This document shows positions 1 to 64,000 of a stretch of 64,000 nt of DNA, piece after piece. The translations under genes were made by a program, and so were the position numbers. Source of the DNA: a virus; the IMG/VR virus record IMGVR_UViG_3300042553_000685. One strand, given 5' to 3'. Each line of letters starts with the position of its first letter. Within the stretch, counting starts at the first letter, position 1. Below the pieces are notes generated by a model. It ran no database searches. It saw nothing but the letters and a program-made list of their open reading frames with translations, and was not told the DNA's origin.

Positions 1-19
1 AGTCTGTAGTCTGATAGTG

Positions 20-283
20 TTACCATGCTAATTGAGTAGGACTTATGTGAACATTAAATTCTACTACGCCGTGCTCTATTAGCATGGCGCATATATATCC
101 TATATTATCCGCTATATCATCTTCTATAGCTAGTACTGCCTCGTATGGTTCTAACTTCTCTACTATAATATTGTCCTCCCCCGCTGTCTGTAGCCAACCA
201 AAGGCATCCTCTCCTACTGTATGTGACCAATCAGACCAATCAAGGGACTGATGCTGTGAGAATGTAATTGATATATAAATCAA
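20..283 (-). CDS. hypothetical protein (87 aa)
   Basis: ORF track; 4-nt overlap with upstream same-strand ORF 280..552; no motif recognised. Confidence 0.4.
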   Translation of the reverse strand: MIYISITFSQHQSLDWSDWSHTVGEDAFGWLQTAGEDNIIVEKLEPYEAVLAIEDDIADNIGYICAMLIEHGVVEFNVHISPTQLAW

Positions 284-552
284 CGTATAACTCCTGATTT
301 CTTAAGGTAGTGTCCTAAGTAAACATATAGTAGCTTAAGGTGCTGAAGATAGGTACGGTTAACTCCGCGTAGTAATCTCTTACTTATTCTAATCCTAAGG
401 ATATCTATATCAGCTGGTGTATCTAAGTAATATAAGCGTAGGAGCTGGTGTATGTCCTCTGGCTCCAGCTCCTCTAACTTCACCTTATCTAGTGGCGCTA
501 GCTTATCTAGTAGTGTTAGCTTGTCCATGATCCATTTCCCTGGCGAGCCCAA
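280..552 (-). CDS. hypothetical protein (90 aa)
   Basis: ORF track; part of same-strand gene chain; start uncertain (alternative Met codon ending at 528). Confidence 0.4.
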   Translation of the reverse strand: MGSPGKWIMDKLTLLDKLAPLDKVKLEELEPEDIHQLLRLYYLDTPADIDILRIRISKRLLRGVNRTYLQHLKLLYVYLGHYLKKSGVIR

Positions 553-1418
553 TAATTATCTACTAATGGGGCTGTATCCCCACCGTTATTCCAGAAGTTC
601 TGCGGCATACCACTCCTATTGGGGGGTAATAATCTGGTCGCTAGACTAGAGCCTACAGGGTGCTGTAGTATATCGCTCTCTCCTGAGTGATTTATCTCGG
701 GACTGAAGCGAGAGAATAGATACTCTCCCCAAAACTCCACGGTTACGGTAGAGGGGGCCCCTAGTAATAATTCTAGTAGTTTAATACGTATAATAGGCCA
801 GTGCAATAAGAATATACCGCTGACTACCTGGGCCGGCCCATCAAGAGTCTGTAGTATCTCTACCGTGTGAGATACGGGGGGATCTACGACTACACGGGCG
901 GCCACCCTCTTACCTACATTGACTAGAGGTAGTACATAGGGTGTAGGAGGAAAGGTACCCTGCTCTTGTCCTAGTGATGGCCAATCAACGGGGCGCTGCC
1001 ATACCAGCGTATTCACACGCTTAGGTCTATAGTGCTTCTCCTGCCTATACGTATTAATACGCTTCTGCCACTGCAGGAAATCACTATCACTGGGCGGGCC
1101 CATATTATAGGGATTAGACACTGAGCCATAGTATACGTCCTCGTAGAAGGGGCGTATGAGTCTATAGTAGTGATCTGCTTCATATACACGAGAATATTGG
1201 CCCAGGCTGACCATATCTAATCGTACGAGATCTGTCTCGTTGAAGCGTATCTCGTGATATCGTCTACTATACACGCGGGCCCCCTGTGTGGTAACCTGCT
1301 GCTCTCCTACTACCCATTCCTCCTCCAATTCACTATTGAACTGCTGTATGACGGCATTAGTAGTAGTGGGGGGTGCGCTTATGGTGGCAGGCTGTGGATC
1401 TCTATTAAATGTAAGCAT
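516..1418 (-). CDS. hypothetical protein, probable baseplate/tail-tip module member (300 aa)
   Basis: Long ORF whose start abuts/overlaps the stop of the PAAR gene at 1418, suggesting co-translation; no motif recognised. Confidence 0.55.
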   Translation of the reverse strand: MLTFNRDPQPATISAPPTTTNAVIQQFNSELEEEWVVGEQQVTTQGARVYSRRYHEIRFNETDLVRLDMVSLGQYSRVYEADHYYRLIRPFYEDVYYGSVSNPYNMGPPSDSDFLQWQKRINTYRQEKHYRPKRVNTLVWQRPVDWPSLGQEQGTFPPTPYVLPLVNVGKRVAARVVVDPPVSHTVEILQTLDGPAQVVSGIFLLHWPIIRIKLLELLLGAPSTVTVEFWGEYLFSRFSPEINHSGESDILQHPVGSSLATRLLPPNRSGMPQNFWNNGGDTAPLVDNYWARQGNGSWTS

Positions 1419-1675
1419 TAGTTTATGAAGGTGTCCTCACTACCTGTTATTATAACGCCACAGAAGACCTGATCTATAATACTCACGGCGGGTATGCCAT
1501 TAATAAGTGTGCGCGGGCTACCAGTGATAGCAGGGCCCGGCACTGACATATCTCCTATTCGTATGGCGGGTCTACCATTAATCATAGTATCAGGACTACC
1601 TGTGTAGAAGGGCCCGTCGGGTATCCTGGGGCATATGCTCCTCACCATATCCCCTATCCTGCACGCTGGAAACAT
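1418..1675 (-). CDS. PAAR-repeat spike-tip protein (85 aa)
   Basis: Repeated segments GSPDTMINGRPAIRIGD and GSPRTLINGIPAV plus conserved Cys, typical of PAAR-domain proteins capping phage/T6SS spikes. Confidence 0.75.
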   Translation of the reverse strand: MFPACRIGDMVRSICPRIPDGPFYTGSPDTMINGRPAIRIGDMSVPGPAITGSPRTLINGIPAVSIIDQVFCGVIITGSEDTFIN

Positions 1676-1845
1676 CTGGTCTACTGTCCTCCTTGTGATT
1701 GCAATTAATCATCATATGATTACTGGTATCTATACTCAACTCCCCCTGACCTACACGGATTATCACTCCCTCGTAGTCTACTGTGAGATACGGGCCGGCC
1801 CATGTAAGATGGGCTCGACTCAGTAGGCGTACTAGAGCTATTAAA

Positions 1846-2208
1846 CTACTTAAGAATCGTATTAGTTTCACCATCATACTCCAATTTACCGTACGTGTGT
1901 TCTAGGGCCTGTTCTGTTACAAAGATACCCTCGTCTTCTAGTGCTTGCATTAAGACCTCCTGGTTAACCTCGGCTGAGGGGCAGTCTAGCAATTCTATCT
2001 GCTCCTGAAGCCAGTCACATCCACTCTCATCTAGGCTATTGTAAGCCATATGAGCTGCTTCTACCTGCTCGGCCTCGCTGAATAATAGGGCGATGACATC
2101 TAGAATAGCCTCAGTGGCCTCCTCATCTCTCTTGATTACTGCTGCTACTAGTAGTTGACTAGCACAGTCTTCGAGTTGTGTGTGCATATTTTTCAATGAT
2201 AATACCAT
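1846..2208 (-). CDS. hypothetical acidic protein (120 aa)
   Basis: ORF track; strongly acidic (many E/D); upstream of PAAR gene on same strand. Confidence 0.5.
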   Translation of the reverse strand: MVLSLKNMHTQLEDCASQLLVAAVIKRDEEATEAILDVIALLFSEAEQVEAAHMAYNSLDESGCDWLQEQIELLDCPSAEVNQEVLMQALEDEGIFVTEQALEHTYGKLEYDGETNTILK

Positions 2209-2235
2209 ACCTCAATCCATTCTAGACTATATTCT

Positions 2236-2949
2236 ATGTATAAAAGTAGTACCCTCGTGATATGGAGTGGCCTTTCTCTCTGGGACAGTCAACCTATAAT
2301 AGTTCTCGCCAGTGGATTCCAACGCCCCAGTATGAATCGTAAGACGGGCTTTATGATACAGACATATATTCTGCGTCAGGAGGGCTCACCTATATCTAAT
2401 ATACAGTCTGGTGCTGATAGTAGTATATGCGGTGATTGTCCCCTGCGGAAACGGGTGTGTTATGTGGATCCGCGGGCCTCTAATAACCTATGGCGTATGT
2501 GGGAACGTGGTGATCTCGATACCTGGAAGAACACTACGCTACCATTCCCCCTACGCCTGGGAGCCTATGGCGATCCAGCTATGGTGCCCCTCTCTGCCTG
2601 GCTACCTCTGATTAATAAGGCACCGGGATGGACTGGTTATACCCATCGATGGCGTGATTGTGACCCTGAGTGGCGCAACTATCTCCATGCTAGTGTAGAG
2701 TCACGTGAGGATTTAAAGCTGGCCCACTCTATGGGCTGGGCTACCTATCGGGTTGCTATAGATGGTGAGCTACCTATTAGGGGAGAGCAGGCCTGTCTCT
2801 ATTCAGTTAACGAGACTCAGTGTAGCGCGTGCCTTAAATGTAATGGTAATACAGGTAAGAACATAGTCATACCGGTACACGGCGTGGTCCATAAGATACA
2901 AGCATTTAACAAGCTTAAGCCACCTATGCCAGACCTAACTCAAGGCTAA
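2236..2949 (+). CDS. hypothetical Cys-rich protein (237 aa)
   Basis: ORF track; Cys clusters CGDCPLRKRVC and CSACLKC; strings YGDPAMVP and GYTHRW look conserved-domain-like but family not recognised. Confidence 0.55.
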   Translation: MYKSSTLVIWSGLSLWDSQPIIVLASGFQRPSMNRKTGFMIQTYILRQEGSPISNIQSGADSSICGDCPLRKRVCYVDPRASNNLWRMWERGDLDTWKNTTLPFPLRLGAYGDPAMVPLSAWLPLINKAPGWTGYTHRWRDCDPEWRNYLHASVESREDLKLAHSMGWATYRVAIDGELPIRGEQACLYSVNETQCSACLKCNGNTGKNIVIPVHGVVHKIQAFNKLKPPMPDLTQG

Positions 2950-3006
2950 TTAGTATTGATTGACAGTTAAGTGTTGCGCCCTCAATCAATCTGGTGTTTA
3001 CTACTT

Positions 3007-3948
3007 TTATGGCAAAGAGTAATTTTCAGTAATAATTGGCATCAACAGGCTGCCGCCACCAGAACCATTACTAACTACTATGTGAAAGTGATCTTCTGGT
3101 GTCGGTGAGTCTGAATTTATAATTCTTACTACACTATTCACTGCTAGATTTTGGTTACTAAATACTAAAAAGGGTCTGGCTCTTCCTAGGGGATAATTAA
3201 TGCCGTAATCGGTAGCGCCGTCATCTCTAAACATAAGATCACTAATATTGGCACCAGGAGTAGGGGTAGTACAGTTTATAGAAGTAATCGGTAATACAGA
3301 TTGAGGAGCTACAGTGCCTGGTGGTGATAGTCCAGGTAACGTCATTTCTTTCATCCTTCCGAACCCTAATCCGCTACCCAATCCACGATAAGCAGCAATG
3401 TAATCCAGTGGATAGGAATTATTGTTCCCAAAATAAGCAACTGATGCCGGATTATCGCAGTATCCGAAATAATGGAATGAAGAATTATTGCCAAAAGTAT
3501 TCAATCCAGTATTATTAATCGCAAACATAGCGATCCCTTTGCTATCCCCACAAGCGTAAAAATATCCTGACTCCGCACCATAGTTACCAAGAATTGAAGC
3601 TCTATTATCGTTAAGTTGAGTTTTTGTTTGGTAAGTGTGGCCTAAGCAGCCCCAAAAAAAGGGGTTTTGTCCAATAGTATTGCTAAAGAAGATTTGCGCC
3701 CGATATCGTCCATCATTAAAACTGTCATTGACGTTTCCTAGCTGTATTAAATCACTATCAACTGCTGGAAACCGAATATTAATCTGATTATCTGGGCTAG
3801 TCTTGACAAACCGATGAGTCGAGGTGATGCCAATGGCATCCAAAAATAAAAGAAAATCAGCCAAATTGAAGTGAACTCCGCCAGCGTCAGCGGTACGCCA
3901 GCCATAAGTTGCGAATCCGTATCTCGAGCCGACAATAGGTAACGTCAT
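3007..3948 (-). CDS. hypothetical Gly/Asn/Ser-rich protein, possibly fibre/receptor-binding-like (313 aa)
   Basis: Long ORF; AT-richer than flanks and without GGGCCC; composition resembles fibre proteins; no specific motif. Confidence 0.5.
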   Translation of the reverse strand: MTLPIVGSRYGFATYGWRTADAGGVHFNLADFLLFLDAIGITSTHRFVKTSPDNQINIRFPAVDSDLIQLGNVNDSFNDGRYRAQIFFSNTIGQNPFFWGCLGHTYQTKTQLNDNRASILGNYGAESGYFYACGDSKGIAMFAINNTGLNTFGNNSSFHYFGYCDNPASVAYFGNNNSYPLDYIAAYRGLGSGLGFGRMKEMTLPGLSPPGTVAPQSVLPITSINCTTPTPGANISDLMFRDDGATDYGINYPLGRARPFLVFSNQNLAVNSVVRIINSDSPTPEDHFHIVVSNGSGGGSLLMPIITENYSLP

Positions 3949-4031
3949 GAATTACTCCTAATTAAATTTTGTGGACAATAATTAAATTGCAGAGGAACTA
4001 CAATAAATTTGCGGGGCCGCCTCTGCCAATA

Positions 4032-4442
4032 CTATCTGTATCTCTTGTGTATATACGCCCCTATCTGGCTCATTACCGTACCTAGCGTATATGCTAGTGT
4101 CTCTTCATCATCATCTATATCTTCTCCTAGTTTAAGTAGACCCTTCAGTCTCAGATATGATGTGGCTATGTGTAGAGCCTCGTGCGCTATTATACCGGCA
4201 TCTAAGTAGGGGAGACATAACCCTACCCATCCCACTCTACTATGTATATAGCCATCTTCATTTACATTATAGTCTGGTATTACTATGGCCTTATAGTCTA
4301 CTGTATGGCCCCCTCTCTTCTGGTGCCCCCATAATAGTAGAGATCCCACGGTGTCGTGAATGCGGGCCTCATAGTAGTGACCATCTTCCTCTAACATAGA
4401 GTTGTCTCTACTCGGATATATACGGAACCTTCCTGTTATCAT
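4032..4442 (-). CDS. hypothetical protein with HExxH motif (136 aa)
   Basis: ORF track; IIAHEALHIA contains a zincin-type HExxH; 4-nt overlap with upstream endolysin gene. Confidence 0.45.
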   Translation of the reverse strand: MITGRFRIYPSRDNSMLEEDGHYYEARIHDTVGSLLLWGHQKRGGHTVDYKAIVIPDYNVNEDGYIHSRVGWVGLCLPYLDAGIIAHEALHIATSYLRLKGLLKLGEDIDDDEETLAYTLGTVMSQIGAYIHKRYR

Positions 4443-5194
4443 GTCAGCACCGCCTGTATTCTCTTCCAGTGCTCTAGTCTATCTGATAACCCTATCAGCC
4501 CGCCATTGATACGTCGTGTTACCTGCCTGAATGCGTTTATATCATTCTTGTCTGCTATTTCATTTAGCCCCCGTGTTCTCCAGTAGTGCGCTGCTATGCG
4601 TGCTGAGTTGATGGGCTCCCTTGCTAGTTCTGGGTTATCTACTAGCGGTAGCCCTAGCATATTCCCCATGTTTTGGTAATTGGCCCGGCCCGTTAACTGA
4701 AATAAACCTCTACCTCTGAATCTTCGCCCATCTCCTACCTTTATATTACCGAGGTCTCTCCTGCCCTCGTATCCCCTCTGTATTGGTGTGGGCCCCCATA
4801 TCTCCTCATCGTAGCGTAGGTTCCCTGACTCGTGCATCAGCTGAGCTAAGAACATCGCCATACGCGCGGGCCCTTTTATATTACACTCCTCCATCGCTGC
4901 CATTAGAGGCCTGTAGTATCGGTCCCTATCTTTCTTAGAGGCGGGAGCTAACGCTAGATCGTACTCTCCTCTCGTCATTACTTCCTCATCTGATAGTAAT
5001 AGACGCACAGAGCCTGGTCCTATTAGGTCGGGCTCCGCTTGATTATTTGCCTTCTTCCACTCCTTCCACCTAGTCTCTGTCCTCGGCCCCATTACTCCAT
5101 CTACTACTAAACCACCTAGCTCTTGTTGTAGCTCCCGCACCTGCTGACTATTTAACTCTTGCAACCGCATTGCTCTATCAATGTTTCTTAGCAT
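4439..5194 (-). CDS. endolysin: PG-binding domain + glycoside hydrolase family 19 (chitinase-like) domain
   Basis: N-terminal LQQELGGLVVDGVMGPRTETRW (PG_binding_1-like); C-terminal FLAQLMHESGNLRY, YEGRRDLGN, GDGRRFRGRGLFQLTGRANY are GH19 signatures. Confidence 0.85.
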   Translation of the reverse strand: MLRNIDRAMRLQELNSQQVRELQQELGGLVVDGVMGPRTETRWKEWKKANNQAEPDLIGPGSVRLLLSDEEVMTRGEYDLALAPASKKDRDRYYRPLMAAMEECNIKGPARMAMFLAQLMHESGNLRYDEEIWGPTPIQRGYEGRRDLGNIKVGDGRRFRGRGLFQLTGRANYQNMGNMLGLPLVDNPELAREPINSARIAAHYWRTRGLNEIADKNDINAFRQVTRRINGGLIGLSDRLEHWKRIQAVLT

Positions 5195-5251
5195 ACTTCT
5201 ATTCGTATCAATGTGCTAATGCTCCTTGTCTTGTATGGGGAGGGGTAGGCA

Positions 5252-5878
5252 TTAGTATCTCCAGCGGGGCCCCTTCTTTCCTCCTGCTCTCCACCCCTTC
5301 GTTAACCCTAGGTGCGTGAAGCCTCTCCCACTCTGGGCCCCCCACCCCAGCGGCCCGTACCAATGCTCGTCTAACCACCTCTCGAACTCGATTAGCTCGG
5401 CGGGGTCTATGGACGCTATGTCTACCGCTAGCCCCTCTATATGCTGACTATTATCCACTCCTCCTACTGCCCTGTTAATCGCGAGGGGCCTATACCAACT
5501 CGTTACTATAATGAGCTTACCCCACTCCTCCCTTATCTTATCTAACTCCTTAGCTAGTCTCACTATATTGTCCTGGATGACCTTACTCGTTGGTATGCGC
5601 GCCGCCTGCCGCTTCGTTACCTCCCTCACAGTAAAGTACTTGCTTACCTTACTCGTCATATTTGTCCAGTCTATCTCCTCTAGTAATAGACCTATAGAAC
5701 CCGGCCCTATTAACCCCGGTTCCCCCATACCCTTACTCCTCTTCCAGTCCTCCCAGGCCTTCCTCGTCATTGGCCCCATTATTCCTGTCTGCTGTATCCC
5801 TAGCCTCCTCTGTAATTCTATTACCTGTATCTCACTCAACTTCTCTATACTAACCGCTCCCTTGATGTCCTTTAACAT
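5252..5878 (-). CDS. endolysin: PG-binding domain + peptidase M15 (D-Ala-D-Ala/L-Ala-D-Glu peptidase-like) domain
   Basis: LQRRLGIQQTGIMGPMTRKAW (PG-binding) and TSWYRPLAINRAVGGVDNSQHIEGLAVDI (M15 H..G.A.D). Start moved to the ATG at 5878, which has GGAGG 7-8 nt upstream. The longer track ORF runs into a non-coding repeat. Confidence 0.8.
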   Translation of the reverse strand: MLKDIKGAVSIEKLSEIQVIELQRRLGIQQTGIMGPMTRKAWEDWKRSKGMGEPGLIGPGSIGLLLEEIDWTNMTSKVSKYFTVREVTKRQAARIPTSKVIQDNIVRLAKELDKIREEWGKLIIVTSWYRPLAINRAVGGVDNSQHIEGLAVDIASIDPAELIEFERWLDEHWYGPLGWGAQSGRGFTHLGLTKGWRAGGKKGPRWRY

Positions 5879-5943
5879 ACCATTACCTCCTATATAACTG
5901 CTCCATACTGCCACACCTCTACAGCTTATTACTGAGCTCTTAG

Positions 5944-6113
5944 ATTCTTGATATTTGCTGGCGGTATTTTGGTCTATTATAAGGTATACCCCCTCCCCCA
6001 CCCTCCTGCTGGCGGTATTAAACTATATACGTATTAATACCTAGAGCTCCTAGATTCTGGATATTTGCTGGCGGTATTTTGGTGTATTATAGGGTATACC
6101 CCCTCCCCCACCC
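5944..6113. repeat. two ~70-bp direct repeats with 100-bp period in divergent intergenic region
   Basis: 5944-6003 and 6044-6113 are near-identical (gagctc[t/c]tagattct[t/g]gatatttgctggcggtattttggt[c/g]tattata[a/g]ggtataccccctcccccaccc); third partial copy tgctggcggtatt at 6007-6019. Confidence 0.85.
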
Positions 6114-6208
6114 AGGGGCTATCCATTTCAACTAATATAGGGATGCTCGATCCTCTTGGGTATTGGTATCACCTGCTTCAAGTAGATGGTGGTATGGCAT
6201 TAATAATA

Positions 6209-6260
6209 GGGCCTGCGGGCCCCTTTTTCCTTCTGGTGAATTTTAATCCTAGGAGGATAC
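6209..6260 (+). promoter_or_regulatory. terminator-promoter-RBS cassette copy 1
   Basis: GGGCCtgcgGGCCC hairpin, CTTTTTCCTTCTGGTGA, ATTTTAAT, CCTAGGAGG, ATG at 6261. Confidence 0.55.
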
Positions 6261-6599
6261 ATGATCTACAAACATTTGCCACGAGAATTTGACTACGCCT
6301 ACCGTGGTCATACTCACACCGACCTCGATTGGGGTCGGTGTGGCGAAGTTCTTTACGCCAGCCGCAGTCTGGCAGTGGCCAAGGACTTCGCTCGTGGAGG
6401 GCATGGGGCTGTGCTCATTCTCGCCTTCGACGGCGACGTCGAAGGCGACCGACCTTGGTGGTACGTAGAGGATGACCCCTCCTACTACGACGAAGTAGTC
6501 CTTCCGACCAGACTATGCGTCTGGTCTAAGTTAGTAATATTCGGCGGTGAGATCATCGCCGAACCAGTGATTAACTGGAACCCAGGTTATACCAAGTAA
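6261..6599 (+). CDS. early-block protein, possible small ADP-ribosyltransferase (112 aa)
   Basis: Own cassette and RBS; ordered YRG (6300-6308), LYASRSL (approx 6351-6371), YDEVVLP (approx 6486-6506) resemble R / S-x-S / E-V-V-L-P motifs of R-S-E ARTs. Confidence 0.6.
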   Translation: MIYKHLPREFDYAYRGHTHTDLDWGRCGEVLYASRSLAVAKDFARGGHGAVLILAFDGDVEGDRPWWYVEDDPSYYDEVVLPTRLCVWSKLVIFGGEIIAEPVINWNPGYTK

Positions 6600-6613
6600 C
6601 CTGGGGTAATTTA

Positions 6614-6669
6614 GGGAGTGTAATGCTCCCTTTTTCCTCGTAGTGAACCTTATCTCTAAGGAGGAGATT
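6614..6669 (+). promoter_or_regulatory. terminator-promoter-RBS cassette copy 2
   Basis: GGGAGtgtaatgCTCCC hairpin, TTTTTCCTCGTAGTGA, CTAAGGAGG, ATG at 6670. Confidence 0.5.
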
Positions 6670-6993
6670 ATGCTTTACGTTTTGAACTCTTTTCCCAATT
6701 CTTTGTACCCCACCACGCCGGGTGGGGTTATAACCAGCACTTGTATTTCAGAGGAAGAGGCCCGCGCTCTCCTCTCCATTACTGACTGGACAAGTGCTAT
6801 AGGGCACCTCTCTACGGCGGAGCTACTCTCCGCCCGTCTCGGAGTAACCGTACCCGATTCACGGGTACAGGTGCCCCCAGGGGCCGAGTATATTGTATGT
6901 TTATTTGTCAGCCCTCGGCGGCTGGCAGAAGGAGAACGATGGACGGAGGAGGATATACTCCAGTTCGACATCAACTACATCCTTGTTAAATAG
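6670..6993 (+). CDS. acrIII-1: DUF1874 / AcrIII-1-family viral ring nuclease homologue (107 aa)
   Basis: MLYVLNSFPNSL, TSAIGHLSTAELLSARLG, SRVQV..EYIVCLF..RRLAEGERWTEEDI and INYILV align along the whole length with my recollection of SIRV1 gp29/STIV B116 (YLANAFSINML, SIGHDSTIQLINSL, NRVEI, RLEEGK). Start set at the ATG at 6670 with AAGGAGG. Confidence 0.8.
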   Translation: MLYVLNSFPNSLYPTTPGGVITSTCISEEEARALLSITDWTSAIGHLSTAELLSARLGVTVPDSRVQVPPGAEYIVCLFVSPRRLAEGERWTEEDILQFDINYILVK

Positions 6994-7002
6994 TTGATAG
7001 AA

Positions 7003-7055
7003 GGGGCACAGTGCCCCCTTTTCTTCTAGTGATCTTTATACCCAAGGAGGGTATT
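7003..7055 (+). promoter_or_regulatory. terminator-promoter-RBS cassette copy 3
   Basis: GGGGCACaGTGCCCC hairpin, CTTTTCTTCTAGTGA, TCTTTATAC, CCAAGGAGG, ATG at 7056. Confidence 0.55.
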
Positions 7056-7190
7056 ATGAATACTAAACTATCAATTGTTATTGCTGTCAGTGCCGTTTTA
7101 CTAACATGCTCTGCCATCATTGGTGGAGTATACGTAGGCATTTGTCACAGTAACTACCCCGTGACGGCGTGCGAGGTAGACAAAGAGTAG
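7056..7190 (+). CDS. 44-aa single-pass membrane peptide (paralogue A)
   Basis: Below ORF-track cutoff; translated by hand MNTKLSIVIAVSAVLLTCSAIIGGVYVGICHSNYPVTACEVDKE; strong RBS; own terminator. Confidence 0.6.
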   Translation: MNTKLSIVIAVSAVLLTCSAIIGGVYVGICHSNYPVTACEVDKE

Positions 7191-7197
7191 TAGTTAA

Positions 7198-7253
7198 GGG
7201 GCCTGGGTGAGGCCCCTTTTTCCTTCTAGTGATCTATAACCCTAGGAGGGATT
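7198..7253 (+). promoter_or_regulatory. terminator-promoter-RBS cassette copy 4
   Basis: GGGGCCtgggtgaGGCCCC hairpin, TTTTTCCTTCTAGTGA, TCTATAAC, CCTAGGAGG, ATG at 7254. Confidence 0.55.
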
Positions 7254-7388
7254 ATGAAATACACATTATCTTACATAGCAGCTATTGCGGTAATTCTTGG
7301 CACATGCGGTGCCATCATTGGTGGAGTATACCATGAGGCCTGTTATGGGCCTCTACCTACCTCACTATGTAAGGTAGACAAAGAGTAG
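7254..7388 (+). CDS. 44-aa single-pass membrane peptide (paralogue B)
   Basis: Hand translation MKYTLSYIAAIAVILGTCGAIIGGVYHEACYGPLPTSLCKVDKE; shares TC.AIIGGVY and C.VDKE with paralogue A. Confidence 0.6.
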   Translation: MKYTLSYIAAIAVILGTCGAIIGGVYHEACYGPLPTSLCKVDKE

Positions 7389-7395
7389 TAGTTAA

Positions 7396-7451
7396 GGGGC
7401 CTGGGCAGGCCCCTTTTTCCTTCTAGTAGTTTATAATCCTAGGAGTACATC
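7396..7451 (+). promoter_or_regulatory. terminator-promoter-RBS cassette copy 5
   Basis: GGGGCCtgggcaGGCCCC hairpin, TTTTTCCTTCTAGTAG, TTTATAAT, CCTAGGAG, ATG at 7452. Confidence 0.55.
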
Positions 7452-7967
7452 ATGAATGGTCTACAAATGGAGAAAGTAGTGTTGCGTGTGATTGAAGAAT
7501 TAGGTTTTAAATGTCCCAAGCCCCGTGAGGTATGGGGGGAGGGTTACTTGTATAACGCCGCCCATGAGCTCGCGAATAAGCATCTAGAGCTCAACTCCCG
7601 AGGCGGTGTCCTTCGTCGTCTCGTCCCCACTGATGATTGGGGAGTCCTAGACCGGGTATACAAGGTGGACGTAATAGTCCGCCAGTATACTGGGGAATTA
7701 TGGGCTCTTCAGCTTACTACCGATGCCGAGGCGGTATATAAGAAGCTGGGCCAGCTTTATAGTACCGATAGTCTTCGTCTGGCTGTTGGCATCGCCAAGA
7801 CCTGCTTGGTGGAGATTAAACCCCCTCAGCCTACCTGGGAGGGGCTCGGCCTGACTAGCCGGGTGGACCGGGATCAAGTAGAGGAGTGCCTCTATGAAAT
7901 GTTCGAGACAGTAGAAAAGAGTGACAAGCTCTTTCACTACCAGCTAGACCTAAGCTGGTTAAAGTAA
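7452..7967 (+). CDS. hypothetical early-block protein (171 aa)
   Basis: ORF track; preceded by cassette copy 5; no motif recognised. Confidence 0.6.
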   Translation: MNGLQMEKVVLRVIEELGFKCPKPREVWGEGYLYNAAHELANKHLELNSRGGVLRRLVPTDDWGVLDRVYKVDVIVRQYTGELWALQLTTDAEAVYKKLGQLYSTDSLRLAVGIAKTCLVEIKPPQPTWEGLGLTSRVDRDQVEECLYEMFETVEKSDKLFHYQLDLSWLK

Positions 7968-8017
7968 TTTAAGAGTATAGGCAAATCCTCAGAGTAAATG
8001 GGATGCCTACGCTACCT

Positions 8018-8082
8018 GAGTGGAGTCACGGCTGTGGTTCCACTCGCTTGATTACATAGACGCTAAGTGCATCTATGTAATC
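8018..8082 (+). ncRNA. two strong hairpins in a 127-nt untranslated gap (sRNA or terminator candidate)
   Basis: GAGTGGA(8018-8024)/TCCACTC(8039-8045) and GATTACATAGA(8050-8060)/TCTATGTAATC(8072-8082), both perfect stems. Confidence 0.25.
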
Positions 8083-8094
8083 AATTAATACTCA

Positions 8095-8149
8095 GGAGGG
8101 CCCACTCCCCTTTTCTTTCTAGTGAATATTTACTCTAGGAGGTAAATCC
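8095..8149 (+). promoter_or_regulatory. terminator-promoter-RBS cassette copy 6
   Basis: GGAGggcccaCTCC, CCTTTTCTTTCTAGTGA, ATATTTACT, CTAGGAGG, ATG at 8150. Confidence 0.5.
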
Positions 8150-8299
8150 ATGTCCCCTTATCACACTTATCTTCAATTAAATCATCAAACGATTCAACTC
8201 CGGTCCGTAGATGGGCCAGCATGTCATCTAGACCTGGATGGTCACCGCTGGTATGTTCTACCAGATGGTGACTTCGAGATCATCACTCTAATAGACTAA
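8150..8299 (+). CDS. 49-aa hypothetical protein
   Basis: Hand translation MSPYHTYLQLNHQTIQLRSVDGPACHLDLDGHRWYVLPDGDFEIITLID; strong RBS; a truncated copy lies at 9133-9252. Confidence 0.55.
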   Translation: MSPYHTYLQLNHQTIQLRSVDGPACHLDLDGHRWYVLPDGDFEIITLID

Positions 8300-8306
8300 C
8301 ACTATA

Positions 8307-8361
8307 GGGGGCTATATGCTCCCCTTTTTCCTTCTGGTGAATTTTAGTCCCAGGAGGACAC
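8307..8361 (+). promoter_or_regulatory. terminator-promoter-RBS cassette copy 7
   Basis: GGGGGCtatatGCTCCCC, TTTTTCCTTCTGGTGA, ATTTTAGT, CCCAGGAGG, ATG at 8362. Confidence 0.55.
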
Positions 8362-9120
8362 ATGTACAAAATCCTAGCAACGTCAATCTACGCCGCACTA
8401 CAGGCAGCAGGCATCTACGTCCACCCAACGACGTGGGCGTTCATCTCGTACTATTTCATGGGCGGTTCCCAACCCCCAACCCTCTCTGAGGCCGACATCG
8501 CTGAGACACGCGACGCGGTAATACGAAACCTCAAGGCTCGTCTTAAGGACGAAGAAATGAGCCGCCGCTCTCTAGTTACTTTCGTGGACATAAATATAGA
8601 AAACGGTTGGTGGTCTTCTTTAAAGGGGGCCATCGGTAACTTCAACTACCGCATTTTGGCGGTAGGTCCCGACACGATTAAGGTGGAGTGTCGTGACACG
8701 TGGGACTTCAATCCCAACTCCCATTACATAGAGCTACCCTGTTCGCCTCGTTTAGCGAGTGCAATATCTTCTCTGGCTAAGAAGGTAGGTATAGAGGTCT
8801 TCTACAATAAAAATAAAAGAGAGCTAATTTTCTGTGAAAAGGATCTGGTCAAGCTCAATCCTGGTCGCGCCTTCACGACCGTGTGGAAAGTAGAGGTCCC
8901 CACAGCGGAGGTAATTCCTGAGTGGGCTACTTACTGGGAGGTGGCTACCTGGAATGAAGGTAACTATGCCTTCATTCGGCCTCTCAAGTACGTACCCTTA
9001 CCCCTCTGCCGCTACCAGCGGGGTAATGGAGTTTATGTTGGACGGGACTACCATCCCGACATCGATTACGTGTCGATGTTAGAAGCAGGTTGGGCTCCCG
9101 CTGTAGATTTACCTGAATAA
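8362..9120 (+). CDS. hypothetical early-block protein (252 aa)
   Basis: ORF track; cassette copy 7 upstream; flanked by the 49-aa gene and its truncated duplicate. Confidence 0.6.
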   Translation: MYKILATSIYAALQAAGIYVHPTTWAFISYYFMGGSQPPTLSEADIAETRDAVIRNLKARLKDEEMSRRSLVTFVDINIENGWWSSLKGAIGNFNYRILAVGPDTIKVECRDTWDFNPNSHYIELPCSPRLASAISSLAKKVGIEVFYNKNKRELIFCEKDLVKLNPGRAFTTVWKVEVPTAEVIPEWATYWEVATWNEGNYAFIRPLKYVPLPLCRYQRGNGVYVGRDYHPDIDYVSMLEAGWAPAVDLPE

Positions 9121-9132
9121 TTAAACATTTAT

Positions 9133-9252
9133 TCTAGGAGGTAAATTCAGCATCGGTCTGTAAATGGGCCGGCATGTCATCTAGACCTCAATGGTCATCG
9201 CTGGTATGTTGCACCAGATGGTGATTTGGAGATTATTACTCTAATAGGGTAA
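9133..9252 (+). pseudogene. 5'-truncated duplicate of the 8150..8299 gene
   Basis: Keeps CTAGGAGGTAAAT, then lacks ~55 nt including the ATG. 9152-9252 is ~85% identical to 8201-8299 and encodes ..VNGPACHLDLNGHRWYVAPDGDLEIITLIG. Confidence 0.6.
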
Positions 9253-9366
9253 TGCTATGGGCCCGTCTCTACTTCTTATTCAAGATAGAGGCGGGCCCCT
9301 CGTCTCTAAATGATAGCGCCTTAAAAAGAAGAGGAATGAAGTTCAGCACCTGAGTTCGTTAAGTAC

Positions 9367-9419
9367 GCCAGCAATTGGCCCCTTTTCTTTTAGTAGTCCT
9401 ATACACCCAAGTATACACA
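9367..9419 (+). promoter_or_regulatory. cassette copy 8 (degenerate, no SD)
   Basis: GCCAgcaaTTGGC, CCCTTTTCTTTTAGTAG, then 25 nt to ATG at 9420. Confidence 0.4.
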
Positions 9420-10157
9420 ATGAGAAACAACAACAACAACGACAACCAGGCCTCTAATCAAGCCTCTAACCAAGCCTCTAACTCCAAAAGCTACGTATTT
9501 ACCCTTAACGTAAGTCGCACTGCCAGCACTAAGTCTGGCGTTCTTGCTTACGTGCACAATGGTGCTATCAAGCGCCGCCTGGATGGGTCTAGCTACTGGC
9601 TGGAGTTCCGGCTGATATCCATTAAGAACGGGGAGGTACCTCTCACTACCTCCGATGGTCGTAGTTTATGTACGTCCGAGTTTGTAAAGCTTCTCTCTGG
9701 AGACGCTAGCGATGACGTGATAATGTCTGTAGAGTTATCTACAGATTTCGAAGACGGGTGGGATAGCTCGTGGGGATGTGTAAAAGTTAGCTTCAACGCA
9801 GAAGACCTCCGCGTTGGGCGCGAAACAGAGTACAAGGGCACAATAACCCAGTACCTTCACCTTGAAGGTGCGGAAATCCAACTTCATCGGGAAGTTGTCC
9901 GTCCGAAAATAGACCCGTCTATACTAGATGGGTTTGAAAGTATCGCAAAGCCTAACGTAGTAACTGCGGAACAGTTACATAGTAAAGCGGCCGCCCGCAA
10001 ACGCAAACGGGAGGCTGCTAAGGCTGCACGAGATGCTGCAGCAATAGTATCTAAGCCAGGTACTGTTGTTGAGTCAGTAGTAGCGTCTAATGATACTGAT
10101 ACTGATTGGGAAGTGCCGGCTGCCCTATCCGTCGACATCGACTATATACTTGACTAA
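9420..10157 (+). CDS. hypothetical protein with N-terminal Asn/Gln-Ala-Ser repeats and basic-then-acidic C-terminus (245 aa)
   Basis: Start set at ATG 9420 just after cassette; MRNNNNNDNQASNQASNQASN; C-terminal ARKRKREAAKAARDAAA then acidic tail. Confidence 0.6.
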   Translation: MRNNNNNDNQASNQASNQASNSKSYVFTLNVSRTASTKSGVLAYVHNGAIKRRLDGSSYWLEFRLISIKNGEVPLTTSDGRSLCTSEFVKLLSGDASDDVIMSVELSTDFEDGWDSSWGCVKVSFNAEDLRVGRETEYKGTITQYLHLEGAEIQLHREVVRPKIDPSILDGFESIAKPNVVTAEQLHSKAAARKRKREAAKAARDAAAIVSKPGTVVESVVASNDTDTDWEVPAALSVDIDYILD

Positions 10158-10162
10158 TAAAA

Positions 10163-10215
10163 GGGGCCCTGCTTGGGCCCCTTTTTCCTTTAGTGGCTAT
10201 ATATTACCACTAACC
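10163..10215 (+). promoter_or_regulatory. cassette copy 9
   Basis: GGGGCCCtgcttGGGCCCC hairpin, TTTTTCCTTTAGTGG, CTATATATT, ATG at 10216. Confidence 0.5.
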
Positions 10216-13200
10216 ATGAATACCATCAACTCTATCGTCTTCCAATCCAATGTTCTCGTAGCCTCTATCGGCGCCGTTATCGCAAACACTCGTGTTACTA
10301 CACGACGTGTAGGCCCTGGTCGCCGTGCTCAGCAGATAGCAAGCCGCCGCGCTAATCGCGTAGTACGCCGTCGCTCTCGTCGTATTGCGTCGGCTGGTCG
10401 TCCTATCCGCTCCTTACCTCAAAGCCAACGCCCCTGCGTTGTAAAATCGGCACGACGTACGCTACGTCGTGCCGCAGCTGCCACAGTCTTAGCCGCTCGC
10501 AAACCCGTGTTACGTAACCGTAACGTCGTAGACAAACTTATCTTACGACAACGTAAGGCCAAACCTATAATGCGCGCTGTCAGCGCAGTATTTGCGCGTC
10601 CCTCGCGTCCTACTAACACCGGCACCGGCACTAAAGCCGTTGCTACCGTAGTTAATAATGCTGCTGGTAGTATTATCGCTGCCCTCGACCAAGGGCGCCT
10701 AAACTATCGTGGCAACGGCCGCACATGTGTGGGCAAGAAGTACAAAACTAAAAACGCTAAAGCCGTTTTAGCGATAGCTAAAGCTGCTAAAGCTACTGAT
10801 AAAGCAGCACGCGTTAAACGCTGTATGAGCGTTGTAGTACCAGAATTACCAAGTGATGTACTGGCTTGCCGCATGAGAGTCGTAGGCAAACTATGCGGTG
10901 TGACCTTTGTACAAGGGGACATAGCGTCTTATTGTGACAATGTCGTTACTATACCTTCATTCGAAGATATATACGCGATAACTCACGAGCTTGTCCACCA
11001 CTGCCAAGCTCTAGGTCTTACTGAAGACCTAGATATAGCTCTGGTGTCTGAGGCCGCTATTGGCGCGGGCTCGGCTCAATGGCATGACACTAAATCGTTC
11101 TACGAAGGTACTGAGCATGAGAATGATGAATACGAAGCAGCTCTGCTTATGTACGACCCGGCGTTAGTGGCCCGCCTCTTATGCACTCACTACCTCATGA
11201 CCGCGTTTGTAGAAAGCGGGGCACCTGGTCCTGATGATACATGGATGGATGTGGTAGATAGTTTAGATCCTGCGATTTGTCGTGAAGTCGTAGGTCTCGA
11301 TGATCGCGTACTCGATTATAAAACCTATGGCGAATATGCTGAAGCCGTTGGATATGATGACACTAATACGTTATTAGACTGGGAATTTGTCTTTAACAAT
11401 AGTGTCAACAACGATAATGCTGTTGCGCTAACCATTCAAGCAATTGATGGTCTTATTGGTGCGGCGCCCGCAGCAGTAACTCCTACCCACCCGCTCTCTA
11501 ACATAGGAGCCCCTACTAAGGGGTTAGAGAGTGATAGCTCCTCTAACAATACCACCAACACTAGCACTACCATGAAGAGCATTATCGAGATGTTAATTCC
11601 TGACCCTAGTACTCTCGGTGGAGCCGTGTCTCCTAAGCAGGAGGCGCGCATTACGGGAGCTCGTAAAGAGTTAACCCGCTTGTTTGGGGCTAATAACTTC
11701 GACCTTCTGCCTGAAGGTCCGATTCTCTATGTCGTATCTGGTTACAACCGTATGTGTAAGAAGTTCCTTGCGCTTCTAGACCATCGGGTTGTTTACACCA
11801 CGGATTCTAAAATGAATCCTAAGGTCATTAACTTAGGTGTAACTAAGTCTATTCCCTATGAAGACGACAAGCATACCTATACTACTAAGACCGAATGCTT
11901 AGTTAGCATGTATAGTGAGCACTTCCTCACTAAATTAGCCACGTGGTCTGGTGATGACCTGGCCGCTCTTGTAGGCTGCCTGTGTATTAAACAACACCGT
12001 ATTGTTAGTGTTGAGGGCCCCTGTGTTGTCATCAAGGGTAATAACCGTAACACTACTTTCAACTTTAGTACAGGTACCGTCAATGACGGCCGTCAGAGTC
12101 GCATCGCTAATGAGCTAGTTAAAGTAGGAGGCAAAGACTACAGTGGTCGTGTAGCCCTTGTAGCGCTCTGTATGAAGGTAGTGTATAACGCTACTGGTGC
12201 GCGTGCTATCCTCAATGAGGTAACTAACCTATGGCGCGAGGACATCAACTACGGCGCTCAGCCTAAAGAGGGTCAATCTCTATTTGAGATTAATCGCTGT
12301 ATGTCCCGTCCTGTTGTTTTCAAGCCTTGGGATAAGGCCTTCCCGTTCCTGCAAGTGGAGAACGTTGGCCTCGCACCCAGCGATCTTGAATTGTCGCTCA
12401 AAGCCGGTGTCATAGCAGCACCTGATAAATACAATTCAAAATGGATCGCTGTAGGTAAGGGTGCCAAGGCCATGTTCCTCGGACTTAAGGATAGTAAGAT
12501 ATACTCCATCCATGACTTCAGCAAGCCCACTAAGGTATACAACCGTCCACCTAGCTCGGGTAAATACACCCGTGCTGAGGTGGTAGGTCGTCATGATAGC
12601 CTACTTCGCGTTGATTTAGGTGATGGTAGCTATAGTTGTGGTGGTGGCCTCTATCTACGCACCGCATTCACCAATAGCCGCTTTGGCTTTGGCAGTGGTG
12701 TTGCTGCTATACGCCGCGACCTTGAGTTCGAATACACCGTACCGAAGACCATTACTAAGGAGTTTCACGTACTCCGTATTCCTAGCGAAGTCCGCGCTCT
12801 TATGGCTGCTGATCTAGATGACCCTATGAGTAAACTCATGGAAGTCATCGAAGGCAAAATAGAGAAGGCAAAGGGGCAGGTCTATGCTCCTGGTAACCCT
12901 ATCATTAGCATTATGCGGGGCAAGTACTGCATAGTGAAGAACGAGACATTCGCGCAGGACATCCGCGTAATAGGCGGGACTGTCACGCGTAATGGCGTCG
13001 AGGGCCGCGCTGATAGCGTCACTATTCGACTTGAGACTGAGATGGTAGGGCGCGACCAAGCCCTCAAACTCCGCGGTCTAGGTAAGAAGCTTACCACTCT
13101 TCCCTATGACGTTGAGGGACTATCTCAACCCTGGGATATCATCCTAAATAACGAGACCACCAAGGGATGGCCCGCGCTCATAGAGATGTTCGCCATTGAG

Positions 13201-15297
13201 AAGAGAGGCTGCACCTATACTCCTGAGGGTGCGCTTCTCACCATCGATGCTACTGGTGAAGTTATTGATCTTATGACTAAGAGTAATACCTTTACTGAGT
13301 GGGCTCGAGCCAACAGTGTTAAAGAGGTCATCTCTTTTAATATGGCCCGCGACCTGTGGGATTCCATCTCCTCCGTAGTAACTAACGATGACATCAAGGT
13401 AATCGACATCGACGATACCAGCGTCCGTATCGAAGAAACAGTAGAGGTTATATACGGCTATCTGCCGTATGATATCGAGATAGCCACTCCTCGTGAGTCC
13501 GTAGCATTCTCCAAAATGACTATGGAACAGGTGGGTATTGTGGCTCTACAGAACCGCTCTTGGGGCGAAGCACTCATGGAGGAGGTTAAGTACGATAACG
13601 TCATGTCCATAGTTAGTATGATCACGTCTAAAAACTGTGCTGCTCACATTAACATCAGCACTACTGAGGGGCGTGACCATCTACGGAACATTATCGGCGT
13701 AGTTAACAACTACGTTTCTGATAGCACCCCCGGCAGTGACCGCAAACTGCTAGAGCGTTTTGCTACCATCTATCCAGATGGAGTGGATATCGTTGCCCAG
13801 AATAACGGTAATGAGGTCTCTCTTCATATCAATGGTAAGGCCCTAAGCGCGTTCGGTACCTTCTCTGGCGCCTCCGCTACTGGTATTATGCTAGACCTCT
13901 TGACACTGTTGGCCTACGTTACTGATGTAGGAATTGAAGACCAAAGCGGTTTGGATAGTAAAATCTACTCCATGACCGCTAAGGTCAGCCGCGGTTTACG
14001 CACATGGTGTAACACCATGGTTAAATCCAAAAGCATTCTGAAAAGTATGGCCCGCGCTGGCGATGTGGTCGTTGGTAAGGTCAAGACCAGCTATAGCCCC
14101 TTGCTCCATAGCTCTGATGGCGTGCCTGTAATTCTCATGCACCCCGATTGCCCTATGGTGCGTATGCTTGGCATCGAAGAAGGTCAGGTTATTGGGATAC
14201 AACGGACTCCTATGGGCTTCGTCCTATGCGGCCGCGTTAAGTTCTCTGCTACTGATGCCTTTATCGCACACTACACAATCAACCCTCTCCTATGGCACGC
14301 CGTTAACGAAGGCGATGCTGATGGTGACCAGTGCGGCGGCATTAATGCTCACAAGTATAGCATCGATGCTGAGAGTGCCCTCACTATCAATGCTAGTCTC
14401 ATGGGCATGGGCGGCTACTTCTACTGCTACGAAGCAGATGACCTGCCGTTCTTCGCCTTCATGAGTTATGAAGATAAGATGGGCAAGAAATCCCTCACTA
14501 AGTGGGATAAGCCTGTAGCTACTGCTATCGCTGTTGATAAGTATGTAAGCGATGCTGCTGAAGTGCACACGCATTATAAAGTAGCCGTAGGTGTCGGCTA
14601 CGGCATCTGCTCCGCACTTGCCTTCCAGACCTGGGATAGTATGTACCGCGCTAGCGGCGTCGATACCGACGCACTTAAAGCATGTGTTATCGCTTGGCGT
14701 TTCGTTTATGAAAGCATGGGTCTCGGGGGCTATACCCCTGAGGCTAAGATCTTCATGGCTACCTTAGTGCAAGCAGCTCGCGCCTGGGCTGCTGGCGTAT
14801 CTATGTATAAGTCGTTGCAAGACGGGTTATACTACTCTGCCAACTCCACTAAGCTTGCGGATACGGATCGCCAGGGAGGTAGTGTACCTCCTGCTCGGGT
14901 TATGGCTAACCTTATGCCTGCTAAACTAGCTAAGGAGCCCGCGGTAATCTACCATCTTATAAAGGCCCGCGCCCGTACTCTCACATACGGCGCTCTCGAA
15001 CGGGGCAACTTCGCTCGCAAGAGCCTTATCATGTCATCTGCCATATACGGAGCCTTCCGTCGTACTGGCCAGGGTCATGATCCTGTGGTTCCTATGACTC
15101 AGGATGACGCGGCCAGTTATGGCGCTGATGATATCGTCCCCGTTAGTGTGTTCGACATGGTAAGTGAGTTCCAACTCTCTAACTATGTCAAGAACCCTCA
15201 ACTCAAGCAGCTGTTGGAAATCGCAACTGCTGTACATCTCGATCTCGGTGACTACAAACTAGAACTCGCTGAAGCTGAAGATCATCCTGATTTCTAA
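10216..15297 (+). CDS. giant protein (1,693 aa): candidate single-polypeptide two-barrel (beta/beta-prime-like) RNA polymerase with Arg-rich N-terminus
   Basis: Uninterrupted 5-kb ORF. LKLRGLGKKLTTLPYDVEGLSQPWDIILNNE (13064-13155) resembles the beta motif K..GRHGNKG..MPYDENGTPVDIVLNP. QRTPMGF...INPLLWHAVNEGDADGDQCGGINAH (14200-14350) resembles beta-prime NRAPTLH...[20 protein letters not shown]. HELVH lies at 10984-10998. The first ~130 aa are extremely R/A-rich. Start moved to the ATG at 10216 after the cassette. Confidence 0.6.
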   Translation: MNTINSIVFQSNVLVASIGAVIANTRVTTRRVGPGRRAQQIASRRANRVVRRRSRRIASAGRPIRSLPQSQRPCVVKSARRTLRRAAAATVLAARKPVLRNRNVVDKLILRQRKAKPIMRAVSAVFARPSRPTNTGTGTKAVATVVNNAAGSIIAALDQGRLNYRGNGRTCVGKKYKTKNAKAVLAIAKAAKATDKAARVKRCMSVVVPELPSDVLACRMRVVGKLCGVTFVQGDIASYCDNVVTIPSFEDIYAITHELVHHCQALGLTEDLDIALVSEAAIGAGSAQWHDTKSFYEGTEHENDEYEAALLMYDPALVARLLCTHYLMTAFVESGAPGPDDTWMDVVDSLDPAICREVVGLDDRVLDYKTYGEYAEAVGYDDTNTLLDWEFVFNNSVNNDNAVALTIQAIDGLIGAAPAAVTPTHPLSNIGAPTKGLESDSSSNNTTNTSTTMKSIIEMLIPDPSTLGGAVSPKQEARITGARKELTRLFGANNFDLLPEGPILYVVSGYNRMCKKFLALLDHRVVYTTDSKMNPKVINLGVTKSIPYEDDKHTYTTKTECLVSMYSEHFLTKLATWSGDDLAALVGCLCIKQHRIVSVEGPCVVIKGNNRNTTFNFSTGTVNDGRQSRIANELVKVGGKDYSGRVALVALCMKVVYNATGARAILNEVTNLWREDINYGAQPKEGQSLFEINRCMSRPVVFKPWDKAFPFLQVENVGLAPSDLELSLKAGVIAAPDKYNSKWIAVGKGAKAMFLGLKDSKIYSIHDFSKPTKVYNRPPSSGKYTRAEVVGRHDSLLRVDLGDGSYSCGGGLYLRTAFTNSRFGFGSGVAAIRRDLEFEYTVPKTITKEFHVLRIPSEVRALMAADLDDPMSKLMEVIEGKIEKAKGQVYAPGNPIISIMRGKYCIVKNETFAQDIRVIGGTVTRNGVEGRADSVTIRLETEMVGRDQALKLRGLGKKLTTLPYDVEGLSQPWDIILNNETTKGWPALIEMFAIEKRGCTYTPEGALLTIDATGEVIDLMTKSNTFTEWARANSVKEVISFNMARDLWDSISSVVTNDDIKVIDIDDTSVRIEETVEVIYGYLPYDIEIATPRESVAFSKMTMEQVGIVALQNRSWGEALMEEVKYDNVMSIVSMITSKNCAAHINISTTEGRDHLRNIIGVVNNYVSDSTPGSDRKLLERFATIYPDGVDIVAQNNGNEVSLHINGKALSAFGTFSGASATGIMLDLLTLLAYVTDVGIEDQSGLDSKIYSMTAKVSRGLRTWCNTMVKSKSILKSMARAGDVVVGKVKTSYSPLLHSSDGVPVILMHPDCPMVRMLGIEEGQVIGIQRTPMGFVLCGRVKFSATDAFIAHYTINPLLWHAVNEGDADGDQCGGINAHKYSIDAESALTINASLMGMGGYFYCYEADDLPFFAFMSYEDKMGKKSLTKWDKPVATAIAVDKYVSDAAEVHTHYKVAVGVGYGICSALAFQTWDSMYRASGVDTDALKACVIAWRFVYESMGLGGYTPEAKIFMATLVQAARAWAAGVSMYKSLQDGLYYSANSTKLADTDRQGGSVPPARVMANLMPAKLAKEPAVIYHLIKARARTLTYGALERGNFARKSLIMSSAIYGAFRRTGQGHDPVVPMTQDDAASYGADDIVPVSVFDMVSEFQLSNYVKNPQLKQLLEIATAVHLDLGDYKLELAEAEDHPDF

Positions 15298-15304
15298 TTA
15301 CAAT

Positions 15305-15370
15305 GGGGTCATATGACCCCTGGGGCCACCTGGCCCCTTTTTCTTTTAGTGGAGCTCTTTACTCCATATG
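15305..15370 (+). promoter_or_regulatory. cassette copy 10, not followed by a protein gene
   Basis: Tandem hairpins GGGGTCatatGACCCC and GGGGCCacctGGCCCC, then TTTTTCTTTTAGTGG; only a 9-codon ORF follows. Confidence 0.5.
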
Positions 15371-15798
15371 ATAGGTAGTATCTGGTATTGCCCATGACAG
15401 CGAATGTTACTAGCGGCGGCTTATGCTCGTGACGGCGAATTCTATTAGCGGTGGCAATAAACTATCTGTTGGGTACTCCCTAAGCACCCAGCAAGAGCTG
15501 CGTTAGTTTCATTAGCCACTCCCTTTCAGAAGAGCTATTGTCGCGATAGCTACCATAGCTATATTAGCCACTCCCCAACGGAGGAGCTTATGGTACTCGA
15601 GCTGCGAAAGTAGCCAGTGCCACTCCCCAACAGAGGGGCTTGTGTCGCACTAGTCGTGATAACTACTATAGCTGCACTAGCTGCTCTAGCCACTCCGTTG
15701 GGGAGGGCCTATGGTACTCGAGCTGCGAAAGTAGTCGATACCACTCCCCAACGGAGGGATATAACCTCTAATTACTCATTATTACCTATTAGCTAGCC
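15371..15798 (+). repeat. non-coding hairpin-repeat region (candidate structured RNA or iteron origin)
   Basis: Five CCACTCC-N5-GGAGG-type modules start at 15516, 15568, 15620, 15690 and 15741. A 25-nt repeat tatggtactcgagctgcgaaagtag occurs at 15589 and 15710, each holding a GCUGC-GAAA-GUAGC hairpin. A 26-nt repeat occurs at 15395 and 15430. No ORF. Confidence 0.7.
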
Positions 15799-16485
15799 AT
15801 GAGAACACAACGCGCCGCCAAAACCACCGCAGGAACCACCGCCAAAACCACTACTACTCTATCCCCTATAGAAGCATTCAAAGCAGCGGTAGCAGAACCT
15901 AAACCACAGGAATCCAAAGCGCAACTGCTTTTCTCAATAGCGTTTACAACTAAGTTCCTTCCAGAACGCATGTGGAGCAAAATGTGTGCCGATGGAACCG
16001 TCCGGCTAATCGGCACAGTCGCGCGGACTAATAACATTACCCATCAGGGCAACCCAGTCAACAACGACCAGTTAGCTGGTCTCACAGTTGAAGTCCGGGT
16101 AACACCGGACCAATTTGAGATTATCACTGATGGCGCTGAAGACATGGTAGGAGGGGGCGTCTCTATCCTGTTTGAAGTAGGGGAGCCCAGCTTATCTGAA
16201 CTCACCGCAGCAAACGGTGAGGAAGTCAATAGCATTGTCTTCTACGCTAAGTCCTTATTAGGCATAGAAGTCAATCAGACTGCTATCGGCAGCCTAGGCT
16301 TTGAGACAAAGGAAAAGATGGATGACTGGTTCTTAGCAGCGCGGTCTCAGAATAATAATCGGCAGAAGCGCCGGCAGGAGGAACGTACTTCCCGACTGCA
16401 AGCTGCTCGTGCAGCAGCAGATGCAGCAAATAATAATAATACGGAGTGGGCGGCCCCTGCCGCAAGCACCAATCCTATGGAATAA
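15799..16485 (+). CDS. hypothetical protein (228 aa), Thr/Ala-rich N-terminus, basic C-terminal segment
   Basis: ORF track; RQKRRQEERTSRLQAARAAADAANNNN near C-terminus; no domain recognised. Confidence 0.55.
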   Translation: MRTQRAAKTTAGTTAKTTTTLSPIEAFKAAVAEPKPQESKAQLLFSIAFTTKFLPERMWSKMCADGTVRLIGTVARTNNITHQGNPVNNDQLAGLTVEVRVTPDQFEIITDGAEDMVGGGVSILFEVGEPSLSELTAANGEEVNSIVFYAKSLLGIEVNQTAIGSLGFETKEKMDDWFLAARSQNNNRQKRRQEERTSRLQAARAAADAANNNNTEWAAPAASTNPME

Positions 16486-16574
16486 GAATCAGCTGACCTT
16501 ATCGGAGGTCGGCTGATATACGCCTCTCTACCAGTAGAGAGGCGTATAAACCGTTCTACTACAGAGAGAAGGAA

Positions 16575-17585
16575 ATGAACGCTACACCACACACAATAAT
16601 ATCTAGACAGGGCGTCGAACAAAATAGAAGACAGTTTAAAGAACAACCCTTCGGGGAAGATTTGGGCAACGACATAACCTTAGAAATGGTTGCTATCCCA
16701 GGGGGAACTTTCCTGATGGGTTCATCGCCAAATGAGAAATATAGTTTTGATGATGAACACCCTCAACATCAAGTAAGTGTCCCACCCTTTTTCATGGGTA
16801 AATACCCCATCACTCAGGCTCAGTGGAAAGAGGTTGCCTCTCGCACAGATTTAAAAGTTGAAAGAGACCTTGATCTCAACCCAGCCTATTTTAAAGACCG
16901 TCCCGATAGTGATCGCCGCCCCGTAGAACAAGTCAACTGGTACGATGCCGTTGAATTTTGTGCGAGATTATCGATACTGACGGGAAGGGAATACCGACTA
17001 CCGAGTGAAGCGGAATGGGAATACGCTTGTCGTGCTGGAACTACTACCCCATTCTACTTTGGGGAAACCATTACAGGGGAATTGGCTAACTATGACGCCA
17101 GCGAAACAACTCCCGTGGGACAATTTACACCCAATGCCTTCGGACTGTACGATATGCACGGCAATGTCTGGGAATGGTGTGCTGATACTTGGCATGATAA
17201 CTATGACGGTGCGCCTAGTGACGGTAGTGTTTGGCTTGATAATAATCAAGAGGAAAATATTGATGGAAAGAGCAGATTCGGCACATATTCTGTCATGCGG
17301 GGCGGTTCTTGGTGCATACATCCGTCTTACTGCCGTTCCGCTTCCCGCAGCAGCCGCGATCGCCGCGACTACTTCAACCTCTACGGTTTTCGGGTAGTCT
17401 GCGTCGACCTTGATCGCGAGGGTGCTGATTCCCCTCGATTTTGGGATAAAGCTGATCGCTTGATGGTGGTGACGGTAGGAGGTGCAGCCCTAGGTGGATC
17501 GATTGCGGGAGTTTACGGTGCGGTTATTGGTGCGATATTAGCGGCGGGCTGCGGATGGTATATTACCTTTAGGAAAGCAAAATGA
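16575..17585 (+). CDS. FGE/SUMF1 (formylglycine-generating-enzyme, C-type-lectin-fold) domain protein with C-terminal Gly-zipper TM segment (336 aa)
   Basis: GGTFLMGS, HQVSVPPFFMGKYPITQAQW, PVEQVNWYDAVEFC, YRLPSEAEWEYACRAGT, FGLYDMHGNVWEWC, RGGSW, CRSA, GFRVV; tail GGAALGGSIAGVYGAVIGAILAAGCGW. Confidence 0.9.
   Translation: MNATPHTIISRQGVEQNRRQFKEQPFGEDLGNDITLEMVAIPGGTFLMGSSPNEKYSFDDEHPQHQVSVPPFFMGKYPITQAQWKEVASRTDLKVERDLDLNPAYFKDRPDSDRRPVEQVNWYDAVEFCARLSILTGREYRLPSEAEWEYACRAGTTTPFYFGETITGELANYDASETTPVGQFTPNAFGLYDMHGNVWEWCADTWHDNYDGAPSDGSVWLDNNQEENIDGKSRFGTYSVMRGGSWCIHPSYCRSASRSSRDRRDYFNLYGFRVVCVDLDREGADSPRFWDKADRLMVVTVGGAALGGSIAGVYGAVIGAILAAGCGWYITFRKAK
17295..17402 (+). other. DGR-variable-region-like 3' segment of FGE gene 1
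   Basis: RGGSW-CIHPSY-CRSA-S-R-SSRD-RR-DYFNLY-GFRVVC: conserved scaffold codons alternate with codons that differ among the three paralogues. Confidence 0.5.
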
Positions 17586-17624
17586 AAACTTTGTTATCAG
17601 CAATCAAATAATAGAGGTTATGTC

Positions 17625-17990
17625 ATGTTGTCATTTGAAGAGCTTCAGAGTAAAGCATTAGCAGAGAAACAATTGCTGTCATATGAAGAGTTTCAGAATC
17701 GGGTCTTAGAGGTATTTAATGCCTCTGAAGAAGAGTGCGATTTTTATGATTTCTCGCGTAGTTTCGTTGCAGAAATTAGTTACACTAATCGCCAGTGGTT
17801 ACAGTTTGTGATCAAGTATATCACAGACCCTGAAAACTGTTACTGTGGCCACTGGATTACCGTAAAAAGGTACGACAAGGCCTGTAAGAGTATTACTGAG
17901 TTATTGCCTCAAGCAATAGAAGTTCTTGCACAAAGAACAGAGGAAAGTATAAAAGAAGAAATTGCTGTTTTTAACCAATTAAAGAAGTAA
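17625..17990 (+). CDS. hypothetical protein (121 aa)
   Basis: ORF track; AT-rich host-like composition, follows FGE gene. Confidence 0.5.
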   Translation: MLSFEELQSKALAEKQLLSYEEFQNRVLEVFNASEEECDFYDFSRSFVAEISYTNRQWLQFVIKYITDPENCYCGHWITVKRYDKACKSITELLPQAIEVLAQRTEESIKEEIAVFNQLKK

Positions 17991-18004
17991 TTAGGGAGTA
18001 AAAA

Positions 18005-18190
18005 ATGAGCCTCTGCCTATCATGCGCCCGTCCTAAAGATAAAGACCCGTGTATGGGTCAATTCTCTGACGGGCATTACTATTGGGGAACTCCAGTAGTT
18101 CGGTCCGAATTGGAGAAGGTACCTTCTTGGGTACGGGATAAAGAAGTATATTCTGTTAAGGAGTGCAGCAGATGGGAAGAAAACCCTTAA
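18005..18190 (+). CDS. hypothetical protein (61 aa)
   Basis: ORF track; AGGGAG RBS 7 nt upstream. Confidence 0.45.
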   Translation: MSLCLSCARPKDKDPCMGQFSDGHYYWGTPVVRSELEKVPSWVRDKEVYSVKECSRWEENP

Positions 18191-18801
18191 GTGCCTTAAT
18201 AATATGTGCAATAACGGCACTCGGCGTAGCTGCATTCGCTGGCGTAGGATCTAACCTATCGAAGGCCTCGCCTTCCATATGTAGCGCTAATAATGACAAG
18301 GTAGTAGATAGAGTTAAGGTAATCACATCCACCGATCCCCTACTTGCCTCTAATAGGAGAGGCTGTTATGTATATATACCCTTAGATGGGCCCCCGCCTG
18401 AGATAGGCGAGCGGTTAACTATACGAGGGAGAATGGTGAATGGTGAGTTTAAGGGCACCTATAACCGTACTTATCTAGACTATGATAGTGATAGCAACCC
18501 TAGGCTTAAGAAGCGGTTCCTCAGAATAGAGGAGCCCTTACAAGAGACCGAACCTGGTTCTGGTTACTATCTGTTAGGTAACCTCAGCCTACGCGTCGAT
18601 GCGCTCGACGTGCGGGCCATCAATTATGCGTTACGACACGGCGGTGTCGTATACGCCATCATCGAATGGGACCAAGGTGTAGTTTATACTATGACCTTCG
18701 TTAACGAGACCGAGTTCTATGAGGCCATAAAACGTGCTAGATACACTACTCGCTCTTATACTAGGGAGGAGGCCCCCGCCCATACCAGTAGAGCTATGTG
18801 A
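18172..18801 (+). CDS. hypothetical secreted/membrane-anchored protein (209 aa)
   Basis: ATG at 18172 with AAGGAG upstream; N-terminal hydrophobic segment LSALIICAITALGVAAFAGV. Confidence 0.55.
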   Translation: MGRKPLSALIICAITALGVAAFAGVGSNLSKASPSICSANNDKVVDRVKVITSTDPLLASNRRGCYVYIPLDGPPPEIGERLTIRGRMVNGEFKGTYNRTYLDYDSDSNPRLKKRFLRIEEPLQETEPGSGYYLLGNLSLRVDALDVRAINYALRHGGVVYAIIEWDQGVVYTMTFVNETEFYEAIKRARYTTRSYTREEAPAHTSRAM

Positions 18802-19039
18802 TATAAAGCGCCATAATGGCGCCCACGTGACAATTAGGAAGGCCTGGGTTAAGAGCACTACATACTCTAACCCTCTACTACCCGACCATGCCTACGCCCT
18901 CCTATACGAGGACGTAGGCACTAGTAGGTGCAGTGTACTTATCCTGGCTAAAAGAATACGCAGCGGTAGGTTTATAGAAGTAACGGGTAACGTTAGTAAC
19001 GGCACGTTAATTAACGTTACCTTTAAAACATTACCTTAG
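18734..19039 (+). CDS. hypothetical protein (start uncertain)
   Basis: ORF track; 5' part overlaps previous gene, true start probably downstream of 18801. Confidence 0.35.
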   Translation: MLDTLLALILGRRPPPIPVELCDIKRHNGAHVTIRKAWVKSTTYSNPLLPDHAYALLYEDVGTSRCSVLILAKRIRSGRFIEVTGNVSNGTLINVTFKTLP

Positions 19040-19049
19040 GGTAAGTCAC

Positions 19050-20093
19050 ATGACAATCGTATTGGGGGCACTGGCCCTCATAGTATCTCTGATACCATAT
19101 CTCAGTATCGAGATTCTGTTGATGGCGCTTATGCCGCTTATTAGCGGCGATAACGCGATGGGCGTATTAGCTATAGTGATAATTGGCACTATCACCAGTG
19201 AGGCCCGCATGAGTAACCCGGCCTTCACTGGTATGAGGGTAGTTACCGCCACTAGCGGGTACGACGCATCGGCTTCGCTGTTAATACGCATCACCAGCCT
19301 AATTGGTGGCATAGTAGCCAGTCTAGGCATAGTAGTCATGGACCAATACCTCGGTGTATCTCATATGTGGATAACGCCATTAATGATGGTCATCTTCATA
19401 TTGGTGCAGTGTTGGGGCCGCGCCGAGATGGTAGGTCTAGCCGTGATAACGGCTATCTTCCTATGGTTCCTGCATAGTCAGCCCCACGCTACTACCATCC
19501 TGGGTATGGGGGGCTACGTTATGGCCAGCCTAATACGCCCCGCTAGGCGTAAGACTGAGGACTGTGAGACCAGCAATGCGCTGGGCATCGCTATATCACT
19601 AGGACCATTCCTGGCTATTGGGTTACCTGTAGCCGCAGCCGCCCCTGATGGTAAGACTGAATCCTATCTCGAAGCGGTAGTGCGGGGCATATCATTGGGA
19701 CTAGTCATGTTAGGTAATAGTAGTGGGCGAGATGCCATGAGTTCCTATCTGGCCCTAACGGATGTAGATCAGTTGAATTGGCCCGCCTTCGTCGGCGTAG
19801 TAGTGTTACTGACGCCCCTATTCTTATCAGCCTATTGGCTGACCATCTGGATGATAAGGAGTCCTATGTGGCAACGCTGGTTACACGCCGGCCCCACTCG
19901 CCTTATCAATCTAGGTGTAACGGCGGCCGCGCTGGTCGTGTTGATGGCATCGGCTCACGTTAGTATTCTATTCCTACCGGGGGCCGTATGTCTAGGACTG
20001 ATGTATATGGTAGGGGAGTTATCAGGAATAGATAAGATGCTACCCTTCCCCATACTAATAGTCGTCAGTTATATAAGCCAATGGGTCTCCTAG
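19050..20093 (+). CDS. polytopic integral membrane protein (347 aa)
   Basis: ORF track; about 8-10 hydrophobic segments along the sequence; family not recognised. Confidence 0.6.
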   Translation: MTIVLGALALIVSLIPYLSIEILLMALMPLISGDNAMGVLAIVIIGTITSEARMSNPAFTGMRVVTATSGYDASASLLIRITSLIGGIVASLGIVVMDQYLGVSHMWITPLMMVIFILVQCWGRAEMVGLAVITAIFLWFLHSQPHATTILGMGGYVMASLIRPARRKTEDCETSNALGIAISLGPFLAIGLPVAAAAPDGKTESYLEAVVRGISLGLVMLGNSSGRDAMSSYLALTDVDQLNWPAFVGVVVLLTPLFLSAYWLTIWMIRSPMWQRWLHAGPTRLINLGVTAAALVVLMASAHVSILFLPGAVCLGLMYMVGELSGIDKMLPFPILIVVSYISQWVS

Positions 20094-20194
20094 TGTAATA
20101 CTAGGCCCCAGTGGGGCACTAGGGGACATCGACTGCGGCCTAATCGGCGGCACTGGGTGTACCCATCCATTAACTACATACGCCGGAGAGCTAT

Positions 20195-20434
20195 ATGCCT
20201 ATAGAATTAGATGCGCGTCACGTAGCGTATCTATCACTGTTCATGTTCGCGGTGATCGTGCTGGTCATCACGCATAGTGTAGCGGTATTGCTAATCGTAG
20301 CATTCCTGGCCCGCGCGCTCTATCTATCGAGCTCCAAGCGGAGCAATGCGCGTATCATACTATCACCTAATGGTGTAGAGAGTCGAGTAGGCGGGAAGAG
20401 CTACTGGAAGATAGGGGAGGTAGGAAATGTCTAG
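20195..20434 (+). CDS. small membrane protein (79 aa)
   Basis: ORF track; hydrophobic stretch YLSLFMFAVIVLVITHSVAVLLIVAFLA. Confidence 0.5.
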   Translation: MPIELDARHVAYLSLFMFAVIVLVITHSVAVLLIVAFLARALYLSSSKRSNARIILSPNGVESRVGGKSYWKIGEVGNV

Positions 20435-20603
20435 CTACCCCATTCATCTATATAGTCTAGCCATTAAGCCGCGATATAAAGAACTAGTAGTTCTTGTATC
20501 CAAGGCATGTCTGGAGATGAAGAAGGCCCCCGCAGGGGGGACCAGCCGTCAAGTATGGCCATACTACGGAGCCCGCCGCGGAGAAGAGTGGCCGCACCAC
20601 TAA
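20427..20603 (+). CDS. hypothetical 58-aa protein
   Basis: Hand-found; ATG at 20427 with GGAGG 8 nt upstream, overlapping previous stop; MSSYPIHLYSLAIKPRYKELVVL... Confidence 0.35.
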   Translation: MSSYPIHLYSLAIKPRYKELVVLVSKACLEMKKAPAGGTSRQVWPYYGARRGEEWPHH

Positions 20604-20649
20604 GGGGCACCAGGTCCCGCCTTATCAATTAACCAACTAACGAGGTAAT

Positions 20650-21159
20650 ATGAAGCTCAGAATCAAATTGACACGTAGCAACAAGACCCAGCAAGTAACA
20701 TTTACTACTAGTCCTAAGAATGGCAACACGGTGCTAACTGGCACCGTGGTGGGGGCCAGTGATTATCAATTGAACGTGAATGGTAACCTCGTTGATGTCA
20801 GTGAGTTAGCCATTGGGCTGACTGTTAATCTAGTATTCAGACCACAAGATACTGATACTATAGCCAAGCACGTAGCTAATGGTTACCGTATCCATGGAAA
20901 TGGCAGTCCATTCATCACGATGGTGATTGAATGTCAAACTAAGAAGCCCGCAGCCGGGGGCAACATAATCATCATGGGGGACGACATTGAGTCAATTGAC
21001 TATGAAGCATGGAATGACGATACCTTCGTGAATGAGGACGAGTTAGATATGCTCTTCAATAAGAAGGCAGAAACTAAGGGAGCAAGTGGAGCAGCGCGTG
21101 AAGCAAGTGCTCCTACTTCAGGTGCTCCCAACTGTTTCAACCGTAAGGTAACTCTCTAA
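20650..21159 (+). CDS. hypothetical protein (169 aa)
   Basis: ORF track; GAGG RBS; no motif recognised. Confidence 0.55.
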   Translation: MKLRIKLTRSNKTQQVTFTTSPKNGNTVLTGTVVGASDYQLNVNGNLVDVSELAIGLTVNLVFRPQDTDTIAKHVANGYRIHGNGSPFITMVIECQTKKPAAGGNIIIMGDDIESIDYEAWNDDTFVNEDELDMLFNKKAETKGASGAAREASAPTSGAPNCFNRKVTL

Positions 21160-21259
21160 GAGAGACACTAATAGAGAGCTAGAGTAGCCTAGCTATAAAT
21201 TACACGGCCCGCGGCTACTAGCGGGCCAACCCCGCTCATACCAGAGGGCGCGTAATACA

Positions 21260-21670
21260 TTGAGTAAACTAAACACAGCACTAGAGGTAATAGCAGAATG
21301 GTTAGAGGAGTATGGCCCCGCCCATCTCCCCATTCTAATGCGATACGCCTTACTAGAGAGATACACATTAACGAAGGCCCGAGAGATGGGCCACGATATT
21401 AATATATGTACAACAGCGTTCAAGAGCCTATGGATAGAGGCCAATGATGAGGAGGTGCAGATCGCGATATTACTGGGGAGGTATCTAGAGGGAAGAGGAA
21501 GAGTAGAATACTTCCGAGAGAGGCCCGAGTTAATAGAGGCGATGGGCTACTTCATGGCCCTAGGAGACCACGAGTTTTACAGAGGACTAGACAATAAGAC
21601 AATAAATGCGGCTAGAGAGAGAGCCGCGCGGGCAAGCAGTACTAGACTAAACAAATCATATGCAAACTAA
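21260..21670 (+). CDS. hypothetical protein (136 aa, TTG start)
   Basis: ORF track; first codon is TTG; antisense ORF 21193..21444 judged spurious. Confidence 0.45.
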   Translation: MSKLNTALEVIAEWLEEYGPAHLPILMRYALLERYTLTKAREMGHDINICTTAFKSLWIEANDEEVQIAILLGRYLEGRGRVEYFRERPELIEAMGYFMALGDHEFYRGLDNKTINAARERAARASSTRLNKSYAN

Positions 21671-21905
21671 ATACACAATACGAGCAAAGGATGGTAGGTA
21701 CCTCTCTCCCATTACTAGAGAGGAAGCAGAGGAGTTACTGAAGAGCGGTCTAATTAAGAAGGATAGCGAGGACGGGTACATAATGGTAGCAGACAGCGCG
21801 TTTGCCGTCAGTCAATACGTGATATATGATTGCCAGCACTTATGTGATGATTTAATAAATAATAATAAGACAACAGCTACCGCCGAACAGCCCCGCTCCT
21901 TATAA
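21660..21905 (+). CDS. hypothetical protein (81 aa)
   Basis: ORF track; 11-nt overlap with previous gene. Confidence 0.45.
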   Translation: MQTKYTIRAKDGRYLSPITREEAEELLKSGLIKKDSEDGYIMVADSAFAVSQYVIYDCQHLCDDLINNNKTTATAEQPRSL

Positions 21906-21985
21906 GTAAACAGCCCCTATAAGGGATAGAGCCGAGAGGTAGAGGGGCCCGTCGTAATTGTGAGTACAGCCTCATAGCAACAGCG

Positions 21986-22312
21986 TCACACGTAGGCGGC
22001 CTGCTCACTCCTGAAGATATCAAGTAGGGGATCGATAGTAGATCTAAGGCCAGCCATGAGATGGCGAGCTGCATCAGTAGGTAGGCCCCGCCACCAGCGT
22101 TGCACCTTCTCCTGAGCCCAATCGAGGCCCAATCGCGTCATAGTGCACTGTAGTGTGCGCTCAAGCAGGCGGGTGAACTGAGCGAGGGGGCGTATATCAC
22201 CACTATCGGTACCGTAGTGTGCTACCCACTGAGAGGGGTCAGCGATAACCTCAGGATTCTGAGTAGCGTAGGCCAGGAGTTTATTCTCGATGGGGTTAAA
22301 TACAGAAGCCAA
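21986..22312 (-). CDS. hypothetical protein, possibly 5'-truncated by the adjacent IS (108 aa)
   Basis: ORF begins with TTG directly at the compositional break to the IS607-type element. Confidence 0.4.
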   Translation of the reverse strand: MASVFNPIENKLLAYATQNPEVIADPSQWVAHYGTDSGDIRPLAQFTRLLERTLQCTMTRLGLDWAQEKVQRWWRGLPTDAARHLMAGLRSTIDPLLDIFRSEQAAYV

Positions 22313-22365
22313 AAACCTAACTAATATTATCCAAAATTACTCATGACTTGTGCTATAATAGTTCT

Positions 22366-22974
22366 ATGAGTAAGTTAACCATATCGGAAGCCGCTAAATT
22401 GAAAGGTGTAAGCGTATCGACGTTAAGGCGTTGGGAGTCTGAAGGTAAACTAATTCCAGAACGGACTGCTAATGGGCATCGTCGTTATACAATTTCTCAG
22501 TTGCTTGGTTTAAAAGAGAATCTCTCTTATACTGTTGGCTATTGCCGTGTTTCTAGTCATGACCAAAAGAAGGATTTAGAACGTCAAAAAGAAGTTGTCG
22601 AACTGTTTTGCGCTCAAAACGGTTGGCAAGTTGAAATTATAGACGACCTAGGTTCAGGACTTAACTACAACAAAAAAGGATTAAAGCGATTAATTCGGTT
22701 GATTGTTGATAGTAAAGTAGAGAGATTAGTCTTAACTCATAAGGATAGATTACTTAGATTTGGTAGTGAATTAATCTTTAGTCTGTGTGAGCAATTCGGG
22801 ACTGAAGTTGTCATTATTAATCGAACTGAAGACAGTACATTTGAGGAGGATTTAGCACAAGATGTCTTAGAGATTATTACGGTATTTTCCGCTAGATTGT
22901 ATGGCTCTAGAAGCCATAAAAATAGAAAAATCGTAGAGGAGTTAAGAGACGTTGCTACTAGGATTCAAGACTGA
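22366..22974 (+). CDS. tnpA: IS607-type transposase TnpA (MerR-like HTH + serine recombinase)
   Basis: LTISEAAKLKGVSVSTLRRWESEGKL (HTH) and YCRVSSHDQKKDLERQ (catalytic Ser motif); start at ATG 22366. Confidence 0.9.
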   Translation: MSKLTISEAAKLKGVSVSTLRRWESEGKLIPERTANGHRRYTISQLLGLKENLSYTVGYCRVSSHDQKKDLERQKEVVELFCAQNGWQVEIIDDLGSGLNYNKKGLKRLIRLIVDSKVERLVLTHKDRLLRFGSELIFSLCEQFGTEVVIINRTEDSTFEEDLAQDVLEIITVFSARLYGSRSHKNRKIVEELRDVATRIQD

Positions 22975-24124
22975 GTTAAAACTAAATAATCAACAACGCT
23001 CATTATTAGCCCAACACGCAGGAACCGCACGTCATGCTTGGAATTGGGGTTTGGCTTTAACCAAGCAAATTTTAGACCATAATCAAGCTAACCCTGATGA
23101 AAAAATCAAGTTTCCTACGGCTATTGACCTTCACAAATGGTTGGTAGCATTGGTAAAATCAGAGCATGATTGGTATTATCAAGTGTCTAAATGCGCCCCC
23201 CAATGGGCGTTAAGAGCTTTATCCGATGCTTGGAAAAGATGCTTCAAGAAGATAGCCAAACCACCAAATTTCAAGAAGAAAGGTAAACAGGATAGTTTCA
23301 CTTTAGATGGGAGCATTAAAGTTGCTCATCAAAAGATAAAAGTTCCTGTAATTGGTTGGTTAAAAACTTACGAGCGGCTACCCTATGGATACCAGCCAAA
23401 ATCTGTCACTATTAGTAAAAAAGCTAATAGGTGGTTTATTAGTTTTAAGATGGAAGTTGAACAGCAAACAACCAATAAAACTCATGATGTAGTTGGTTGT
23501 GATCTGGGAATTAAATCTTTAGCTACTTTATCGACAGGGGAGACGTTTGAAGGCTCTAAAAGTTATCGTAAATACGAAAAACAATTAGCCAGACTTCAAT
23601 ACTTGAACCGACATAAGGTAAAAGGTTCAAATAATTGGAACAAAGCCCAACGGCAAATAGCTAAACTTCATTTTAAAATAGCTAATATCCGTAAAGATAC
23701 GTTACATAAACTCACCACTTATTTAGCCAAGAACCACGGCCAGATAGTAATTGAGGATTTAAATGTGTCTGGGATGATGGCTAATCACAAATTAGCTAAA
23801 GCCGTTCAGGATATGGGGTTTTACGAGTTCCGAAGACAACTTGATTATAAAACTCAGTTGTATGGTTCGGAATTAATCATAGCCGATAGGTGGTTTCCTA
23901 GTAGTAAAACCTGTTTTAATTGTGGGTACAAGAAAGAGTCTCTATCTTTAACTGAAAGAGTTTTTGAGTGTGAACAATGCCATGCAGTTTGCGGTCGAGA
24001 CTTGAACGCTAGTCTAAATCTAGCTTCTTTGGCGGTGAGTTCCACCGTGTCAGCTTGTGGAGTAGATAGTGCCGACACTACTACAGTGAAGCAGGAAGTT
24101 AACGTCAAATTTGCTCATGAGTAG
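22952..24124 (+). CDS. tnpB: TnpB (OrfB_IS605, RuvC-like + zinc ribbon) RNA-guided nuclease family
   Basis: GCDLGIKSLATLS, IVIEDLNVSGM, CFNCGYKKESLSLTERVFECEQCHAVCGRDLNASLNL; TTG start overlapping tnpA end. Confidence 0.9.
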   Translation: MLLGFKTELKLNNQQRSLLAQHAGTARHAWNWGLALTKQILDHNQANPDEKIKFPTAIDLHKWLVALVKSEHDWYYQVSKCAPQWALRALSDAWKRCFKKIAKPPNFKKKGKQDSFTLDGSIKVAHQKIKVPVIGWLKTYERLPYGYQPKSVTISKKANRWFISFKMEVEQQTTNKTHDVVGCDLGIKSLATLSTGETFEGSKSYRKYEKQLARLQYLNRHKVKGSNNWNKAQRQIAKLHFKIANIRKDTLHKLTTYLAKNHGQIVIEDLNVSGMMANHKLAKAVQDMGFYEFRRQLDYKTQLYGSELIIADRWFPSSKTCFNCGYKKESLSLTERVFECEQCHAVCGRDLNASLNLASLAVSSTVSACGVDSADTTTVKQEVNVKFAHE

Positions 24125-24285
24125 ATTTGAGTAGGTTTAATAGAACGGTCTTGAAACAGTGGGTCATTTGCTGTATAATTGGTTTATTGCGGGTGCGGCG
24201 CAAATGAACCTTGAAAACTCCATAGCGTATGGCCTTTACCACTGGGCGGTTCGAATTAATCTTAAACCCTACTAGGGATTGAAAC
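24125..24285 (+). ncRNA. putative omega-RNA scaffold / right-end region of the IS607-type element
   Basis: Position immediately 3' of tnpB, where TnpB guide-RNA scaffolds are encoded; ends in the repeat-like hairpin at 24249-24285. Confidence 0.35.
24249..24285 (+). CRISPR. solitary 37-nt CRISPR-repeat-like sequence
   Basis: GTTCGAATTAATCTTAAACCCTACTAGGGATTGAAAC has a GTT start, a CCCTA/TAGGG palindrome and an ATTGAAAC 3' handle. It closely resembles 37-nt repeats of cyanobacterial type I-D/III arrays as I recall them. Single copy in the window. Confidence 0.6.
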
Positions 24286-24333
24286 CTCATAAGACGGCTC
24301 AAAGTGATTCGATTCCGCTATTCTGCATACAGC
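24286..24333 (+). pseudogene. tRNA-Met 3'-half copy (anticodon loop to 3' end plus flank)
   Basis: ctcataagacggctcaaagtgattcgattccgctattctgca matches positions 32-73 of the tRNA at 25448-25520, with differences clustered in the variable loop and T-stem. No 5' half is present. Confidence 0.8.
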
Positions 24334-24724
24334 GTTAGAGCAAAACCCACAACGTCATATAAGTTAAACCTATGAGTCACTATCAAAGTACCATTCCACC
24401 CTCTGGGGCAAACCTATTAACTATTGATTGCACTCTATGCTGGCGTTACTTAGTATAGAGTATAATATTGTATATCGATAAGTTATACTTATCAATTAAC
24501 CACAGCTTCTCTCACCTCAGATAGATATGCCCATAACATACAGTTATAATATATAACAATTCAAACATAAATAATTGGGGTTTTTAATACAGCGTTGTAA
24601 ATACGGCAAATATCGCCATATTTAGCTATATTTAAACAAATATTAAGCTATCAAATGCGAGCGAAACCTAGGCAGAGAGATAGACAAGAGTGAGTAGCCA
24701 CTCAATTATTAAGGAGATATAGGC

Positions 24725-24886
24725 ATGTCAAAAACAGTATTAGCTTTATATGTGACCCTTACCGTGTTCATAGTGATTCTAATGTATATAATGATATCAA
24801 TCATATCTGCTGGAGGGCCCGCCAGCGATACATGTAGTAGAGTGTGTAGCCACTCAATTATTAAGGATATACAAGCATGTCAATAA
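24725..24886 (+). CDS. 53-aa membrane peptide (tandem paralogue 1)
   Basis: Hand translation MSKTVLALYVTLTVFIVILMYIMISIISAGGPASDTCSRV...; AAGGAG RBS; upstream leader gtagccactcaattattaagga duplicated at 24845. Confidence 0.45.
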   Translation: MSKTVLALYVTLTVFIVILMYIMISIISAGGPASDTCSRVCSHSIIKDIQACQ

Positions 24887-25089
24887 CAGTAATAGCGTTA
24901 AATGTAGTCTTTATCGTATACATAGTGTTCCTGATGTATCTAATTCCTAGAGTAGGGCCCCGCGCTAGGTGGGGCCTTGTCGCGTTAATATGCGTCATAG
25001 CGTTGGTATGGATATCGATCATGTCTAATGGAGGGCCCGCCAGTGATACATGTAGTAGAGTGTTCCACTTCTCTATATCTAGGCTATAA
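24877..25089 (+). CDS. 70-aa membrane protein (tandem paralogue 2)
   Basis: ORF track; shares leader, N-terminus MS.T.. and GGPASDTCSRV with paralogue 1. Confidence 0.5.
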   Translation: MSITVIALNVVFIVYIVFLMYLIPRVGPRARWGLVALICVIALVWISIMSNGGPASDTCSRVFHFSISRL

Positions 25090-25150
25090 CACTACTTAAT
25101 ACTTGTAGCGCGGTAGTAGTAGTAGTAGTGGTAGTGGTAGTATATAGAAC

Positions 25151-25190
25151 GAGGCCCGCGTCATAATAAGGAGGCCCGCGCCATAATAAG
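25151..25190. repeat. 2 x 20-bp tandem repeat
   Basis: gaggcccgcgtcataataag / gaggcccgcgccataataag; preceded by a (gta/gtg)n run at about 25113-25142. Confidence 0.8.
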
Positions 25191-25210
25191 GATAAGTGGA
25201 ATAGTGTAAC

Positions 25211-25233
25211 CGACTCCGCTGTCCTGCATACAG
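25211..25233 (+). pseudogene. short tRNA-Met 3'-end fragment
   Basis: cgactccgctgtcctgcatacag matches T-arm/acceptor 3' strand and the tacag flank seen at 24328-24332. Confidence 0.6.
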
Positions 25234-25266
25234 TAAACCTTATCAAGAATTAAACTCAGGAGGAAG

Positions 25267-25398
25267 ATGTTGATTTTATTGCTTTCGCGGATTGGTGGAT
25301 TAATCTTCTCTATGATTTTGCTTCACAGGCTGTTACATCACTTCTATGTAGCGGCGTGGGACAAGAATACAGATAGATTGATAAGAAAGGGTAAGTAA
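25267..25398 (+). CDS. 43-aa membrane peptide
   Basis: Hand translation MLILLLSRIGGLIFSMILLHRLLHHFYVAAWDKNTDRLIRKGK; CAGGAGGAAG RBS. Confidence 0.45.
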   Translation: MLILLLSRIGGLIFSMILLHRLLHHFYVAAWDKNTDRLIRKGK

Positions 25399-25447
25399 CA
25401 ACATACTAGATATAACGCGGCCCCCCCCAATTAGGGCCGCACCACAA

Positions 25448-25520
25448 GCAGGATTGGCCGATAGGTGGAGGCACCGTCCTCATAAGACGGCTTAGAGCGG
25501 TTCGATTCCGCTATCCTGCA
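25448..25520 (+). tRNA. tRNA-Met (anticodon CAT; could alternatively be a lysidine-type tRNA-Ile2)
   Basis: Hand-folded cloverleaf. Acceptor GCAGGAT/ATCCTGC is perfect; D arm is GCCG..AGGC; anticodon stem is CCGTC/GACGG with loop CTCATAA; T arm is AGCGG-TTCGATT-CCGCT; discriminator A; no encoded CCA. Confidence 0.85.
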
Positions 25521-25574
25521 TTCAGTAATATAAGGGGCCCCCCTATTAGAAATACCATAATACTAAGGAGAGCT

Positions 25575-25865
25575 ATGAAAGTATTAACCTCTTACGTCTT
25601 ATATCCATCACCAGACGAGCAGATCAACATTAAGAGGTATGCGTGCTTTGTGAAGCATATCATCAGTGTAGAGATTGATATGGTAATGTGGCCCAATAAT
25701 AGGGCCCGCAGTGTCCAGCTGATGAGATACCTGTTCGACACACTGAAGCTACAGTATACAGAACACGAGGATGGGTTTATGATCAGATTGCATAAGTTAG
25801 TATATACTGATGGCTCTACAGCACTAATAGTGCCAACGGCATATACAGACAAACTACTACGTTAA
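25575..25865 (+). CDS. hypothetical protein (96 aa)
   Basis: ORF track; AAGGAG RBS. Confidence 0.5.
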   Translation: MKVLTSYVLYPSPDEQINIKRYACFVKHIISVEIDMVMWPNNRARSVQLMRYLFDTLKLQYTEHEDGFMIRLHKLVYTDGSTALIVPTAYTDKLLR

Positions 25866-25998
25866 TCAGACACGTGTATACAGCGCAGCGTAATGTATCA
25901 CTAGGGGCCCGCCTCACTCTCAACTACATACAGCTCTAATAGACATAGTCTATTATTGATATACCTCTCTGTCAGCAGAGAAGTATATCAATAGCTAA

Positions 25999-26937
25999 TC
26001 AGCTCCATAAGCGAGGTAGCATCTCCTTGCACTTATGTATATACCAGTGGCCTTCAGGAGGAGTGTTATCTAATGCTTCCTGGAATAACATATCGCGTAA
26101 CCCTTGTACAGACATAAATGAAACAGGCTCGTGCAATAAACGTTGTGCTTGAGGGGTAATGCTGGGCCCCACAAATATAAACTCAACTGGTGTATCAAAG
26201 TGGTTATTGGCTAGTTCTATATAACCCTTATCAGCTATAGTAGATACTACGTCCTCTACGCCAATAGGGTTAATCTTAATCTCAATGACCTGTGTCTTAC
26301 CATTGCTAGAACGGCATAGGTCAAAGCGACGAGTGCGGGCCCGACTCTCTAGTGTGTTGATTACTGTTAACTCCCTAGTGAAGGGGTTAGTAGTATAACT
26401 AGCTAATAATACTAGATCCATCTGTAACTCAAGCTCAGAGTTATAGGTGGGGCCCGTCTCTACGTTACGTATAGATGTAGCTCGTGGTGCAGGTGCTGTC
26501 TTAGTTCCCTCTACACGAGAGAGAGCGGGGCCCAGCCTAATATTATTATGGAGGGCTATACGTCCATAAGCCGCTGTCCAATTACATACCCATAAGTGAT
26601 TATTATAGTAATTGACATCGTAATAAGTACATAGTGCTCTTTGAAATGGTTTAATAGCTAAGGCATCTAGTTTAATCAAACGCGGTTTAGGTAGGCCAGG
26701 TCTATCTGCCCAGGTGCGTACAATAGGGTTAAATAAGTTCCTGACATTGCTAGTCGACATCTTGAGTCTTTGCGCTATTTCAGGCATTAAGAAGTAAGCA
26801 TCTTTACCGTCTCTATCAGGTACCCAGGTGAGTTGGTATTCATCAACCCAATGAACTAATTGATCTAGTATGGGGCCCGCGCAATTAGGGTATTCTTTAA
26901 GTATGGCCGTAGATAAATCTGGCAGTGCAGCTGGCAT
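25999..26937 (-). CDS. hypothetical protein (312 aa), possible PD-(D/E)xK-like nuclease C-terminal half
   Basis: ORF track; FDLCRSSNGKTQVIEIK resembles a D...E.K nuclease core; weak. Confidence 0.5.
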   Translation of the reverse strand: MPAALPDLSTAILKEYPNCAGPILDQLVHWVDEYQLTWVPDRDGKDAYFLMPEIAQRLKMSTSNVRNLFNPIVRTWADRPGLPKPRLIKLDALAIKPFQRALCTYYDVNYYNNHLWVCNWTAAYGRIALHNNIRLGPALSRVEGTKTAPAPRATSIRNVETGPTYNSELELQMDLVLLASYTTNPFTRELTVINTLESRARTRRFDLCRSSNGKTQVIEIKINPIGVEDVVSTIADKGYIELANNHFDTPVEFIFVGPSITPQAQRLLHEPVSFMSVQGLRDMLFQEALDNTPPEGHWYIHKCKEMLPRLWS

Positions 26938-26980
26938 ATTTGAATCCTAAAGTAATTATTCTAATAATAACACACAACTA

Positions 26981-27014
26981 TTAATAGCACACAAGTCAAT
27001 TTGTGTGCTATTAA
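26981..27014 (-). terminator. hairpin terminator downstream of 27043..27285
   Basis: Perfect 14-bp arms TTAATAGCACACAA / TTGTGTGCTATTAA with 6-nt loop. Confidence 0.55.
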
Positions 27015-27042
27015 TTAAACAAATAGTTACTATACAATCTTT

Positions 27043-27285
27043 CTATGCGGCTGTATGATTGGCATTCATTATACTAAGCATTTTATCTGCTTCTAGAATA
27101 TCACTCTGCTGCTCGCTGTTTAGAAGCATGAGGTAATCAGTATTCATCTGTCTAGCCCACCTCTTTACCAGTGATGCGGGTATCGTTACAGAGCCGTCAC
27201 TATTTACTATAGATTTTGAAAAGAGATAGCGCATCCACCTTGACCAAGCTTCGTGGGCATATTCTGCAAGTTTTTCTCTGAGCAC
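27043..27285 (-). CDS. hypothetical protein (80 aa, GTG start)
   Basis: ORF track; GGAG RBS upstream of GTG. Confidence 0.5.
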   Translation of the reverse strand: MLREKLAEYAHEAWSRWMRYLFSKSIVNSDGSVTIPASLVKRWARQMNTDYLMLLNSEQQSDILEADKMLSIMNANHTAA

Positions 27286-27331
27286 AGATAATCTCCGAAG
27301 ATTAAATCAATTAATAATCCACAAATAATTA

Positions 27332-27363
27332 TAATAGCATACAAGCTAGCTTGTATGCTATTA
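27332..27363 (-). terminator. hairpin terminator downstream of 27392..27574, sequence-related to 26981-27014
   Basis: Palindrome TAATAGCATACAAGC-TA-GCTTGTATGCTATTA; shares TAATAGCAYACAAG with the other terminator. Confidence 0.55.
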
Positions 27364-27391
27364 ATATATTGCCGTTAATATCAATGTGTCA

Positions 27392-27574
27392 CTAGTCTCC
27401 TAATCCAGTATACGCTTTTCTTTCTGCTTTATCAAGCTCGTCAGTTAATAATTTAATATGAGACTTTAACTCATACACTTCATCTTCTAAAGCTTTAATT
27501 CTCTCCACTTCAGTCATATTGGTGATTACGACACTGTCATTAGAGTCAGAAACAACATAAGCTTTTAGCGACAT
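27392..27574 (-). CDS. hypothetical coiled-coil protein (60 aa)
   Basis: ORF track; AGAGG RBS; heptad-like EVERIKALEDEVYELKSHIKLLTDELDKAE. Confidence 0.5.
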   Translation of the reverse strand: MSLKAYVVSDSNDSVVITNMTEVERIKALEDEVYELKSHIKLLTDELDKAERKAYTGLGD

Positions 27575-27754
27575 AATTACCTCTTGGCTTTACTATATTC
27601 TATCAATAATAAATTAGTTTTAACTACAATAGTGAGCATCTATTATTTTCTTTACTACAAACTAAAAAAAATCAAGACAGCGCCATACAAATGTACTGTT
27701 CTTTTAAAAAAAGGACAACTTTAAAAATAACCACCCTAGTTGCGCTGATTAATT

Positions 27755-27904
27755 ATGAACATCATTCTTAATGTTATTTTATCTATTGTAGTATTCACAA
27801 TACTTGTACTAATTGTTGCTTTTATTATGGTTTATACAATTAGTTTTTTTGATGGGTTTATTAAAGCTCTTAAAGATTTTGTCAATACTCGAAAAAATAA
27901 ATAA
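27755..27904 (+). CDS. 49-aa membrane peptide
   Basis: Hand translation MNIILNVILSIVVFTILVLIVAFIMVYTISFFDGFIKALKDFVNTRKNK. Confidence 0.35.
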   Translation: MNIILNVILSIVVFTILVLIVAFIMVYTISFFDGFIKALKDFVNTRKNK

Positions 27905-27993
27905 TATAATCCCTCTCTAGAATAATTTGCTGATACTCAAGAGAGGAACTATACGCTAAGTCAATTAATCAGTGGCAAGATTTTGCCACTCTC

Positions 27994-28482
27994 TCAAGAG
28001 ATTAGAATATCAATAAAGTGACTAGGTAGGTTACAGATCTGAGCATACCCAGCCCATTGACTTTTATGCTCCGGCGCGATGTTAGGAGTAGCCAGGCTCC
28101 AAACCATTGCAAAAGATTCTGCCCGCCCCAGACTTGCTTGAGATAGAGCTACTTGTAGACTCCCTGCAAGTAATGGATTTAAAGGAAGCAATTGCTGATA
28201 GAATTGGTTGAACTCGGCATCTACTAATATTAGCCGGGCAAATTCTACCCAATCAGGAGTAGGAATAGAAGGGGGAATTAATTCTAAACTAAATTCCAAT
28301 CCGTTCCAGTTTAATTGATGAGTAGTTGGGTCATAATCCGGTTCTTCGACTGCAAAATAGCCAGCATCGGCTATCTCTTCAGCGGTGTAATTTCCCCCAG
28401 TACGGGAGAACCCATCACTGAGAAAAATTCTATCGGGTAGTTGTTGAGGGTATTGCCCTCTTAAGGAATACAGAGTAGTCAT
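27994..28482 (-). CDS. hypothetical protein of tail-fibre module (162 aa)
   Basis: ORF track; last gene of minus-strand fibre operon (possible fibre chaperone by position only). Confidence 0.5.
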   Translation of the reverse strand: MTTLYSLRGQYPQQLPDRIFLSDGFSRTGGNYTAEEIADAGYFAVEEPDYDPTTHQLNWNGLEFSLELIPPSIPTPDWVEFARLILVDAEFNQFYQQLLPLNPLLAGSLQVALSQASLGRAESFAMVWSLATPNIAPEHKSQWAGYAQICNLPSHFIDILIS

Positions 28483-28490
28483 AGTTGCAA

Positions 28491-29243
28491 TTAGCTCATA
28501 TAAGTGTCGGTTTCAGGATTAAAGTTTGTTAGATACCGAGCAGCTTTAGTGACTCGGAAATTGTCGATATTGGCACCCCAGCAATAACCTGTAGAGAAAT
28601 AAATTCCAATATTATAAAAAGTTTGAGTATAATTAATGGCATTAGTGGCTTGATTGATTAAGGCTCCATTTAAATATAATCTTGATTGGTTAGCTCCCGT
28701 GCCCTGACGAACATAAGCAAGGTGAAACCAACTACCGAGAGGAATTGTCGCTATATTACTAGCATTAGATAATTGTAACAAATTACTAGAAACAAACAAA
28801 ATAGAAGTAAAAGTGCTATTACTTGTACCAAATGATAGAAGTCCGTGACTAGAGCGAGAGGTGGCGGCAAATAGCCACATCTCAATAGTAAAATTCCCAG
28901 TTCCCAATGCTAAATTAGGGTGATTGACACTTAAATACCCGTTTGTATCAGGAAACAAGCCAGAAGCAGCTCCGTATTTAGATCGAGTGGTACTCGTTGT
29001 TACCCCCGTGGTTCCCAGTCGCGAAACTGGTAGTAACAGTGGACCACTGTCAGCAAACACGATCCCATTGTTTGCGCCATCAAATCGAAGATCGCAAACA
29101 ACACTATTAATGAAAGGATCATTAGATCGAATCCAAAGATTTCGCCTTTGCCGATTATAAACATCAAGAACACTCCAATTCCCTGGTCTATTGGCTCCAT
29201 CCCAAGGGGGTTGAGAGCCCATGAAGCCACCTTCACGTGTCAT
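28491..29243 (-). CDS. LamG / concanavalin-A-like lectin domain protein (tail-fibre/receptor-binding candidate)
   Basis: DLRFDGANNGIVFADSG, GNFTIEMWLF, WFHLAYVRQG, SRLYLNGALI, IDNFRVT match Laminin_G_3-type domains; start set at ATGA overlap with upstream gene. Confidence 0.7.
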   Translation of the reverse strand: MTREGGFMGSQPPWDGANRPGNWSVLDVYNRQRRNLWIRSNDPFINSVVCDLRFDGANNGIVFADSGPLLLPVSRLGTTGVTTSTTRSKYGAASGLFPDTNGYLSVNHPNLALGTGNFTIEMWLFAATSRSSHGLLSFGTSNSTFTSILFVSSNLLQLSNASNIATIPLGSWFHLAYVRQGTGANQSRLYLNGALINQATNAINYTQTFYNIGIYFSTGYCWGANIDNFRVTKAARYLTNFNPETDTYMS

Positions 29244-29563
29244 AAAAACTCCGTACAACCTATTAACATATCCATTACATTAGGGGCAGAAGCTGAAGCC
29301 CTTAACTTCTGATTCGGCTTGACGATAATAGGGCTAGAAATAGGAACAAAACTAGACCCAACTGGGATAGGTATCGTAAAGCTAATGAAACACAAAATCG
29401 TGTTTTCGCTATTAGTTAAAACCAGATTTAAGTCGGTTGCCGTCGACGCCCTATTACAACAAAGAATTGAGAAGACAGATACGACTGATACGCCGCTAGG
29501 AGGGACGTACACATCCTGAAAGGATGTCGTCAGTCCTGAAAAAGTAGCGTTATTTAGTGCCAT
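29240..29563 (-). CDS. hypothetical tail-fibre-module protein (107 aa)
   Basis: ORF track; tightly packed in operon. Confidence 0.5.
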   Translation of the reverse strand: MALNNATFSGLTTSFQDVYVPPSGVSVVSVFSILCCNRASTATDLNLVLTNSENTILCFISFTIPIPVGSSFVPISSPIIVKPNQKLRASASAPNVMDMLIGCTEFL

Positions 29564-29566
29564 TTA

Positions 29567-29794
29567 TTATCCTAATCCTATAGCTAGGAGGTACTCGTAA
29601 GTAGCCAGAGAGGTAATTTCAGAGCCGCCGCCGCCGCCGCCCCCATTCTCTTGATTTATAGGATAAGCTACGCTTCCCGTGGCATCTGACGCGTAAATCG
29701 TAAACCCAGCTCCTACCCGTACGAAGTATATGGCATTAGGTGTGAGAGTAGCAGGCAGGCCTCCTGTTACTTTTTGAGGGTGAAAAACTACCAT
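29567..29794 (-). CDS. hypothetical protein with poly-Gly tract (75 aa)
   Basis: ORF track; ENGGGGGGSE encoded by (GCC)n run at about 29626-29643. Confidence 0.45.
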   Translation of the reverse strand: MVVFHPQKVTGGLPATLTPNAIYFVRVGAGFTIYASDATGSVAYPINQENGGGGGGGSEITSLATYEYLLAIGLG

Positions 29795-30366
29795 GCGATG
29801 GGCCCCTCCCAGCCAATTTTGGGCAAGGCATTATTATAGGTAAAAAGTCCGTCAGCATTTTCTCCTATTTTATTAAGTTGGCTCAAATTCCCATTGTGAA
29901 CGTGGCTATTAGATACTGCCGTATCGATAGCACTAGGAGAGCTAATAGGCCTTCCCTGAATATTAGCCCACTGGAGAATTAGATCGAGTGATTCCGCTTC
30001 ACTTATTTTAATCCAAGAAGTTGTAGAAAATCGATAGATATAAGTGGCTGCGCCGCTTGCCACAGTGGCATCGCCAGTTGCGTCTAGTACCAGAACCTGA
30101 GTATTCTCAGTTGGAGATAGGGCATTTCTAGCTGCTATATTAGCTACAATCGGCATTTCACCAGCTAATCCAGAAATTGAAGCATCGATTAATGCCTGAA
30201 TATCTACATCTGTCAATAGTCGCTTTAGAGCAGTCCCAGAAGTATTGCTTACATATATTTCAATATAGTTCGGTTTGCCCTGAGGCGCAACAAAAAATAC
30301 AGCGTTACCCTCGCAGGGTAGCGATGGGACTGCAGTTAATTTAGAGGGCTTAAAAGTTGTACTCAT
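29788..30366 (-). CDS. hypothetical tail-fibre-module protein (192 aa)
   Basis: ORF track; start set at ATG 30366 just after upstream stop. Confidence 0.5.
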   Translation of the reverse strand: MSTTFKPSKLTAVPSLPCEGNAVFFVAPQGKPNYIEIYVSNTSGTALKRLLTDVDIQALIDASISGLAGEMPIVANIAARNALSPTENTQVLVLDATGDATVASGAATYIYRFSTTSWIKISEAESLDLILQWANIQGRPISSPSAIDTAVSNSHVHNGNLSQLNKIGENADGLFTYNNALPKIGWEGPIAW

Positions 30367-30370
30367 ATTT

Positions 30371-30847
30371 TTACCAGTCTGTAACAATCCATTGTTGTTT
30401 TAGGCTATCGAGCCATTCTTGCTCCGTGCCAATAAAACTATTGTTCAAGGCTACTTGATAAGCGGATAGCCCAATAGGGCCCTGTAGTTGTCCACCATTA
30501 ATCCACGCTATACCCGACCAAGTGTAAAGAATACCTTGAATTAGGTAACCATGTCCTATAGAGGGGTTAGTAGGCAGATCGCCTATAGAATTAAGATTAC
30601 CTTTAATTAATAGAGGCGGGCCAGGCGGGCCAGGAAATCCAGGAGGAACATCTTTAAGCACTAATGCACTTAGGCGCTGTTCTCCTTGAAGACTACCTAT
30701 CTTGTCGCGTATACCAATAGCACTGGCAGCCTCTGATAGATTACCTCCACCTATGGCGATGAGGTCGCTGGGCGTATCCGTTATTATTAAACTGGTCTGA
30801 CCCGAATCCGGGATTACTAGAGTAATTGGTGGGCTCATGAGAGACAT
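30371..30847 (-). CDS. tail-fibre-like protein with short collagen-like motif (158 aa)
   Basis: ORF track; PPGFPGPPGPP; first gene of the minus-strand fibre operon. Confidence 0.5.
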   Translation of the reverse strand: MSLMSPPITLVIPDSGQTSLIITDTPSDLIAIGGGNLSEAASAIGIRDKIGSLQGEQRLSALVLKDVPPGFPGPPGPPLLIKGNLNSIGDLPTNPSIGHGYLIQGILYTWSGIAWINGGQLQGPIGLSAYQVALNNSFIGTEQEWLDSLKQQWIVTDW

Positions 30848-31209
30848 CGTTGATTATAATTTACACATACAGGATTAGGCAGGCACTAGGCAGGCATGCA
30901 CTAACTAAAACTATGCGTGGCTAGTTTTATAGCAAAGGCTATTCACACAAAACACAGTCATATTATGACTGACGTTCTAGATTACATCACTATCTATGTT
31001 TCATAGCTAGTTATAATTCCTGCGGAAGGTTTATCTTGTGGCATCCACGACACACTCTACAGCGTGACGGCTTTAGTTGATTTGTCTCTAGAGTTGCCGA
31101 CGGCGAAAGAGATATACAATGTTTACAAAAACAATAACGCCCATTTCAGCGTAGAGGTTATAAAAAGTGGCTATCACTTTTACAGCATTTGGTAACAAGC
31201 AATTAAGTC

Positions 31210-31233
31210 AAAACGGGAATAATTTCCCGTTTT
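31210..31233. terminator. bidirectional intrinsic terminator-like hairpin
   Basis: AAAACGGGAA-taat-TTCCCGTTTT, perfect 10-bp arms with A-tract and T-tract. Confidence 0.55.
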
Positions 31234-31260
31234 ATGTTAACACTAGCATTAACAAAGATT

Positions 31261-31752
31261 ATGAACATATACAAAAGATTGGGCGCAAAAACGGTATCTT
31301 TGGCTAATATGTGGAACGCAAAACCTCCGTTTATCGGGGAAGACGGTAATCCCTGTGAAGAAACTGTAAAATGGGCATTAAACAAACAAGGTTTTGTCGA
31401 TACAGATAATATTAAGTTTGATTCTTGCTGTTATTTAAAAGATGCCTGGACGGATTCTGTTGTCGCTGTCGTTCCTGCTACAGCTACTAGAAATGAAGAA
31501 ACGATCTACTTGCATCCTAGTCTTAGCGGTATCTTAGGGGAGTTTTACGCTGAATGTTGCCGGGTCGATAGTCAAGAAATTATTATCGGACCATATCAAC
31601 CACATCAAATAGAAAAAGCTTTTGATGACTGCATAAAAAAGCGCAAGATGTACTTGAGTACATCAAAAGTAAGTGTATTTATACCAAAGGTGCTAATCTT
31701 GATAAAAGATTTACTTTTTTACATGATGATGGCTGGTATTGCGATGGTATAA
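31261..31752 (+). CDS. hypothetical protein (163 aa)
   Basis: ORF track; start moved to Met at 31261 because 31234 abuts the terminator hairpin. Confidence 0.5.
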   Translation: MNIYKRLGAKTVSLANMWNAKPPFIGEDGNPCEETVKWALNKQGFVDTDNIKFDSCCYLKDAWTDSVVAVVPATATRNEETIYLHPSLSGILGEFYAECCRVDSQEIIIGPYQPHQIEKAFDDCIKKRKMYLSTSKVSVFIPKVLILIKDLLFYMMMAGIAMV

Positions 31753-32089
31753 AAGTTGTTTTTTTGCCTGTTAGTTTTAATTGTCTTCCAGCAATTAAAG
31801 GATTTTTCTATTTACCTCAAGAGTGATTTGCAACTTTATAATCTTAATTATGTTTCTTAGATAAGAAGATTTTGAAGTTTTAAAATCTTCTGTCTTAAAT
31901 ATTGTTAAGTTACAAGATCACTCTCTATCAGGCGTACCGCTGACAAGAATAGCTTTAATCTGTGATAAGCATCCTGAGATAATCAAAAAGCAAGGGATTA
32001 ACAGAAATAATTCTCTCAAATAGTTGATATTTCTGGGAGAATATTGTAAGACAGGATCAAGTAAACAAACACACAAGAGGTAACAAGAC

Positions 32090-33136
32090 ATGACTTCTAT
32101 TAATTTTTACGAAAGAACGGCGCTTATCAAGCGTATCGAAAACAATCTCAATAAAATTAACCAAAGATATTTTGACAAAAGCCACGTGATATTATCAGTG
32201 ACTGATAACGGTGATTACCTCACTGTTAAAAAACAAGGTGTTTACTTAGCAGATTATGACACTCAAAAGCTTTTTGACGCTCTAGAAAATTTTATTGAAG
32301 AAGTTCGGGAGCTTCTTAGTTTTCCTTACGACCTATGGGACTATTTAGATTATTGCAGGTACACGCCAGAAGATCAAAACTCTGACAACTTAAGCAAATT
32401 AGTTGAGGAACTAGAAACAAAAAATGAAATTCTGGAGAAAAAAAATCAAGAATTAGAACAGAGCAAAGAATACAACGAAGCATGGATTGACAACTTAAAA
32501 CAAAAGGTTCACGATTTAGAATCCTCAGTTTGGCTACTGCAACAGGAAAATAAGCGACTAAAAAATCAATCAGAGTTAGGAGTAAAAATGACAATTACAA
32601 TGGTAAAGATACCAGCAAGTCAAGAAATTAAAAGTTTTAGAATTGGCAAATATCCAGTGACTCAGGAACAGTATCAGGCGGTAATGGGAGTTAATCCTTC
32701 CCATTTTCAAGGCAATCCTCAGAATCCAGTGGAAAGTGTTAGTTATGATGATGCTCAAGCTTTTTGTGAAAAACTAAGTCAGATAACAGGGAAAAATTAT
32801 CGCTTACCCACAGTATCAGAATGGGAGTATGCCTGTCGAGCAGGTACAGTTACTGGGTATTATTTCGGAGATGATTATCATCAGTTAAGAGATTACGCTT
32901 GGTATTTTGATAATTCTCAGGGAACAACCCATCCTGTAGGATTAAAGCTACCCAATGCCTGGGGACTGTACGATATGCACGGTAACGTCTGGGAATGGTG
33001 TCAAAAGGATTTTCATCTGCGGGGCGGTTCCTGGGGCAGCCTTTCTACTTTCTGCCGTTCCGCGTTTCGCTACAGCAGCCTTCGCCGCGACGACCGCACC
33101 GTCGTTAGCGGTTTTCGGGTAGTCTGTGACAATTAG
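32090..33136 (+). CDS. coiled-coil + FGE/SUMF1-domain protein (348 aa)
   Basis: N-terminal heptad-rich region (ELETKNEILEKKNQELEQSKE); C-terminal GKYPVTQEQYQAVMG, PVESVSYDDAQAFC, YRLPTVSEWEYACRAGT, WGLYDMHGNVWEWC, RGGSW, CRSA, GFRVVC. Confidence 0.9.
   Translation: MTSINFYERTALIKRIENNLNKINQRYFDKSHVILSVTDNGDYLTVKKQGVYLADYDTQKLFDALENFIEEVRELLSFPYDLWDYLDYCRYTPEDQNSDNLSKLVEELETKNEILEKKNQELEQSKEYNEAWIDNLKQKVHDLESSVWLLQQENKRLKNQSELGVKMTITMVKIPASQEIKSFRIGKYPVTQEQYQAVMGVNPSHFQGNPQNPVESVSYDDAQAFCEKLSQITGKNYRLPTVSEWEYACRAGTVTGYYFGDDYHQLRDYAWYFDNSQGTTHPVGLKLPNAWGLYDMHGNVWEWCQKDFHLRGGSWGSLSTFCRSAFRYSSLRRDDRTVVSGFRVVCDN
33017..33128 (+). other. DGR-variable-region-like 3' segment of FGE gene 2
   Basis: RGGSW-GSLSTF-CRSA-F-R-YSSL-RR-DDRTVVS-GFRVVC; I count only about 10 adenines in ~110 nt in an otherwise A/T-rich gene. 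Confidence 0.55.
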
Positions 33137-33153
33137 TTACTAATCATTTAATT

Positions 33154-33180
33154 ATCAGTTATCAGTTATCAGTTATTAGT
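33154..33180. repeat. STRR-like heptamer tandem repeat (ATCAGTT)3+
   Basis: atcagtt x3 perfect at 33154-33174, then a degenerate unit; intergenic. Confidence 0.8.
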
Positions 33181-33205
33181 GTTCACTCATTATTTAGGAG
33201 TAAAA

Positions 33206-33427
33206 ATGAAGATTCGTATTGAAGGTATTTGTGAGTGCAGTAAAGTCGGTATAATTATCGACTCAAAATATATACTGTACGTGGCTTATATTTACGAAGA
33301 TGTATTGCCTTCGCGACAGTTGGATACGGAAAATCAGTACTATGTAGTTTTTGATCCTATTATTCAACTGCAGCCAATTACAACTACGCTTCAGTTATCA
33401 CCTGAATTGCGTCAATGGAACAGTTGA
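33206..33427 (+). CDS. hypothetical protein (73 aa)
   Basis: Start set at ATG 33206 after TTAGGAGTAAAA RBS. Confidence 0.5.
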   Translation: MKIRIEGICECSKVGIIIDSKYILYVAYIYEDVLPSRQLDTENQYYVVFDPIIQLQPITTTLQLSPELRQWNS

Positions 33428-33430
33428 TTT

Positions 33431-33451
33431 ATCAGTTATCAGCTATCAGTA
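33431..33451. repeat. STRR-like heptamer repeat
   Basis: atcagtt atcagct atcagta; intergenic. Confidence 0.75.
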
Positions 33452-33476
33452 AACAAAATAACTTAGGAGTAAAGCA

Positions 33477-33716
33477 ATGACAATGATAGACATAGGACAA
33501 TTTGCTAAGATTGAGATAAACTGGTACGAAACAAAGTCATATCCGTTTCGATATTCAGAAGGCATTCACTATTTTATCCAAAAGGATCAGGGATGGATAG
33601 TAGATGAAATCGCTAAATGGGTAAGAGAAACTCATTTTAAAAAAGACTTTCCCTCGGTTATCGATTGGAAGTTAAAAGTAACTTATCAAAACTCTAAAGA
33701 TAGGATTCCGTGGTAG
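33477..33716 (+). CDS. hypothetical protein (79 aa)
   Basis: ORF track; TTAGGAGTAAAG RBS. Confidence 0.5.
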   Translation: MTMIDIGQFAKIEINWYETKSYPFRYSEGIHYFIQKDQGWIVDEIAKWVRETHFKKDFPSVIDWKLKVTYQNSKDRIPW

Positions 33717-33782
33717 AATCCAAGTCATTCAACTACACTAACCTGCGAGAATCGCCAAAATGCCGCGTTTAAATTTAGCTTT

Positions 33783-33950
33783 ATGACAGTATTTCCAAAT
33801 ACTGATATTGAGTTATATTACGATGGTGGCCGTATAGATGAAGTTGACTTTTGTTTATTTGATATAGCCGACCCTTCTAAAACGGAATTAATGCTTGAAG
33901 AAGAATGGGTGTATTTACTTGGCGCCGCATCTTTCTTATTTGGTAGGTAA
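33783..33950 (+). CDS. hypothetical 55-aa protein
   Basis: Hand translation MTVFPNTDIELYYDGGRIDEVDFCLFDIADPSKTELMLEEEWVYLLGAASFLFGR. Confidence 0.35.
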   Translation: MTVFPNTDIELYYDGGRIDEVDFCLFDIADPSKTELMLEEEWVYLLGAASFLFGR

Positions 33951-33956
33951 TCAATT

Positions 33957-33970
33957 ACCAGTTATCAGTT
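33957..33970. repeat. STRR-like heptamer repeat (2 units)
   Basis: accagtt atcagtt; intergenic. Confidence 0.6.
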
Positions 33971-33994
33971 AGTAATCCTTAATCAAACAAAAAA

Positions 33995-34534
33995 ATGAAA
34001 CCTTTGCATAAACTGGGTAAATATCACAATCTAGAGAAGCTAAACAAAATAGCAACCGATTCTTGTTTTACTGATAAGTTTCCTACAAAACATAATTATG
34101 TAAACCCTCTCTATAATGAGTACGATTACTCTTATACTTTATGGGCTACTCTGGGAGTAGAATGGCACGTCGACGACATTTATAAAGATAAAAAATACTC
34201 AATTATTTTAGTCGTCGAAAGTGCCAATTATGAACTTTACGCATCATCAGTAAATAATAAAAAAATAGAAAAACTTTTAAAAACAGATTGCGACACCACT
34301 TTTAGGAGTATGGATGAGCGAATAGATAATCTGTTAGTTCGCAGAAAAAACACTCAAAGGCTAATATTAAAAGCAGGGGATATTTTGCTGTTAGATATTT
34401 CATTCTACCATAAACTAGAAAATACAAGGAAAACAGAAAACCCTTTTATCTTTATTAGCTTAGACATTGATTTTATCCCAAAGATCAAAGAAGCGGTCAA
34501 GGTTGTCAATTATTTTGTTTACGATTTTTTGTAA
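33995..34534 (+). CDS. hypothetical protein, possible 2OG-Fe(II) oxygenase/cupin-like (179 aa)
   Basis: WHVDD (HxD) and later GDILLLDISFYHKLEN (distal His) in typical order; weak. Confidence 0.5.
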   Translation: MKPLHKLGKYHNLEKLNKIATDSCFTDKFPTKHNYVNPLYNEYDYSYTLWATLGVEWHVDDIYKDKKYSIILVVESANYELYASSVNNKKIEKLLKTDCDTTFRSMDERIDNLLVRRKNTQRLILKAGDILLLDISFYHKLENTRKTENPFIFISLDIDFIPKIKEAVKVVNYFVYDFL

Positions 34535-34542
34535 TCACCCTA

Positions 34543-34794
34543 ATGAGTTGGAAAAAATCAATGAGCCAAAAAATTCACTATTACGCACGCACAGAACATC
34601 AGATTCCACTGATGTCAAATAAGTTAACAGATACAGTCGGTAATTTAGTTTTTCCTTTTTCTGATAAAGAAGAGCAATTAGAATTTTTTGGTCAGATGCT
34701 TGAAGAGCTATTAACCATATCATCTGTAGCAAGATATACACCAGAAGGTACTGCATTAGAAACAATTAAAGCCTTGCTGTCTGAGTTAGGTTAG
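34543..34794 (+). CDS. hypothetical protein (83 aa)
   Basis: ORF track; antisense ORF 34535..34765 judged spurious. Confidence 0.45.
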   Translation: MSWKKSMSQKIHYYARTEHQIPLMSNKLTDTVGNLVFPFSDKEEQLEFFGQMLEELLTISSVARYTPEGTALETIKALLSELG

Positions 34795-34839
34795 TGCGAA
34801 ATAAGCAATCAGTTCTTGTAATTAATCAGGAGTAAACCA

Positions 34840-35491
34840 ATGAACATTAAACCGCAACTTAAAAGCAGTATTCGGCTATTTTTAGAAGGTTCAGAAGATG
34901 GGCTCCAGCGCCTAGTATATTTACGTCAATCGGGGGAATTGCAGGACCTTCTCAATGAACTTAAACCAGACGATATACCCGAAATTGTTGTCACAAAAGC
35001 AGAGTTCACTACAGATGCAAAAGTTAAAGTCGAGTTCACTACAGATGCAAAAGATTGAAAAAGCTGAATTAATTAAGGCAATTCGAGAAGGAACAATCGA
35101 TAAGACAACTCTACAACAAGTTGATTTAAGTGGGGCTGACCTGATTAAGGTTGACCTGATTAAGGCTGATCTGAGTGGGGCGGACCTGAGAGAAGCTAAA
35201 CTGAGTGAAGCTATCCTGAGTGAAGCTGACTTGAGTGAAGCTGACCTGATTAAGGCTATCCTGAGTGATGCTATCCTGAATGATGCTATCTTGAGTTGGG
35301 CTGATCTGAGTTGGGCTATCCTAAGTGGGGCTGACTTGAATGCAGCTATTCTGATTGAGGCTAACCTAAAAGGGGCTGACCTGAGTAAAGCTAACCTGAG
35401 AGGGGCTGACATTGAAGACGCTATCTTTATCAATGCAACGGGGATCACCCCTGAACAAGAACAGGATTTAATTCGACAAGGAGTAGATTAA
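34840..35491 (+). pseudogene. frameshifted paralogue of the pentapeptide-repeat gene at 56991..57947
   Basis: 34840..35058 encodes the shared N-domain (SIRLFLEGSEDG.Q.L..L.QSGELQ.LLNELK). 34955..35491, in another frame, encodes IEKAELIKAIREGTIDKTTLQQV plus A(D/N)LxG repeats. Relative to the paralogue there is a 30-bp tandem duplication (35002-35061) and a 2-nt deficit before the TGA at 35056. Confidence 0.65.
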
Positions 35492-35551
35492 TGACTAATG
35501 GCATTAAGACAAAGTAACCAAGATGCTTTTGACCTTTTTGCATCAATAATG

Positions 35552-35975
35552 ATGGATCAAGCAGATGAAATAAAAAAAGGACACTCAAATCTATCAAATA
35601 CTAATTGATTCAAGCTATGATGAGTTGCCAAGAGAAGTCAAACACTACGTCAACCGATTAGTAACTAAAATATCGAAAAAACCTTTTGTACTTTCAATAC
35701 TAAAAGGATTCCATAGTAGCGCAATCAAATCAAACGACGTAGATGTACTTTTAAGCGGTGCGTTTATTGACTATGATCCATTTAAAAGAGCAGGATGTTT
35801 TTGGTACTTAAAAATCAAGATATTTCTGTTTGTCTTTTCGCTACTAACAGGTGTGACAATACCTAAGCTTCTCAAAGAAAACTTTTGTCTTTTTCTGCGA
35901 TCTGTTGTTATAGTTAGTTACCTTGTAAAGGAGGGTTATGTCAATGAATCTCCCTATTATTGGGACTACGAATAA
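35552..35975 (+). pseudogene. membrane protein paralogue of 36015..36416, disrupted by 1-nt indel in an A7 run
   Basis: The ATG at 35552 opens MDQADEIKK, then stops. Shifting one base in aaaaaaa (35572-35578) joins it to DTQIYQILIDSSYDELPREVKHYVNRLV, which is collinear with the neighbour's N-terminus. Confidence 0.55.
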
Positions 35976-36014
35976 AGTAAGAAGCTAAAAATAACCTAAA
36001 ACAGGAGTAAACCA

Positions 36015-36416
36015 ATGGATATTCGACGCGCAATATTAGTTAGAGAACAATACAATAGTTTACCTATCGAAGCTAAACAATACGTTGATGCTTTAGTATT
36101 AGAAGCAAAACAGAATCCTAAGTCAAAATACTTAGAACACTTCTATAAAGCCGCAATTAAAGACAATGTAATGGATACATACATACAATTAAAATACAAT
36201 GATGTTAATGATGATAATGATGTCAAAATAGATTGGATTTCGTTTGTAGCTTTTAAAGCTTGGTTACTTATTGTCACATTTTTAACAGGCGTTTCTACCC
36301 CTAAAGAGTTGAAAAAAGATGCTAACTTATTTATGCTTTCTATAGCTATAGCCTCTAATTTCGTAGTAGAGGGAGACTATAAAGAAAGATACCATGCACT
36401 AACTTACAATTTCTAA
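36015..36416 (+). CDS. hypothetical membrane protein (133 aa)
   Basis: ORF track; CAGGAGTAAACC RBS; C-terminal TM WLLIVTFLTGVSTP. Confidence 0.55.
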   Translation: MDIRRAILVREQYNSLPIEAKQYVDALVLEAKQNPKSKYLEHFYKAAIKDNVMDTYIQLKYNDVNDDNDVKIDWISFVAFKAWLLIVTFLTGVSTPKELKKDANLFMLSIAIASNFVVEGDYKERYHALTYNF

Positions 36417-37099
36417 TGTACCTAGCTAAAACATTGCAGATCTCCAATATTATATGGGGAGCTACAGACTACCAGTTCTTATCATTATACAAACCTACCC
36501 CTGAGGAGGGAGGACGCTTTATCCAACTCTGGTTCGAGGATATGGAGCCCCACATTAACTATACGCGGTTACATGCTAGAATGAGTGGTGGTCAGGATAA
36601 CTCTAATAAATACTACCTAACTAATGTGCTCGAGTTAGGTATAACCGCATGGGGGGCCGACTTCTATAACGATAAGAATTCAGTGGACCAATGGCGTATT
36701 CACTACTATAGCCCTACTATACGCCGCCTTGTTGAGAGCACCCCTCTACGTATGCCGGGGGGTAATCTACGCTATTATTGCCAGCTGGCTATGATAGCTA
36801 ACTCTGAATCCGTTAAAGGAGTATGGGCCCGTCGCACTCAGCATTATCGGCGCGATAGTTACCAGCGCCATAACCATGGTGAGTTCGGTATGACTAAGGA
36901 GGAGATGCAATTAGTAGTAGAGAATATAGAACCTATACTCGAGACGGGCCTGTTGATAAAGTGGGGCGATTACTACTATTGGCCCGGCGCACGAACACGA
37001 CACTTATTACTTAATAGCAATAAGGAGCTCCACATCATGGGCAGTGATGCTCTCGAGATAGGCAGACTTAAACAAGGGAGGAGACAAAATGCAGGATAA
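36416..37099 (+). CDS. hypothetical protein (227 aa)
   Basis: ORF track; TAATG overlap with previous gene; composition switches back to backbone type here. Confidence 0.55.
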   Translation: MYLAKTLQISNIIWGATDYQFLSLYKPTPEEGGRFIQLWFEDMEPHINYTRLHARMSGGQDNSNKYYLTNVLELGITAWGADFYNDKNSVDQWRIHYYSPTIRRLVESTPLRMPGGNLRYYCQLAMIANSESVKGVWARRTQHYRRDSYQRHNHGEFGMTKEEMQLVVENIEPILETGLLIKWGDYYYWPGARTRHLLLNSNKELHIMGSDALEIGRLKQGRRQNAG

Positions 37100-37496
37100 C
37101 GCGATTGATATCGTGAAGACGTGGGCCTATCAGAATCTAGGTCTAGATTCCAATAATAAATTTATTGAAGTTCATGTCAATCGATCTAGTTACGTAGTAA
37201 TCAACAATACTAGAGAAGACCGTCCTGATGATAATGATGGTGATATGTACTTCCTATCATATATCTATTATAATGTAGATGTCTCTATCTTCCTAGCCAC
37301 TAATGGAGATGTAATTGTCGCTCGTGATAGAGTCGATGAAGAAGGTGACCCCTCTATATTAATCGGCAGTATAAACGATATTGTAGATGGTAAGTCTCTC
37401 TCCCCTGCAAGCCATATTCTCAAAGATCACCATGACCTCATAACAGATAAAGATTACCATGACCCCAGAACAGATTCAGAGATTACGCGACAATAA
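37089..37496 (+). CDS. hypothetical acidic protein (135 aa)
   Basis: ORF track; overlaps previous gene by 11 nt. Confidence 0.5.
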   Translation: MQDNAIDIVKTWAYQNLGLDSNNKFIEVHVNRSSYVVINNTREDRPDDNDGDMYFLSYIYYNVDVSIFLATNGDVIVARDRVDEEGDPSILIGSINDIVDGKSLSPASHILKDHHDLITDKDYHDPRTDSEITRQ

Positions 37497-37707
37497 TTGG
37501 ATCCTAGATGACCTCCAGGGCGTATCAGATAAAGAACTCGATTGGATACAGAGCGTATTAGCCCTTCGAGAATACTACGAGGAGACTGGTAGAGAGTTAA
37601 CCCAGAGCAATATAGACTGGATTAACACCTTCCTCCTCTCTAACTACGACGAGGGCGTCGTTGATCCGCCTCCCGAGCAGCCCGAGCTGCCTCAGGAACA
37701 AACTTAG
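37459..37707 (+). CDS. hypothetical protein (82 aa)
   Basis: ORF track; 3' end overlaps convergent ORF 37640..37876 by 68 nt. Confidence 0.45.
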   Translation: MTPEQIQRLRDNNWILDDLQGVSDKELDWIQSVLALREYYEETGRELTQSNIDWINTFLLSNYDEGVVDPPPEQPELPQEQT

Positions 37708-37876
37708 CGGCCTTGTTAATAACACGGGCCCTCTCCTGCTTAGATAGATTCCCATGGCCCCGCAGTTTAAGAGCACTCAATGCACTGCGCTTATCGAATA
37801 TAGGGAATCTATCCCCTACTGTACCATACTCGGCCCGCGCTTCTGCCGTTACATTGCCCTTCTTAGTTCTCTTCAT
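37640..37876 (-). CDS. hypothetical basic protein (78 aa)
   Basis: ORF track; lone minus-strand ORF, Lys/Arg-rich. Confidence 0.4.
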   Translation of the reverse strand: MKRTKKGNVTAEARAEYGTVGDRFPIFDKRSALSALKLRGHGNLSKQERARVINKAAKFVPEAARAAREADQRRPRRS

Positions 37877-38031
37877 ATATGTTGTTGACTAGATATGGTT
37901 ATGCTGACAGATGGGCGGGCCCTAATAGTAAACCTTCAACTAATAAATTTATACGATATCATCCAGCGTCTAGTAGAATTATCTTGTTTAAATTGCTAGA
38001 TCGTGCTAAAATTAAAGTAAGTGGAGAATTT

Positions 38032-39504
38032 ATGCCGTACATCCAAACTAATCTAAAACTCACTATTAGTCAGTATCACTATCTGCGCGAGCTAACAGCT
38101 GGTATGGATAGTGATAGTCGGCGTTTATTCATCCACACGTTTTTGTGTCAGCGCCAGATACGTGCTAAGTCTGATTACCATGCGTGGAAGGGAGTACCGT
38201 TGCCTCGTAAGAGCTTCATTCACGTCTACTGTAGAAACTATAGCTGGGAGAGCGTAGAGGCGTTTATGACGCGGGCCCCCTACTACGCTAAGGAGGGAAT
38301 CTGCTTCCGCTACCGTATTCACGAGCACATCATCGATACCTTCATCGAGAAGGGAGAGGATTTACTATTGAGCCCCTCTCGACTACAGGATCAGTGGTTC
38401 GTTGATGTAGATGGCCGCCCGCTTCCTAAGCTCAATAGGCCGCTTAGTAGTGCTCCGCCAACACAGGTTGACTTGGGCTATGGCATCGCGTGGCTTATTC
38501 GACAACGAGATAGGATAGAGCGTACTCGCGATAGCCTGAGTGATGCTGAGCTGGCTAGTAAACGGGCCCGCTACCTTCACAACCTGAACTGCTATCAGGG
38601 TATACTCGAGCGCGTGACTAGTATCGACTACACGAAACGTCAGGCAGAGTATTCGCAGGAGCTGACCCAGCCTCACGAGGGGCTTCGCGTGTATGAGAAG
38701 GGGGGCGGCCTCCAGGGTGCTAGTCGGAACTTCAGAGAGGTGCTGCTAATATCCAGCCCTGTCATCAACTACGATGTCGTCAAGTGCCACGCGACGATTG
38801 CCCATCATGAGATGGAGAAGCTAGGTATTAGTTCCCATCTGGATGAGATGCTATCGGGCCGTGTGAGTTCCCCTGACCCCCTACTATCCGTAGGCACTGT
38901 GAAAACAGCTGTGTTAGCAGTAATCAATGGGGCCCGACTCGTTAAGCGTCTCAGTAACCGCTTCACTATACCGCGCTTAGTACTAGAAGAACCGCTCCTA
39001 GCTGATAAGGATGTACCCACTAAGGCGCAGGCCCTCGCTAGCTTAGTAAGATACCTTAAAGGCATAGCTACCAGCATAGCGAAGTGGTCTAAACTGATTC
39101 CCAAGCATGAGAAGATAGCGGCAATATCAGCACTGTTACAACGCATAGAGGTAGACAGCCTACGAGATATCCACGACCTCGCATCTAATAACCAACACGA
39201 CGGAGCCCTAATTCACAACTCCATCGACATCAACGAGGTAGAATCGGGCTACCTACTAGTGCAACCCAAACCCATCTCCACACCAGACCCAGAGGTGTCG
39301 GTTACCGTGTGCGGACACCAGATCGAGATGATACCATTCAACGCAGAGTGTGCCAACATCGCGGACATCATCATGGGCGCGGGTACCCGGCTCCAGGCCA
39401 CAACAGGATACGGAAACTGGGCCCCCACCCCCCATAAGAATACCATTAGTAGATCAGATAGCAGCGCTGATACATCGAATCTCAGCGCTGATGATAGTAA
39501 TTAA
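38032..39504 (+). CDS. hypothetical protein with family-A-polymerase-like palm motif candidates (490 aa)
   Basis: Start at ATG 38032 (GGAGAA RBS). VINYDVVKCHATIAHH (38764-38810), VKTAVLAVINGA (38891-38940) and NQHDGALIH (39187-39220) resemble PolA motifs A, B and C in order and spacing; motif-level only. Confidence 0.55.
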   Translation: MPYIQTNLKLTISQYHYLRELTAGMDSDSRRLFIHTFLCQRQIRAKSDYHAWKGVPLPRKSFIHVYCRNYSWESVEAFMTRAPYYAKEGICFRYRIHEHIIDTFIEKGEDLLLSPSRLQDQWFVDVDGRPLPKLNRPLSSAPPTQVDLGYGIAWLIRQRDRIERTRDSLSDAELASKRARYLHNLNCYQGILERVTSIDYTKRQAEYSQELTQPHEGLRVYEKGGGLQGASRNFREVLLISSPVINYDVVKCHATIAHHEMEKLGISSHLDEMLSGRVSSPDPLLSVGTVKTAVLAVINGARLVKRLSNRFTIPRLVLEEPLLADKDVPTKAQALASLVRYLKGIATSIAKWSKLIPKHEKIAAISALLQRIEVDSLRDIHDLASNNQHDGALIHNSIDINEVESGYLLVQPKPISTPDPEVSVTVCGHQIEMIPFNAECANIADIIMGAGTRLQATTGYGNWAPTPHKNTISRSDSSADTSNLSADDSN

Positions 39505-40093
39505 TACCCGTACAAGGGAGACGTGTGCCTTGATTCAACAATACAATAACTTGCCCATAGAATTCATAGAAAGCTATGTTAGCGCTAGGGATGTTCTCAG
39601 AGCTCTCAATCTCTCTGACGATGCTCTAGAACAGGTCACTAGTCATAACAAGCTTATGAAGAACTCAACAATGGTGCTAGAACCAGCTGGTGTATATCAG
39701 CTGGTTCTTATCAATGATGAGATAGACTTCTGGGACTGGTACAGTGACGAAGCGCTAGCTGTTGCTAAGGAGTCGATGTTGCGTATGAGTAATTACATGA
39801 AGGCTCGGCGTATCCTCAAGGATATTATGGATGCCCCCGATGCTGTCGATAAGCTGCCCCGCATAGTTAATCAACTAATCGCAGCACGAGAGTATAAGAG
39901 TGATATATCTAAATATGATGCCGAACTGTCTGTATGGCAGCAGATAATAGATAAGTTAAAGGAGCGCGGCCATCCTCATCCTCGACTCTTTCTATCTACG
40001 TTCCCTGATATACACGTCAATATAAAGTCTGAGGTTATGTACGAGGACGCGTTAACAGTATGCTACGAGATAGCAGGAGAATACATTGCTTGA
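39491..40093 (+). CDS. hypothetical protein (200 aa)
   Basis: ORF track trimmed to ATG 39491; N-terminal QQYNNLPIEFIESYV motif shared with 36015 and 35552 genes. Confidence 0.5.
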   Translation: MIVINTRTRETCALIQQYNNLPIEFIESYVSARDVLRALNLSDDALEQVTSHNKLMKNSTMVLEPAGVYQLVLINDEIDFWDWYSDEALAVAKESMLRMSNYMKARRILKDIMDAPDAVDKLPRIVNQLIAAREYKSDISKYDAELSVWQQIIDKLKERGHPHPRLFLSTFPDIHVNIKSEVMYEDALTVCYEIAGEYIA

Positions 40094-40577
40094 GACTGTA
40101 TTGGCGCTGCCCGCCATTAGACAAGATAGAACAGCGTTACCCTTTGTCTTCCCAGAGTTATCCCTCTATACTCTCCTGAGTATAGAAGATGTCATTCCTG
40201 ACATCACTATTAACGTAGTGGCTACTAGTCCGTGGGCCCAGGGCACACACTATGGCACTATGTATTGGACTGTTCTAGTAGTGCGTTATCAGAACAGTCC
40301 CTTCTTAGTAGTGGGCCGTCGTTACGTGACAGATGGGCTTAACCCTAACGAAACGGCCCTCCGCTACGTAATAGACCAGGACCTCTATCGTACGGCTATC
40401 AACTACGCACTACAGCAGGAGACAGAGGAGGTAGTCTTTACTAATAAGGAGCGGCCCCTCGATAAAGAGAAGGCCCAGGCCTTTCATCGCATCGGGAGTG
40501 AGATACGCTTTATAGAGGCTGATGCCCTCAGCTGCACTATTGGGGACATCAATACATTACTTGATATATTATTATGA
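40086..40577 (+). CDS. hypothetical protein (163 aa, TTG start)
   Basis: ORF track; overlaps both neighbours by a few nt. Confidence 0.5.
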   Translation: MLETVLALPAIRQDRTALPFVFPELSLYTLLSIEDVIPDITINVVATSPWAQGTHYGTMYWTVLVVRYQNSPFLVVGRRYVTDGLNPNETALRYVIDQDLYRTAINYALQQETEEVVFTNKERPLDKEKAQAFHRIGSEIRFIEADALSCTIGDINTLLDILL

Positions 40578-41461
40578 AACATTTAGTTAATCCAGATTCA
40601 GTTAAACCGTTGCAAAAGTTAGAATTGTTATCATTTAACTTTGAGGTGGTGCAAGTAAATGAGAAGGGTGAGCAAATTAACAAAGAGTCAAAGCAGTCCC
40701 AATATTTCAGCCAAGATTTAGACAACGACATCACCTTAGAAATGGTTGCCATCCCAGAGGGAACTTTCCTGATGGGTTCACCACAAGACGAAAAAGATAG
40801 TTACGATGATGAACGTCCTCAACATGAGGTTAACGTCCCCACCTTTTTCATGGGCAAGTATCCCATCACCCAAACACAGTGGAGAGCGATTGCCGCAACC
40901 GCTAAAATAGACATCGACCTAGAGACAAACCCTTCTGAATTCAAAGGGGATGAGCTACCCGTAGAAAGTGTCAACTGGTATCAAGCAACGGAATTTTGTA
41001 AACGACTATCAAGAGAAACAAAACGGGAGTATCGACTACCGAGTGAGGCGGAATGGGAGTACGCTTGTCGTGCTGGAACCACCACCCCATTTTACTTTGG
41101 GGAAACCATTACGGGGGAATTGGCTAACTACAATACTAACAAAACCTACGTCGAGGAATATCGAAACGAAACAACTCCCGTGGGACAATTTCCCCCAAAC
41201 GCTTTTGGACTGTACGATATGTACGGCAATGTCTGGGAATGGTGCGCCGATACTTGGCACGATAACTATGACGGGGCGCCGACGGATGGCAGTGCTTGGA
41301 TAGAAAATGGGGATGATAATCGTTCTCCTCTGCGGGGCGGGGCTTGGTACACCTTTCCGTATCGCTGCCGTTCTGCTCACCGCAACATCGACGCCCGCCG
41401 CTACAGCCGCAGCTTCCTTTACGGTTTTCGGGTGGTGTGCAGTGCTGAAAGGACTCTGTAG
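40574..41461 (+). CDS. FGE/SUMF1-domain protein (295 aa), close paralogue of 16575..17585
   Basis: DNDITLEMVAIPEGTFLMGS, HEVNVPTFFMGKYPITQTQW, YRLPSEAEWEYACRAGTTTPFYFGETITGELANY, FGLYDMYGNVWEWCADTWHDNYDGAP, RGGAW, CRSA, GFRVVC; ATGA overlap with upstream backbone gene. Confidence 0.9.
   Translation: MKHLVNPDSVKPLQKLELLSFNFEVVQVNEKGEQINKESKQSQYFSQDLDNDITLEMVAIPEGTFLMGSPQDEKDSYDDERPQHEVNVPTFFMGKYPITQTQWRAIAATAKIDIDLETNPSEFKGDELPVESVNWYQATEFCKRLSRETKREYRLPSEAEWEYACRAGTTTPFYFGETITGELANYNTNKTYVEEYRNETTPVGQFPPNAFGLYDMYGNVWEWCADTWHDNYDGAPTDGSAWIENGDDNRSPLRGGAWYTFPYRCRSAHRNIDARRYSRSFLYGFRVVCSAERTL
41329..41440 (+). other. DGR-variable-region-like 3' segment of FGE gene 3
   Basis: RGGAW-YTFPYR-CRSA-H-R-NIDA-RR-YSRSFLY-GFRVVC; diverges from gene 1 only at the interleaved codons while flanking DNA is roughly 90% identical by eye. 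Confidence 0.5.
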
Positions 41462-41512
41462 CAAAAAGGAATTCAACTTAGTGCTAGCAGACTTGCAAAA
41501 ATTAGGTGGCCG

Positions 41513-41734
41513 ATGCCCTCAGCTGCGCCACTGATACTTGATTTGTTAGATATGCAAACTGTGATTAAAGCCATGCAAGAAATATACCATAGGTATCCAG
41601 ATATAGAGCCTCGTATTAAGAAGAGCGACTATGCTATGTTATCTTATATATTGTGTGTAATTATGTACAATGTAGATGATGTTCCTAGACATATTGGTAA
41701 CTATCTAAGGAGTTTACGTTATACAGCAGATTGA
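41513..41734 (+). CDS. hypothetical protein (73 aa)
   Basis: ORF track. Confidence 0.4.
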   Translation: MPSAAPLILDLLDMQTVIKAMQEIYHRYPDIEPRIKKSDYAMLSYILCVIMYNVDDVPRHIGNYLRSLRYTAD

Positions 41735-41831
41735 CCAATTATTTACTTTGAATGTAGGGGTTATATATACGTTTAATATTGCAAGTGAACTATTCGCTTT
41801 GCGTTCTTATATATGCCTGTCTATATCATAT

Positions 41832-41898
41832 AACCTCTAGCAATCAATGATTAAGTCGACCTTCAATCCGTTAGCTTAATCATTGATTGCTAGAGGTT
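41832..41898. repeat. perfect 24-bp inverted repeat with 19-nt loop
   Basis: AACCTCTAGCAATCAATGATTAAG (41832-41855) / CTTAATCATTGATTGCTAGAGGTT (41875-41898), intergenic. Confidence 0.9.
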
Positions 41899-42001
41899 AA
41901 CTGTGCAGTCAGCCGGGGGGCGTTAGTCAAATTAATATTAACCTCACTATCAAACAACTTTCTAGGGTACACAAGATTAATCACACAATTGGAGTATAGC
42001 C

Positions 42002-43153
42002 ATGATTAACATGAAGGCTCACACCGTATATATGGTCGTGAGGCCATATTCACAAAAGAAGAAGATATTAATGAGGGCCGCTCAGGAAGTAGGGGCCCTT
42101 TATGTAGAGAGCCCTCATCTACTAGAGAATACGATATCGTATCCTAGCTCTCTCTCAGCGCACCACGTGCTAGTAGAAATTAAGAATCAAGAAGAGGCCG
42201 ATCAGGTTATAATGATGGCGGGCTGCCATCACTACGGCGTAGGAGAAATACTATTCAATGCCGAGAGCAGCGTAGGAGCTGAGCTCAGTCATCTTATAGA
42301 ACGGCAGGAAGATATAGCGCTTAGTGTAGAGCAAGTGCCTCACTACACTATGAATGATGAGGCCCTAGTAGTAGGGGATATTCATGGTTGTTACGGCCAT
42401 CTGCGTGCGCTACTTAGAAAGGCGGGCTTCTTATTTGCAGGGGATGAGATTACTCATTACCCCATGCAATTAGTGCTCAATGGAGACCTAGTGAATAAGG
42501 GCCCCAGCTCTGCTGACGTTATTAGATTCGTGTACTCTAACCTAGGTCACCCTGACTTCAAGGTCGTACTAGGTAATCACGAGCTCTATATTATGCAGCA
42601 CATAGATGATGAGAAGCCTATTAGTCGCTACTTCGATTATCTCACTACAGTTAATAGTAATCGCATGCAGCGTAATATGTTCACTGAGATATATAGGAAG
42701 AGTGTGCCCTACCTCGTATCCCATAGTCGTACCTCTGCTGTTCACCACTCTCCTTGCGACTATAAGTATGTAGGTAAGTCTGACCCTATCTCTATACAGA
42801 AGCAGATTCACCTACCCAGTATTCGAGGTCAGGCCAATAAGCAGAATACCAGCGTAGATGAAATACTATATCCGTACTTCAATGGCCAGCCGAACTGGCC
42901 ATTAGTTGTTAATGGTCATGTCACTACTAAGCACCCGCTACTAATTAATAACCGCGCTATGATTGATACAGGCGCCTTCCTAGGCTGTTATCTAACAGCA
43001 GCTCATGTCATGGGCTCTACCTGTCAATTCATATCCACAGAGAATGTGAACTCCGCGCGTAATACTATGCGCCTTAATCCCATTGCGTCTGCAATACAGG
43101 ATGCAAGTAGCGTTAGAAGAAACGTGCCTCATTTGGTTAAGGCTTCAGCCTAG
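42002..43153 (+). CDS. PPP-family (calcineurin-like, lambda-phosphatase/ApaH-like) metallophosphatase with extra N-terminal domain (383 aa)
   Basis: VVGDIHGCYGHL (GDxHG), LNGDLVNKGP (GDxVxRG-like), VLGNHELY (GNHE). Confidence 0.8.
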   Translation: MINMKAHTVYMVVRPYSQKKKILMRAAQEVGALYVESPHLLENTISYPSSLSAHHVLVEIKNQEEADQVIMMAGCHHYGVGEILFNAESSVGAELSHLIERQEDIALSVEQVPHYTMNDEALVVGDIHGCYGHLRALLRKAGFLFAGDEITHYPMQLVLNGDLVNKGPSSADVIRFVYSNLGHPDFKVVLGNHELYIMQHIDDEKPISRYFDYLTTVNSNRMQRNMFTEIYRKSVPYLVSHSRTSAVHHSPCDYKYVGKSDPISIQKQIHLPSIRGQANKQNTSVDEILYPYFNGQPNWPLVVNGHVTTKHPLLINNRAMIDTGAFLGCYLTAAHVMGSTCQFISTENVNSARNTMRLNPIASAIQDASSVRRNVPHLVKASA

Positions 43154-43171
43154 TCGCGTACGTTGTTACCG

Positions 43172-43198
43172 ATAACCCCGCACGGAACGCGGGGTTAT
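43172..43198 (+). terminator. hairpin terminator after phosphatase gene
   Basis: ATAACCCCGC / GCGGGGTTAT 10-bp stem, 7-nt loop. Confidence 0.55.
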
Positions 43199-43312
43199 TA
43201 ACTTATTGTGCAACATTTAACCTTCTTAAACTTATCCATTACCGAGTAAATATATATTAGGTATGGCATCACCAGTAATGGTGAAGGCCATTGCCTGCAA
43301 AGCACAAAGCAT

Positions 43313-43498
43313 ATGAATAATCAAACACCTATCGAGAGTTTCTCTTTAGCGAATATTAAATTTGACTATAATGCAGAACCAATCTGGGAATTAGCGGCTC
43401 GACTTTCTGCTAAAATTCCCAATGAAGAATGGGCAAAACTACCAAAAGATTTAGCCCAAAACTTTGATCATTATCAACAACAACAGGATCAAAAATGA
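43313..43498 (+). CDS. hypothetical protein (61 aa)
   Basis: ORF track; ATGA overlap with downstream antirepressor gene. Confidence 0.5.
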   Translation: MNNQTPIESFSLANIKFDYNAEPIWELAARLSAKIPNEEWAKLPKDLAQNFDHYQQQQDQK

Positions 43499-44307
43499 GA
43501 TGCACCCAGACTCAATTATCTACCTTTAACTTTAACAACCAAGAAATCCGCGTTATAATCATTGATAATGAGCCTTGGTTTATAGCAGCCGACGTTTGCG
43601 CTGTTCTCGAACACACTAATACGTCAGTAGCTCTACTTCGGTTAAAGGTGTATGAAAAACAATTAGTTGACCCTAAACAATACTTAGGGTCAGTCTCAAA
43701 TCAATATATATCAGCCATTTCAGAATCTGGCTTATATAGATTAGTACTCAGCAGCCGCAAACCACAGGCAGAGTTATTTCAAGACTGGGTAGTACAAGAA
43801 GTACTACCTACCATTCGCAAGACTGGCCGCTATTCTGTTAGTGATTTCAAGATACCTACTACTTATGGTGAGGCCTTACTCGAAGCGGGGCGCCTGGCCT
43901 TAGAATTAGAACAAACTAATGCCACCTTAGAACAAGTTAATGCTACCTTAGAAGAACAAGCCCCACTAATTAAATTAGCAGAGACGTTGACAGTCAAAGA
44001 CGTTGATGCTGTCCTAATAGGAGATTTGGCTAAAGCTTATGGTGTAGGTCGTACAACGTTCTTCGATATGTTGCGTGACATTCGCTTTATTATGATGATG
44101 CCAAGTCGGCTACCCTATCAGCGACATGTATTAGCTGCCAGAGCAGAGGTGTTCCGCAAAGAGCGCCTCCATCAACCTGGTATCTTTGATAGCGTTACTG
44201 TTATAACGGCTAAAGGTCAGTTATACATAGCGAAGAAGTTAAAGCAACTAGAATGTGCTAAGTTAGTAGAATCGCAACTAGAAGCCGCGTACGAGCTTGT
44301 AGAATAA
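43495..44307 (+). CDS. phage antirepressor (Bro-N domain + KilAC-like C-terminal domain)
   Basis: FNFNNQEIRVIIIDNEPWFIAADVCAVLEH, SESGLYRLVLSSRKPQAELFQDWVVQEVLPTIRKTGRY (Bro-N); C-terminal LAKAYGVGRTTFFDMLRD. Confidence 0.8.
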   Translation: MRCTQTQLSTFNFNNQEIRVIIIDNEPWFIAADVCAVLEHTNTSVALLRLKVYEKQLVDPKQYLGSVSNQYISAISESGLYRLVLSSRKPQAELFQDWVVQEVLPTIRKTGRYSVSDFKIPTTYGEALLEAGRLALELEQTNATLEQVNATLEEQAPLIKLAETLTVKDVDAVLIGDLAKAYGVGRTTFFDMLRDIRFIMMMPSRLPYQRHVLAARAEVFRKERLHQPGIFDSVTVITAKGQLYIAKKLKQLECAKLVESQLEAAYELVE

Positions 44308-44338
44308 TACTGTTCTCGTAAACCACAATTACAACTTA

Positions 44339-44641
44339 TTGACTATGACTATTATGAAACTCATTAATTATCTATTGGAAAAACTCGGCAAGGTACAGTT
44401 CCGTACACTGCTTGTAGCTATCGGCTTATTATTGGCCTATAGTCTGGCGGTTATTATTGGTCGTCTTGTTTACGCAGCGGGGGTGTTGGGCCTCGGCGAT
44501 GTGCTCTGTATGTTGGGCCTCTATCACGCGTGGCGGGCTATCGCAGACCTCGTACCATCAGTTACTCAATTATTAGTTAGTCCACCGACTAATCCACCGA
44601 CTTCTATTAATCTCGAAACTGAAGGACTAGGCAATAAGTAA
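44339..44641 (+). CDS. small membrane protein (about 95-100 aa; start among TTG 44339, ATG 44345, ATG 44354)
   Basis: ORF track; two hydrophobic segments. Confidence 0.5.
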   Translation: MTMTIMKLINYLLEKLGKVQFRTLLVAIGLLLAYSLAVIIGRLVYAAGVLGLGDVLCMLGLYHAWRAIADLVPSVTQLLVSPPTNPPTSINLETEGLGNK

Positions 44642-44754
44642 CAACTGGTCCAGCACCTAATTAAGAGCACCGTAAGCCTAGTTAGGAAATCGCCCACATA
44701 ATGCCATGCTCACGGCCATAGTAATTTACTTAGGTAGGAGAGCATAATTATTTG

Positions 44755-44854
44755 TAGGATAGGTTAGCGGTAGCGTAACCCACACGAGTGTTGGGCTTCA
44801 TGCCTCAACCGTTCGGCTGAGGTCACGGTTGAAGCCCAACCTATGTTTATCCTA
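44755..44854 (+). ncRNA. ~100-nt extended imperfect hairpin (ncRNA or regulatory element candidate)
   Basis: Nested stems: TAGGAT/ATCCTA, ATAGGTT/AACCTAT, GTTGGGCTTCA (44790-44800)/TGAAGCCCAAC (44830-44840), GCCTCA/TGAGGT. Confidence 0.3.
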
Positions 44855-44898
44855 TATTTAATTCTGGCTACCTAATTAATCACATTAAGTAAATAAGT

Positions 44899-45060
44899 AT
44901 GGCTAAGTTCAATTCAGATACAGCGTCTAGTATGGGGCGCCGCGGTGGTGAGAAGACAGCTCAGAATAAAGAGCACATGAGAGAGATAGGTCGTCGGGGC
45001 GGACTGAAGGCCCAACAGCGGCTCGCTGAGAAGAAACAGCAGCGTCCATTAGATGACTAG
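44899..45060 (+). CDS. 53-aa KGG-repeat-like small protein (general-stress-protein-like)
   Basis: Hand translation MAKFNSDTASSMGRRGGEKTAQNKEHMREIGRRGGLKAQQRLAEKKQQRPLDD; two RRGG(E/L)K units resemble KGG stress-protein repeats. Confidence 0.45.
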   Translation: MAKFNSDTASSMGRRGGEKTAQNKEHMREIGRRGGLKAQQRLAEKKQQRPLDD

Positions 45061-45732
45061 TAGATTATAGGTCACTATATTAACTATATCATTCACCTGC
45101 GTGGTATCCATAGCTGTACCCCCCTCCCCTATGAAGTGGACGCTAATGAGAGCTATAGGGCTATCATCATCCAATAATAGTTGCTGATATAAATGTCGCA
45201 CTCCTATTATATCTAGATGAGCCCGCTGCTTAAAGCTAAGTAGTATAGAGTTAGCATCAGTCTTCATAAAGGATCGGGTACTAGCGTGTTGCACTAAAGT
45301 AGGTAGGTCATAGCAATGGTCGCTAATTAATACCTGTCTATAGAGATTAGCTATACTGCTAATCCCGGGGGCCAGACTCTCATGAGTACACGTCATCTTG
45401 AGGAACTTAAGACCAGATATACTGCGACCAGGATTATGGAACTGGTGGAGTAAGACTCTATCGGCCGCCGTTGTAATCCGTATCTGGTTGAGTAGATCAA
45501 GGATATAAATGTCTTTATCTATAGTGCTAACATGGCGTATCAGATCTTGTATAGCGTACCTGCGCTCTATCTGATTGCGGAATATCCATCGCCCAATAAA
45601 GATTATAATAAATAGAGTCAGACTAAACGTGTTCTGCCATAGGAAATCAGTGACCTGCGGTAGAGCTTCCTTAACCAGAGTGTGCGGAGCTAAATGAATA
45701 GTGTAGGCCTTATCATTCTGTGGTACATTCAT
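45049..45732 (-). CDS. membrane-anchored hypothetical protein (227 aa), possibly GAF-like
   Basis: ORF track; one TM (FSLTLFIIIFIGRWIF); cytoplasmic part with DRVLLHQF; weak. Confidence 0.5.
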   Translation of the reverse strand: MNVPQNDKAYTIHLAPHTLVKEALPQVTDFLWQNTFSLTLFIIIFIGRWIFRNQIERRYAIQDLIRHVSTIDKDIYILDLLNQIRITTAADRVLLHQFHNPGRSISGLKFLKMTCTHESLAPGISSIANLYRQVLISDHCYDLPTLVQHASTRSFMKTDANSILLSFKQRAHLDIIGVRHLYQQLLLDDDSPIALISVHFIGEGGTAMDTTQVNDIVNIVTYNLLVI

Positions 45733-45824
45733 GTTTGATGGGGCATTCCTCAGGCCTTTAAGTACATCCTTAAGTTAGTGTTTAGGTGCTTCTAGTTTTA
45801 TATTTATTCACGAGGACTTTGTAG

Positions 45825-47300
45825 GTGAATTATAATTATGATAGTCAATTAGGGCTTGCCTGTATTACTGATACTGAGCGCAATATTAAGGTATTCTGTC
45901 CTGTGGCCCGCCCAGGGCAGAGGTATGAGGCCACTATAGCCTATACTATGGCACGATATTCTCGCAGTGCTGAGTCAGTAGAGAATCTACTCAATGAGGC
46001 GCGGGGAGTAGATGCAGATAAACGTCTTCATAATATATTCTATAATTATGGTCACGGTAGTGTACAGGGCCTGGCCATGTTATCAGTGTGCTTTGAAGGT
46101 ATTCCCCTATGGTTTGCCTTCTATCTGTTCAATACTATGCCTCTAGGAGCAGGGCAGGAACGCAGTACTCGTTATCAGAAGATGGGCGATTACTATAGAG
46201 TCGGTAATGAGTCCTATGACGAGTCAATGGAATATCTATTCAGTGCATATGAGGAACTCTATGAGCCCACTCGAGAGGTATTGGCCCGCGCTTACGACGT
46301 AGACATGAGCGATAAACGCCAGGTACAGGCGCTGGATGCCCGTACGCTGGACTGTACGCGTTATCTATTACCTATGGGAGCCCGCACTAGTCTGGGTATC
46401 ACATCGGATGCCGAGACGTGGAGTCGATTCATCAGTGACCTACTGAGTAATCAAATTAACTCGGGGCCCGATGAGTTATACAGTGCCATTGGGCACATGC
46501 TGAAGCAACTACTGGGTGGTTGTCCTGAGCTAGAGGCCCAGGGCTACGTAGCAGGTGCCCCTGGGCTCATACGTCATGCAGAGGCACGGCATGACCTAAG
46601 CGTTAGTCTAGGTAACATGGCGCGGGCAGCTCAGTCATCTCTCACTGTTAATATGAGAGATGAATATTATCGCTCAAAGCTAGTAATTGTACAGGAGCAA
46701 GACCGCGATATCGTTGGTAACCTCGCCCTATTACTTCAGAATGATGTGTACCGGCCAGCCCTAGTCCTATCTACTGGTAGAAGACTATTAGCTACGCTGC
46801 AAGAGGAGTTGACTACGTGGCGGCATTACGATAGACTACCTACTCAGTTCAATGCCCCGCATATGTACATGAGTGGTTATATGGATGTAGGTGCGGCCCG
46901 CGACTTCAATCGCCATCGCAGTATATGGCGGTACTTTCCTGCTCTAACTAATGTAGAGCTATTACGGGGAGATACTGGTTATACTCTACCACTCTATGTA
47001 GAGCACCTCCCTATAGCTGAGCGTTATAGAGAGGTGCTGGATAAGTATTACGAGACACTAGGCGGCCCTGCTATACAGTACCGTATACCACTAGCCCATA
47101 ATATACGATACTGTATAGGTGGCACACATAAGCATATGGCCTATGTGTGCCAGCTTCGCTCTCGAGTAGGGGGGCATATTAACTATCGTGTGATAGCTAA
47201 TGAGTGGGCCAATAGTATAGCTGAGGTTAATCCACTATTCGACCTTACTCACATCATACGTGTAGTCGAGAATGGCCGAGATGAGTTCCTGAGTCGTTAG
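45825..47300 (+). CDS. thyX: ThyX-like (flavin-dependent thymidylate synthase family) protein, unusually long and degenerate (491 aa, GTG start)
   Basis: TMARYSRS, YGHGSVQGLAML..FEGIP, GQERSTRYQK (S.RY) in the N-terminal half and NRHRSIWRY (RHR) in the C-terminal half. Confidence 0.55.
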   Translation: MNYNYDSQLGLACITDTERNIKVFCPVARPGQRYEATIAYTMARYSRSAESVENLLNEARGVDADKRLHNIFYNYGHGSVQGLAMLSVCFEGIPLWFAFYLFNTMPLGAGQERSTRYQKMGDYYRVGNESYDESMEYLFSAYEELYEPTREVLARAYDVDMSDKRQVQALDARTLDCTRYLLPMGARTSLGITSDAETWSRFISDLLSNQINSGPDELYSAIGHMLKQLLGGCPELEAQGYVAGAPGLIRHAEARHDLSVSLGNMARAAQSSLTVNMRDEYYRSKLVIVQEQDRDIVGNLALLLQNDVYRPALVLSTGRRLLATLQEELTTWRHYDRLPTQFNAPHMYMSGYMDVGAARDFNRHRSIWRYFPALTNVELLRGDTGYTLPLYVEHLPIAERYREVLDKYYETLGGPAIQYRIPLAHNIRYCIGGTHKHMAYVCQLRSRVGGHINYRVIANEWANSIAEVNPLFDLTHIIRVVENGRDEFLSR

Positions 47301-48208
47301 GCCGCGCGTATTATGAATGAGTAGTTGATGCCGATATTAGGCCATATCCAGGATGTTAAATCAGGGACGCTGAAGAGAGTAGTATCAGGACAAAAATCCC
47401 CCCTAGTACCTGTCAACGAGAATAGCAATGGGTATTGCGTCTTGCTGATACACCGCCCATCGCATGGTATCCAATTAGTAGGGTAGCTAGGGACGGGTGA
47501 TTGCATAACAGGCCATATGATTATAGAACCTATTGCAAGGCCCGCCTGGCTGAAGCTATCCGCTATTTTCTGATTAACCCAGTCTACTCGAGCTATACTG
47601 TCATTAGTAGTGGGCGATACAGTACGGGGGTTACCCGTTAGGAAAGGACTATCTATATTAGCCTTAGTGTTCGATAGATTAGTTACTTGTGTCTGTAGAC
47701 TACCTACAGTATTCTGTAATGCTACTATCTTGGGTATCTCTAGATTGAGCTTGTCATTTAAAGCGCTGACTGTGGCATTGATGGTGGCTATCTGAGCAGT
47801 TAGTTGATTACTCAATGTAGTAAATTGAGACTGTAGACCACTGATGGCAGTTGTGTTAGTATCGCAGCATGTCTGTAGGTTCTTAATTATAGTTAGCTCA
47901 CCTACGACAGCAGCTAGGTTATTAATTAGATCATTGACTAACTGCTGTATGTTCTCAATGATCCGCCGTAGCTCACCGTCACCGAATAGATCGTCGCGTA
48001 ATTCCTCTAGTTCATTCTCTAGAGTGGCTATATCAGCCAGCATGTCGGCAATAAACGCAAACGCCCGCACTGTGTCAGATAGATCGTATATAGTATTGGC
48101 GGCCTGTGTTCCCGTATGATTGGCGCGATTAGCAGCCTCTAGAAAGTTATTGTCGAGTTCAGCACAAGTAAGAGGACTTCCCTTACTCACCGATAGTATA
48201 ATTGGCAT
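47297..48208 (-). CDS. tail-fibre protein with coiled-coil shaft and C-terminal phage tail-collar domain (303 aa)
   Basis: Long heptad-rich middle; C-terminal IIWPVMQSPVPSYPTNWIPCDGRCISKTQYPLLFSLTG...FSVPDL matches Phage_Tail_Collar. Confidence 0.75.
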   Translation of the reverse strand: MPIILSVSKGSPLTCAELDNNFLEAANRANHTGTQAANTIYDLSDTVRAFAFIADMLADIATLENELEELRDDLFGDGELRRIIENIQQLVNDLINNLAAVVGELTIIKNLQTCCDTNTTAISGLQSQFTTLSNQLTAQIATINATVSALNDKLNLEIPKIVALQNTVGSLQTQVTNLSNTKANIDSPFLTGNPRTVSPTTNDSIARVDWVNQKIADSFSQAGLAIGSIIIWPVMQSPVPSYPTNWIPCDGRCISKTQYPLLFSLTGTRGDFCPDTTLFSVPDLTSWIWPNIGINYSFIIRAA

Positions 48209-48283
48209 AGAATTGTAGCTAGTGGTTAATTTGGTTATACTATCGGTGTATGGCGTTCTGTAAGCATTAGAAAGGAGATATCA

Positions 48284-48508
48284 GTGAGTAGCGAAATGTG
48301 GCATATGGATATAGCAAATCCCTATCAGGTGCCAATTACTATATATAGTGATTGGCACCACCTAAATGATATAGTCCTTAGGCCTAATAGTGGTCTAAGG
48401 ACTAGCTACGAGATAGAGGATGGATACGAGTTATATATTAGTCGGCTCTATCGAGTTAAGCCTAATGAGGCGCCTAGATTGTACGTTGGATACCGCATAA
48501 AGGATTAA
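48284..48508 (+). CDS. hypothetical protein (74 aa, GTG start)
   Basis: ORF track; AAGGAG RBS. Confidence 0.45.
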   Translation: MSSEMWHMDIANPYQVPITIYSDWHHLNDIVLRPNSGLRTSYEIEDGYELYISRLYRVKPNEAPRLYVGYRIKD

Positions 48509-48512
48509 ATTA

Positions 48513-48872
48513 ATGCATTATACAGTTGAATTTAGTGGTACACGTGGTAGATTGTATACACAGCTCTCTGCTAGTTACACATTTGCAGATACCACGCTGC
48601 CCCGCACCATTACTCTAACCCTAAGCCCCGGCGCAGAAGTATCGATTGATCTAATCGATATTACTGCGCTACAGGTAATAGGTCTCTCGTGTGAGACAGG
48701 TTCTGTTAACCTCAGTGTTATCAATAATGGTAGCTCTATTATTAATCTACCAAAAGTAGTAGCTGGCTCCTATCACTTTAATAATGTAAACATAGTCGAT
48801 GCTAAGATAGAATTAGAAGCCGTAGGCACTGCGCCCGTACCGCTACAGTTAGTATACGCCGGCGTGGCATGA
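48513..48872 (+). CDS. hypothetical protein (119 aa)
   Basis: ORF track. Confidence 0.5.
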   Translation: MHYTVEFSGTRGRLYTQLSASYTFADTTLPRTITLTLSPGAEVSIDLIDITALQVIGLSCETGSVNLSVINNGSSIINLPKVVAGSYHFNNVNIVDAKIELEAVGTAPVPLQLVYAGVA

Positions 48873-49447
48873 CCTGTCCACTAAAGTGGCAGCAGGCCTG
48901 CCGTAATCTGGATATAGCATGTCATAAATGTAGAGCTGAGATAGGAGAGGGTGAGCTGGCCTATTTACCACTGGCTGGTAGCCCCTCTATTAAGAGTCAC
49001 CCCGCATATGAGAAGCCCCCTCCGCCCCCTCGCAAGCAGACTAACACTGCATCGCAGCAGACTAACACTGCATCGAAGATAGGACGCGCTACTGAAAGAC
49101 GCGTATTACGGAATCTAGGTGCAAGAACAACAGTGGCCAGTGGAGCCATCTTCGGAGACGGGGATGGCTCTATTGTTATAGATGGGGAGACCTGGCGTAT
49201 AGAACATAAGACACGGGTGGCCCGGCGTAATACACTAGGCCCTACTGAAGATGAGTGGGCTACTGCTCAGGCGCAGGGGTGCCGCCTATTCATCACTACT
49301 CATAATAATCGAAGTGTCGTTACCATGGATATAGCTGATCTCAAGAGCCTAGTCGTATTGCCACCCGAGTTTACGGAGGGCGTTAACGAAGAAGCGGGGG
49401 GCCCAGCTCACTCGAGCGATGCCGAAGTCGCGGGGCAGCTCGAGTAG
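48869..49447 (+). CDS. zinc-finger + Hjc/PD-(D/E)xK-like nuclease (Holliday-junction-resolvase-like) candidate (192 aa)
   Basis: N-terminal CRNLDIACHKC; C-terminal GRATERRVLRNLGARTTVASGAIFGDGDG...WRIEHK resembles archaeal Hjc-type G..ER.....G......SG...D....E.K. Confidence 0.5.
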   Translation: MTCPLKWQQACRNLDIACHKCRAEIGEGELAYLPLAGSPSIKSHPAYEKPPPPPRKQTNTASQQTNTASKIGRATERRVLRNLGARTTVASGAIFGDGDGSIVIDGETWRIEHKTRVARRNTLGPTEDEWATAQAQGCRLFITTHNNRSVVTMDIADLKSLVVLPPEFTEGVNEEAGGPAHSSDAEVAGQLE

Positions 49448-49639
49448 CACATTCACTGCCTCCACCTGTAGACCGAGTGTAGCGAAGGTGCGTTCGATGC
49501 TCAACTTAACAATACTTACAAAGTACGCGATGGGGTTCTTAACGAGGCGCCCTTGCCGGTTGAATGGAATAGTCTTACCATGGAGAACACGGCTACCGCA
49601 CTCACTACGGATTGCCTGAGCCACAAGGCAATTCTCCAT
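49349..49639 (-). pseudogene. possible decayed tyrosine-recombinase C-terminal fragment (very tentative)
   Basis: HGKTIPFNRQ and SIERTFATLGLQVEAVNVLLELPRDFGIARV loosely parallel K..R.vPl and hxLRHTFAT.L...G......LLGH....T..Y, but the catalytic positions are substituted. Overlaps the 3' end of the plus-strand gene. Confidence 0.2.
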
Positions 49640-49737
49640 CGGCGAGACTCATTCCTAGTAGTCTTTTTTCTACTTAAACATCCCCAAAAGTCGCTAAGTG
49701 TGTTACACTATAGTCAGATACAAACTTTTAACCACAA

Positions 49738-50364
49738 ATGAAGTATGTCACGCCGAAAGAGGCCGCCCAAAACCTCGGGGTCAGCGTCTCCTCCCTCAGA
49801 AGGTGGGAAGCTGAAGGAAAAGTCAAAAGCATCCGAACACCCGGAGGGCAACGCCGTTACTGCATTGAAGAGTACGAGTCGGAAGGTAAGTCCATTGTCT
49901 GTTACGCAAGGGTTTCCACCCACGGACAAAAAGACGACCTCGAAAGACAAGCTGAATTTCTACGCTCAAAGTATCCTCGGGCTGAAATTATCACAGAAAT
50001 TGGAAGCGGACTCAATTTTAAACGGAAGCGGTTCCTCTCTATTTTGGAGCGAATATATCAAAGAGATGTCGGCTTGCTTGCCGTTGCCTACCCTGACAGA
50101 CTCGCTCGATTTGGGTTCCCACTTATTGAGTGGATTTGTCAGCAGAGTGAGTGCAAACTCGTGGTTCTCAATGAATCTAAACTCTCTCCCCACGAAGAAC
50201 TCGTTCAAGATATTCTGTCCATCCTCCACTGTTTCTCTACTAGGCTTTACGGATTGCGAAAATACCAAAAGCAAACCGAAAAAGCCCTTCAAGAAGAATC
50301 CCCGCAACAAGTCGAAGAAGGAAAAACCCAACAGTGTCTTGAAGATCAGGGTCTTTCCATCTAG
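49738..50364 (+). CDS. tnpA: IS607-type TnpA (HTH + serine recombinase)
   Basis: VTPKEAAQNLGVSVSSLRRWEAEGKV and CYARVSTHGQKDDLERQ. Confidence 0.9.
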   Translation: MKYVTPKEAAQNLGVSVSSLRRWEAEGKVKSIRTPGGQRRYCIEEYESEGKSIVCYARVSTHGQKDDLERQAEFLRSKYPRAEIITEIGSGLNFKRKRFLSILERIYQRDVGLLAVAYPDRLARFGFPLIEWICQQSECKLVVLNESKLSPHEELVQDILSILHCFSTRLYGLRKYQKQTEKALQEESPQQVEEGKTQQCLEDQGLSI

Positions 50365-51472
50365 GGAGTTGCATCAAGTCTGGAAACAATGGTTGGCAGC
50401 TTATCGATGGATCTACAACCAAACGATTAATTTACTTTGCCAAGGTGCCAAACCTAATATCTATGATATGCAAGCCGAGCTTCGGGATTTAGCCAAGCCC
50501 GAATGGGTTAAAACCTTACCCGGACACCAGTTACAAGAAGCCGTTGCGGATGCTTGTGACGCGCATCGACAGGCTATTGCTAACAAGGGTTCCGCTCACT
50601 TAAAGTCATGCCGAGCAACGTCGCAAGTCATCAAATTCAAGGCGGGAAATTTCAAAAAGGGGACGTGGTATCCTTTACTTACCAAAGGATTATTTTTTAC
50701 GTCCCCCCAAGAAATTCCTTCTCATTGCGATTATGGCACTCAGTTGGTTTACACTCGGCGGCAATGGTTTGCCTGCTTTCCTGTGTTAAAACCAATTGAG
50801 TTGACCAGTGAAAATCGAGTTATTGCTCTAGACCCAGGAGTAAGAACCTTTTTAACTGGTTATGACGGAGAAACTGTTTTAGAAGTTGGCGGGAAAGACA
50901 TCGGAGCAATACATCGTCTTTGCCTGCATCTCGACCAACTCTGCTCTCGGATTAGCACGTCTAAATCAAAACGTCAGCGTTACAAAATGCGTCGGGCCGC
51001 TAGTCAGCTTCGGGGTCGGATTAAAAACTTAATCAAAGACCTTCACGCTAAAACTGCGTCGTTTTTGGTTCAGCATTACAAGCTTATCTTTTTGCCCACT
51101 TTTGAGACGGGCCAAATGGTCTCAAAATCCACCCGGAAGCTCAACAAGAAGTCGGCACGGAATCTCCTAACATGGAGTCACTACCGATTCGCTCAACACT
51201 TACAGCAAACAGCAGATAGGCATGGTGTTTTAGTGATTCGTTGCAACGAGTCCTATACATCCAAAACCTGTCCCGAGTGCGGGCATATTCACGAAAAACT
51301 GGGTGGTTCCAAGGTCTTTAAGTGTCCTCATTGTGGATATCAAGCGCCACGAGATTGGCACGGCGCACGAAATATTATGTTTCGTGCTTTGCAGGCAACA
51401 GCCGTTATCTTTCGAGATGATGCCGTACTTTTTCAAGGTTTGAGTAGCGATACTCAACTTTGTTTAGGTTAA
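50339..51472 (+). CDS. tnpB: TnpB (start uncertain, proposed TTG at 50339)
   Basis: LKIRVFPSRELHQVWKQWLAAYRWIYNQ, ALDPGVRTFLTG, IFLPTFETGQM, CPECGHIHEKLGGSKVFKCPHCGYQAPRDWHGARNI; the track ORF from 49745 is an out-of-frame read-through of tnpA. Confidence 0.8.
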   Translation: MKIRVFPSRELHQVWKQWLAAYRWIYNQTINLLCQGAKPNIYDMQAELRDLAKPEWVKTLPGHQLQEAVADACDAHRQAIANKGSAHLKSCRATSQVIKFKAGNFKKGTWYPLLTKGLFFTSPQEIPSHCDYGTQLVYTRRQWFACFPVLKPIELTSENRVIALDPGVRTFLTGYDGETVLEVGGKDIGAIHRLCLHLDQLCSRISTSKSKRQRYKMRRAASQLRGRIKNLIKDLHAKTASFLVQHYKLIFLPTFETGQMVSKSTRKLNKKSARNLLTWSHYRFAQHLQQTADRHGVLVIRCNESYTSKTCPECGHIHEKLGGSKVFKCPHCGYQAPRDWHGARNIMFRALQATAVIFRDDAVLFQGLSSDTQLCLG

Positions 51473-51690
51473 ATGTTGCACACAATAGGTCTAGCGCACC
51501 AACGTAACGGAGGATGTTTCCCTCCGTCCTACTCGCTGGCGGCGTCCACTAGAGTCAGAATTAACCTACCGCGCTTGACGTAACCGATGTCAAGTCTTGT
51601 ACATTTAGCCCTATCTTGTTTACTTGAAATGTCGGTTTGAAGGCTCTCGGTTTTACCGATGAGATGAAAAGCCGACCAGTATAGAACGGC
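51473..51690 (+). ncRNA. putative omega-RNA/right-end region of IS607 element B, and/or left end of the neighbouring IS605-type element
   Basis: Structured: ACGGAGG/CCTCCGT hairpin (about 51518-51540) and nested hairpin GTCGGTTT...AAAGCCGAC (about 51632-51677). Confidence 0.3.
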
Positions 51691-51699
51691 GAAGCACGA

Positions 51700-52119
51700 T
51701 TAATATTCTGGGGAGTCTTGGCTCTCCACATATTTTTTAAGTTGATCTATCGTAACGCCACCACAACTAGCCACAAAGTAAGCTCCTGTCCATAATACTC
51801 TCTTGTCTTTCCAGTAAATCTTCTTTAAATGGTCACTGTAGTTATCCCACAAAAGCTTGCTTGAAGTAGATTTCAAATTAGCAATTAACCCGCTTAGTAA
51901 TTTATGGGGGGGATAAGTTAAAAGAATGTGGACATGGTCAGACTCACCGCTAAACTCTACGATACTGGCATCCCATTTATCAGCAATAGACTTAAAAGCC
52001 TCATTTAAGAACTCTAAATGTTCTTTCTTGAATACTTTTCTCCGATATTTAGTCACCAACACTATATGAACAGTAAGATTAAACGTAGCCCTGCGGGTCT
52101 TAAAGTAATTGGGTTCCAT
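51700..52119 (-). CDS. tnpA: IS200/IS605 Y1 (HUH) transposase TnpA
   Basis: LTVHIVLVTKYRRKVF, SDHVHILL (HUH), TGAYFVASCGGVT (catalytic Tyr region); start set at MEPNYFK (52119). Confidence 0.9.
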   Translation of the reverse strand: MEPNYFKTRRATFNLTVHIVLVTKYRRKVFKKEHLEFLNEAFKSIADKWDASIVEFSGESDHVHILLTYPPHKLLSGLIANLKSTSSKLLWDNYSDHLKKIYWKDKRVLWTGAYFVASCGGVTIDQLKKYVESQDSPEY

Positions 52120-52184
52120 GCCTATTGACAACTTGTACGGTGAGATGATATAGTGATAACATAACACATTGAGAGGTCGGGTCA

Positions 52185-53366
52185 ATGCGAGTCATAGAGT
52201 TTAAGGTTAAAGTTACACAACAACAACAAATAGCTATCTTAGAAGCTATTAGAATAGGACAGTTCATTCGGAATAAGTGCATTAGACTCTGGATGGATTC
52301 TCACAGAGAAGATAAGGTAAATTATGCTTCTTTTTGCAAATTTGTAACAACGTTGAGTAATGATTCAGACACTCCGTTTGTAGGTAATCTTAACTCTATG
52401 GCTCGTCAAGCTAGTGCCGAAAGAGCTTGGTTTGCTATATCTCGTTTCTATGACAATTGTAAGAAAGGTTTAGCTCAAAAAGGCTACCCTAAATTCAAGA
52501 AGTTCTCAAGGTCTGTGGAGTACAAAACTTCTGGCTGGAAACTGTTAGAAGATAAAAAGTCTATCCACATAACAGATAAAACTGGAATTGGTAAGTTAAA
52601 GCTAGTTGGCTCTTATAATCGTGAAATTCTAGATAAGCCCCTAATCAAAAGAGTTAGGCTTATTAAAAGGGCTGACGGATTCTATTGTCAATTTGTCTTA
52701 GACCTTGAACGAGTAGAACTGCTTAATTCTACAGGAAAGGAAGTAGGGATTGATTTAGGTTTAAACCATTTCTTGACCGACTCTAATGGGGATAAAATTG
52801 ATAACCCTCGTTTCCTCCGTAAAGCCGAAAAACGACTGAAAAAGGCACAGCGTAAACTCTCCAAAAAGAAAAAGGGAAGCCAAAAAAGGTTAAAGCAGAA
52901 ATCTAAAGTAGCCCGCCTTCATTTAAAAGTTTCTAGACAACGTAAAGATTTTGCCGTTAAGACAGCAAAAGCGTTAATCCAATCTAACGATTTGGTAGTC
53001 TATGAGGATTTGAAGGTTTCTAATATGGTGAAAAACAGAAAACTTGCGAAATCAATTTCTGATGCAAGTTGGTCAATGTTCACCGATTGGTTAGACTACT
53101 TTGGAAAAATACACGGGAAGTTTGTGGTAGCGGTAAATCCACAATATACAAGTCAAGAGTGTTCTAATTGTGGTTCGATTGTCAAGAAAACATTGTCTGT
53201 AAGAACTCATATATGTTCTTGTGGTTGTGTTCTGGACAGAGATGAAAATGCCGCTATCAACATACTTCAAAAAGCAAGTACTGTCGGGCGGACAGAAATT
53301 CAAGCCCTCGGACAGACTACCCACTGTCTATTAGGTGAAAGCTTAATAGATAAGGTAACTGGATGA
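52185..53366 (+). CDS. tnpB: TnpB (IS605 OrfB family)
   Basis: GIDLGLNHFLTDS, VVYEDLKVSNM, NPQYTSQECSNCGSIVKKTLSVRTHICSCGCVLDRDENAAINI. Confidence 0.9.
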   Translation: MRVIEFKVKVTQQQQIAILEAIRIGQFIRNKCIRLWMDSHREDKVNYASFCKFVTTLSNDSDTPFVGNLNSMARQASAERAWFAISRFYDNCKKGLAQKGYPKFKKFSRSVEYKTSGWKLLEDKKSIHITDKTGIGKLKLVGSYNREILDKPLIKRVRLIKRADGFYCQFVLDLERVELLNSTGKEVGIDLGLNHFLTDSNGDKIDNPRFLRKAEKRLKKAQRKLSKKKKGSQKRLKQKSKVARLHLKVSRQRKDFAVKTAKALIQSNDLVVYEDLKVSNMVKNRKLAKSISDASWSMFTDWLDYFGKIHGKFVVAVNPQYTSQECSNCGSIVKKTLSVRTHICSCGCVLDRDENAAINILQKASTVGRTEIQALGQTTHCLLGESLIDKVTG

Positions 53367-53640
53367 ACAGGGAATCCCTCGCTTTTAGCGATGGGAGCGT
53401 CAATCAGTATTACTACTTAGCGGGGCACGGCGTGCGGAGGTGAAGCGTATGGGTTTACCCTGTTCCGCTCGAACTTCACGGCTCACTGTGTCTTTTAGTT
53501 TATAGATACCGGTCCCTCTCTGATGCCTACATCAATCAACTGATTAAGGCAAATGAGAGGGCGGTAAATAGGAGGTCATCGGTACCGCCGATAGGCGGTT
53601 TAAGGAACCTTAGCCATTCCTTCTACTATTATAGCACAGG
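53367..53640 (+). ncRNA. putative omega-RNA scaffold / right end of the IS605-type element
   Basis: Begins GGGAATCCCTCGCTTTTAGCGATGGGAGCGTCAAT (53370-53404), a hairpin directly after the tnpB stop; further stems downstream. Confidence 0.45.
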
Positions 53641-53728
53641 TTTTTAATTCTGGTGTAAAATATTTATCAGGCGGGGCCCCCTCTCAAATAAAGGGGGCTT
53701 CTCTACCACAAATACACAGGAGATAGCT

Positions 53729-53890
53729 ATGGAAGAGATTACCATAATTGAATTTTTAATTAATTCAATTAAAGAAGAAAAACCTTTGTATAGTAATGAA
53801 CAATGCTTAAATGTAGCTCTAGAGATAATCACAGCTAACTTTCCCATTTGTGCATCAAAATATTTCAAAGAAGAACCGTGGAAACTATAA
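53729..53890 (+). CDS. hypothetical 53-aa protein
   Basis: Hand translation MEEITIIEFLINSIKEEKPLYSNEQCLNVALEIITANFPICASKYFKEEPWKL; CAGGAG RBS; preferred over antisense ORF 53644..53973. Confidence 0.4.
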   Translation: MEEITIIEFLINSIKEEKPLYSNEQCLNVALEIITANFPICASKYFKEEPWKL

Positions 53891-53914
53891 CAACGGGGGT
53901 GGCCCCGTATTTTT

Positions 53915-55951
53915 ATGATTACTACAATTGATTTCCGTGATATCCAGGCTGCATGTATTAGGCAGTTAGACAATATGTGTAAGGATAAGCAGCCTTTATT
54001 TGTTGTCGACGTACCAGGAGATGTGCTCTGGCAGACCTACCTCGATGCCTTTCCCGCACACGAGCGACAGGCACATAACTGTATGGCCTGCCGACAATTC
54101 ATTAAGAAGGCGGGGGGCCTCGTTAAACCAGATGAGAATTATAATCTCATCAGTATGTGGAATGTAACTGTACCAGGTTACTTACAGGGAGTAGTTGATA
54201 AGCTCAATGCTCTAGTGACAGGAGCCAGCATTCGAGACACGTTCTTATTAAATCGTAGTGAATTGACCGTAGGGCACGCAAGTGACTTGCAGCGTCTAGA
54301 GGATGGCAGCACTATTAAGTGGCACCATCTATACTATAAGTTTCCTACGACCTATGCCTCCAATGATGCACATAGTGATCAGAGCGTTGCTCGTAATAAG
54401 AAGGCGGGCCTCAAGAGAGATCTAGAAGTTATCTCTATTGACTCAGTGAAAACTGTTCTCGAACTTATCAATCAAGGCATCTTATATCGCGGTAATGAGT
54501 TTAAGCTGCAGTTAACTAACTTTCTTGCCCTACAAGAGGCCAATCGCCAGAATCGCCTGCGTAATCCTAATTTTACTAAGGAGCAGCATGAAACCTTCTG
54601 CTGGGTCATGTCTGCTAAATTTAGCCATATCCGCAATACAGCCATCGGTACTCTGCTGACTGATATTAGTGAGGGACGCGATCTAGATAAGGCTGTTATA
54701 TCTTATGAGAGTAAGGTGGCTCCCGAGAACTATCGTCGTCCTACTGCCATCGTTACTGAAAATATGAAGGCTAGAGCCCGGGCTGACTTTCTCGCTATGG
54801 GCTTCAGTCAATCTAGTCTAGAACGTCGTCAGGCCACTATCGATGATGTCCCTATTGATCAGTGGTTATATGTTGATAGACTACCAAAAAGAATATACGA
54901 GACTGACTTCTTCGACAATATGCTTGTAGTCTCTCGCCCGCCTACGACTCCGCAGAATATTAGCTTCAGCGAGTTCCTTAGCAGCGTAGTGCCCCATATC
55001 ACATCTATGGAGATCCTATTTGAAGATGAGCTGATAAATAATTTAGTTACTATGACAGCTCCTGTAGATACGGATACCCCTAGCTTCTTCCAGTGGCCTA
55101 ATGGTATGGGCTGGAGCTACAATAATCAGTTAGCTGATAGTAGTCGTCAGCGTGTCAAGGCTGCTGGCGGTAAGATAGACGGGGCCCTGTGCTGCCGATT
55201 GATGTGGTATAATACTGATGACTTAGACCTTCATCTCGAGTGGAACGGCAATAGAATCTACTATGGAAGTAAGAAGGCCTGTGGCGGTGAGCTTGATGTA
55301 GATGCTAACGCCAGTACTTCTTCTCTAACTAATACCCCCGTTGAGAATATAGCATTTGCCAATAAGGCACCTAATGCTGAGTATCTATTGTCTGTTAATC
55401 AGTTTAATAGACGTAGTAGCGTTGATATCGGCTTCCAGGTGGACATCGAGACAGAGGGGGGCCAGTTCTACACCTTCACGTATAAAACCCTGATGCCTAC
55501 TGGAAAAACTGTAAACGTAGCTCGCTTCAGTATGGTTAATGGCGTGCTAAAATTAGATACAGATAGTGACTTACTTAAACCATCTAGTGCTACAGGCCGC
55601 TCTCTTACTACGTGGGGTATGGGCACTAATCAGTGGCAGAAGGTCCGTCTCATTACTACCAGTCCTAATCACTGGGGGGATACACAGCGCGGTAACCTAC
55701 ACTTCTTTATCTTCTTAGATAAGGCTGTACCCGAGGGGCCCATCCGTCCCTTCTTTAATGAATTTATTCGTGCTGATCTACTACTAGATCACAAGCGCGT
55801 GTTCGAGTTACTAGGTAGCATGGTACCAGTCAACAGTACGCCTAATGGACTTGCTGGCCTAGGCTTCTCTAGCACCACTCGCGCTAGTTTTACATGCCGC
55901 GTGGGGGGGGATAGCCCCACACGTAAACGTATTTTCAAAGTCACATTCTAG
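53915..55951 (+). CDS. large hypothetical protein (678 aa)
   Basis: ORF track; HNCMACRQFIKKAGGL near N-terminus; C-terminal beta-rich domain (RLMWYNTDDLDLHLEW); family not recognised. Confidence 0.65.
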   Translation: MITTIDFRDIQAACIRQLDNMCKDKQPLFVVDVPGDVLWQTYLDAFPAHERQAHNCMACRQFIKKAGGLVKPDENYNLISMWNVTVPGYLQGVVDKLNALVTGASIRDTFLLNRSELTVGHASDLQRLEDGSTIKWHHLYYKFPTTYASNDAHSDQSVARNKKAGLKRDLEVISIDSVKTVLELINQGILYRGNEFKLQLTNFLALQEANRQNRLRNPNFTKEQHETFCWVMSAKFSHIRNTAIGTLLTDISEGRDLDKAVISYESKVAPENYRRPTAIVTENMKARARADFLAMGFSQSSLERRQATIDDVPIDQWLYVDRLPKRIYETDFFDNMLVVSRPPTTPQNISFSEFLSSVVPHITSMEILFEDELINNLVTMTAPVDTDTPSFFQWPNGMGWSYNNQLADSSRQRVKAAGGKIDGALCCRLMWYNTDDLDLHLEWNGNRIYYGSKKACGGELDVDANASTSSLTNTPVENIAFANKAPNAEYLLSVNQFNRRSSVDIGFQVDIETEGGQFYTFTYKTLMPTGKTVNVARFSMVNGVLKLDTDSDLLKPSSATGRSLTTWGMGTNQWQKVRLITTSPNHWGDTQRGNLHFFIFLDKAVPEGPIRPFFNEFIRADLLLDHKRVFELLGSMVPVNSTPNGLAGLGFSSTTRASFTCRVGGDSPTRKRIFKVTF

Positions 55952-55958
55952 AGGAACT

Positions 55959-56372
55959 ATGGAACTCAATATCATTATTGGTGCTCTCGTTGGTCGGTAC
56001 CGCTTTCCCTCTGTTAGCGGTGACCTCACGCTTGAAGATTTATTCTGCCTTAACCTCAGGTCTAGATCAGCCAATACACCCTCTCTTAATAATGTTGCTA
56101 TTGAGCTTAACAAGCGTATCATAGCCTGCGGTGGCGTAGACTTCGTCGATGATAGCAACGAGATTATTATCTTACAAAGAAAGCTCGACATAGTCAAATT
56201 TGTCATTGCTCATGTTAAGAATCGTGCTGAGGCCACTAAGCAGGCTCTCGCTAGAGAAGAGAATCGGCAGAACTTACTGGCCCTCATTGAGCGTAAGAAG
56301 AATGATCTCCTCGCTGAAGAGAGTATCGAAGAATTAGAGCAGCGCCTCGCTGCCCTACAGAAGCCAAAGTAA
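55959..56372 (+). CDS. hypothetical coiled-coil protein (137 aa)
   Basis: ORF track; GAGGA RBS. Confidence 0.55.
   Translation: MELNIIIGALVGRYRFPSVSGDLTLEDLFCLNLRSRSANTPSLNNVAIELNKRIIACGGVDFVDDSNEIIILQRKLDIVKFVIAHVKNRAEATKQALAREENRQNLLALIERKKNDLLAEESIEELEQRLAALQKPK
56335..56372 (+). repeat. 38-nt direct repeat, copy 1 (3' end of 55959..56372)
   Basis: tagagcagcgcctcgctgccctacagaagccaaagtaa; 35/38 identical to 56807-56844. Confidence 0.85.
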
Positions 56373-56382
56373 TAGCTAAAGG

Positions 56383-56406
56383 ATGGGGTTTCAGCCCCAT
56401 TTTTCT
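56383..56406 (+). terminator. intrinsic terminator
   Basis: ATGGGG-tttcag-CCCCAT followed by TTTTCT. Confidence 0.6.
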
Positions 56407-56407
56407 G

Positions 56408-56809
56408 ATGATTAACGACAAACCACACTGGTACACAACAGAGTACCTCAACAGATTTAATATTCAACTACTAACAGAGTCCGATAAGTCCGAGGCAGAA
56501 GAAGATACGGTCATCTTCCACGGACCCTTTAAGACAGTAGAAGAAGCTATAGAGTTTGAGAAAGAAGTGCCTTATTGTACTTGGACTTGGGAGGAAGAGG
56601 GGACGACTTGGGAGGAAGAAGGGGCTTGGAATACCTCATGTGCCAACCAGTTTGTCGTTAACAACGGCACCCCTTCAGAGAACGGTATGGTTTACTGTTG
56701 TTACTGCGGTCGAAAGCTAAAGGAGGCCCGCCAGACGTCTGGAGGAGAGTGGTCTGAAGAAGATGACAATAACATTCACCTAGCTTTAAAGTTACTAACC
56801 AACACCTAG
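56408..56809 (+). CDS. hypothetical protein with C-terminal zinc-ribbon-like Cys pairs (133 aa)
   Basis: ORF track; SCANQF...YCCYCGRKL; bracketed by the 38-nt direct repeats. Confidence 0.5.
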   Translation: MINDKPHWYTTEYLNRFNIQLLTESDKSEAEEDTVIFHGPFKTVEEAIEFEKEVPYCTWTWEEEGTTWEEEGAWNTSCANQFVVNNGTPSENGMVYCCYCGRKLKEARQTSGGEWSEEDDNNIHLALKLLTNT

Positions 56810-56844
56810 AGTAGCGCCTCGCTGCCCTATAGAAGCCAAGGTAA
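56807..56844 (+). repeat. 38-nt direct repeat, copy 2
   Basis: tagagtagcgcctcgctgccctatagaagccaaggtaa. Confidence 0.85.
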
Positions 56845-56857
56845 GGTTAATTAATTG

Positions 56858-56877
56858 AGCCCAGCTCGAGCTGGGCT
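56858..56877. terminator. perfect 20-bp palindrome / hairpin
   Basis: AGCCCAGCTCGAGCTGGGCT. Confidence 0.5.
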
Positions 56878-56990
56878 AGAAACAGGAGCAGCACCGTCTA
56901 GATATTCCTCCCCTAGATGATGAATTTTTCAAGAATGCTAAACTGGTCAAACCAAATATACAAACAGAAGGCGATACAATCAAACCTATT

Positions 56991-57947
56991 ATGAAACTTA
57001 AAGGCAGTATTCGGTTATTTTTAGAAGGTTCAGAAGATGGATTCCAGCACCTAACAGATTTACATCAATCAGGGGAATTGCAGGCCCTCCTCAATGAACT
57101 TAAATCAGGAGTCGAGTTCACTACAGATGCAAAAGTTATTGAAAAAGTCGAATTAATTAAGGCAATTCGAGAAGGAACAATAGATAAAACAACTCTACAA
57201 CAAGTTAATTTGAGTGGGGCTGATCTGAGTGGGGCTGACCTGAGTGAGGCTGACCTGAGTGGAGCTTTCCTGAGAGAGGCTAACCTAAGTGGGGTTAACC
57301 TGAGTGGGGCTTACCTGAGTAGGGCTACTCTAAGTGGGGCTAACCTGAGTGGGGTTAACCTGAGTGGGGCTAACCTGAGTGGGGCTTACCTGAGTAAAGC
57401 TGACCTGAGTGGGGCTTACCTGAGTAAAGCTGACCTGAGGGGGGCTTTCCTAAGGGGGACTAACTTGAGAGAGGCTACTTTGAGTGAGGCTGACCTGAGT
57501 GGGGCTTGCCTGAGTGGGGCTGATCTGAGTGAGGCTTGCCTGAGTGGGGCTGATCTGAGTGAGGCTGACCTGAAGGGGGCTTTCCTAAGGGGGACTTACC
57601 TGAGAGAGGCTAACCTGAGTGGGGCTAACCTGAGTGGGGCTTGCCTGAGTGGGGCTGATCTGAGTGAGGCTTGCCTGAGTGGGGCTGATCTGAGTGAGGC
57701 TGACCTGAAGGGGGCTTTCCTAAGGGGGACTTACCTGAGAGAGGCTAACCTGAGTGGGGCTAACCTGAGTGGGGCTATTCTGAGTGGGGCTATTCTGAGA
57801 GGGGCTATCCTGAGAGAGGCTAACCTGAGAAGGGCTAACCTGAGAAGGGCTAACGTTAAAAACGCTATTTTTCCCGATGCAACGGGTATCACCCCTGAAC
57901 AAAAACAGGATTTAATTCGACGAGGGGCAATTTTTGCAGAGATTTAA
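56991..57947 (+). CDS. pentapeptide-repeat protein (318 aa)
   Basis: About 40 consecutive A(D/N)L(S/R)xA-type pentapeptides; N-domain shared with 34840 gene. Confidence 0.9.
   Translation: MKLKGSIRLFLEGSEDGFQHLTDLHQSGELQALLNELKSGVEFTTDAKVIEKVELIKAIREGTIDKTTLQQVNLSGADLSGADLSEADLSGAFLREANLSGVNLSGAYLSRATLSGANLSGVNLSGANLSGAYLSKADLSGAYLSKADLRGAFLRGTNLREATLSEADLSGACLSGADLSEACLSGADLSEADLKGAFLRGTYLREANLSGANLSGACLSGADLSEACLSGADLSEADLKGAFLRGTYLREANLSGANLSGAILSGAILRGAILREANLRRANLRRANVKNAIFPDATGITPEQKQDLIRRGAIFAEI
57501..57770 (+). repeat. perfect 135-bp tandem duplication inside the pentapeptide gene
   Basis: 57501-57635 and 57636-57770 read identically (45 codons each). Confidence 0.85.
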
Positions 57948-58057
57948 GTAGGGTTGGCTGAATAAATGTGTATAGACAAGGTAAGGGGTTTAGCGGCCTG
58001 TTTGACCAAGCAGCTGCAGGATTTTCAAGCTGGTGGCTCAAAAATCTTGTATCTTAA

Positions 58058-58186
58058 CCAACGGTCGCCCCCATACTTAATGTCTCTCTAAGTTTTATTG
58101 GTAAATGGAAAACTCAGTTTGAAGACCGAGGTATCCCTAGATTAAAATTATCATATCAAGGAACATCATGGAAAATTTGGGTCTGA
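58058..58186 (+). pseudogene. remnant of an IS630/Tc1-like transposase N-terminal HTH (about 42 codons)
   Basis: Frame translation PTVAPILNVSLSFIGKWKTQFEDRGIPRLKLSYQGTSWKIWV resembles the ..VS.s.v.kW...f...G...Lk....G N-termini of IS630-family transposases; bounded by stops. Confidence 0.35.
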
Positions 58187-58746
58187 AACCCCGTCCGTTT
58201 TACGGCGGTGAGGATGTCAAGGAAGAATTAAAGGCAATTTATAATGACAGGGTTGTATACGGACTAACTGATAACAGTAATGTGTATATCGACGCTGTGT
58301 CCTTAAAGGAGGTGCTTGATTGTAGTATTTACTCAGAGCTCATGAAGTCAAATAGACTATGGGTATCAGCAGATGATCTAGCTGTAATTCTAGAGGATAA
58401 TAATTGCCCTACGAATGATTTCGAGAAGTGGTTGATATCTATCCGCAACATGGACTTTGAAACCTACACATTAACTTACATCAATGATAAAAAGGTATAC
58501 TACAGATACGAGGGGCAGGAGCCAGTATTCTCCTTAAATAGTATCGTAGCCACTCATTATAATAGTAATGTTCGTTTTACTGACTGGCGAAATGGGGATA
58601 CGTATGAGTATAAGCCTGATGATAGTCGTGTGAGGTGGGTCTCTGCAGATGTAGCTCTTGAGTTGGCCCGCATGGTCGATTCTACGTTAGGCATCTGGCT
58701 GGAAGGATGTATCGGCGTTATGAGGAAAACCCCGTTTGATCTGTAG
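58168..58746 (+). CDS. hypothetical protein with two WVSAD-type (antirepressor/KilA-like) segments (192 aa; start uncertain)
   Basis: ORF track; RLWVSADDLAVILE and VRWVSADVALELARMV; the 5' end overlaps an IS remnant and a hairpin module. Confidence 0.5.
   Translation: MENLGLKPRPFYGGEDVKEELKAIYNDRVVYGLTDNSNVYIDAVSLKEVLDCSIYSELMKSNRLWVSADDLAVILEDNNCPTNDFEKWLISIRNMDFETYTLTYINDKKVYYRYEGQEPVFSLNSIVATHYNSNVRFTDWRNGDTYEYKPDDSRVRWVSADVALELARMVDSTLGIWLEGCIGVMRKTPFDL
58185..58221 (+). repeat. omega-RNA-5'-hairpin-like module, copy 1
   Basis: GAAACCCCGTCCGTTTTACGGCGGTGAGGATGTCAAG; same architecture as 53370-53404. Confidence 0.6.
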
Positions 58747-58783
58747 GGAATCGCCGTCCGTTTACGGCAGCGATGATATCAAG
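58746..58783 (+). repeat. omega-RNA-5'-hairpin-like module, copy 2
   Basis: GGGAATCGCCGTCCGTTTACGGCAGCGATGATATCAAG, directly after the stop of 58168..58746. Confidence 0.6.
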
Positions 58784-58870
58784 TGGTTTAATAAAGTCTT
58801 GATTCTATCCACATAAAGAATAATGGTTAATGGTAGGCTCTTCACTCCATAACCTGTAATCTAATAAACC

Positions 58871-59365
58871 ATGCCTAACATAAGAACTTACATCTTTAAT
58901 AGTACCGTAATACGGGTAATCATCAAATGTAAGCAACCCTGGTTTGTAAAGGACGACATACTAAATGTATTAGGCCTCCGTAGCACAGAGGCGCTAAATC
59001 CTAAGGAGTGTGCTACCTTTACTATTACTGATACTAGTGGTGCAAGGGATATACCTGTTATATCTCTGCCTGCTGTATATAGGCTTATCCATATACATAA
59101 GATAGATAAGACGAATAACCTTGCTCTGTTCCTGCGCCGCATAGAAGACATGGTGGTAGGGGACATGGTATTATCTGACGTCGTGCCTATTTATAAGACC
59201 ATTAGCTTATCTAGGTATCGGCGTCGCCCTTGTATTTATCTTGAGACTATTTTAATCCTTCTGATTACTATAGTTATATCGAGTTTACTCACGCCGCATA
59301 AACATACAATGATACGTGTACTTGATGCTATGTTGTTTGGAGATACGGTAGAGGCCCACAATTAG
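58871..59365 (+). CDS. Bro-N-domain protein with C-terminal TM segment (164 aa)
   Basis: IFNSTVIRVIIKCKQPWFVKDDILNVLGL...ISLPAVYRLIH resembles Bro-N; TM ILILLITIVISSLL. Confidence 0.6.
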   Translation: MPNIRTYIFNSTVIRVIIKCKQPWFVKDDILNVLGLRSTEALNPKECATFTITDTSGARDIPVISLPAVYRLIHIHKIDKTNNLALFLRRIEDMVVGDMVLSDVVPIYKTISLSRYRRRPCIYLETILILLITIVISSLLTPHKHTMIRVLDAMLFGDTVEAHN

Positions 59366-59448
59366 ATATAGAGCCCCGCGCGTTCCCTGGCTATACGATT
59401 AGTCTTGCAGCGCGCGTGAGCGGAGTGTTAATTTATTGAGATATAAAT

Positions 59449-60507
59449 ATGGCTAAGAATGAGATATCAGAGCAACTTAAGCTTGCTCGAAAGCTAGATA
59501 CTGAGCTTAGAGCAAAGTGTTCTAATTACATGGGGGGCCTTGGCTCTACTAGTTCTATCGAGCCTACTACTTTTATACCCAGTGGTATATTCTCATTGGA
59601 CTATGTATTAGGAGGTGGGTGGCCCGTAGGTAAAATAGTAGAGATTGCAGGTGAGACTAGTGTGGGTAAGACCACACTTATGAAACAGTGCGTTAGTCTA
59701 TTACAGGCTAAGGGATACATGGCAGCGTGGTTAGATCACGAGAAGTCATTCGAGGTTGGTTATGCTCGGATGATGGGTATGAAGATGGACCAGATAGCCA
59801 TGTTCCGCCCCGATACAGGAGAGGAGGGTATGGATAGTCTTATTACTCTATTAGACAGTGGTCTAGTCAAGATAGTCGTTATTGATTCAGTAGCGAATAT
59901 GATAGGGGCTGTTGAGATGGAGAAGGGCTCTGCTGATGCTACTGTTGCTCAATTGGCCCGCCTGCTTAGTAAGAAACTACCTCAAGTAGTTAATGCTGCT
60001 AATAAGACTGGTGCTATCGTAGTGTTGATTAATCAGTATCGCACTAAGGTAGGTAGTTATGGGGCCCCCGTCGGCTCCACTGGTGGTAAGGCCCTGGCCT
60101 ATAATGCTGCCGTACAACTGCGGCTAGGACGAGGAGATCCCCTTAAACAGCGGGGCGTTATAACTGGTATGACTATTACAGTCAAGAACACTAAGAATAG
60201 AGTAGCTATTCCCTTTCGTGAGGCAGAGTTAGATTTACTATTACCCTATACAGGCCCCAATGGGGATCTACTGGCGGGCGTGGATCTAGTGGGCGACATT
60301 GTACGTCAGGCTGTTAAGACTGGTATAGTTACTCGTAGTGGGGCCTTCTATACCCTACCTGATGGTTCTAAGTTCCAGGGCCTAGCAGCAGTTCGTGCTG
60401 GTATTAACCAGAGTATGCTAGATTCTATTTACAGTCAGTTGTCGGAGTACCAAGACAACGCAGCAGGTGATGACACCAAAGAAACAATTAACGACGAGCA
60501 TGTATGA
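59449..60507 (+). CDS. recA: RecA-family recombinase
   Basis: IVEIAGETSVGKTTLMKQ (Walker A), VVIDSVANM (Walker B), LINQYRTKVGSYGAPVGSTGGKALAYNAAVQLRLGRG parallels E. coli RecA FINQIRMKIG...TTGGNALKFYASVRLDIRR. Confidence 0.9.
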   Translation: MAKNEISEQLKLARKLDTELRAKCSNYMGGLGSTSSIEPTTFIPSGIFSLDYVLGGGWPVGKIVEIAGETSVGKTTLMKQCVSLLQAKGYMAAWLDHEKSFEVGYARMMGMKMDQIAMFRPDTGEEGMDSLITLLDSGLVKIVVIDSVANMIGAVEMEKGSADATVAQLARLLSKKLPQVVNAANKTGAIVVLINQYRTKVGSYGAPVGSTGGKALAYNAAVQLRLGRGDPLKQRGVITGMTITVKNTKNRVAIPFREAELDLLLPYTGPNGDLLAGVDLVGDIVRQAVKTGIVTRSGAFYTLPDGSKFQGLAAVRAGINQSMLDSIYSQLSEYQDNAAGDDTKETINDEHV

Positions 60508-60935
60508 CAAACAAGACAACACAACCTCAGTATAAGGTGACACCACCGAATCAGAAACAATTAGCGAATATGACGTTATCGGAGTTGACAAGCAGTATAG
60601 CTAGTCTCAAGCAGGCTCTGCAAGTTATTAGTGAGTATATGAATAAGCATCTTAAGGATGCGGGCTATACGCCCCAGCAATCTAGGAATGACATTTTCTA
60701 TAGTGCCACGCGCCATACTGATGGGCATAGTGATATAGGCAGTGATGTTAGTATGGGGGTTAACAATAATTATACTCCTACTGGTGCTCCAGCTCTATTT
60801 GATGGACGACTAGCTATCGTAGATAGCACACTAGAGGACGAGTTCCGTAGAGAAGTAGATCTGTCTACTGAGGAGTTTGCAGAAGAGCAAGAACGGCTCG
60901 ATCTATTAAATAGCATAAGAAGCAGCCAGCAATAA
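60504..60935 (+). CDS. hypothetical protein (143 aa)
   Basis: ORF track; ATGA overlap with recA. Confidence 0.5.
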   Translation: MTNKTTQPQYKVTPPNQKQLANMTLSELTSSIASLKQALQVISEYMNKHLKDAGYTPQQSRNDIFYSATRHTDGHSDIGSDVSMGVNNNYTPTGAPALFDGRLAIVDSTLEDEFRREVDLSTEEFAEEQERLDLLNSIRSSQQ

Positions 60936-60939
60936 TAAT

Positions 60940-63900
60940 ATGCAAATCAACGTTATACACACAGATGGTACTCGTACCCCCTATGATGCCAATCGCGCTA
61001 TCGAGGTAATTAACTGGGCCTGCGAGGGCCTAGAGGTAGATCCCGATAAGTTATCTCGGCGACTTAGTCGTCGCTTTAATGATGATATCACTACAGAAGC
61101 GATACAGAATGGTCTGATTAGATCAGCAGCTGAATTAGCCGACTTGAATTACCCTGATTGGCTGAAGGTCAGTGGTCGTCTTCGTATGTGGGATTGGCGG
61201 CGTAAGGTTAAGGCCCGCCGCGGCTATCTCTATGGTAATTATCCAGTGGCCTTCGAGTACCTGAGGTCTGAGGGCCTCTATGAAGGAGACCTAATAAAGA
61301 ACTTCTTAGACTTGTATAGTACTGATGACATTGCTGAAGCCGGCACCTGGATAGACCCAGAGCGCGATATGCGCTTTGATATAAGCGGCGCTGATCTTCT
61401 CGTCTCGCGCTATCTACTAGAGGGTGAGTTACTACAGGAGATGTGGCTAACACAAGCATTACTCCTCAGTATGCTGGAGCCCGCCCACGAGCGTATGGCC
61501 TTTGCTCATAAGACCTATGACCTACTCAGCCTCGGTAAGATCAGCCTGGCCACTCCTCTTATGAGTAATCTACGTCAGGCCGATGGTAGCCTCAGTAGTT
61601 GTCATATAATCGATATCGATGATAGTCGCGAGAGTATCTTCGATAATATCAAGCAGCTAGCAGCAATGAGTGCTAATGGCGGTGGGGTGGGCATACGCAT
61701 TAGTAAGGTGCGGGCCCGCGGTAGTCGTATTCGTAAGAAGAAGGGCGCCAGTGGTGGCGTATGCCCTTGGATTAAGATTATCAATGCTACCATCGTCGCT
61801 ACTAATCAACGCGGTGTACGCGCAGGGGCCTGTACCGTAGGTATAGACGTATGGCATGCTGACCTCCTTGAGTACATGGATCTGCGGGGCGATGCTGGTA
61901 GTGAGCATACGAAGGCTCGTGATATCCTGCTGCAATTCATTATCTCTGATGAGTTCATGCGTCGAGTAATTCTCGATGAGGACTGGTACCTAGTGTGCCC
62001 TACTGAAATCAAGAATGTATTTGGATATCAATTAGCCGATATGTACGGTGATGAATTTACCAATGCCTATCACGCCATCGAAACATATATCAACTCCTCC
62101 GCTCCTCCGCTCGACGTAGTTAAGAGGGTCAGCGCTAAGGCTATATGGAAGAAGATGCTGATGCTCCTACTTGAGACAGGTACTCCTTATGTGGCCTTTA
62201 AAGACCGCATTAATGCGCTTAACCCTAACAAGCATGAAGGTATCATCGGTGGAGTAAATCTATGCGTAGCCCCTGAGACACTTCTTTTGACTGATCGGGG
62301 CCACCTACCTATCGCTACCCTAGCAGGGCAGGTAGTCAACGCTTGGAACGGTAGTGAGTGGAGTGAGGTAACGGTACGCCAGACAGGAGAGAATCAGCCC
62401 CTTCTACGAGTCCACTTCAGTAATGGAGAGACGCTCGACTGTACCTACTACCATAAGTTCCACGTACAGCGTCGTAATGGGGTAGATATTGTCGAGGCCC
62501 GCGATCTCGAGATAGGTGATAAGCTTATTAATTTCGATTTGCCAGTTCTATCCTCTGATAACGATGTTGATTTCCTTATATCAAAACTAGGTGACGATAA
62601 GGAAGAGTTACTATCTTACATCGCATATCTTCGTAATCCTAAGGTAGCGGTATACGATTACGTGAAGCAGACCTGTCAGAAGCCCTCATTATATTGCCCT
62701 GATGATTTAACTGTTCCCATTAATGGTTATACTATTCAGACCCGATTAGAGTGGTTGGCTAGGCTGCTTGATTCTAATGGTACTTATAATAGCTTCCAAA
62801 CCTTCAAAATAACGCATACCAGTAAGCCCTTCCTATTACAAGTGCGGCTCATGCTACAGACGCTTGGAGTGGACTCTAAGGTTTTCCCCCGGTATAAAGG
62901 GCTTCGGGCGTATCGTCAGGAGAAGTTCTGCCTATTAATTGATAGGTATGGAGTATATCAGTTATCCCAACTAGGCCTACGAACTAATCGCCTTCAGTGG
63001 ATGGCTAAAAAACCTAAGTATGACAATACTGATCACATTACTATCAAGAAGGTAGAACTCACTGGTCGTCGTGATAATACGTACTGCGCTCACGAACCTA
63101 AGCGTAACCTGCTCATGTTCAATGGAGTGCTTACAGGCAATTGCGTCGAGTCATATAGTTTATTCAATAGCAGCTACTCACATTGCTGTATGCTTCTGTC
63201 GTTAGTACTACCTCGTATTGCTGACGATGAGATGGCTGATGTTAGCCGTATGGCTGTTCGTCTATTAGATGCCGCGTGTGATCTTACTACTAGCCCTACT
63301 CCTGAGGCTCGCGCTCATGTGAGCCGCTATCGTACCATAGGCGTAGGTGTCATGGGGCTGGCTGACTGGTTAGCCATTAGGCACCTTAAGTATCAGGATC
63401 TCGATGTCATAGAAAGACTATTCGAAGACATCTGCTTCTATACTACTCAGGCTAGTGTAGAACTAGCAGAGGAGCGCGGGGCTTATCCTGCATTCCCTGG
63501 TAGTGAGTGGAGTAAGGGCCTTATCCTGGGTGGTCGTGATAAGGAGTGGGTGAGAGATAATAGCACCGACCCCGAGAGATGGTATGCCCTCATGGAGCGT
63601 TTAGTCGTATCGGGTATTCGTAATTCTCACATCCTGGCTACTGCTCCTAACTCCAGCACCTCGTTGGTACAGGGCACCACGGCTTCCTTCTTACCTGTCT
63701 TCTCTCGTCTTACCATTGATAAGAATGGGGCTGGTATTAATACCATTGTCCCACTCTATATCAAGGAGGCATTTCACTTTTATCAGGAGAGCCGCCATAC
63801 TCATCCCAGTGTCGTAGTCTCTGCTGCAGCAGTTATTCAGAAATGGATAGATACTGGTCTTAGCACTGAGTTGTTATTCAATTTCAATGAACACGCCTAT

Positions 63901-64000
63901 GGCCTCGACATCGTAGCCACTGCTAAGGATCTAAATGATGTCTATCTGCAGGCGTGGCGTGAGGGCCTCAAGACATTATATTACGTGCGGAGTATATGGC
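60940..64000 (+). CDS. nrdA: class I ribonucleotide reductase alpha subunit (NrdA-like), intein-containing, 3' end beyond window
   Basis: Hand translation. The N-terminus VIHTDGTRTPYDANRAIEVINWACEGL parallels E. coli NrdA. Also GGGVGIRISKVRARGS, RGVRAGACTV, TGTPYVAFKDRINALNPN, GGVNL|C, RTIGVGVMGLADWL, ATAPNSSTSL, KTLYYVRS. Absent from the ORF track because it is open at the window end. Confidence 0.9.
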   Translation, partial: MQINVIHTDGTRTPYDANRAIEVINWACEGLEVDPDKLSRRLSRRFNDDITTEAIQNGLIRSAAELADLNYPDWLKVSGRLRMWDWRRKVKARRGYLYGNYPVAFEYLRSEGLYEGDLIKNFLDLYSTDDIAEAGTWIDPERDMRFDISGADLLVSRYLLEGELLQEMWLTQALLLSMLEPAHERMAFAHKTYDLLSLGKISLATPLMSNLRQADGSLSSCHIIDIDDSRESIFDNIKQLAAMSANGGGVGIRISKVRARGSRIRKKKGASGGVCPWIKIINATIVATNQRGVRAGACTVGIDVWHADLLEYMDLRGDAGSEHTKARDILLQFIISDEFMRRVILDEDWYLVCPTEIKNVFGYQLADMYGDEFTNAYHAIETYINSSAPPLDVVKRVSAKAIWKKMLMLLLETGTPYVAFKDRINALNPNKHEGIIGGVNLCVAPETLLLTDRGHLPIATLAGQVVNAWNGSEWSEVTVRQTGENQPLLRVHFSNGETLDCTYYHKFHVQRRNGVDIVEARDLEIGDKLINFDLPVLSSDNDVDFLISKLGDDKEELLSYIAYLRNPKVAVYDYVKQTCQKPSLYCPDDLTVPINGYTIQTRLEWLARLLDSNGTYNSFQTFKITHTSKPFLLQVRLMLQTLGVDSKVFPRYKGLRAYRQEKFCLLIDRYGVYQLSQLGLRTNRLQWMAKKPKYDNTDHITIKKVELTGRRDNTYCAHEPKRNLLMFNGVLTGNCVESYSLFNSSYSHCCMLLSLVLPRIADDEMADVSRMAVRLLDAACDLTTSPTPEARAHVSRYRTIGVGVMGLADWLAIRHLKYQDLDVIERLFEDICFYTTQASVELAEERGAYPAFPGSEWSKGLILGGRDKEWVRDNSTDPERWYALMERLVVSGIRNSHILATAPNSSTSLVQGTTASFLPVFSRLTIDKNGAGINTIVPLYIKEAFHFYQESRHTHPSVVVSAAAVIQKWIDTGLSTELLFNFNEHAYGLDIVATAKDLNDVYLQAWREGLKTLYYVRSIW
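62263..63141 (+). mobile_element. intein (293 aa) with LAGLIDADG homing-endonuclease domain, inserted at the NLC active-site motif
   Basis: The extein reads GGVNL / CVESYS (NLCxE). The insert starts CVAPETLLLTD and ends VLTGN followed by Cys. LEWLARLLDSNGTY is a LAGLIDADG block. Confidence 0.8.

Follow-up and report, generated by a model that had tools for sequence, protein, structure and literature searches.

A Microcystis type I-D CRISPR leader and solitary repeat in a Ma-LMM01-like phage genome, probably captured by spacer-protospacer recombination

The locus and its insertion sequence

The window analysed here is the whole stretch of 64,000 nucleotides from one viral record (IMG/VR IMGVR_UViG_3300042553_000685), and its backbone is 82-89% identical to the Microcystis myophages of the genus Fukuivirus (Ma-LMM01, MaMV-DC, MaMV-DH01, MaMV-CH01/02 and MaMV-DL01/02). 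The homology of these relatives to the window backbone ends on the left at about position 22294 and starts again exactly at 24285/6, and the window is without the 1.3-2.6 kb of phage DNA that the relatives have between these two points. The interval holds an IS607-family insertion sequence, part of a CRISPR leader and one CRISPR repeat, and half of a tRNA-like sequence follows (Table 1). A second, unrelated TnpB-type insertion sequence also occurs in the family; its end matches window positions 51619-51701 at 93%, and copies of 402-409 aa are found in relatives at the same variable locus (L091, 1712-2941, and L084, 2301-3509), which makes the locus a hotspot for insertions.

Table 1. Features at the repeat locus of the window and related elements
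Feature	Position	Strand	Basis or remark
Remnant ORF, in the stretch homologous to Ma-LMM01 gp051	21986..22312	(-)	Backbone homology ends at ~22294; relative without the interruption reads GATGGGG/CTCAC here
IS607-family insertion sequence	22293..24148	(+)	Ends set by >12 copies in Microcystis, Cyanothece and Crocosphaera; flanks unrelated in each
tnpA, in IS607	22348-22974		MerR HTH and serine resolvase (Pfam)
tnpB, in IS607	22952-24124		OrfB_IS605 and Cas12f1-like TNB domains (Pfam)
Repeat-proximal 100 nt of Microcystis type I-D CRISPR leader, phage-captured	24149..24248	(+)	Identity to host leaders
Promoter-like site of the leader, TTGAAA-17 nt-TATAAT, towards the repeat	24151..24179	(+)	11/12 to the sigma-70 consensus
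PAM GTT (24182-24184) and protospacer (24185-24220) of the spacer in contig L098	24182..24220	(+)	35/36 identity
Solitary type I-D CRISPR repeat (host DR1b with C5G), GTTCGAATTAATCTTAAACCCTACTAGGGATTGAAAC	24249..24285	(+)	Match to DR1b, fold, CRISPR-DR5
3' half of tRNA-Met-like pseudogene, phage backbone; first ~36 nt at spacer position	24286..24333	(+)	Homology of relatives resumes at 24285/6
Intact phage tRNA-Met(CAT)	25448..25520	(+)	ARAGORN; only tRNA called in the window
Hairpin-plus-handle remnants in relatives	L003 1426-1438; L086 4263-4277; L089 194-208; L098 3284-3298

The limits of the insertion sequence were set by its other copies. A scan of representative genomes returned 80 IS607 loci, with copies 94-99% identical in Microcystis and about 83% identical in Cyanothece and Crocosphaera, and all of these start at window position 22292-22294 and end at 24148/9 with the last bases ...TTTAATAGAACGG, an end that the Ma-LMM01 copy shares. 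The original prediction had put the repeat where the right end of the IS should be, and one of its three readings took the repeat hairpin for the 3' end of the TnpB omega-RNA, with the tRNA half as the TnpB guide. Like such an end, the repeat lies just downstream of tnpB and on the same strand, with 124 nt between the tnpB stop (24124) and its first base. However, the alignment of other copies that the prediction had proposed places the true right end at 24148, so that the repeat is 100 nt outside the IS; the flanks of the copies are unrelated, none of these includes the repeat, and the 37-mer was not found within 4 kb of any host IS607 copy at up to 8 mismatches. In addition, five phage contigs have the repeat but not the IS. 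The omega-RNA reading is refuted by the common end at 24148 in copies with unrelated flanks, none of which has the 37-mer, and its probability is practically nil. A flank-derived TnpB guide is predicted to begin instead at 24149 (TCTTGAAACAGTGGG...).

The copy of IS607 in Ma-LMM01 is 98% identical and lies at a different locus, adjoining the primase gene. The first 12 nt past the right end are TCTTGAAACAGT in the window (24149-24160) and CATTCAAACAGT in Ma-LMM01 (L001, 4850-4861), identical at 9/12 positions; this similarity was not seen in the host copies and may be due to chance, target preference or shared history.

The solitary repeat and the host leader

A search of the window at up to 3 mismatches finds the 37-mer a single time, against 0 matches expected from shuffled sequences, and allowing up to 11 mismatches adds no other copy. 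The subtype I-D repeat of M. aeruginosa is DR1, GTTCCAATTAATCTTAAACCCTATTAGGGATTGAAAC, of which the variant DR1b has CCCTACTAGGG (Yang 2015). The window repeat is identical to the published DR1b at 36/37 positions, the sole difference being C5G at position 24253, and to the first repeats of 18 host arrays at 34-36/37. The single-copy 37-nt CRISPR-type repeat described in the original prediction is thus borne out as Microcystis I-D DR1b, the similarity to known CRISPR repeats on which that description turned having been found. A hairpin (24267-24277) and an 8-nt 5' handle (24278-24285, ATTGAAAC) are predicted as in the host repeat; C5G is outside the predicted stem and leaves the predicted fold identical. 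Cas6d would be expected to cut between 24277 and 24278. In an Rfam scan at E≤1, CRISPR-DR5 matched the repeat from end to end at a sub-threshold score (29.4 bits, E=0.048), and no match to any family was obtained in the whole window at gathering thresholds. With one repeat only, the window has no array of at least two repeats with spacers of 33-40 nt. What is present has the features by which solitary repeat units are recognised, namely a full-length host-like repeat (≥90% identity) in an intergenic position with no partial repeat within 100 nt; the only ORFs that overlap the repeat are short and unsupported.

The 100 nt before the repeat (24149-24248) are identical to the leaders of the 18 host arrays at 87-94 of 100 positions, and to the phage contigs L089, L090, L091 and L107 at 100/100. 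In the first three of these, which are IMG/VR contigs, the repeat and the tRNA-half junction are also identical to the window, and the sequence upstream runs ...CGCCCCTTATCCCGTAAGGTTTTGCGGGG/TCTTGAAAC. Directly upstream of the 100-nt stretch in phage contigs stands CTTATCCCGTAAGGTTTTGC, which is the published primer MaeCRf2, designed on the leader of the Microcystis I-D array. A metagenome scan with this 20-mer gave 18 contigs in which 2-122 I-D repeats come 104 nt later, as well as two further phage contigs, L098 and L107. The identity to host I-D leaders together with the primer site in the sibling contigs identifies 24149-24248 as the repeat-proximal part of a host leader. Its promoter-like site is directed towards the repeat and lies within 250 nt upstream of it; host leaders have hexamers of the TTGAAG/TATGAT type at this position. 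Transcription is predicted to start near 24186, and the predicted transcript 24186-24345 contains no structure besides the repeat hairpin (z = +0.5). No terminator-like site was found after the repeat.

IS607 follows directly after GCGGGG inside the captured leader and has removed the distal leader from the window. Import of the IS together with the leader is ruled out by five phage contigs (L089, L090, L091, L098 and L107) that have the leader-repeat-tRNA junction with the leader uninterrupted, and no interruption by the IS was found among the host leaders examined. On these two observations IS607 was inserted into the captured leader later, by an event that the comparison marks as unrelated to the repeat. 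In uninterrupted relatives both IS junctions of the window fall at G runs (GATGGGG/CTCAC and TGCGGGG/TCTTG), which fits insertion at a single site and loss of the intervening DNA, with the events in either order. Since IS607 sits in the captured leader, the predicted flank-derived TnpB guide at 24149-24168 is TCTTGAAACAGTGGGTCATT; it matches the unoccupied leaders of sibling phages exactly and host I-D leaders with 1-5 mismatches.

The capture junction and related elements in the family

The sequence that follows the repeat belongs to the phage. Positions 24285/6-24328 align with 25478/9-25521 of the intact tRNA-Met at 88.6% identity, from tRNA position 32, where the anticodon loop begins, and the claim that tRNA-Met 3'-half homology begins at the repeat boundary within this loop is therefore confirmed. 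At the same place MaMV-DC, CH01, DL01 and DH01 have a complete, degenerate tRNA-Met paralogue, which reads ...GGCACCGTC/CTCATAAGACAGC... across the corresponding point. This paralogue was not called by ARAGORN in any relative, nor was 24286-24333 in the window. The right junction of the window is the repeat end joined to CTCATAAG, and in the four relatives CTCATAAG is immediately preceded by GTC. Interference by the M. aeruginosa I-D system uses the PAM 5'-GTH-3'. In the intact tRNA-Met, positions 25479-25514 differ from the sequence at the spacer position by four mismatches (positions 15, 17, 20 and 22) and are likewise preceded by the PAM GTC (25476-25478). At the left junction the phage sequence (...CAAGCGGGGCCCCCATAG) and the host leader (...AACGCGGGGCGCACC) share a microhomology of GCGGGGC.

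The side and orientation of the PAM were checked internally with 714 unique spacers extracted from the fetched host arrays. Five of the 714 match phage sequence, and the trinucleotide on the 5' side is GTT in three cases, GTC in one and ATT in one. None of the 714 unique spacers matches the tRNA half, and the donor array is accordingly a proposed one.

There is also a third sequence similar to the 3' end of a tRNA, CCGACTCCGCTGTCCTGCATACAG, at 25208-25240, between the pseudogene half and the intact tRNA-Met, and sequence is duplicated within the region from 24.7 to 25.1 kb of the window, two small ORFs (24725-24886 and 24877-25089) being part of the duplications. In an Rfam scan of 24000-25600 the intact tRNA at 25448-25520 scored 52.8 bits against a cut-off of 29; the whole-window scan missed it, probably through a filter effect of the large search.

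The PAM GTC directly before the junction in the relatives of ancestral type points to an origin by recombination, and the explanation that these sequences make most likely is capture through an exchange between a spacer of the host and the matching protospacer of the phage. The host would have acquired a spacer from the phage tRNA-Met pseudogene, which would make the donor spacer CTCATAAGACGGCTCAAAGTGATTCGATTCCGCTAT. A patch of host DNA, consisting of about 138 nt of leader and the first repeat, would then have taken the place of about 95 nt of phage sequence through two crossovers, one within the ~36-nt homology of spacer and protospacer and one at the GCGGGGC microhomology. By this exchange the PAM would have been replaced by the repeat end AAC, and the phage would have been freed from that spacer. 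IS607 would have entered later at a GG of the captured leader that closely precedes the -35 box, with loss of the adjacent phage DNA on the left. Among the earlier readings was a recombination scar that had imported host DNA including the IS; this is supported for the repeat and the preceding 100 nt, which are host leader and adjoin the position of the PAM GTC in relatives, and fails for the IS, which was not imported. Taken as a whole, it is probable that a Ma-LMM01-like phage captured the leader and first repeat of a host I-D array by spacer-protospacer recombination, and that the resulting locus can be used by host Cas proteins.

Repeat-derived elements are present at this locus in the other phages as well. 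In Ma-LMM01 the stretch that the window has lost contains a mini-array (L002, 1711-1890; positions 35763-35942 of the record) of three I-D repeats, which end in GAAAA and enclose spacers of 36 and 33 nt; it is on the opposite strand, behind a TTGACA-17-TATAAT promoter. The annotation of the Ma-LMM01 record describes this mini-array only as a '56 bp repeat unit', with which the hypothetical genes gp049 and gp050 overlap. The first spacer of the mini-array finds matches in relatives at 1-2 mismatches, with GCC at the PAM position. Two-repeat I-D mini-arrays with a TTGACA-17-TATAAT promoter of their own were found in MaMV-CH01 (L084, 3827-3939) and MaMV-DL01 (L085, 3782-3894). Their 39-nt spacer is matched at 39/39 positions, next to the PAM GTT, in the array-promoter region of Ma-LMM01, DH01, L089, L098 and L107; the carrier's own copy differs by four mismatches at positions 7-10, and that of MaMV-DC by four at positions 30-33. 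Neither the CH01/DL01 spacer nor the first spacer of Ma-LMM01 has its matching site in the window, which has lost the region concerned. MaMV-DC, DH01, L089 and L098, which are without a full mini-array at the site, have a 22-nt remnant of hairpin plus handle, AATCCCTA(G/C)TAGGGATTGAAAC. In L091, positions 1629-1641 fall inside a further partial repeat ending in GAAAT. Every family member examined has at least the hairpin recognised by Cas6 and the handle at this locus, and on comparison of the sequences the repeat-derived elements recur there family-wide through at least two independent acquisitions.

The order in the sibling contig L098 (6197-6400) is leader, repeat, the 36-nt sequence TATTGCGGGTGCGGCGCAAATGAACCTTGAAAACTG, repeat and tRNA half. 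Both repeats carry the phage-specific C5G, as is expected if the phage's own repeat was duplicated by integration of a spacer. The 36-nt spacer is identical to the captured leader (window 24185-24220) at 35/36 positions and differs only at position 36. In L098 itself the PAM of this site is changed from GTT to ATT, and 42 nt are deleted across the rest of the protospacer and the leader-repeat junction. This pattern, which is the one expected from uptake of a self-targeting spacer followed by escape, suggests that the locus engages both host adaptation and host interference, although the structure, seen in one metagenomic contig, could also have arisen by a duplication and two subsequent deletions.

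Possible present role and comparison with known systems

If the leader promoter is active, it would transcribe the repeat, and host Cas6d would cut the transcript 8 nt before the repeat end. The expected products are a leader RNA that ends in the repeat hairpin and a crRNA-like RNA that consists of the ATTGAAAC handle and the tRNA half. The locus would also be usable by the host adaptation machinery, as L098 indicates, and would amount to a zero-spacer, host-Cas-dependent mini-CRISPR locus on a phage. The fullest form of this proposal is that of a live phage CRISPR locus without spacers at the start, which recruits the host I-D Cas1-Cas2-Cas4 for spacer uptake during infection and host Cascade for use of these spacers in conflict among related phages of Microcystis, or else is an RNA that inhibits a bacterial I-D system, which would be the first of its kind; it is put forward tentatively, as possible but short of an even chance. 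If it is true, L098, CH01/DL01 and Ma-LMM01 represent successive states of the same kind of locus.

The main alternative to such activity is that the element records a one-off escape from a host spacer and that leader and repeat are now without function. Loss of the PAM alone explains selection of the recombinant, and lineages have survived both the IS insertion in the leader and the 42-nt loss of L098. Conservation also agrees with this. A count of differences per 137-nt bin, with the window set against L089, L090, L091 and L107, gave 0 for the leader-repeat bin and also for some backbone bins, so that the leader-repeat is fully conserved among these phage contigs but not significantly above the neighbouring backbone. 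However, six contigs, each from a different sample, have an intact promoter, hairpin and handle, and separate acquisitions have brought repeat-derived elements to this locus at least twice; a mere scar is on balance somewhat unlikely. Unlikely too is an RNA anti-CRISPR of the Racr type, in which the promoter-driven repeat RNA would divert Cas6d and Cas7d from the crRNAs that target the phage. The published features of candidates of this class (a lone repeat of host type that lies between viral genes and has a promoter no more than 250 nt away) are all found here, and the hairpin and handle have been kept across the family; moreover, the authors of an infection transcriptome study of Ma-LMM01 suggested that CRISPR-Cas may be ineffective although the host has matching spacers, an observation that is compatible with inhibition and goes no further. 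Against this, conservation is no higher than in the backbone, and every host array makes the same leader-repeat RNA without inhibition, so that dosage would have to be the mechanism.

The original prediction had also considered a repeat-spacer unit that produces a guide. In this case an RNA of handle and tRNA half would lead the host's I-D Cascade to siblings of the phage that retain the ancestral GTC-flanked pseudogene. A single upstream repeat could suffice for such a guide, since the I-D crRNAs of Synechocystis mature to 39-45 nt species with a 5' handle only and are thus trimmed at the 3' end. The CH01/DL01 spacer, which is perfect in five relatives next to GTT and mutated in the carrier in parallel to SPV1/SPV2 (see below), and the escape signature in L098 lend further support. 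After position 10, however, an indel separates the guide from the known relatives, and no perfect target was found among them. The only near-match flanked by a PAM is the family's own tRNA-Met, with its four mismatches, which is awkward for an active guide, and there is no downstream repeat to provide a 3' hairpin bound by Cas6d. A one-guide mini-array is accordingly regarded as doubtful. Finally, the repeat might be an attachment site for integration of the phage into a host array, as in Streptococcus phage AP1.1, for which a phage-borne host repeat is what the mechanism needs. This is very improbable, because the relatives have been cultured as lytic phages, as stated in part of the literature on them, because no integrase is among the annotated genes next to the locus in the relatives, and because an attachment site leaves the PAM-precise junction and the accompanying leader unexplained.

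Whichever of these roles applies, capture of the host leader and repeat bears on several questions. Phages of the Ma-LMM01 family shape Microcystis blooms, and among the CRISPR systems of Microcystis type I-D has been called an influential one; the element is a concrete candidate reason why matching spacers may fail against Ma-LMM01. The legible capture junction is evidence from the field for a transfer of CRISPR parts into phages by spacer-protospacer recombination. The leader-preceded solitary repeat and L098 bear on a question raised for archaeal viruses, namely whether spacers can be added to a viral repeat that stands alone. Reconstitution of the Microcystis I-D system in E. coli, where it already serves as a genome-editing tool, makes the decoy and guide hypotheses directly testable.

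The closest precedent for the capture itself is spacer-mediated recombination between phages and CRISPR loci, reportedly demonstrated by Varble in 2019 (Nat Microbiol) in the laboratory with staphylococcal type III systems, where it is said to have led to transduction of CRISPR loci. As there, a spacer and its protospacer provide the homology for an exchange between phage and array; the present case differs in that it is a natural phage genome, which has retained the leader and first repeat. Viruses with solitary repeat units or mini-arrays have been described before, and so have I-D units on viral contigs. No earlier description of CRISPR repeats in Ma-LMM01-type phages was found in the literature searched, although a mention in the Ma-LMM01 genome paper or in Kuno 2012 is possible. 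The new points are a bacteriophage whose element includes the leader of its host, a junction from which the mode of capture can still be read, and a sibling contig that seems to have acquired a spacer.

Solitary repeat units and RNA anti-CRISPRs are described in Faure 2019 and Camara-Wilpert 2023 (PMC10651486), and the data of the latter list I-D units on viral contigs. The window resembles them in that a single repeat of host type lies between viral genes, behind a promoter, and differs in that the promoter is that of the host's own leader and that inhibition is here a candidate role. The Microcystis repeat was not found among the I-D units in the available part of the supplement of Camara-Wilpert 2023 (PMC10651486). 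According to a 2023 review, the archaeal AcrID1 is the only known I-D anti-CRISPR. The Nostoc cyanophage N-1 has a CRISPR array with spacers that was reported as functional (Chenard 2016, PMC4916379), and N-1 is likewise a cyanophage with host-type CRISPR repeats and without cas genes; the present locus differs in consisting of a leader and one repeat, and in its host and subtype. The mini-arrays of the Saccharolobus viruses SPV1 and SPV2 contain spacers that match sites near the array in sibling viruses, while the carrier's copy is mutated or deleted (Medvedeva 2019, PMC6858448). As in SPV1 and SPV2, the virus studied here is without cas genes, and its repeat and promoter-bearing leader resemble those of the host. 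The likeness extends to the relatives CH01 and DL01, whose spacer matches related viruses while their own copy is mutated, and L098 has a self-derived spacer with escape changes. In contrast to SPV1 and SPV2, the present case concerns a bacterial myovirus and subtype I-D, and the window has one repeat, no repeat-flanked spacer and a capture event that can be read at the junction.

Follow-up and report, generated by a model that had tools for sequence, protein, structure and literature searches.

Diversity-generating retroelements (DGRs) are understood as self-contained systems, in that each phage or cell acts on genes of its own genome, be it in cis or in trans. In Bordetella phage BPP-1, TR, Avd and RT of the phage itself adjoin the target gene mtd, and the product Mtd is an oligomeric protein with a proven function as tail-fibre tip. 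TvpA (PDB 2Y3C), a bacterial lipoprotein, is diversified by a DGR of its own genome. Cyanobacterial DGRs have C-type-lectin/FGE targets, some of which are located remotely within the same genome, and none of these DGRs was assignable to a prophage (Vallota-Eastman et al. 2020, PMC7517822). Along this line, Dore et al. 2024 (PMC10907252) describe cellular DGRs of clade 5 that act in trans on putative antigen sensors within one bacterial genome; no mention of Microcystis or of phage-borne targets was found in the passages retrieved. Full-text literature searches gave no report of phage-borne DGR targets matched to host templates. Here we describe gene2, a phage gene whose 3' end was very probably written by DGR-type adenine mutagenesis from a template of the Microcystis type.

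The analyzed window is a stretch of 64 kb (64,000 nt) from the virus record IMGVR_UViG_3300042553_000685. Gene2 and the two further FGE genes of the window are listed together with their parts in Table 1. With the cyanobacterial and clade-5 DGRs, the locus shares AAY codons on a WxxxPxxCRSAxR...GFRVVC scaffold, the FGE-sulfatase/C-type-lectin fold and a VR at the 3' end. These DGRs combine one TR with several dispersed targets that match it at non-A sites; on the Microcystis plasmid p1FD4, introduced below, avd, RT, TR and two targets occur. There are also differences. Remote targets of the cellular DGRs reside in the genome that also contains RT and TR, whereas gene2 is located on a lytic phage without DGR parts. 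Furthermore, instead of a kinase, protease or NACHT effector domain, gene2 contains just a coiled coil. Gene2 resembles mtd of BPP-1 in being a phage gene with a VR in a C-terminal C-type-lectin fold and with the footprint of adenine mutagenesis. In contrast to BPP-1, the Microcystis phage group carries neither TR nor Avd nor RT in the genomes examined, and a role of gene2 in the virion is only putative. TvpA and gene2 have the FGE-type C-type-lectin fold of a DGR variable protein in common, but gene2 is phage-encoded and possesses an N-terminal extension with a leucine zipper.

Table 1. Coordinates of gene2, its parts and the other FGE genes within the window.
Feature	Position	Strand	Description or basis
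gene2 CDS	32090..33136	+	348 aa; N-terminal part, leucine zipper, FGE/C-type-lectin-fold domain ending in VR
gene2 N-terminal part, aa 1-95	32090..32374	+	almost invariant in orthologue alignment
leucine-zipper coiled coil, ~9 heptads, aa 98-161	32381..32572	+	Leu heptad spacing
internal ribosome-binding module TTAGGAGTAAAAATG and in-frame ATG (Met167)	32576..32590	+	repeated 15-mer
FGE/C-type-lectin domain body	32588..33016	+	codon-position entropies, 53 genes
gene2 VR, 110 nt	33017..33126	+	adenine-poor, GC-rich; in-register comparison with p1FD4 TR
TTATCAG heptamer repeats	33150..33180	+	directly 3' of gene2 stop codon
FGE gene 1	16575..17585	+	VR 17295-17401, A 14/107, GC 0.60
FGE gene 3	40574..41461	+	VR 41330-41438, A 12/109, GC 0.63

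The Pfam domain FGE-sulfatase spans aa 175-345 of gene2 (E 1.9e-36). Among solved structures, TvpA of Treponema denticola is the best match by sequence (E 5.4e-26), compared to E ~1e-8 for true formylglycine-generating enzymes. The domain thus belongs to the TvpA/Mtd type of ligand-binding folds, in agreement with the initial annotation, which had raised the possibility of a diversifiable ligand- or receptor-binding protein by analogy to Mtd. A tblastn search against phage records revealed homologues of the FGE domain with 60-77% identity over aa 166-348 in the Microcystis phages Ma-LMM01, MaMV-DC, MaMV-DL01/02, MaMV-DH01, MaMV-CH01/02, and Mic1. The copies of the cultured phages Ma-LMM01 (gp037), MaMV-DC (ORF40) and Mic1 (gp45) belong to the same phage-only clade as gene2, but are devoid of its coiled-coil N-terminal extension. 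All three are annotated as 'kinase' or 'serine/threonine kinase'. Gene2 itself matches PHROG 18508, which bears the name 'kinase' as well; this is an inherited label without support in domain searches (Pfam, PHROG), which detected no kinase domain and FGE-sulfatase as the sole domain.

For the first ~95 residues of gene2 no family match was obtained in Pfam, and no signal peptide was seen on the product. These residues are almost invariant in an orthologue alignment from which the orthologues L018 and L021 were left out because their ranges gave no clean translation. Within residues 101-157, Leu occupies each seventh position (L-L-L-L-N-L-L-L-L), V, N or I being found at the partner position, and the segment gives weak Pfam matches to Troponin and TSC22. 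An AlphaFold2 model, built on a 6-sequence alignment and of low confidence (pLDDT 41.6), contains one long helix at residues 100-161 and offers only a hint of alpha/beta secondary structure in the N-terminal part. The long coiled coil initially ascribed to the N-terminal half of the protein is thus real as a leucine zipper, but it is shorter than claimed and preceded by ~95 non-coiled residues. The 15-mer within which Met167 lies occurs exactly twice in the window, inside gene2 and at 33194-33208 before the next gene (0.03 occurrences expected by chance), and the FGE-only paralogues of relatives begin at the Met equivalent to Met167. Consequently, gene2 can be regarded as a coiled-coil part fused to an FGE cassette. 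Met167 may act as a second start which would give a short gene2 product.

Many of the 64 related viral contigs harbor two to six short FGE genes arranged in tandem. The neighborhood of gene2 had initially been described as a tail-fibre operon. All that could be retained of this are weak PHROG matches of two divergent upstream ORFs, namely 30371..30847 to tail-fibre families (E 3.5e-10, over just 26 residues) and 28491..29258 to a baseplate wedge family (E 2e-9). In Mic1, the gene2 homologue sits among capsid genes. An Rfam scan of positions 21000-45000 found nothing.

The sliding-window profile of base composition confirmed the abrupt adenine-poor, GC-rich end of an otherwise AT-rich gene, as had been reported initially. 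The 112 nt from 33017 to 33128 contain 10 A, 36 C, 35 G and 31 T (GC 63%), while the rest of gene2 (32090-33016) has 341 A in 927 nt (37%) and a GC content of 36%. In steps of 100 nt, GC lies at ~0.30-0.43, climbs to 0.60 at 33000-33099 and is down to 0.33 past the gene2 stop codon, 8 nt before which the VR ends. Ten or fewer adenines occur in just 2 of the 63,888 sliding 112-nt windows of the 64 kb, both representing the gene2 tail, the GC content of which lies at the 99.7th percentile within the window. The same shift, if it were also present in host FGE genes that are not DGR targets, had been named as an objection. This objection fails, since a conserved, non-diversified host FGE homologue of 292 aa, with the scaffold motifs of gene2 and a near-identical tail in two Microcystis genomes, has 21-23 A and a GC content of 0.47-0.51 in its last 112 nt and shows no jump.

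The C-terminal segment of the FGE domain is hypervariable among phages, and the manner of its variation was analyzed by aligning 53 unique phage FGE sequences codon by codon. In the body (111 codons), the entropies H1/H2/H3 amount to 0.43/0.40/0.91; third codon positions vary most, as in ordinary evolution. From RGGSW to GFRVV, i.e., in the tail, they amount to 1.30/1.14/0.53, and position 3 is almost always C or T. Of 49 conserved sites in the tail, all have C (19), G (16) or T (14) as the majority base, never A. Where the third position is a pyrimidine, the rarer of C and T has a frequency of 0.077 in the tail versus 0.223 in the body (P 9e-5). As NNC and NNT are synonymous, protein-level selection cannot explain the low C/T variation in the tail; such constancy results when a segment is copied again and again from a conserved template with AAC/AAT codons. 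Thus, the NNY codons that arise from an AAY template, a hallmark of VRs, are found in 53 phage genes, and in gene2 the segment lies at the 3' end of a gene with C-type-lectin/FGE fold, as is usual for DGR targets.

The phage genomes themselves offered no source of such a template. Searches of the 64-kb window for a TR (blastn with word size 7; nhmmer) matched only the ends of the other two FGE genes. In the 64 related contigs, no TR was found outside genes: all 48 unique tail-like segments are part of open FGE frames. RVT_1 was absent at E <= 1 from the complete genomes of Ma-LMM01, MaMV-DH01, MaMV-DC, MaMV-CH01, and Mic1, and the search likewise gave none in three related contigs of 91-100% completeness. 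With the RT and Avd of the host strain FD4 as tblastn queries, nothing was obtained in the window or at any phage locus, Avd giving chance matches at E >= 3.4. Two candidates for an RT were discarded. A 705-aa ORF in the related contigs G001, G008 and G010 matches RVT_1 at model positions 5-44 with 11.6 bits, far below the cut-off, and the ORF at 42002..43153 downstream of FGE gene 3 encodes a metallophosphoesterase. A complete cassette of RT, TR and Avd in one and the same genome was hence encountered neither in the window nor in the relatives examined. The expectation of a self-contained phage DGR like that of BPP-1 thus found no support in the window or in the five complete and three near-complete relatives.

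From the phage tails alone, a template with AAY codons for W-N-N-N-P-N-N-C-R-S was predicted. A scan that covered a single genome of each prokaryote species yielded 14 exact matches with Asn-rich, TR-like translations throughout; 12 of these are cyanobacterial, the exceptions being a Planctomycetota MAG and an 'uncultured bacterium' MAG. These 14 TRs, from Crocosphaera, Floridaenema, Trichodesmium and other taxa, are of the expected type, yet with 7-19 non-A mismatches they are not cognate. Further TRs were found in a second scan that allowed up to 3 mismatches within the family containing Crocosphaera. The best TR for gene2 is located on contig 2 of genome G066, which is 100% identical to NZ_CP046974.1, plasmid p1FD4 of Microcystis aeruginosa FD4. 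This plasmid carries a complete DGR in the order 1239-aa target with VR, avd, ISMae4, RT (RVT_1, 75 bits), TR, and FGE-family target with VR.

The p1FD4 TR (NZ_CP046974.1 26814-26923, minus strand) aligns in register to 33017-33126 of the window, and the homology stops sharply at both ends. Of its 29 adenines, 19 are changed in the gene2 VR (8 A>T, 7 A>G, 4 A>C) and 10 are kept, all changes falling on codon positions 1 or 2. Only 2 of the 81 non-A sites differ (C>T at 33044 and 33082), which corresponds to 97.5% identity. The concentration of mismatches on template adenines is highly significant (hypergeometric P = 4e-12). Differences are thus nearly confined to template adenines, as in a genuine VR, with the TR in the genome of another organism. 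This is the part of the original proposal, overwriting from a GC-rich template by adenine-specific mutagenesis, that has proven sound; that it happened repeatedly is not borne out for gene2.

Due to the two remaining non-A mismatches, the p1FD4 TR is not the exact template of gene2. The two VRs of p1FD4 itself show 0 non-A/14 A-site and 1 non-A/16 A-site mismatches to it, and other phage tails show 1/16 (FGE1-like gene of G001), 3/15 (L018) and 3/18 (Ma-LMM01). Gene2 fits the FD4 variant with 2 non-A mismatches versus 6-10 for four other TRs. Other tails follow other variants: the L039 tail has 1 non-A mismatch to the TR of G065 versus 5, and the L055 tail has 2 versus 11 when compared to a TR that is one codon shorter, tails of unequal length having been compared by gapped alignment. 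For FGE genes 1 and 3 of the window, the best host TR variants leave 5 and 5-6 non-A mismatches, respectively, and for many phage tails the comparison to the five tested TRs gives 5-27. No sequence with more than 82% identity to the gene2 tail was found in 89 host-family genomes, the best matches being the VR and TR of FD4 itself.

A 3' element, GGGAGGACTCTGTAAC, is shared by host VRs and TR and occurs in 16 of 26 host VR/TR flanks. Among 47 phage tails it is present in four, all of the FGE3 type and including FGE gene 3 of the window, and in none of the gene2 type. Genes of the gene2 type may therefore not be competent homing targets. No IMH or hairpin was recognized 3' of gene2. Contact between the phage and Microcystis genomes is indicated by an IS element that is 94-98% identical between the window and genomes G066 (FD4), G054, G055, G056, and G065. 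In addition, the phage contains a 37-nt CRISPR-type repeat with a host-type leader, the repeat being common to bacterial genomes of the same family. On account of the common family, the shared IS copies and the 37-nt repeat, G054, G055, G056 and G065 are probably Microcystis, too.

In a tree whose host sampling comprised 32 unique sequences from five genomes, 53 unique body sequences of the gene2 type group in a clade of phage genes only (SH-aLRT 99), which includes Ma-LMM01 gp037, the MaMV copies and the Mic1 copy. The tails differ among the members of this clade. FGE gene 1 of the window clusters with host genes, and FGE gene 3 is sister to a host gene (SH-aLRT 97). On the whole, the tree requires at least three switches between host and phage.

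On a shorter evolutionary scale, the tails are stable. Gene pairs with bodies less than 2% apart have tails that differ by 0.9% on average, and in several pairs the tails are identical even at a body distance of 7-8%. Where the tails of close orthologues do differ, the few changes show no enrichment at A-sites, as expected for ordinary drift. Identical tails in orthologues had been named initially as evidence against diversification. They do occur in the nearest relatives, but the more distant orthologues differ. Hypervariability at A-sites within populations, which characterizes an active target, is not seen in the gene2 tail across records and close orthologues, and the tail is now fixed in the records sampled. 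A scan of public contigs with the gene2 3' flank gave only two further records. The window and records L020 and L179, three independent records, agree in every base from 33006 to at least 33158, and the identity of the window and L020 extends to 33284, although the bodies of L020 and L179 differ from that of the window at 54 of 374 sites (14%). The shared patch thus begins ~11 nt before the VR and extends 150 nt past the end of the gene, which marks it as a tract of recombination rather than of homing. A different pattern was found in L006 and L058, two FGE3-type orthologues whose bodies differ by 8%. They have the 5' half of the VR in common and differ in its 3' half at 12 A-sites and 3 non-A sites, a pattern as would be left after a partial 3'-anchored homing event.

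How the gene2 tail came into being can be pictured as follows. Very probably, an error-prone reverse transcriptase copied an AAY-rich template RNA and misread its adenines, such that template adenines could turn into any base and the C/G/T scaffold stayed. This accounts for a tail that is adenine-poor and GC-rich. Template type, RT and Avd are those of the DGRs of the host, Microcystis aeruginosa, with the closest template on p1FD4. Most likely, these host DGRs would reach FGE genes on infecting phages in trans, in rare episodes, and recombination among the many FGE paralogues would then carry finished tails, or C-terminal modules as a whole, from one phage genome to another. We infer that the rewriting took place while the gene resided in a phage genome, and we lean towards this scenario of rare rewriting of phage-resident FGE genes by host DGRs, followed by recombination. 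It is suggested by the phage-only clade with its varied tails, the different TR variants that these follow, the lack of machinery in the phages, and the L006/L058 pair; the static tail, the recombination tract, the drift without A-site bias, the lack of the host 3' element in gene2-type genes, the grouping of FGE genes 1 and 3 with host genes, and the imperfect fit to the TR speak against it.

The main rival, which we consider less likely than rewriting in the phage, assumes that VRs written in the host were taken up by horizontal transfer or homologous recombination, either as FGE cassettes or as 3' ends only, and that in phages the tails just drift and recombine. The stability of tails among close relatives with normal drift and the recombination tract shared with L020 and L179 are in good agreement with such a capture, as are the grouping of FGE genes 1 and 3 with host genes, the repeated switches between host and phage and the lack of the host 3' element in gene2. 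Moreover, the phage and genomes of the Microcystis family clearly exchange DNA, as evidenced by the IS element and the CRISPR leader and repeat. Capture is, however, difficult to reconcile with a phage-only clade of 53 gene2-type bodies bearing many different tails. The closest host bodies reach only 71-75% protein identity to gene2, in contrast to 97.5% identity of the tail to the host TR at non-A sites, and the gene2 tail does not exceed 82% identity in any of the 89 host-family genomes. Replacement of the tail only would, in addition, need crossovers within 15-17 nt of flanking homology.

A present or recent DGR of the phage lineage itself, located outside the window or in unsampled relatives and with a template that is host-like by common descent, is unlikely. 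Phage-encoded DGRs are the classical case, the window represents 64 kb of a genome of probably ~170 kb, and the related contig G001 is just 63% complete; yet RVT_1 is missing from the five complete cultured and the three 91-100% complete relatives, all 48 unique tail-like segments of the 64 contigs lie inside FGE reading frames, and phage tails follow several distinct host TR variants. An origin without any DGR, by codon usage, structural constraint on the lectin fold, or chance, could draw on the GC-rich codons of the conserved scaffold residues (RGGSW, CRS, GFRVVC). However, the host FGE homologue with the same scaffold motifs has no GC jump, and the stretch is unique in 64 kb. In addition, the codon-position variability of the tail is inverted relative to the body, and the mismatches to a real TR fall on adenines. 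Codon usage had already been judged a poor explanation in the initial annotation. A non-DGR origin of the gene2 tail is effectively excluded.

Judging by its sequence, the gene2 protein is best described as a putative oligomeric ligand binder, held together by the leucine zipper and equipped with a variable C-type-lectin tip. By analogy to Mtd, a virion or receptor-binding role is possible, and a function as intracellular binder or as decoy of host lectin sensors is equally possible.

Even if capture and recombination account for all tails, two practical conclusions follow: the annotation of phage FGE genes as 'kinase' should be replaced, and DGR surveys that require a nearby RT miss such targets. 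A phage gene family that includes the genes of Ma-LMM01, MaMV-DC and Mic1 carries the footprint of templates found only in the host. That a host-encoded DGR writes into genes of infecting lytic phages, and thereby crosses the boundary between host and virus genomes, is a tentative proposal. If true, Ma-LMM01-type and other Microcystis phages would keep families of orphan variable lectins which are re-diversified in DGR-positive hosts. The purpose might be to vary a phage binding protein, or to provide effector-less decoys of the DGR-diversified lectin sensors of the host. The proposal would be directly testable in the cultured, bloom-forming Microcystis system, and it would bear on the suggestion that cyanobacterial DGR targets are anti-phage sensors. 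Writing of host DGRs into phage DNA would then represent a new route of information in the arms race between phage and host.

The downstream part of gene2 reveals a mosaic relationship to two loci on related viral contigs, L020 and L179. Over the alignment of window positions 32632-33284 with L020 (6061-6713) and L179, the body of the FGE domain upstream of the DGR variable region (VR) differs at 54 of 374 nt. From position 33006 on, not a single mismatch was found, neither to L020 (279 nt, up to 33284) nor to L179 (at least 153 nt, up to 33158). The mosaic junction lies at the start of the VR. The conserved stretch coding for RGGSW may represent a recombination joint between paralogues.

Several gene2 orthologues on related contigs show an unusual structure. 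The tblastn ranges in L018 (4246-5300) and L021 (10001-11055) are not a multiple of three in length and include 17 stops; these orthologues may be frameshifted or broken copies. In L015 (1849-3057) and L016 (65-1273), an insertion of 52 residues separates the N-terminal part from the leucine zipper. L071 and L072 match gene2 over its N-terminal part at 46% identity (aa 1-157), and no match to the FGE domain of gene2 was reported for them.

Tandem heptamer repeats directly follow gene2 and recur between the small ORFs located downstream (see table). In the related locus L039, such repeats likewise occur after position 11343. The internally repetitive ORF of this region gives many offset self-like matches against L020, shares 77-78% identity with G066:C1:3963014-3963791 of Microcystis aeruginosa FD4, and matches several PHROG families, all of unknown function.

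Features of the window and of related loci
Feature	Location	Remark
TTATCAG/CAGTTAT tandem repeats	window 33150-33180	directly 3' of gene2
Internally repetitive ORF	window 34955-35491	
IS element	window 22293-24148	ORFs 22348..22974 and 22952..24124
CRISPR leader-like stretch (host type) with one 37-nt repeat	window 24147-24285	directly after IS element
Weak RVT_1 matches	G001:C1:4006-4113; G008:C1:22957-23064; G010:C1:23659-23766	
FGE-only tandem arrays	L002 (G001) 49-2559; L024 6464-11378; also L015, L017, L025	

Counterparts of the IS element with 94-98% identity occur in multiple copies in three genomes of the host family, G054, G055, and G056. In these genomes, the 37-nt repeat GTTCGAATTAATCTTAAACCCTACTAGGGATTGAAAC, one copy of which follows the IS element in the window, is spaced every ~72 nt.

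In the related phage genomes G001, G008, and G010, a conserved ORF of 700-705 aa shows a weak match to model positions 5-44 of the reverse transcriptase profile RVT_1. With 11.4-11.6 bits, the score falls well short of the cut-off; the ORF probably encodes another polymerase-like fold. On another Microcystis plasmid, that of M. aeruginosa NIES-2481 (NZ_CP025929.1), positions 30665-33792 are 94.8% identical to the DGR region of FD4 across the FGE target and the VapC part; the RT is not covered by the match. This region may be what remains of a DGR, or else a plasmid-borne remote target.

Relatives furthermore carry short FGE-only genes (about 186-198 aa), arranged in tandem with two to six per array. 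The arrays are located immediately 3' of the gene2 orthologue, and every array gene has its own tail; after gene2 in the window, no FGE-only array genes were found. These arrays look like a reserve of exchangeable C-terminal cassettes.
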